Shown: one piece after another, positions 1 to 64,000 of the stretch
Layout: each line of letters begins with the position of its first letter
How positions within the stretch are numbered: the stretch's first letter is position 1
Source: a virus
Taxonomy: Duplodnaviria > Caudoviricetes
DNA length: 64,000 nucleotides
IMG/VR virus record: IMGVR_UViG_3300021091_000001
Span: 64,001 to 128,000 of that record
Strand: one strand, 5' to 3'
Notes under the pieces: generated by a model
What the model was told of the DNA's origin: nothing
The model's database searches: none
Seen by the model: the letters and a program-made list of their open reading frames with translations, nothing else
Made by a program: the position numbers and the translations under genes

Positions 1-1
1 G

Positions 2-424
2 TATTTTCGAGCCAATTTATGGTATTGGCGTCCTTTGTGGATGTATGTAGAACATGCTCATCCACTTATAGCATCAAGAGTAGAAAGTCCTCAGCTTAAT
101 GATGGATCTGGTTTAAACTCTAAAGATTCATACACTTTAGCTCGTCTTTTAAAAAAAGATATTGAATCTGGTGCACTTGAAAAGTACATTGAAGATTTTC
201 ATTCTTATCTTAATGCTCTTCCTTTAGAAGACTGCACATATTGTGATGAAAATGGGAATCTTTCTGCGACTATTTCCTCTGGAGCAACTTCTCTTGTTCA
301 GTGCAACACCTGTAAAGGTACCAAGAAAAGAGAGTCTATTCTCACTTGGTACCGTATGAATCTTAATCTCATGAAAGAATTTCAACAGTTTCTTGAAAAC
401 TGTGGCGGATTTGAGATTTGGTAA
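2..424 (+). CDS. phage hypothetical protein with CxxC..CxxC insert, 5'-truncated by window edge
   Basis: Frame is open from base 2 (YFRANLWYWRPLW...), has two CxxC pairs and ends FLENCGGFEIW. Confidence 0.75.
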   Translation, partial: YFRANLWYWRPLWMYVEHAHPLIASRVESPQLNDGSGLNSKDSYTLARLLKKDIESGALEKYIEDFHSYLNALPLEDCTYCDENGNLSATISSGATSLVQCNTCKGTKKRESILTWYRMNLNLMKEFQQFLENCGGFEIW

Positions 425-426
425 GT

Positions 427-555
427 TTGATGGTAGCTGGCTATGTAATCATTTATTCACCAACTTTTAAAACAAAGTTCAGAGTTAATGACGTTGCATG
501 ACGGAACGAAGTAGTGATGTCAGTAGCCCCATATCGCTCCACTACCTACCATCAA
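427..555 (+). ncRNA. putative structured RNA or attenuator
   Basis: TTGATGGTAG (427-436) pairs with CTACCATCAA (546-555); inner hairpin AACTTT/AAAGTT (462-479); T-rich run follows. Confidence 0.35.
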
Positions 556-583
556 TTTATTTTTATATTTTTATAGGAGATTT

Positions 584-847
584 ATGAAACTCATCAAGCG
601 TAATTCTACGGTTCATATTGCTTTGCAATATCTGTGCATGAAGCGAACATGGGTAACAAAAGAAAATCTTTTCGCATTATCTCCTACAAAGTATAATAAA
701 GCCAGCGAAGCAGAAGAATCTTTGAATGAATTAGTTACAATGGGCTTTGCACGAAAAAATGATTTGTGCTATATTATTACTAATGACGGTATAAATTATT
801 TACCTATAATTGTAAAAGAACAGAAATATATCCCTACAGGAGAATAA
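584..847 (+). CDS. small hypothetical protein, possible winged helix
   Basis: AGGAGA RBS; 87 aa; 'L..L...G.....Y.IT.DG' wHTH-like ending. Confidence 0.7.
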   Translation: MKLIKRNSTVHIALQYLCMKRTWVTKENLFALSPTKYNKASEAEESLNELVTMGFARKNDLCYIITNDGINYLPIIVKEQKYIPTGE

Positions 848-897
848 TGCCAACCACATATTTTCGAATATGCACTAGCCAACTAGAAATTTTTCTA

Positions 898-970
898 GGG
901 CTAGTAGCTCAGTGGTAAGAGCAGCATCCTTATAAGATGTTGGTCGCGAGTTCAATTCTCGCTTAGCCCA
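898..970 (+). tRNA. tRNA-Ile(UAU)
   Basis: Full cloverleaf: acceptor GGGCTAG/TTAGCCC, D stem GCTC/GAGC, anticodon loop CT-TAT-AA, T loop TTCAATT; CCA not encoded. Confidence 0.93.
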
Positions 971-1011
971 CTCTTGTACAAAAAACAGACCTTTAAAAGA
1001 TAGGAATATTC

Positions 1012-1686
1012 ATGCCCTCCTATTCTGACAATGATGATGATCTTTTTGAAGAATCCACAAATTCTTCGACCGATTCATCTTCATTTCATGATTTATTTGC
1101 TCACTCCAATTACTCTTCTGATACTTTTTCTAATTCTTTTGTAGAATCCACAAAAGATATACTTTCACCCAAGTCTATTGACTCTGATCAATTTCGTTAT
1201 CGTACCGGTATCGTTACTTCTTTCTATGAAGTTTGCAATCGGTTTTCGTTCGCAAATGATAATTTTTTAAGAGTTGAGTATGATTATCTCAACTCTATTT
1301 CTAACAATCATTTTAGCAAATTGCTTTATTTTGCTTTCTTAGAAGAAAGTATTATCAAACGCTTTTCTATTCAGAACTTTTTACGTGTTGTTATTGAAAC
1401 TGATAATAGCAAAGTATTTAAAGAAGCAGCAGAGCAACTTAAAATAAATGTCGATGACTTTTTTATTAGAGTTTATTTTGGTTCTATTTATAAACTTCTT
1501 AATCACGCAATAGACCGAAATATTGCTATATATGAAAAGCTTTGTACAGAACTTCAGAGACCACCAATGCAAGCTATTCTTGATAAGAATTATGATTCAC
1601 TAGATATTACTTTTGAATCACCTTCTTCTTATATTTTGAGAAGCTTTGATTCTATTAAAGAGTCTCTTGGTTTTAAAACTTTCTAG
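1012..1686 (+). CDS. hypothetical protein with acidic/Ser-rich N-terminus
   Basis: 224 aa ORF with RBS; in-frame CGG (Arg) at 1240. Confidence 0.75.
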   Translation: MPSYSDNDDDLFEESTNSSTDSSSFHDLFAHSNYSSDTFSNSFVESTKDILSPKSIDSDQFRYRTGIVTSFYEVCNRFSFANDNFLRVEYDYLNSISNNHFSKLLYFAFLEESIIKRFSIQNFLRVVIETDNSKVFKEAAEQLKINVDDFFIRVYFGSIYKLLNHAIDRNIAIYEKLCTELQRPPMQAILDKNYDSLDITFESPSSYILRSFDSIKESLGFKTF

Positions 1687-1698
1687 GAGGAGATATAA

Positions 1699-2094
1699 TT
1701 GTATCCTGAAAAGATTCCCAATTCTTTGACACCTTTGAATACTTTCAAGTTCAACTTGGAATCTTCACGTGATGTTAAAAAACAACTAGAGTCTCAAATC
1801 GCAAGTCTCGATGAACGTATTGAAAAGATCGTTGATCATTTTACAATCCAAGACATGCCGATTATACGTTTTATTCTTAATGTTTCTGAAGAACGTGAAG
1901 AACTTAAAAAAGTTTCTAGGGCATTGGATAGAATAGCAGATCTTATTCACGTTAAAAATGAACTACTTCCAAAACTAGAGGTAATCAAAATAGCGGAAAA
2001 AGATCCCAATTGGTTTGCATGGACTTTTGGTGATTTTGATTCTGATATTGATTCTGAATTACAAAACTTTACGGACGGAAATTTTGATGACTGA
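1699..2094 (+). CDS. hypothetical coiled-coil protein
   Basis: AGGAGG RBS, TTG start, 131 aa. Confidence 0.75.
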   Translation: MYPEKIPNSLTPLNTFKFNLESSRDVKKQLESQIASLDERIEKIVDHFTIQDMPIIRFILNVSEEREELKKVSRALDRIADLIHVKNELLPKLEVIKIAEKDPNWFAWTFGDFDSDIDSELQNFTDGNFDD

Positions 2095-3907
2095 TAATTT
2101 TAATTATACTCTTCTTTCTAAAGAAGACGGCACTTATGCTCTTCGGTCTGTTGTAACTTCTTTTGGCCTTGACCATGTGACTGACAAAGATATTGTATCT
2201 TTTTATACTACTTTTTCTCAATATGCTTCTTTTGACACTGGTCTTTTGCCTTTAGATGGTACTGGCATTCTTGCCATTCGCAATGCTGGTCCACATACTC
2301 AAGTTGTTGCTCAACATGCTCCTGGATTGTATTATATAAATTGGGGTAGTTTTGAAGGCGACAAGCAAGCTAAGGCATACTATGTCGCTCAACCTTATCG
2401 CATAATTATTGGCGACTTTAGAGATGGTAATCTTTTAGGCGCTAGAATGTTTTATTCTCCTGTGCCAATCACCTCTCCTCAAAATCAGCTCTATCATGTT
2501 AACCTTCCCAATATTAATTGCAAAGGTTATCGCGGCAATGCTGTAGGCTGGATTTGTCTTTATCATAAAGATGATTGGTCTCATCTTCCATTTAACGAAA
2601 AAGTATCACGTTTCATTGAACGTTGTTCTGGCGTAGAAACATACAACGATGCAAATATGAACGAGACAGATGGTCCTCGTTTCTATGATTCTTGCGGATA
2701 TCCTTCTTATATTACTGATCCCGTTCTTTGGCAAAAGAAGTCAGAGGAAGAGGGATATCAATGGACTTTAGATTCTTCTGTTTGGATTCCAGTAAAAGTT
2801 ACTGGAATTGATAATCAGGGTTGCCATAATCCCAAAGGTGAATTACTCACTTTGGGAATGGCTATCTTGGGAAACTATCAAGCTTATTATACAGATACTG
2901 AAATCCCCAAGATGTACAATATTGTTTCTCGTCTTGATTTTACTGTTAAGAACGACAACATAGCTGACTTCTTTAAAAAGTCATTTGCTTCTGCTCCCTC
3001 TATTTGGTCTCACACCCCTAAAGATAATCCTTATGCTTTCACTGTAGAATCTAGAATCAATAATTCTTCAGAAACCCTTCAGTTGAATTTTAATTCTGAT
3101 GAAGAAGATCCCCATAAGGCTGTTTGCAATAATTGTGATGAGGTCTTTGACTATGAAGTAGCTACTATCGATGCGTACGATGAAACTATTTGTCCTAGTT
3201 GCATTAATGATCGTTATGTATACGTAGAATCTGTAGGTAAATATTTTCATTGTGAAGATGAAGATCTTTATTATTCAGAACATGATGATAACTACTACCA
3301 TTCTAAGCACGATGTTTGTTTTCATTGTCCAAATTGTATGGTCACTTATGGTTATTCAGGTACCAGTGAAAAAGCCGTTGAGTATATTCACAATTTAACT
3401 CGTAAAGACAATTATTCTGAATTAATTTGCGCAGTTTGTTTTGATCGAAATATTGAAGAAAATGATCTTTCTTCTACTGAATGTGTTGTATGTAAGAAGA
3501 AAGTTATTACATCTGTTGGATGGAATGATGTTCATCCTACTGTAAGAACCATTGATCATGATGTAGATTCAAATACTTATACTTCTACTTATTCTACATT
3601 TTGTGAAAGTTGTTCTCCTAAGCACTTTGTTTGTCCTTGCGGAAAAGTTAAGTCAGACGATACTGAAGATTTTAATTCTTGTAGTTCCAGTATGATTTAT
3701 TCTGAGTTAGATGCTAATAATAAACTTGTTTTTACGGCTTCTGTTCATCAGTGCTGTGCAAGTTGTCTTTCAGCGCCTATTCTCCAAGATGGAGAACTAG
3801 TAGCTGCTTATGTCCCACCTCCAGAAGTATTTAAGCTTGTCGTCAATAATAAATTGTTTAATTCTACTGGAATTACTGTTATTCAGTCAGAAGATGGTTT
3901 ATTCTGA
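2087..3907 (+). CDS. prokaryotic E2-like (Prok-E2 family D-like) protein with C-terminal Cys-rich Zn-binding array
   Basis: LYHVNLPNINC...GWICLY resembles the 'PN..G.xC' E2-D core; many CxxC pairs in the C-terminal half; precedes JAB/E1/Ubl; start moved to ATG 2087, overlapping the upstream stop. Confidence 0.65.
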   Translation: MTDNFNYTLLSKEDGTYALRSVVTSFGLDHVTDKDIVSFYTTFSQYASFDTGLLPLDGTGILAIRNAGPHTQVVAQHAPGLYYINWGSFEGDKQAKAYYVAQPYRIIIGDFRDGNLLGARMFYSPVPITSPQNQLYHVNLPNINCKGYRGNAVGWICLYHKDDWSHLPFNEKVSRFIERCSGVETYNDANMNETDGPRFYDSCGYPSYITDPVLWQKKSEEEGYQWTLDSSVWIPVKVTGIDNQGCHNPKGELLTLGMAILGNYQAYYTDTEIPKMYNIVSRLDFTVKNDNIADFFKKSFASAPSIWSHTPKDNPYAFTVESRINNSSETLQLNFNSDEEDPHKAVCNNCDEVFDYEVATIDAYDETICPSCINDRYVYVESVGKYFHCEDEDLYYSEHDDNYYHSKHDVCFHCPNCMVTYGYSGTSEKAVEYIHNLTRKDNYSELICAVCFDRNIEENDLSSTECVVCKKKVITSVGWNDVHPTVRTIDHDVDSNTYTSTYSTFCESCSPKHFVCPCGKVKSDDTEDFNSCSSSMIYSELDANNKLVFTASVHQCCASCLSAPILQDGELVAAYVPPPEVFKLVVNNKLFNSTGITVIQSEDGLF

Positions 3908-3930
3908 ATCAACAAAATATTGGAGATTTT

Positions 3931-5625
3931 ATGACTAATCAACAAGAAACAACAAACGTCACCTTAAATGACCTTAATTATTTTTGGACTAAGTCTGGAG
4001 TTCCATGTTTTATGGCAACTCGAGACGATATTCAAGATGTAGTTCAGGCTCTTGGTTTTAATATTTATTATCTTATTTGCAATGTTGCGGAAGATAAAAA
4101 GAATGAAACCACAACTTATGTCAATGGTAAGAGTCAAACAACTACTTCTTATGTCACTAATATGAAGACCAAAATTGTCAAGGTTGTAAACAACTTTGTT
4201 GGTCATTCAATTACTGTTGTAGAAGATGAAGAAATTTATGATTTTACTCCAATACGTGAAATAGGCGAATATAATCTTCCTCCTATTCCTCGCGATATAG
4301 TTACTAAGCTCGATGAGTTCTTTAGACTTGTCGACGCACAGCATGGCACAGAGTCAATTGTCATATTGACCTTTGATCCTAATTTTGAAGATTCCCGTGG
4401 TTGGGGTGTTCTTGTTCCAGAACAGACAAATACTTCTGTTCACTGCAAGTACGACCCAGATAGCATTGTTGATCAAAAACCTGAGCATGTGATGATTGTT
4501 GGATCTGTTCACAGTCATCCCGGCATGCCTGCTTATGCATCTGGTACAGACCATGCTGATCAAGCAGATTTTGATGGCATTCATATTACTTATGGATGGC
4601 AGAAGTCTATTAATAACAATGCAACTCAATATCATATTGAGCTTCAAATGGCTGGATATTCTTGGACTCTTAAGCCAGATGATGTTTTTGAATCATTTGT
4701 TTACAATAAATCTCCCGATCCTCAGGTCGTAGAATGGAGCGAAAAAGTAAAAAAAGCATACCCCCCTCAGGGGGGTTCGGTTTCTCTAGTGGCTCACACA
4801 CCAGCACATTCGCTACATCAGACTCCTCCTCGGGACTTTATTCCAACTGGTATTACTAGTCCTTTATCAAAAGGAACTTCCACTTGGGAATCTACCAATT
4901 CTCCTCGTGTTTCTCAGTTTAATTCTCGTACTCAGAATTATCCTAACCCTCATGATGACGATGACCATATTGTCATAGCAGAAGTTCAAATTGAATCAGG
5001 CGGTTTTGCTTCATGTCCTTCTTGTAATTCTGAAGTGGCTTATTTTATTAATACTGTTCCATTTTACTGCGACGTTTGTGATATGCCTCTTTGTTTTCCT
5101 AATAACGCATATTCTGAGATAATTTCTTCTGCTGAAGAATATCTTAAAGAACGTAATCTTAAATCTAACTGCAATTATTATATTTGGACTAAAGATGATA
5201 ATGATGCAGATTTGTTAATGCGCATTAAAGAAAAAAATTACGTATCTGATTCTTCTGATTACATATCTTTAGACGCTCGTGTCGAAACTCTTGATGAATA
5301 TTATTACGAAGGTTTTTCTCACGAAAGATTAGTTTGTTGTGATCTTCCTATTGAAGAAATTTCTTATTGTACATGTTCTACTCCTGTTTATTATGATGAC
5401 GTCATTTCTTTTGATGTTGCTCATCCCCATAGTGTTTACGATTCAAACGATTCTTGTATAGAATGTGAATTCTATTACTCTAGGAATTGTAAGCCTTATC
5501 TACAAGCCATTGTAGATTTTGCGGCACGTGATCGTGTTATGGACGCTAAAATAACTGAGTGTGAGGACTTTATTCCGTATGAACGTTCTGCTGTCAAATA
5601 CGACTTCGACCGAGATTATTATTAA
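3931..5625 (+). CDS. JAB/MPN+ metallo-isopeptidase with Cys-rich C-terminus
   Basis: E(GTES)...HSHPGMPAYASGTD = HxHx7SxxD JAB motif. Confidence 0.88.
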   Translation: MTNQQETTNVTLNDLNYFWTKSGVPCFMATRDDIQDVVQALGFNIYYLICNVAEDKKNETTTYVNGKSQTTTSYVTNMKTKIVKVVNNFVGHSITVVEDEEIYDFTPIREIGEYNLPPIPRDIVTKLDEFFRLVDAQHGTESIVILTFDPNFEDSRGWGVLVPEQTNTSVHCKYDPDSIVDQKPEHVMIVGSVHSHPGMPAYASGTDHADQADFDGIHITYGWQKSINNNATQYHIELQMAGYSWTLKPDDVFESFVYNKSPDPQVVEWSEKVKKAYPPQGGSVSLVAHTPAHSLHQTPPRDFIPTGITSPLSKGTSTWESTNSPRVSQFNSRTQNYPNPHDDDDHIVIAEVQIESGGFASCPSCNSEVAYFINTVPFYCDVCDMPLCFPNNAYSEIISSAEEYLKERNLKSNCNYYIWTKDDNDADLLMRIKEKNYVSDSSDYISLDARVETLDEYYYEGFSHERLVCCDLPIEEISYCTCSTPVYYDDVISFDVAHPHSVYDSNDSCIECEFYYSRNCKPYLQAIVDFAARDRVMDAKITECEDFIPYERSAVKYDFDRDYY

Positions 5626-5645
5626 GACAAAATATAGGAACTGTT

Positions 5646-6392
5646 ATGGAAACTAAAAGAGTTGTATTGGTTGGAGCCGGAGGCATAGGCACTTGGCTTG
5701 CTCCTGGTGTTGTTCGTTTACTTGAGTGGAAGTATCCTGGTTCTGCTTTTATTATCGTCGATGGTGACAATTTTGAGCAGAAAAATTTAGAGCGTCAGTC
5801 TTTTACACAAATGGGAAACAAGGCTTCTGTTAAAGCATTAGAACTTTCTTCTCAGTTTACAAATACTCTTGTTATTCCAGTCCCTAAATGGGTTGTTTCT
5901 GACGATCATCCAGAGACAGATGATAATTCTAACAAGATCAAAGCTTCTCAACTTCTTGTTGAAGGAGATATTGTTCTTGCTGTTGTTGACAATTTTTCTG
6001 CACGTAAAATTCTTTTTGACGCTGCATCTAAATTAGACAACGTTGATGTTTTAACTGGTGGAAATGATGACGCTTTATATGGAAGTATTTATCATTACCG
6101 TCGTAGAAATGGTATAGACATTACTTCTCATCCAGTTGAAACACACCCAGAATACCAGAATCCGCCGGATCGTAATCCCGGTGAGATGTCTTGTCAGGAG
6201 CGAGCAGAAATAGAAGGTGGCACTCAGATTCTTGCCACTAATATGGCTGTTGCTTCTTATATTCTTGGTCGAATACAACACACTATAGTGTTCGACCAAA
6301 ATCCAGAACAGTCCGAGATTTATTTTGATCTAGGGCTTGGCATGGCACAACCCTACAACCGTATGGTTGAAAACGCATCACTTAATGTATAG
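5646..6392 (+). CDS. ThiF/E1-like Ubl-activating enzyme
   Basis: GAGGIG nucleotide loop, DGD..EQKNLERQ, KA, VDN..AR, candidate catalytic 'SC' followed by Q...N. Confidence 0.92.
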   Translation: METKRVVLVGAGGIGTWLAPGVVRLLEWKYPGSAFIIVDGDNFEQKNLERQSFTQMGNKASVKALELSSQFTNTLVIPVPKWVVSDDHPETDDNSNKIKASQLLVEGDIVLAVVDNFSARKILFDAASKLDNVDVLTGGNDDALYGSIYHYRRRNGIDITSHPVETHPEYQNPPDRNPGEMSCQERAEIEGGTQILATNMAVASYILGRIQHTIVFDQNPEQSEIYFDLGLGMAQPYNRMVENASLNV

Positions 6393-6403
6393 GAGAAATC
6401 AAA

Positions 6404-6655
6404 ATGGAAATGAATTCCATGCAGAACAATACAAATGCAGCACAGGGCGTAGCTAATCTTCGCTATGGTGTTTACAACCAGCCAGCTCCAGTTTCTGGCA
6501 AGACTGTTGGCGAAGTTCGTCAGCAGTTCTCCAAGCTTTGGGGAATCAGCGCAGACGCCATTGCCTACAAGGGCAAAGACAAGCTTGACGAAAATTATAT
6601 CATTCAGCCCGGCGATAACGTTGAATTCCATCGCCGTGCTGGTGAAAAGGGCTGA
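6404..6655 (+). CDS. ubiquitin-like beta-grasp protein
   Basis: GKTVGEVR...GDNVEF...AGEKG; 83 aa with C-terminal Gly (GxKG as in Prok-Ub/PRTRC protein C); directly after E1. Confidence 0.85.
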   Translation: MEMNSMQNNTNAAQGVANLRYGVYNQPAPVSGKTVGEVRQQFSKLWGISADAIAYKGKDKLDENYIIQPGDNVEFHRRAGEKG

Positions 6656-6670
6656 TTAAGCTCTACATTC

Positions 6671-6764
6671 GTGGGGGGGGATTTCGGCTTAAATGCCGTT
6701 CAATCTAACATTATAGATGATTTTAATCTGAAAAATGTTAGAATGGTCCCCCCCCACTTTTTTT
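6671..6764 (+). terminator. terminator-like multibranch RNA
   Basis: 11-bp GTGGGGGGGGA/TCCCCCCCCAC stem enclosing two inner hairpins, followed by T7. Confidence 0.6.
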
Positions 6765-6804
6765 ATAAAGCCTACAGTTAGTTACTTTATATGAAGAGGA
6801 CTTT

Positions 6805-8406
6805 ATGCTCCACCAACAAATCCAACTTGGTATTCCTGCCATATGGATTAAAACTACAGACCCTTTCCGTATAGAAGAAAATATTTTATCTATTTCAAAA
6901 AGAGATTTTTTTTCTATAACAAAGGATGGTTTTTCACATTATTCTGATAATGTTTGGAAACCCATTCTAGTATCTATTTCTAACCCTGAAGATTCTTCTT
7001 CTCCAATAATTAAAACGACCACAGATTTTTCTGTGTCTTTTGATTTTCTTTTTAATTCTCCTGACTTTAAAGATCGTCCAAAAACGTTTATTAACCACCT
7101 AGTTAGTGATCCAAATTCTTTTGCAATGATGTTTGCTCCTTTTATTGCAAATCTTCATTCTGATTATCGCAATTCTTTTAAAAAAGACGATCTTTCTTTA
7201 CTTCCTCTTCAAATAATTGTCATATCTTCTGCCAATCCTCCAGAAGACATTGCTCATCTTTTCTATGTTCACGAAGATACTTATCCTTCTTTGGAAGAAC
7301 TTACTGATATTCTCTATCATATGCATTCTTCTACAAATGGAGAAATAGTAGATTCTGCCAAAACAAAAGATATAGCTCGTTCTGGTCTTGGTTTAACAGA
7401 GTCTAAGTTTATTAACTTGTCTTTGCTTTCTGTTTTAGAATGCGGAACTATCGATTCTGCTTACATTTATTCTGCTAAAATGGCAGATGTCAAAAAGAAT
7501 GGCATTCTTGAAATTCTTAAGCCTAAAATAACATTTGATAATATTGGCGGTCTTGATAACATTAAGAATGTTATTTTTAAAAATCTTTATTTTTGGAATA
7601 ATCCCCAAGAAGCTGAAAAATTTGGTATTCAACCAATAAGACGTTTGCTTACCGTTGGTATTCCTGGCACTGGTAAGTCTGCCATTTGCGAAGCAACTGC
7701 AAATGCTTTAGGTCTAGATCTCGCTCGCACTGGTGTCAGTCAAGTAATGAATTCTTTCATTGGCCAGTCAGAAGCTAATATGCGAGCAGTTTTTCAGCAG
7801 ATAAAAGCAATGGCTCCACTTTGCGTTTGGATTGACGAGTTCGGTCGTGATATGTCTGGTGGCCAGTCGTCTAGTCACGTAGACGGTGGCACCACAGACC
7901 GTGTTCACGGCGAGTTCTTGACAGGCTTGCAGGAACTTCCTGACAATGTCTTTTTGATGTGTGCTGCAAATCAACTCAATCACCTTAGGCCAGAGATGCT
8001 TCGCGCAGAACGCTTTGATAAGATTTTCTTTGTTGGTTTGCCTTCATTTGAAGAGCGAATTGAAATTATCAAAATTTATCTTCCGGAAAATAATTATGAT
8101 TATCAAGCCGTTGCTCATGCTACCAAGTATTTTACTGGTGCAGAAATTAAATCTCTTATCAAAGAAGTGAACTTTAATGTAGTATCTACTTATCATCGCT
8201 CTGTTACTGATAAGGATATTATTTCTTACGCTCCTAGCATAAGGAATATTCTTTGGAATAAAGAACGCGACATGATTAAAGAGTTATATCGCTACGCCTA
8301 TGAGAACTGGGATTGGGCTTCTAATTTCCAATACAATGAAATAGATGATATACTTGGTAAAGCTCCAGCAAAGTCACAAGTTTCGTCTTGGGACGTAAAG
8401 ATATAA
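6805..8406 (+). CDS. AAA+ ATPase (Ycf46-like, degenerate N-terminal domain plus one intact AAA domain)
   Basis: FDNIGGL, Walker A GIPGTGKS, Walker B VWIDE, SRH AANQ...PEMLRAERFD. Confidence 0.92.
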   Translation: MLHQQIQLGIPAIWIKTTDPFRIEENILSISKRDFFSITKDGFSHYSDNVWKPILVSISNPEDSSSPIIKTTTDFSVSFDFLFNSPDFKDRPKTFINHLVSDPNSFAMMFAPFIANLHSDYRNSFKKDDLSLLPLQIIVISSANPPEDIAHLFYVHEDTYPSLEELTDILYHMHSSTNGEIVDSAKTKDIARSGLGLTESKFINLSLLSVLECGTIDSAYIYSAKMADVKKNGILEILKPKITFDNIGGLDNIKNVIFKNLYFWNNPQEAEKFGIQPIRRLLTVGIPGTGKSAICEATANALGLDLARTGVSQVMNSFIGQSEANMRAVFQQIKAMAPLCVWIDEFGRDMSGGQSSSHVDGGTTDRVHGEFLTGLQELPDNVFLMCAANQLNHLRPEMLRAERFDKIFFVGLPSFEERIEIIKIYLPENNYDYQAVAHATKYFTGAEIKSLIKEVNFNVVSTYHRSVTDKDIISYAPSIRNILWNKERDMIKELYRYAYENWDWASNFQYNEIDDILGKAPAKSQVSSWDVKI

Positions 8407-8415
8407 AGGAATATT

Positions 8416-9033
8416 ATGTCTATTGAAGAAAATGTCGAAGAATTTCTCTCTACTTTAGAACCAGATCAGCAAGACGATAAGCCAAAGTATGCAAATACTC
8501 TTTATAAGAAATGGTTTAAGTCTAAGACTCAAAGTGGTTTTGTTTCTATTCGTCCTTGGTTTCAAGGAATGAAATTTTCTATTGATATTGGAAAAACCAA
8601 TTCATCAGGAAAACTAGAAAGTAACACAAACTGTTTTGTTGATGCAATAGATTTTGCCGCTTATCTTCGTAGTATTGTTACAAACACAGCTTCTTTTAAT
8701 TTTCCCGTAAATGAAAGAATGGGATTAACAACTCCTGAATCTTTTGTTTCTTATGGTGGAACCACTTTACAATCTGGTCAGCAAATCAGCAGAATTTTTA
8801 AATGCCAACACTGGCAAAGTGGTGATAATGTAGATTCTTCTGCTTTTATTTGGAAAGCTGGCCATTTTAAAGCTAGGAAATCAGATACTGGAGCTTTCAT
8901 TCCTGATATGAAATCACCATTGTCTGTAGATTCGATTAAAGTTACTCGTCAAGATATTGTTAGTATTTCATATCTTTTGGATATGTCTTTGATTTCTTAT
9001 GTAACTAATAACACAGAATGGTATGATGCCTAG
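8416..9033 (+). CDS. hypothetical protein
   Basis: 205 aa, RBS, operonic with the AAA+ gene. Confidence 0.8.
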   Translation: MSIEENVEEFLSTLEPDQQDDKPKYANTLYKKWFKSKTQSGFVSIRPWFQGMKFSIDIGKTNSSGKLESNTNCFVDAIDFAAYLRSIVTNTASFNFPVNERMGLTTPESFVSYGGTTLQSGQQISRIFKCQHWQSGDNVDSSAFIWKAGHFKARKSDTGAFIPDMKSPLSVDSIKVTRQDIVSISYLLDMSLISYVTNNTEWYDA

Positions 9034-9416
9034 TGGAAGAAAACATATTTGATTCAGCTGATACTTTTGATTCTTTAAAGAATAATCTTCATGAACTTGT
9101 TATTGCTTTAGCTTCTAGAGTTGAAGAACGTCTGCAAGATTTGGATGAAGCAATTCAAAAGCTTGAAAAACAGATTGCTACTCTTATTCTTGGTTTTGGA
9201 GAACAAGCTGTTAATATGGAAGGACTTCTTGCCCAGATTAAATTCTCCAGTCCTGAAGCCCAAAAAGAGTTCATGAATACTATTTCTGCTAGTAGAAAAC
9301 AAATGCTTGAGACAATGAAGGAAGGCGCCAGTGGTTTATTGGCTGGAGAAAGTCCAGGAATTGCCTCAGCCGTTGAAGACTTGGTTAACGAAAAGTTATC
9401 TGACTCAGCCGATTAA
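9033..9416 (+). CDS. hypothetical coiled-coil protein
   Basis: GTG start overlapping the previous stop; heptad pattern. Confidence 0.75.
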   Translation: MEENIFDSADTFDSLKNNLHELVIALASRVEERLQDLDEAIQKLEKQIATLILGFGEQAVNMEGLLAQIKFSSPEAQKEFMNTISASRKQMLETMKEGASGLLAGESPGIASAVEDLVNEKLSDSAD

Positions 9417-9609
9417 TGGCACTTCTGTTCTTTTTGTAGACAAGCAGAATATTATTATATTGAATAATATTTATTATCTGCAAAAGATTTATTCTATTGC
9501 AAAGTTTATTTATCCAGAGATGTTATCTTTACATTTATCTTCTCTACCTATTTCTGATTCGTTAAAAAATAGGGTCATTTCTTTTGAATCTATATCTATG
9601 GAGACATAA
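9331..9609 (+). CDS. possible small hypothetical protein, start uncertain
   Basis: Fills the gap and its stop overlaps the next ATG, but there is no clear RBS. Confidence 0.35.
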   Translation: MVYWLEKVQELPQPLKTWLTKSYLTQPINGTSVLFVDKQNIIILNNIYYLQKIYSIAKFIYPEMLSLHLSSLPISDSLKNRVISFESISMET

Positions 9610-25930: not shown

Positions 25931-28225
25931 TCATTTATCGTTTTGTATCATTGCATTTAGGTAGTGTATGGCAAAAGCAATACTGGTAGCTATAACAGTG
26001 ATCCTTCTGGTATCTCCAGAAAGAGTGGCAAACACTATTACTGTACCTGATATAGTAAAGGCTAATGCTGCAGTTTCCTTTGCAAATTTCTTGATAAAGC
26101 CCAAAGGACTAAATCTTTTTTCCATGGTTCCCTCCGTGTATTTAAATATACTGTTACGAGTAAAATTACTTTCTTCTTCGTCCCCTTCTGGACCCTCTAT
26201 TTCGGCTTCCTCTTCTTCCTCTTCTGGCTCATCTTCTTTTCTGGCAGCATTATTTGAGCTTGATTGACCAGGCCCGTCACCACCAGACGGAGAAGGGTTG
26301 CGGGAAGCTGTTCCACCAGATCCGCTAGTTGCAGCTCCGGCAGTTATTGTTGAAAGAACGGTTGTGGCAGCTATTAAAGTCCTTCTAGTTCCAACATCAA
26401 TATTAGAACCAACTGGCACATAGTCATCAAATCCTTCAGCATAGATATTAATCTCTTCCTCAAAAACGTTCTTAACTTCTTGCGAGGCATTTTGAATAGC
26501 TTCAGTAATTTCAGACTTTTGCTCATCTGTTATATTACCTGCATCAACTGCATCAAATATTTTAGCTGCTTGTTCAGCTGTAACTGACTCTAAAACTTCT
26601 GAAGAAGTAGCAAGTTCAGTAGCTACTTCTGAGTCTAGCTTTTCTGCTTCAATAAGAGTATCAACCAACTCAACGACTTGCTCTTCTGTTGCGTCTCCGC
26701 TAGTTAAAAGATCTACCAGTTGATTGGTTACTTCATCAGTGATTTCAATATCACCAGATGTAATTCCATCCAAGACAGCATCAACCTCTTCTGGTGTAAC
26801 TTCTCCATCTAAAACTTCATCTAAATTATCAACGGTAACCTGAACAGTTCCTTCATTTGGCGTTTCTGGATCAGGTTCTGGTACTGTAGTTTGATCTTCT
26901 GGTTGAACCTCAGTTGTTGTCGTTGTATCTAGCTCTTGTTCTGGCTCTGTGGTGGTTGTTATTTCAGGTTCAGTGGTAGTCGTGGTTCCAGTGGGTGGTG
27001 ATTCTGGAACTGTAGTGGTTGTTTGAGGAACAGTTGTGGTGGTTGTTTCAGGAACAGTTGTGGTGGTTGTTTCAGGAACAGTTGTGGTGGTTGTTTCGGG
27101 AACGGTTGTAGTGGTTGTTTCAGGAACGGTTGTAGTGGTTGTTTCAGGAACGGTTGTAGTGGTTGTTTCAGGAACGGTTGTGGTTGTAGTGGTAGTAGGT
27201 GGAATAGTAGTTGTAGTAGTAGTTGTAGTGGTTGTCGTTGTAGTAGTAGTTGTAGTGGTTGTCGTTGTAGTAGTAGTGGTAGTAGTGGGCGGAGTAGGGT
27301 CAATCACCACAGCATCAACAGTTGCCTGGGGCCCGTACATACAGGACCCAGCACCCTCTCCGACGCATGGGGCTGTTCCTGCCTGAATCTTAAATCTGAC
27401 TGGTCCGTATCCAGTTGTTCCAGGCCACATCCATGGGCCGAGGCTGTATGAAGTATTTACGGCGTATGTCCACACTCCCCAACCACCAGCTTCTACCCCA
27501 TCAACGAGGTCATAAAACAAAATGTTGTACATATATGGGGCAGTGTTGCTTGGTGTTGGGGCGTTCCAACTCAAAACAACATTTCCATCGTTGTCTGCCA
27601 CTGCTGTGAGATTTTGAACAGAGTTAAAGTATGGCGCTATCGTTGTAGTTGTAGTACTGGTAGTAGTCGTGGTTGGCACAACGACAGTCTTTGTAAAAGC
27701 AGAGGCGGGAACTACCTGCCATCCCGAACCTATATCCCAGTAGAGAGTCGTATTGGCTCCGCCACCATTTTCGTAATACCAATATGTGATTGGCTTGGAA
27801 ACTCCAGCGGTAAAAGAAACGTACTGTGACGGGTTGCCCCAGCCGCCCTTGTCAACCCAGTTGTTGTCTATCAAAACATTGTCTATATAGAGTTTGCTTC
27901 CGTCATCCGCAGCGGGCAAGAACCTAAACGAGCCAGTCACGGGCAGGGTTATGTGACCTTCATACTTAACAATAAAGTCTTCATACATGTTGAACAGCGG
28001 TGCACTGTCAAAGCTCTGATTAATCTGAGTGAGAGTGGTGGTTCCAACGACCGGACGACCGGTGACCGTGGGGAGTGGAGGCGAATTGTTGTAGCCAAAG
28101 TTGTTGTAAACGGTTACATTAAGTCCTGGTTCGACTTGAGCAGAAGCAGAAAAATTTGGAAAAATAATACCAATAAAAAAGAGTACGCCAAGAATCCAGG
28201 AACCTTTTTGTAGTTTGATTCGCAT
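25931..28225 (-). CDS. membrane-anchored surface protein: signal peptide, PA14, FN3-like, Thr-rich stalk, C-terminal TM helices
   Basis: N-terminal hydrophobic leader; F.VKYEGHI...AADDGSKLYID...YYENGGG (PA14); VQNLTA...LSWNAP; hydrophobic C-terminus. Confidence 0.85.
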   Translation of the reverse strand: MRIKLQKGSWILGVLFFIGIIFPNFSASAQVEPGLNVTVYNNFGYNNSPPLPTVTGRPVVGTTTLTQINQSFDSAPLFNMYEDFIVKYEGHITLPVTGSFRFLPAADDGSKLYIDNVLIDNNWVDKGGWGNPSQYVSFTAGVSKPITYWYYENGGGANTTLYWDIGSGWQVVPASAFTKTVVVPTTTTTSTTTTTIAPYFNSVQNLTAVADNDGNVVLSWNAPTPSNTAPYMYNILFYDLVDGVEAGGWGVWTYAVNTSYSLGPWMWPGTTGYGPVRFKIQAGTAPCVGEGAGSCMYGPQATVDAVVIDPTPPTTTTTTTTTTTTTTTTTTTTTTTTTTTIPPTTTTTTTVPETTTTTVPETTTTTVPETTTTTVPETTTTTVPETTTTTVPETTTTTVPQTTTTVPESPPTGTTTTTEPEITTTTEPEQELDTTTTTEVQPEDQTTVPEPDPETPNEGTVQVTVDNLDEVLDGEVTPEEVDAVLDGITSGDIEITDEVTNQLVDLLTSGDATEEQVVELVDTLIEAEKLDSEVATELATSSEVLESVTAEQAAKIFDAVDAGNITDEQKSEITEAIQNASQEVKNVFEEEINIYAEGFDDYVPVGSNIDVGTRRTLIAATTVLSTITAGAATSGSGGTASRNPSPSGGDGPGQSSSNNAARKEDEPEEEEEEAEIEGPEGDEEESNFTRNSIFKYTEGTMEKRFSPLGFIKKFAKETAALAFTISGTVIVFATLSGDTRRITVIATSIAFAIHYLNAMIQNDK
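27013..27290. repeat. 24-bp coding tandem repeats (TTTTTVPE) plus poly-Thr
   Basis: About 7 copies of gtggtggttgtttcaggaacagtt-type units, then gta/gtg/gtt triplet runs. Confidence 0.95.
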
Positions 28226-28294
28226 TTTTATCCCTCTAGGTAGTCATATCTTATAGTAATGAGCAAACTGAAATATATTGCTATGACACAAAGA

Positions 28295-28328
28295 GAAAAG
28301 CCCCAGCAGATTCATTTCTGCTGGGGCT
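28295..28328 (-). terminator. intrinsic terminator after the endolysin
   Basis: AGCCCCAGCAGA/TCTGCTGGGGCT 12-bp stem with a U tract on the - strand. Confidence 0.85.
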
Positions 28329-28409
28329 CAGCGCCGGCCTCCGTACTAGTTATTATATCACATGATGTTACTCACGAGTGTCTACTAGTGTCAATAAGTT
28401 CTTCCTGGT

Positions 28410-29192
28410 TTAGTCTAGATCAAGAATAGCAAATACTTTTGCACCAGCAATAGTATCATTATTCAAACCATTAACTCCTTTGAGCTTACGTACAGCTTCT
28501 CCAGTTGCTGCATCGTAAGTACCAGTTGCTTCACCTGCATAGAAGCCAGCCTTTTTCAAAGCCGCTTGAAGTCTTTTGACATCTTCCCCAGTAGAACCAA
28601 CATTAAGCTTATCTCTCATTGGAACTTCTGCAACTTCTCCTGCAGCTGGTGCACCACCCGCAAAAGCTTGTGGCTGTTTATCACCTAGGCAATACTGCCA
28701 GTGCCATGCCTCATACTCTGGGTTGGGCTTGCCATCTGCTTTAGTGGGAGCTCCCTGCAAATAGAAACCATATCTAGGAGCGTTCTCACACATCCACTTA
28801 TATCTCTTTGTATCCTGCATATTGAGATCTATTGCAAGACCAAGACCATGATTTGACGTGCCGGGAGTGCCAGAAGGACTCATGCCTTCCTTAAGATACC
28901 ATGTCTTACCCTGGTAGGTACGAGTAATTTCTGGACTACGCTTAGTCTTTTTGTCATCATAGCGAGACATAAACATTGAAAGCTGTGCCTCAAATGGACG
29001 ATAGTCGCCAATATTCTGAAGCTTATGACCAGCCTTTACTGCTTCGTCATATAGTGCATTAAAAGCGTTTGCTGCTTTAACCCACATCTGACCACCACAT
29101 TTTACTTTAGCTAATTGATTAGGTTTTAGCTTGCCATTCTCTACATTTTGTAGTTCTTTTGGTATAACCATTTTTTGTACTGGGTGTTCCAT
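28410..29192 (-). CDS. endolysin: M15/VanY-like peptidase plus peptidoglycan-binding domain
   Basis: YRP...Q...PGTSNHGLGLAIDL...EAWHWQY; C-terminal G.DVKRLQ.AL...G.Y...T..AV..L...NGL..D.IAG. Confidence 0.9.
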   Translation of the reverse strand: MEHPVQKMVIPKELQNVENGKLKPNQLAKVKCGGQMWVKAANAFNALYDEAVKAGHKLQNIGDYRPFEAQLSMFMSRYDDKKTKRSPEITRTYQGKTWYLKEGMSPSGTPGTSNHGLGLAIDLNMQDTKRYKWMCENAPRYGFYLQGAPTKADGKPNPEYEAWHWQYCLGDKQPQAFAGGAPAAGEVAEVPMRDKLNVGSTGEDVKRLQAALKKAGFYAGEATGTYDAATGEAVRKLKGVNGLNNDTIAGAKVFAILDLD

Positions 29193-30002
29193 TTATTCTC
29201 CTTGGAAACTGGGTAACTTGACATCTATAGTAATCAAATTATGAATATTTTTTAAGACAGTTTCAGGATATGTGTGATCTATTTCTTGATATTTTAGCGG
29301 AAATCTATCAAATGGGTCAATTCCATATTTAATTCTATTCATTATTGATTCATAAGATTTAAACTCTTCTTTATCATATTCTGTATGAGCAAAAGATTCT
29401 ATTTTATTTTTAATATTATCTTCTTCCCCAAAGAATGAAAAATGCCATCCCCCATTAGGGATCAATGGCAGCTGCATCGACCTTAATTCTTGAGGAGTCT
29501 TGGATAAGATGTGTTGTTTTTTGCAAACCACAGGTCTTGCTCCCTGATTACAGTGTTGAGGTACTTGCCAATGATAATTCCAAAAGTATTGATTTACATC
29601 TAATCTCACTGGAATATAATCTATTTTAAGGCTAGATACTGTTTTAGTATTCCATATTTCATCCACATCTGAAATGATGATTAGGTCATTATCATATATA
29701 TCTAGGTTATTTAACGCACCAAGTATAGAATTTCTTTGCAAGTATTCCCTATCCCACGAAGAAAGGTTTTCTTGATCAAGAAAAACTCTATGTATAATAA
29801 TTTTTTCATACCATTTAGATATATCTTCTAAAATATTGTCTAGATAAAATGGTTTATTTTTTCCCGTAAAAGTTTGAGACGCCTCTACGATTACAAAATA
29901 ATCTACATGATCACCAAGTTCTTCAAGCCTTAGCTTGAGAATTTCATATTCATTGAAATATGTAAAACAATCAAATATTTTCATATATAAAAACTTCTTC
30001 AT
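29193..30002 (-). CDS. GT17-like glycosyltransferase
   Basis: FDCFTYFNE...L.LRL.EL...VDYFVIVE...TFTG...SDVDEI...GGWHFSF. Confidence 0.85.
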   Translation of the reverse strand: MKKFLYMKIFDCFTYFNEYEILKLRLEELGDHVDYFVIVEASQTFTGKNKPFYLDNILEDISKWYEKIIIHRVFLDQENLSSWDREYLQRNSILGALNNLDIYDNDLIIISDVDEIWNTKTVSSLKIDYIPVRLDVNQYFWNYHWQVPQHCNQGARPVVCKKQHILSKTPQELRSMQLPLIPNGGWHFSFFGEEDNIKNKIESFAHTEYDKEEFKSYESIMNRIKYGIDPFDRFPLKYQEIDHTYPETVLKNIHNLITIDVKLPSFQGE

Positions 30003-30459
30003 TAGAAAACATAGAATATTTTTTTGCCTCTCTTGTTAAAGATTCATTTAAGTCAAGATAGGAATTAATACAAGAAGCCCATTTACCAGGATTAACAATA
30101 AACGTATGTCCGCCAGACCTAAGTATACCCCTGATCTGTTCTCCTATAAATTTATAATTATTATTAGATAATTCTGGATTATAGTCTACAGATATAAATA
30201 GATCAGCATAATTATACCCCATGTATGGAGCGTTCAATCCTATTTCCCAGTAAGCTATTCCATCAATATGCTGCTGACTGTTTCTTTCAGTGTGCAATAT
30301 AAAGCTACCCATAGAGTGTTCACTGTTTGCCATAATGCTTCTTAGTTCAGAAGATTTATATAAATCTCCATATATAACTATATTAGATCTATTTATAAAT
30401 AAGTCTCTAATTATGTGACAAAGAAAATTGTTATTCATACTACAATGGCTTTTTGGCAT
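29971..30459 (-). CDS. hypothetical protein, possibly a degenerate methyltransferase (start probably 30438)
   Basis: 'ILRSGG..FI' MTase-like motif. Confidence 0.55.
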   Translation of the reverse strand: MPKSHCSMNNNFLCHIIRDLFINRSNIVIYGDLYKSSELRSIMANSEHSMGSFILHTERNSQQHIDGIAYWEIGLNAPYMGYNYADLFISVDYNPELSNNNYKFIGEQIRGILRSGGHTFIVNPGKWASCINSYLDLNESLTREAKKYSMFSNEEVFIYENI

Positions 30460-30976
30460 CTACTTTCAGCCAACCCCATTCATCTCCTCTTTGAATATCA
30501 ATAATCTCAAAACCCATATTTTTAAAATCATCTTCCAACATTCTATGAGTTAGGCCTACAAAATGAAAATCAAAAGGATTAAGCTGTTCAGCAAAAAAAA
30601 TCTGCTGCATTCTTCTGTCTCCCTCTAAAGAGTCCCAACTAAGTATTTGCTGACAAGCAAGCAAAAAATCTGGTACTTCAATCCTAATCATTCCACCTGG
30701 CTTAACTATTCTGCACCATTCAGCAAGAACGCTTTGATATTCTTTCCATGGAAAGTGTTCCAGACATTCTGAATTGTAAACTATATCAGCATACCCATCT
30801 GGAAGATTTATTTTTCTAGCATCACAAACAACATCTACTGGAACATATCTTCTATTTACGTGATCATACAAAGGAGTTGGATCTATATCTATATGAGTCC
30901 AATCAGGTCCAAGGTATGTTCTTGTACCTATTACAACTTTAGTTCCCTCACCTTGGGGAATTGTTTCTAATCTCAT
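30440..30976 (-). CDS. class I SAM-dependent methyltransferase-like protein
   Basis: D...DAR...LPDG.ADIVY.SE.LEH.P...EW.RIVKPGG.I.I.VPD. Confidence 0.85.
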   Translation of the reverse strand: MRLETIPQGEGTKVVIGTRTYLGPDWTHIDIDPTPLYDHVNRRYVPVDVVCDARKINLPDGYADIVYNSECLEHFPWKEYQSVLAEWCRIVKPGGMIRIEVPDFLLACQQILSWDSLEGDRRMQQIFFAEQLNPFDFHFVGLTHRMLEDDFKNMGFEIIDIQRGDEWGWLKVDAKKPL

Positions 30977-30981
30977 TTTTC

Positions 30982-31533
30982 CTAAGTTCTTAGTGGCCAG
31001 AATGGCATCTTGAGTAGTTCGATATCTTTTAGATATGGATTTGTATTATCTCTTGTAGATAAAATTGGATTTTGAACAGACCAATCAGCGTTTATTTTTG
31101 GATCATCCCACGCAACTCCCAATTCATCTGCTTGATTATAATAGTTGTCTACTAGATAAGTCAATATCATGTCAGTAGTAGCAGAAAAACCATGGGCAAC
31201 TCCTGGTGGAATATATAACCCAAGATTATTATCTCCAGTTAAATCTATAGAATAGATCTCCCCTTCTGTTGGAGAACCTATTCTTAAATCGTAAAGAATA
31301 GCTCTTGCTTCTCCGTATGGAACATACCAGTAATCTGATTGATGCAGATGATAGTGAAAACCTGCTAGTGCACCAGCTGATTTAGAAGACCTATTTGTTT
31401 GAATGACTTCTCTGGCTCCTGGTATCCAATCTCTTCTATAAGACTCAGTAAAGAATCCCCTATCATCGCCAAATTTTTGCGGCTCCACTAAATATGCATT
31501 TGCTATGCAGAGTTCTTGTACTTTTGCGCCCAT
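30982..31533 (-). CDS. rmlC: dTDP-4-dehydrorhamnose 3,5-epimerase
   Basis: FGDDRGFF.E, QTN.S.S..G.L.G.HYH, YDLR.GSPT, PPGVAHGF. Confidence 0.92.
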   Translation of the reverse strand: MGAKVQELCIANAYLVEPQKFGDDRGFFTESYRRDWIPGAREVIQTNRSSKSAGALAGFHYHLHQSDYWYVPYGEARAILYDLRIGSPTEGEIYSIDLTGDNNLGLYIPPGVAHGFSATTDMILTYLVDNYYNQADELGVAWDDPKINADWSVQNPILSTRDNTNPYLKDIELLKMPFWPLRT

Positions 31534-32393
31534 TAAATTACTCTTCCTCTATAAAGATGTTGCCATCTTGGAACTTTTATTAAATCAACTTCTCTTCCTA
31601 ATCCAGCTATAAATAGAGTCTCTGGATTATCATTTAATCCCTGAAGTTCTGGTTGAAGTTGGTACCATTCTTCCATATATATGGCAGTCCAATCTTCAAA
31701 TCGTGTTACATTAGGGCTGTGGTAAGTTACATGTGGACCTACATAGTATCTATTCCATTTGTTAACCCAATTGACAACACCTTGATTAATTCTTTCTTGA
31801 GATGCAGGATCCCTAGTGCTGCTGGCATCATGGTGAACTAAAACAGATGAGTCAGCAACTATTCTCCAACCACCAAGTCTAATTCTTGTTTGATAATCGA
31901 CCTCTTCTTGGTGACCTATCTCTGTATCAAAACCACCAATTTCTTTATATCTTTGCCTATTTAGCATCCAGCAGAATCCAACTCCCCAAAGTATTTCTGT
32001 ATATCTTGGTCTTTGAATTGGATATGCTCCGCCATTTGGAAATGCCATAGCAACTTCGTGATTAGATTCCAAATAAGATGCTAACTTTAGGTCCCAACCT
32101 GGAGTATGTATATATGCATCGTTGTCTATGTAGGCAACGTTGTTAGTTTCTGCCCATTCCAATATTGTATTAACAGCTCCTGGATATCTAAGATTCTCCT
32201 CTAAAAATAAAGGAATAATTCTATTGTCTTCTGCTGCGTGTTTTTCTATAACTGGTCTAACTTCTGAATCTGGAGAATTATTATCAACAACTAAAAGTCT
32301 CCAGTCCGATTGTGAATTCTGCCTAATTAATCTTATACATTGATCTAACTTATGCGGGTTATTATAACTCGCAATACCCATATCTATTCTCAT
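31533..32393 (-). CDS. GT2 family glycosyltransferase
   Basis: SYN...VVDNNSPD...N..Y.G.VN...DND...GGFD..E.DY..R. Confidence 0.85.
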   Translation of the reverse strand: MRIDMGIASYNNPHKLDQCIRLIRQNSQSDWRLLVVDNNSPDSEVRPVIEKHAAEDNRIIPLFLEENLRYPGAVNTILEWAETNNVAYIDNDAYIHTPGWDLKLASYLESNHEVAMAFPNGGAYPIQRPRYTEILWGVGFCWMLNRQRYKEIGGFDTEIGHQEEVDYQTRIRLGGWRIVADSSVLVHHDASSTRDPASQERINQGVVNWVNKWNRYYVGPHVTYHSPNVTRFEDWTAIYMEEWYQLQPELQGLNDNPETLFIAGLGREVDLIKVPRWQHLYRGRVI

Positions 32394-33127
32394 GGCTTAA
32401 TCCACCATTGACCATTATCATGAAGAACAAAACCTATCTTCTGCATAGTGGGGATCCATTCTGTCTCATACTTATTATTTATTGAAAGATGCATTGGTAT
32501 AGAATCACCATGCTCTGCATCACCAATACCAAAAGCATTTTGTGCTATAAACGCACCATTCTTTTTTAAACATTTAAAAACAGCAACACACCATTCTTCA
32601 ACATTGATAACATGCTCTAAGAAATCAAGTGCTACCACTGCATCAAACTGATTGGTACCTAACTTGGGCATGAAATTGTCTGTAAATAGAGTCGATATTT
32701 TTAACTCAGGATTTTTAGAGAATCTAAACTGTGCAAAACTTGCCGTTTTACTATTTTCTAGATCGTGGTATGTAACATTAATTTGTTTTTTAGCCATAGC
32801 TAAACTAAGGGTTCCAATTCCATCTCCTATGTTTAGGACATTTTTTCTATCAGTATGAAATAATCCTAAAGATATTCCTTCGCACATTCCAGAATAATTA
32901 AAGCCATTGTCTAAATGGTAAGTAGATAGCTCCCAAATATATGCGGTGGTATTCCTATACCAATTAAGTAGTGAATCTGGATTATTAGTATCTGTATTGT
33001 TTGATTTAAAATCTTCTGCAACCATGGCATGGTTTGCGTGAAAGCCTAAAGATAATCTATTTCTAGCTTCGCTCTCTTGAATACCTAAAAATTCTGCTAT
33101 GTGTGCTGACTGTATATCTAAATTCAT
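32390..33127 (-). CDS. class I SAM-dependent methyltransferase
   Basis: VLNIGDGIG, FDAVVALDFLEHV, LKKNG. Confidence 0.82.
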   Translation of the reverse strand: MNLDIQSAHIAEFLGIQESEARNRLSLGFHANHAMVAEDFKSNNTDTNNPDSLLNWYRNTTAYIWELSTYHLDNGFNYSGMCEGISLGLFHTDRKNVLNIGDGIGTLSLAMAKKQINVTYHDLENSKTASFAQFRFSKNPELKISTLFTDNFMPKLGTNQFDAVVALDFLEHVINVEEWCVAVFKCLKKNGAFIAQNAFGIGDAEHGDSIPMHLSINNKYETEWIPTMQKIGFVLHDNGQWWIKP

Positions 33128-33999
33128 TTTTTAGCTTTCTTCCATTCTAAGTAAGATCTTTTTAATCCGTCTGCGTATTCTGTTTTATAAATAGATTGTC
33201 CACTTTCCCATGATGTATCAGCTGGTCTTTTTATATGATTTGGAAAATCTAGATAAGAAGCTGGTTCCACTATTATATCCTCTTCTATAAATGATTGGAT
33301 ATCTTTAGCTATTGAAAATCTAGAGCAAGTAATGGGATTTCCTAGGTGAAATATTTTATCATTATACTCACTAAAGTTTTCTACTATATCCCAAAGAACG
33401 TCTGCTACATCAAAGGCAAAGACTGGGGAGAAATATCTATCGTCTACCTGTTTTTGATTAGTTGTCTCAAAAATCATTTCTAGTGGATTTTTTCTTCCAA
33501 CATTTTGAAATGGTCTAGTGCCCAAAACAAATGTCGACCTAACAACTTTGGCATTTTTATATTGCAGTACAAGTGTTTCAGCTAAAGCTTTTTGTCTCCC
33601 ATAAAATGTAATTGGGTCTGGCAAAGAGCATGGATTGTATGGAGGATTATCTCCACTAAAAATTCCTTGCGTACTTACCTGAACTACATCCGCTTTATTG
33701 TTAGCAGCCCACTTACAAATGTTCACTGGTAGAGTTACATTTGAATCATAATATTTATTAGGATCTAATTCAACTTTGTCTACGGTATTTTCTCCAGCCA
33801 AATTAACAATAACATTTGGGTTGAATCTATCTAAGAAGTGATTAACATTTTGCCTATTAATATCAAAGTCAATCCAAACTTCAAAGGACTCTCTTGATCT
33901 TCTAGTATAAATTGCATCTAGATTGTTAGGTTGATTGATGATCATATGCTGACCAATAATTCCACCAGCACCAAATACTACGACTTTTTTATTGTGCAC
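33124..33999 (-). CDS. RmlD-like NAD(P)-dependent sugar reductase/epimerase
   Basis: GAGGIIG, VNLAG, QVST, YGRQK (YxxxK), DRYFSP. Confidence 0.85.
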   Translation of the reverse strand: MHNKKVVVFGAGGIIGQHMIINQPNNLDAIYTRRSRESFEVWIDFDINRQNVNHFLDRFNPNVIVNLAGENTVDKVELDPNKYYDSNVTLPVNICKWAANNKADVVQVSTQGIFSGDNPPYNPCSLPDPITFYGRQKALAETLVLQYKNAKVVRSTFVLGTRPFQNVGRKNPLEMIFETTNQKQVDDRYFSPVFAFDVADVLWDIVENFSEYNDKIFHLGNPITCSRFSIAKDIQSFIEEDIIVEPASYLDFPNHIKRPADTSWESGQSIYKTEYADGLKRSYLEWKKAKK

Positions 34000-34225
34000 T
34001 GTCTTTTCGCCATTTCCACATATTTATGCAGTTTACACACTGCCATAGAAACCACAATGCTAAAAATCCTGGCTTATTAAATATAAGAGAATAGACAAAC
34101 CAAGGAATAGAATGTAGTGAAACTATTAAATGACCATACCATTTTTTGTTTCCAATAAAATACATCCCACTAGCACCAATTAGTCCCATAAAAAATAGAA
34201 GCCATGTCCAAACAGTTTCGCTCAC
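33989..34225 (-). CDS. small multi-TM membrane protein (PnuC-like)
   Basis: Trp-rich hydrophobic helices. Confidence 0.65.
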   Translation of the reverse strand: MSETVWTWLLFFMGLIGASGMYFIGNKKWYGHLIVSLHSIPWFVYSLIFNKPGFLALWFLWQCVNCINMWKWRKDSAQ

Positions 34226-34623
34226 AAAGAAGTGCCTTTTTCAATAAGTTCAAATCCATTTTCTCTATCATAGAATAGATAATCATACGAATAGAAGTTA
34301 AAAAACTTATCTAAATCTTCTATAACCTTTTTAGAATCAAGTGCACCACAAGTATAAACATCAAACTGTAAAAGTGCTGGATATTGTTCATCCCAAACAT
34401 GAAACGCTATATGTGATGTTTCTATCATCACTACTGCAGTTGAACCTCTATTGCCAATTTGATTTACATATGAAGAGAATGGACCTTGTAGTATCTTCAT
34501 ATTCAATGAGTCTACGAACTGTTCCAACCAGTCAATAACTTGCATGGGAGATTTTGGTGCATTGTTAATTTTTGCTCTTAACATCAAGTGCTTATGAAAA
34601 GGCTTTTTTATATCGTACGTCAT
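34222..34623 (-). CDS. speD: pyruvoyl-dependent SAM-decarboxylase-family proenzyme
   Basis: IETSHIAFHVWDE self-cleavage motif, FDVYTC. Confidence 0.85.
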   Translation of the reverse strand: MTYDIKKPFHKHLMLRAKINNAPKSPMQVIDWLEQFVDSLNMKILQGPFSSYVNQIGNRGSTAVVMIETSHIAFHVWDEQYPALLQFDVYTCGALDSKKVIEDLDKFFNFYSYDYLFYDRENGFELIEKGTSL

Positions 34624-34737
34624 CTGGTTCCTTCTGTAATAGAAGGAATATTATAGCATACGCAGTCGCAGAATTATCTCTTTATTAAGAGAGATATATA
34701 CATCACTGTAATAAGTAAAATGAATGCTATCAACATA

Positions 34738-34959
34738 TTAATCAAAGCTCATTACTTTATTAATTAAAAAAAAGAGACGCATCAAGTCATTGTTATATAT
34801 ACTATAAACATGACTTGTACCGTCTTTTGACGTTATCGTAAGAGTATGTGCCATCACAAGCTCTCCCTCAGTATTTATCATCGAGGTTTCTTTTGTTAAA
34901 TGAATCTGATTTATCATTGGCATAAAGCCACTAAAAGATTCTTCTGTTTCTTCAAACAT
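34738..34959 (-). CDS. hypothetical protein
   Basis: 73 aa. Confidence 0.7.
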   Translation of the reverse strand: MFEETEESFSGFMPMINQIHLTKETSMINTEGELVMAHTLTITSKDGTSHVYSIYNNDLMRLFFLINKVMSFD

Positions 34960-35237
34960 TATTTTTTCTTTTTACTAAAAGTTGCCACATTCTTTGGAGC
35001 TTGACCCTTGACTCCTTTTGTCGGGGTTCCAGATCTTCTTTTTCTTTGAACTGCGCTTTTTCTTTGCGATGCTGACATAGACTTAGCTTTTGCTGCAGGA
35101 ACACATTTCGCATAGCCTGACCCTCCAGCTCCAGAGGTACCGCATGGTTGGAACTTGCCCTTTTTCTTAGGCGCTCCAATGTTAACCCATTTTTGGTTAA
35201 ACCATTTAGTAAGTCCGACACCCTTTGGGCCAGGCAT
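34959..35237 (-). CDS. small basic protein
   Basis: MPGPKGVGLTKWFNQKW...CG...YAKCVP; start at 35237. Confidence 0.75.
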   Translation of the reverse strand: MPGPKGVGLTKWFNQKWVNIGAPKKKGKFQPCGTSGAGGSGYAKCVPAAKAKSMSASQRKSAVQRKRRSGTPTKGVKGQAPKNVATFSKKKK

Positions 35238-35241
35238 TACT

Positions 35242-35418
35242 TTACTTCTTCTTAGATTTCTTAGTAGATGTAGTTCTCCATCCACCGCCCATTGACTTAT
35301 ACTTCTTTACTGCCCAAGCATTAGCGTAGGCTGAAGGATATACGTCAAATTTAGCTCTTGCCTGGGACTTTGCTGAAGACCAAAGTGCTGGCTTAGTTGG
35401 CTTGTTTACTTTTGCCAT
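35242..35418 (-). CDS. small basic protein
   Basis: MAKVNKPTKPALWS...KFDVYPSAYANAW...GGGW. Confidence 0.8.
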   Translation of the reverse strand: MAKVNKPTKPALWSSAKSQARAKFDVYPSAYANAWAVKKYKSMGGGWRTTSTKKSKKK

Positions 35419-35419
35419 T

Positions 35420-35629
35420 TTACTTCTTCTTTCTTTTAGCTGAAATTTTCCTAAGAGTCTTAGCCAAGTTGGCTTGACGAACAGTAGTTGGACTATACCT
35501 GCTAGGGTTCTTGGTAACAGCAGATGCCATTCCAGCAACTGATTTACCAGCTTTCTTAGCTTTAGCAGTGAATGCGCCTGGTCGCTTAATTGCTCCCTGG
35601 ATCCACTTCTTATCCTTCTTGGCTGCCAA
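35420..35629 (-). CDS. small basic protein
   Basis: KWIQGAIKRPGAF...QANLAKTLRK; TTG start. Confidence 0.8.
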   Translation of the reverse strand: MAAKKDKKWIQGAIKRPGAFTAKAKKAGKSVAGMASAVTKNPSRYSPTTVRQANLAKTLRKISAKRKKK

Positions 35630-35631
35630 TA

Positions 35632-64000: not shown

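Follow-up and report, generated by a model that had tools for sequence, protein, structure and literature searches.

Results

A ubiquitin-like gene set in the backbone of a lake phage

The 64-kb window, meaning the whole stretch of DNA analysed here, comes from a 202-kb lake phage. Its record is a complete genome of 202,043 bp with direct terminal repeats, which confirms that the DNA is that of a phage. A search for RNA runs containing this DNA found none. The initial annotation had described five genes at 2087-8406, encoding an E2-fold protein, a JAB peptidase, an E1, a ubiquitin-like protein (Ubl) and an AAA+ ATPase; all five are found there in the ORF list, each on the + strand. Beyond that description, the window holds two further E2 paralogs (P10 and P11), a coupled upstream gene (p-1) and an HslV-like peptidase gene. 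The features are as follows:

1699..2094, + strand: p-1, small protein of 131 aa (ORF list)
2087..3091, + strand: P1 N-terminal domain, E2/UBC-fold (predicted structure, invariant residues)
3104..3907, + strand: P1 C-terminal half, predicted multi-zinc module (seven CxxC motifs in this phage)
3931..5625, + strand: P2, JAB/JAMM metallopeptidase (Pfam Prok-JAB above cut-off)
5646..6392, + strand: P3, minimal single-domain ThiF-type E1 of 248 aa (Pfam ThiF above cut-off)
6404..6655, + strand: P4, beta-grasp Ubl of 83 aa (AF2 model, Foldseek, VIA)
6671..6765, + strand: long G-run/C-run hairpin, then a U-tract, in the Ubl/AAA+ intergenic gap (sequence, folding)
6805..8406, + strand: P5, classic-clade AAA+ ATPase (Pfam AAA and AAA_lid_3)
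8416..9033, + strand: P6, 205 aa, always directly 3' of the AAA+ gene
10813..11994, + strand: P10, second E2-fold protein, Prok-E2_D-like (weak Prok-E2_D match, structure, invariant motifs)
11991..13217, + strand: P11, third E2-fold paralog (weak Prok-E2_D match, profile comparison, invariant motifs)
16362..16973, + strand: HslV/proteasome-beta-like Ntn peptidase, starting Met-Thr-Thr (sub-cut-off Pfam/NCBIfam matches)

Synteny of the block extends to 14 related IMG/VR phage contigs and to two far more distant loci (L017 and L018), all with the order p-1, E2, JAB, E1, Ubl, AAA+, P6. At the distant loci, identities are 42-50% for E1, ~39% for P1 and 21-26% for the Ubl. From p-1 through P4, neighbouring genes are closely packed or overlapping. 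Among the 14 relatives, E1 (68-87% identity) and the Ubl (63-84%) are the best-conserved genes, whereas E2 and JAB have diverged faster (40-57%), as target-facing parts would be expected to. The module is placed outside the structural gene region, is adjoined on the same strand by SSB and UDG genes, and has a fixed backbone position across a deep clade that includes relatives at ~40% identity. Synteny within a phage backbone alone is no proof of functional linkage.

Activating enzyme, ubiquitin-like protein and peptidase

P3, the sole E1 in the genome, scores 43 bits against the Pfam ThiF model (cut-off 28.1), and its named best matches include MoeB, ThiF and the SAMP E1; PADLOC returns weak E1-E2 matches, to CBASS Cap2 models. 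Its nucleotide-binding loop GAGGIG and residues R50, K59, D115 and C183 are invariant. Cys183 (nt 6192-6194), within an EMSCQER motif, is the candidate catalytic residue; Bub systems show that Ser or Tyr can take the place of Cys in such pathways (PMC11601596).

The AF2 model of P4 (pLDDT 81, N-terminal 15 residues disordered) matches ubiquitin, ISG15 and NEDD8 with a Foldseek probability of 1.0 and FUBI with a VIA Z of 9.0, and TtuB and MoaD are also among the Foldseek/VIA matches. Its language-model look-alikes belong to the ThiS family, and the Pfam ThiS model gives no match to it even at E 10. The free C-terminus reads ...HRRAGEKG, the codon of Gly83 (nt 6650-6652) being directly followed by the stop. 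This exact ...GEKG-stop end is found in 117 of 120 P4 cluster representatives, 2-aa tails occur in two, and distant homologs terminate in ...GQKG. The ending in ...KG, not ...GG, counts against a role in conjugation.

P2, the only JAB protein of the genome, has an N-terminal domain ahead of the JAB/JAMM domain (motif at nt 4510-4551); a linker rich in Q, P and T then leads to a Cys-rich C-terminal domain, the counterpart of which is encoded by a separate gene in L018 and L017. It scores 28 bits against Prok-JAB (cut-off 25), and its JAMM residues are invariant (E141, H194-x-H196-x7-S204-xx-D207). The set of E1, E2-fold protein, JAB and C-terminal-Gly Ubl is complete, as the initial annotation had it, with all catalytic residues conserved.

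Three homologous E2-fold proteins

The P1 gene (2087-3907) encodes 606 aa. The protein has no match in Pfam, PHROG, NCBIfam or PADLOC and at the sequence level matches none of the E2 families, Prok-E2_D included. The AlphaFold2 model of residues 1-335 has UBC topology (pLDDT 93). Among AFDB clusters, the P1 model matches entries named 'UBC core' and 'PRTRC system protein B'; an unbiased VIA scan of 48,161 PDB chains places E2 enzymes on top, at a Z of only 3.5-4.4, and a Foldseek search of the PDB gives no match. The N-terminal domain also aligns (TM 0.65/0.62) with a viral Atlas cluster, some members of which carry Prok-E2_D. In 52 diverse relatives, N142, N144 and C157 are invariant within the motif LPNxN...GWxCLY, making Cys157 (nt 2555-2557, 3' of LPNxN at nt 2504-2518) the candidate catalytic cysteine. 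The P1 family comprises 196 clusters at 50% identity, and those inspected consist of metagenomic or phage sequences. In the fast-evolving C-terminal half, the Cys pairs are conserved and the intervening sequence is not; weak Atlas leads point to LIM and Prok-RING_2 (scores 0.82-0.84), and this half is possibly a built-in substrate adaptor.

P10 carries the invariant motifs ERPPF, W.PW, PN-x7-C (Cys157, nt 11254-11283) and GWN.D, and P11 the motifs PIPWQ.Y, NF...G.LCRP (Cys182) and WNSG.N.D. Matches of P10 to Prok-E2_D stay below cut-off (E 3e-4 in the own-genome scan, E 0.0065 in Pfam), its Atlas feature score is 0.95 and its structure resembles viral Prok-E2_D clusters; P11 matches Prok-E2_D at E 0.0055 in the own-genome scan. 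Profile comparison connects P10 with P11 (probability 97.9%, E 4e-13) and P11 with the P1 N-terminal domain (probability 95.5%, E 1.5e-8). Each of the three homologous proteins has a conserved Asn...Cys motif, although one P10-P1 profile alignment pairs the P10 cysteine with the non-invariant Cys145 of P1. The earlier assignment to E2 family D has some footing in the weak matches of P10 and P11 and none at the sequence level in P1.

A conserved hairpin precedes the AAA+ gene

The 149-nt gap between the Ubl and AAA+ genes contains a strong terminator-like hairpin (6671..6765; MFE -52 kcal/mol, z -5.8). All five related loci that were folded have a comparable GC-rich hairpin in this position, and only two G5+/C5+ hairpins of this type occur in the window. 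The element is likely an intrinsic terminator or a 3'-end stabiliser. As it splits the Ubl from the AAA+ gene, the label of a single five-gene operon fits the locus only in part.

P5 has one ATPase domain (Pfam AAA, E 2e-23; CDC48/PAN/FtsH-type NCBIfam matches) behind a unique N-terminal region of ~235 aa, with Walker A GIPGTGKS, pore-loop FIG and an Arg-rich SRH. Its inclusion in the system had been proposed, and adjacency in distant relatives speaks for it: in L018, a homolog 34% identical over its full length lies near the Ubl gene. However, with the hairpin in front of P5 and its family found also in many phages that lack Ubl genes, P5 is only a candidate member and a possible unfoldase.

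P6 gave no family match in Pfam, PHROG, NCBIfam or PADLOC; it is 59-84% identical in the relatives and follows the AAA+ gene in L018 too (blastp E 2e-18). On the other side of the module, the 3' end of p-1 overlaps the P1 start by 8 nt, and p-1 lies directly upstream of P1 in 14 of 14 relatives; in L017 and L018 it again overlaps P1 (blastp E 8e-11 and 1e-6). Pfam gives it only weak, sub-threshold coiled-coil-type matches. p-1 is a candidate for an extra component. The HslV-like peptidase (Pfam Proteasome E 6e-4, NCBIfam HslV E 3.6e-4, both below cut-off), encoded in four of five related genomes, may be a downstream partner of the module; genes of the HslV family are found in many unrelated phages as well, and proteasome homologs of phages have been described (PMC8665760).

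Comparison with known systems

The closest likeness is to the Prok-E2_D/PRTRC-type set, which the initial annotation had named. In the type 6d operon, Ubl, JAB, E1 and E2 are separate genes (Iyer, Burroughs & Aravind 2006; PMC1779556), as are the four of the phage. Both have one beta-grasp Ubl that ends in Gly, a JAB extended by an N-terminal domain, an E1 of one short domain and an E2-fold protein whose Cys is conserved. The best named matches point the same way, from E1 to PRTRC_ThiF, from JAB to PRTRC_A and from P10 to Prok-E2_D/PRTRC_B. The nearest relatives were correctly named, but a PRTRC cassette is ruled out: the genome has no ParB, PRTRC_A reaches 17 bits (cut-off 102), PRTRC_B 12 (131) and PRTRC_ThiF 31 (145), and PRTRC_C gives no match. 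Unlike 6d/PRTRC, the phage set belongs to the backbone of a jumbo phage of lytic type and not to a plasmid or ICE, has three E2 paralogs and long zinc-rich C-terminal extensions on P1 and P2, and is accompanied by the coupled small protein, the AAA+ gene and P6; the accessory helical protein of 6d has no Pfam match among the proteins scanned.

Bil, Bub and CBASS are ruled out by architecture. Bil (BilABCD) also combines Ubl, E2, JAB and E1 without a separate E3; its E2 is thought to choose the target and it acts in phage-bacterium conflict (PMC11601596), but there bacteria tag the phage to defend themselves, whereas the present set belongs to the phage. With type II CBASS Cap2/Cap3, the E1/E2 chemistry and a JAB peptidase are shared; in contrast to the unfused phage genes with their dedicated Ubl, Cap2 fuses E2 with E1, has no free Ubl and uses the cGAS-like enzyme itself for conjugation. 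Bub (6E/DUF6527) is likewise a diverged Ubl pathway of prokaryotes, with E1, E2 and peptidase components; it lacks catalytic cysteines and uses Ser/Tyr oxyesters, and has Ubl-E2 or JAB-E1 fusions and a DUF6527 serine protease, whereas the phage cysteines are invariant and its genes unfused.

Among phages, lambda and T1 also encode a C-terminal-Gly beta-grasp Ubl beside a JAB (PMC1779556), but their tail proteins I (Ubl) and K (JAB with NlpC) lie inside the tail gene cluster without E1 or E2. The Bacillus jumbo phages vB_BceM_WH1 (gp215-gp216) and Edson share the JAB-then-E1 order. Their E1 is 27-29% identical to P3 (29% for the WH1 ThiF) with the EMSC.ER Cys motif in common, and their JAB aligns with P2 at an hhalign probability of 95%. 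Unlike in our phage, this pair has no recognisable neighbouring E2-fold or Ubl gene, the next gene encoding a NADAR protein.

Discussion

Folds, motifs, invariant residues, gene order and conservation establish the parts list, and Bil and CBASS are proven conjugation pathways with such a list (PMC11601596). We consider it probable that the phage encodes its own working ubiquitin-like cascade, running from E1 through E2 to lysine; the chemical steps, the timing and the targets (host or phage proteins) are inferred. As a plausible mechanism, P3 would bind P4, adenylate the free Gly83 and take the Ubl onto Cys183 as a thioester. The Ubl would then move to Cys157 of P1, and probably also to Cys157 of P10 and Cys182 of P11, from which it would be placed on lysines of target proteins. 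A separate E3 is not apparent; targets would be chosen by the three E2 paralogs, which diverge from one another, and by the C-terminal zinc-rich modules on P1 and P2. The JAMM peptidase P2 would take the tag off and, for the rare Ubl variants with 2-residue tails, also expose the Gly. The AAA+ enzyme may act on tagged proteins, the weakest link in this scheme.

The same chemistry might instead serve a phage-carried defence or exclusion system that tags proteins of competing phages, with no host remodelling. The characterised bacterial relatives (Bil, type II CBASS, probably Bub) are all anti-phage immunity (PMC11601596), bacterial Bil tags a phage tail fibre, E2 and JAB change quickly, and having several E2 paralogs is suggestive of an arms race. 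We nevertheless regard this as unlikely, because the module is no accessory island but keeps its backbone place throughout a deep clade, it lies beside SSB and UDG genes, and PADLOC gives only weak E1-domain matches and IetA-type AAA matches. Counter-defence is a poorer prospect still. Here the JAB would remove conjugates of host Ubl or cGAS (Bil or CBASS priming), and host immune proteins would meet competition from the phage E1, E2 and Ubl, or be mis-tagged and inactivated by them. Host Ubl-based immunity does exist and acts on phage structural proteins (10.1101/2023.09.04.556158), and the E1 is weakly similar to Cap2 models; however, a lone deubiquitinase would suffice for this purpose, and a full activating and conjugating set with a highly conserved dedicated Ubl favours a tag of the phage's own.

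We give little credence to a sulfur-carrier role, in which the E1 would thiocarboxylate the Ubl, as for ThiS, MoaD and TtuB, and the Ubl would donate sulfur for a cofactor or for modifying tRNA or DNA, proteins being conjugated little or not at all. The minimal MoeB/ThiF-like E1 with its MoeB, ThiF and SAMP E1 matches and the ThiS, TtuB and MoaD look-alikes of the Ubl agree with it, but it leaves three conserved-Cys E2-fold proteins and an intact JAMM peptidase without a role. The miss by the ThiS model and the KG end of the Ubl, not GG, also argue against it, and no rhodanese, ThiG, MoaE or TtuA-type partner was found among the neighbouring proteins scanned. Least probable of all, and by our estimate very improbable, is an assembly chaperone after the lambda I/K precedent in tail assembly (PMC1779556), with Ubl and JAB acting in virion morphogenesis, no true cascade of conjugation and the E2-folds as non-catalytic scaffolds: the module lies outside the structural gene region, an E1 is present and the E2-fold proteins retain the invariant Asn...Cys motif, unlike inactive RWD/UEV-type folds.

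We found no description in the literature of a complete Ubl system as a conserved part of phage genomes. Such kits have so far been known from bacterial anti-phage defence; here, it is the phage that owns one.

Gene organization of the phage Ubl locus

The source record comprises 202,043 bp with direct terminal repeats and is rated complete in IMG/VR, and elsewhere in the window it carries phage-typical genes, including those for DNA polymerase, primase, DnaB helicase, ribonucleotide reductase, and tail/structural proteins. A near-identity DNA search with the phage sequence gives no match among GenBank phages. At least 24 metagenome runs from lake water contain DNA of this phage, and no RNA run with it is on record. 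From p-2 to P6, the locus consists of closely packed ORFs, all on the + strand. The initial annotation had proposed a five-gene Ubl-conjugation operon at 2087–8406, and our ORF list confirms the coordinates and order of these five genes; p-1, the E2-fold genes P10 and P11, the hairpin in the 149-nt gap before P5, and the HslV-like protein had been overlooked.

Genes of the Ubl locus and the region downstream (window coordinates, strand, description)
1012–1686, + strand: p-2, ORF 5' of p-1
1699–2094, + strand: p-1, small ORF overlapping the P1 start, kept in distant loci
2087–3907, + strand: P1, E2-like by structure
3931–5625, + strand: P2, JAB/JAMM peptidase
5646–6392, + strand: P3, single-domain ThiF-type E1, 248 aa
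6404–6655, + strand: P4, Ubl, 83 aa
6805–8406, + strand, after a gap of 149 nt: P5, classic-clade AAA+ ATPase
8416–9033, + strand: P6, ORF directly after P5
10813–11994, + strand: P10, E2-fold, Prok-E2_D match below cut-off
11991–13217, + strand: P11, E2-fold, Prok-E2_D match below cut-off
16362–16973: HslV/proteasome-beta-like Ntn peptidase, 203 aa, starting MTTIIGV, with GAAGD and GTGS motifs

P6 and p-2 have no match in Pfam, PHROGs, NCBIfam, or PADLOC. The stretch from the E2 paralogs to the HslV-like gene also holds, on the same strand, an SSB-like gene (13825–14262) and a gene of the uracil-DNA-glycosylase superfamily (14252–15001), so that the + strand block mixes DNA-metabolism genes with Ubl genes. 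The ORFs at 9033–9416 and 9331–9609 overlap by 86 nt, with the second shifted to the +1 frame; relatives conserve both translations, overlap parts included, and the overlap contains no CGG. The arrangement may come from programmed frameshifting, from a true start site further downstream, or just from conservation of the DNA. At window positions 1240 (p-2), 2144 (P1), 4831 (P2), 9726 (the gene at 9609), and 10972 (P10), an in-frame CGG with T, G, or A as the next base is read as an ordinary Arg codon without breaking the frame. The one at 2144 encodes the invariant Arg20 of P1 and is followed by 586 further in-frame codons.

P4 is a predicted ubiquitin-like protein with a terminal glycine

Neither P1 nor P4 has a family match in Pfam, PHROGs, NCBIfam, or PADLOC, and both were therefore examined by structure. 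The P4 model (pLDDT 81) has a beta-beta-alpha-beta-beta-beta order followed by a flexible tail. Foldseek matches it with a probability of 1.0 to ubiquitin, ISG15, NEDD8, and a Bacteroides fragilis ubiquitin-like protein, and a PDB-wide aligner yields Z scores of 9.0 for FUBI, 8.8 for the sulfur carrier TtuB, and 8.0 for MoaD. At the C-terminal end, GEKG is followed immediately by the stop codon in 117 of the 120 P4 cluster representatives; of the remaining three, two extend by two residues (NI, SL) and one is truncated. The homologs from two distant loci, only 21–26% identical to P4, end in GQKG at the stop. Because the terminal Gly is held at the stop codon over such a distance, it marks the P4 C-terminus as one that is probably activated. 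One Ubl homolog (P0345) lies on a 193-kb contig labelled Flavobacterium sp. by NCBI, a label that may point to the host or may stem from misbinning.

Three E2-fold proteins are predicted

Searching 1.84 billion cluster representatives with P1 residues 1–335 defined an isolated family for this N-domain, with 196 clusters (50% identity) at E ≤0.001, including 171 below 1e-30. All relatives listed by a second search were of metagenomic or phage origin, none with a Pfam domain; running each of 52 family members against Pfam recovered no E2 family, and tblastn with P1 and P2 found no match among GenBank phages. In the 52-sequence alignment, where identity falls to 36%, Asn142, Asn144, and Cys157 are invariant and belong to the motif LPNxN...GWxCLY, reminiscent of the E2 signature HPN...C. 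Cys157, rather than the non-invariant Cys145, is therefore the candidate catalytic residue.

The AlphaFold2 model of residues 1–335 (pLDDT 93, pTM 0.90) places a small N-terminal sheet, a helix, a beta-meander, a long loop carrying Cys157, and further helices in succession, a predicted topology that is that of UBC. Among AFDB clusters, it matches a "UBC core domain" entry (E 2e-6, TM-by-hit 0.63) and two "PRTRC system protein B" entries (TM-by-hit up to 0.65). In the ESM Atlas, it matches a 150-member viral cluster (TM 0.65/0.62), 13% of whose members carry Prok-E2_D. Foldseek against the PDB gave nothing significant for this model. An independent alignment to 48,161 PDB representatives gave a top 30 consisting mostly of E2 enzymes, aligned over residues 40–235 at weak Z scores of 3.5–4.4. 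The modeled fold thus suggests that P1 is E2-like, with a weak match to solved E2 structures. The C-terminal half (residues 340–606) is highly variable but keeps its cysteine pairs, has seven CxxC motifs in the present phage, and gives weak leads to LIM and Prok-RING_2; homology between this half and the Cys-rich C-terminal half of P2 was rejected on comparison.

In a scan of the entire genome, the Prok-E2_D and PRTRC_B models matched P10 and P11 but not P1. Both Prok-E2_D matches (E 3e-4 and 0.0055, respectively) lie below the cut-off of the family (PF14460, 25 bits), P10 scoring 16.7–17.6 bits, P11 13.3 bits, and P1 nothing. By hhalign, P10 and P11 match each other with a probability of 97.9% (E 4e-13) and are, from their sequences, paralogs, and the P1 N-domain profile matches P11 at 95.5% (E 1.5e-8) and P10 at 60.7% (E 8e-5). 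Orthologs of P10 share the invariant motifs ERPPF, W.PW, PN-x7-C, and GWN.D; those of P11 share PIPWQ.Y, NF..G.LCRP, and WNSG.N.D. All three proteins thus have a conserved Asn...Cys motif, and the Atlas clusters nearest to P10 are viral Prok-E2_D proteins, the domain being carried by part of each cluster. Taken together, the mutual profile matches, the Prok-E2_D matches, and the conserved motifs indicate that the phage has three E2-fold proteins. P1, P10, and P11 appear to be distant relatives of Prok-E2_D that fail the curated test for members.

P2 and P3 retain the signatures of JAB and E1 enzymes

P2 scores 28 bits against Pfam Prok-JAB (cut-off 25), and its JAMM residues, Glu141 and His194-x-His196-x7-Ser204-xx-Asp207, are invariant in nine orthologs. 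P3 scores 43 bits against ThiF (PF00899, cut-off 28.1) and has an invariant nucleotide-binding loop (GAGGIG), Arg50, Lys59, Asp115, and Cys183 (EMSCQER), where Arg50 and Asp115 are the Arg finger and the catalytic Asp of the ThiF-type adenylation domain. Cys183, the candidate thioester residue, is shared with a 29%-identical ThiF of a Bacillus phage. Phmmer and profile searches against PDB sequences aligned only the N-terminal loop of P3, so that no solved E1 covers the region of Cys183.

The gene set is conserved in distant relatives

The genes p-2, p-1, and P1–P6 occur in the same order in 14 IMG/VR contigs, several of them 200–210 kb, as far as each contig reaches. Across relatives, E1 (68–87% identity) and Ubl (63–84%) are best conserved, and P1 and P2 diverge faster (40–57%). 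Via the weakest listed P1 relatives, we reached two much more distant contigs, L017 and L018, in which a 125-aa protein overlapping P1 is followed by P1, JAB, an extra gene, ThiF, a Ubl of ~80 aa, and a gene of ~160 aa. The L018 locus continues with a 549-aa AAA+ gene and then a 188-aa gene; in L017, the next protein is P5-like and is cut by the contig end. BLASTP shows homology for p-1, P1, JAB, E1, the AAA+ protein (34% identity over the full length), and P6, and the JAMM motif of the distant JAB is intact. The genes flanking these loci have no BLASTP match at an E limit of 0.01. The Cys-rich C-terminal domain of P2 (CC...CxC...CxxC...C) is here encoded by a separate gene between JAB and E1 (L018 11663–12478; L017 11731–12144), a fission that, at the sequence level, supports this domain as a distinct part of the system.

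A probable terminator separates the AAA+ gene from the Ubl gene

The gap after the Ubl gene contains a hairpin with G-run/C-run arms (6671–6757; MFE −52 kcal/mol, z −5.8), followed by a U-tract, and a GC-rich equivalent is found at the same position in five related loci. Only one other hairpin with G5+/C5+ arms occurs in the 64-kb window (52832–52858). A scan for sigma-70 promoters and terminators was uninformative, missing this long-loop hairpin. Given its sequence, the hairpin is a probable terminator, so that the tight unit would be p-1/P1/P2/P3/P4, with P5 starting beyond it. Of the single five-gene operon in the initial annotation, the tightly packed P1–P4 portion stands, and P5 would probably fall outside.

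P5 matches PF00004 (AAA) with 83.5 bits (E 2e-23), its best named matches being CDC48, PAN, and FtsH, and contains a Walker A motif (GIPGTGKS), a Walker B motif (WIDE), a pore loop (FIG), and an Arg-rich second region of homology (RPEMLRAERFD). By these motifs, it is a classic-clade AAA+ ATPase in the clade of PAN, Mpa, and Cdc48. The evidence on its membership in the Ubl system points both ways. Its gene stays adjacent to the Ubl system even in the distant relatives, where the flanking genes have no detected homology, and both its clade and its predicted substrate-translocating pore loop would fit such a role; against this, a terminator-like hairpin stands in front of it, and its family (phrog_8638) occurs in Mycobacterium, Rhodobacter, Agrobacterium, and other phages with no E1, JAB, or Ubl genes nearby. 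Moreover, the GenBank phage genera that have this AAA+ family barely overlap with those that have HslV-like genes. Homology of P6 to the post-AAA+ genes of Agrobacterium phage JP1 and Rhodobacter phage RcTiptonus was considered and rejected.

The HslV-like protein scores below cut-off with the Proteasome family PF00227 (19.9, cut-off 22.4) and, at about 20 bits, with the HslV models (cut-offs of at least 137). HslV is the annotation of its nearest relative in GenBank, and the protein shares 47% identity with the "ATP-dependent protease subunit HslV" from Actinomycetia phage DSL-LC01. The gene is present in four of five related genomes, and HslV-like genes occur in many phages without Ubl genes; phage proteasome homologs have been described previously (PMC8665760). 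The 108-aa ORF immediately after it (17002–17328) gives non-significant zinc-ribbon/ClpX N-terminal-like matches (E 0.45–0.86). A self-contained phage ubiquitin-proteasome-like pathway, in which three target-specific E2s would feed Ubl-tagged proteins through P5 (perhaps with P6), acting as a PAN/Cdc48-like unfoldase, to the HslV-like peptidase, strikes us as improbable; if true, a bacterial virus would run tag-directed proteolysis of host (or phage) proteins.

Comparison with known prokaryotic Ubl systems

By gene content, the closest systems are operon type 6d (Iyer et al. 2006, PMC1779556) and the Prok-E2_D/PRTRC group. The initial annotation had assigned the genes to a prokaryotic Ub/PRTRC-type set; Prok-E2_D/PRTRC is indeed the nearest group, but a PRTRC cassette is rejected. 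ParB_N has no match across the whole 202-kb genome at E up to 1, and scores for the PRTRC models (NCBIfam TIGR03734–03742) fall far under their cut-offs: 16.8 against 101.8 for PRTRC_A, 30.9 against 144.75 for PRTRC_ThiF, and 11.8 against 131.45 for PRTRC_B, the last on P10 rather than P1, with no match for PRTRC_C. A plasmid search with the E1 returned unannotated ThiF genes only and no annotated PRTRC cassettes.

Bil (BilABCD) differs in E1 architecture, the 248-aa P3 having one ThiF domain. In type II CBASS, Cap2/Cap3 involves an E2-E1 fusion with a CD-NTase, whereas the phage has separate E1 and E2-fold genes and a free Ubl; PADLOC models match weakly, and through their E1 domain only. Unlike Bub, the phage system keeps its cysteines. 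Among cultured phages, the Bacillus jumbo phages vB_BceM_WH1 and Edson have a related E1. In vB_BceM_WH1, this E1 (gp216) has the same EMSC.ER motif and a related JAB directly upstream, with no recognisable E2 or Ubl beside the pair. That JAB, gp215, is unannotated, contains the JAMM motif HSHNTMGAFWSGTD, and matches P2 with an hhalign probability of 95%; on the far side of gp216 comes a NADAR-domain gene (region 4501–7312 of L002, the vB_BceM_WH1 locus). With the gp215-gp216 pair, part of the system has a relative in a cultured phage. As an E2, gp213 of the same phage was rejected.

Proposed mechanism and biological role

The best-supported reading is a conjugation cascade, whose chemistry we infer entirely from family knowledge, as summarised for the Bil, CBASS, and Bub families (PMC11601596). 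The E1 (P3) would adenylate Gly83 of the Ubl, which would then be thioester-linked to Cys183 and handed to the E2 cysteine(s), where target lysines would attack the E2-bound Ubl by aminolysis. The JAB (P2) would remove the tag again and process the rare Ubl precursors that carry a tail. Were the Ubl instead a sulfur carrier, the three E2 folds with their conserved Cys and the intact JAMM peptidase would be unexpected company, and no sulfurtransferase partner is found among the neighbouring proteins scanned; we therefore regard the sulfur-carrier reading as unlikely. The conjugation cascade could serve host takeover, rival-phage exclusion, counter-defence, or assembly, and its fixed position in the phage backbone argues against a mobile accessory defence island.

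In the literature searched, which covers the field in part and includes a jumbo-phage review (PMC7824862), we found no description of a complete phage-encoded E1/E2/JAB/Ubl system. The nearest published case from this search is that of E1 homologs alone, in an Asgard archaeal virus. With a 248-aa E1, an 83-aa Ubl that needs no processing, and three E2s, the system is compact and thus well suited to reconstitution, and it offers a natural test of E2 target choice without an E3. Coupling to the AAA+ enzyme and the HslV-like peptidase, if it exists, would make this the first tag-and-degrade system of a virus in prokaryotes. To our knowledge, prokaryotic Ubl conjugation has so far been demonstrated as a bacterial anti-phage weapon (Bil, type II CBASS). 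A complete E1/E2/JAB/Ubl set, conserved at depth as a backbone feature of an abundant clade of lake jumbo phages, would invert this picture: the virus would then tag proteins for its own ends, in the manner of the many eukaryotic viruses that exploit protein tagging.
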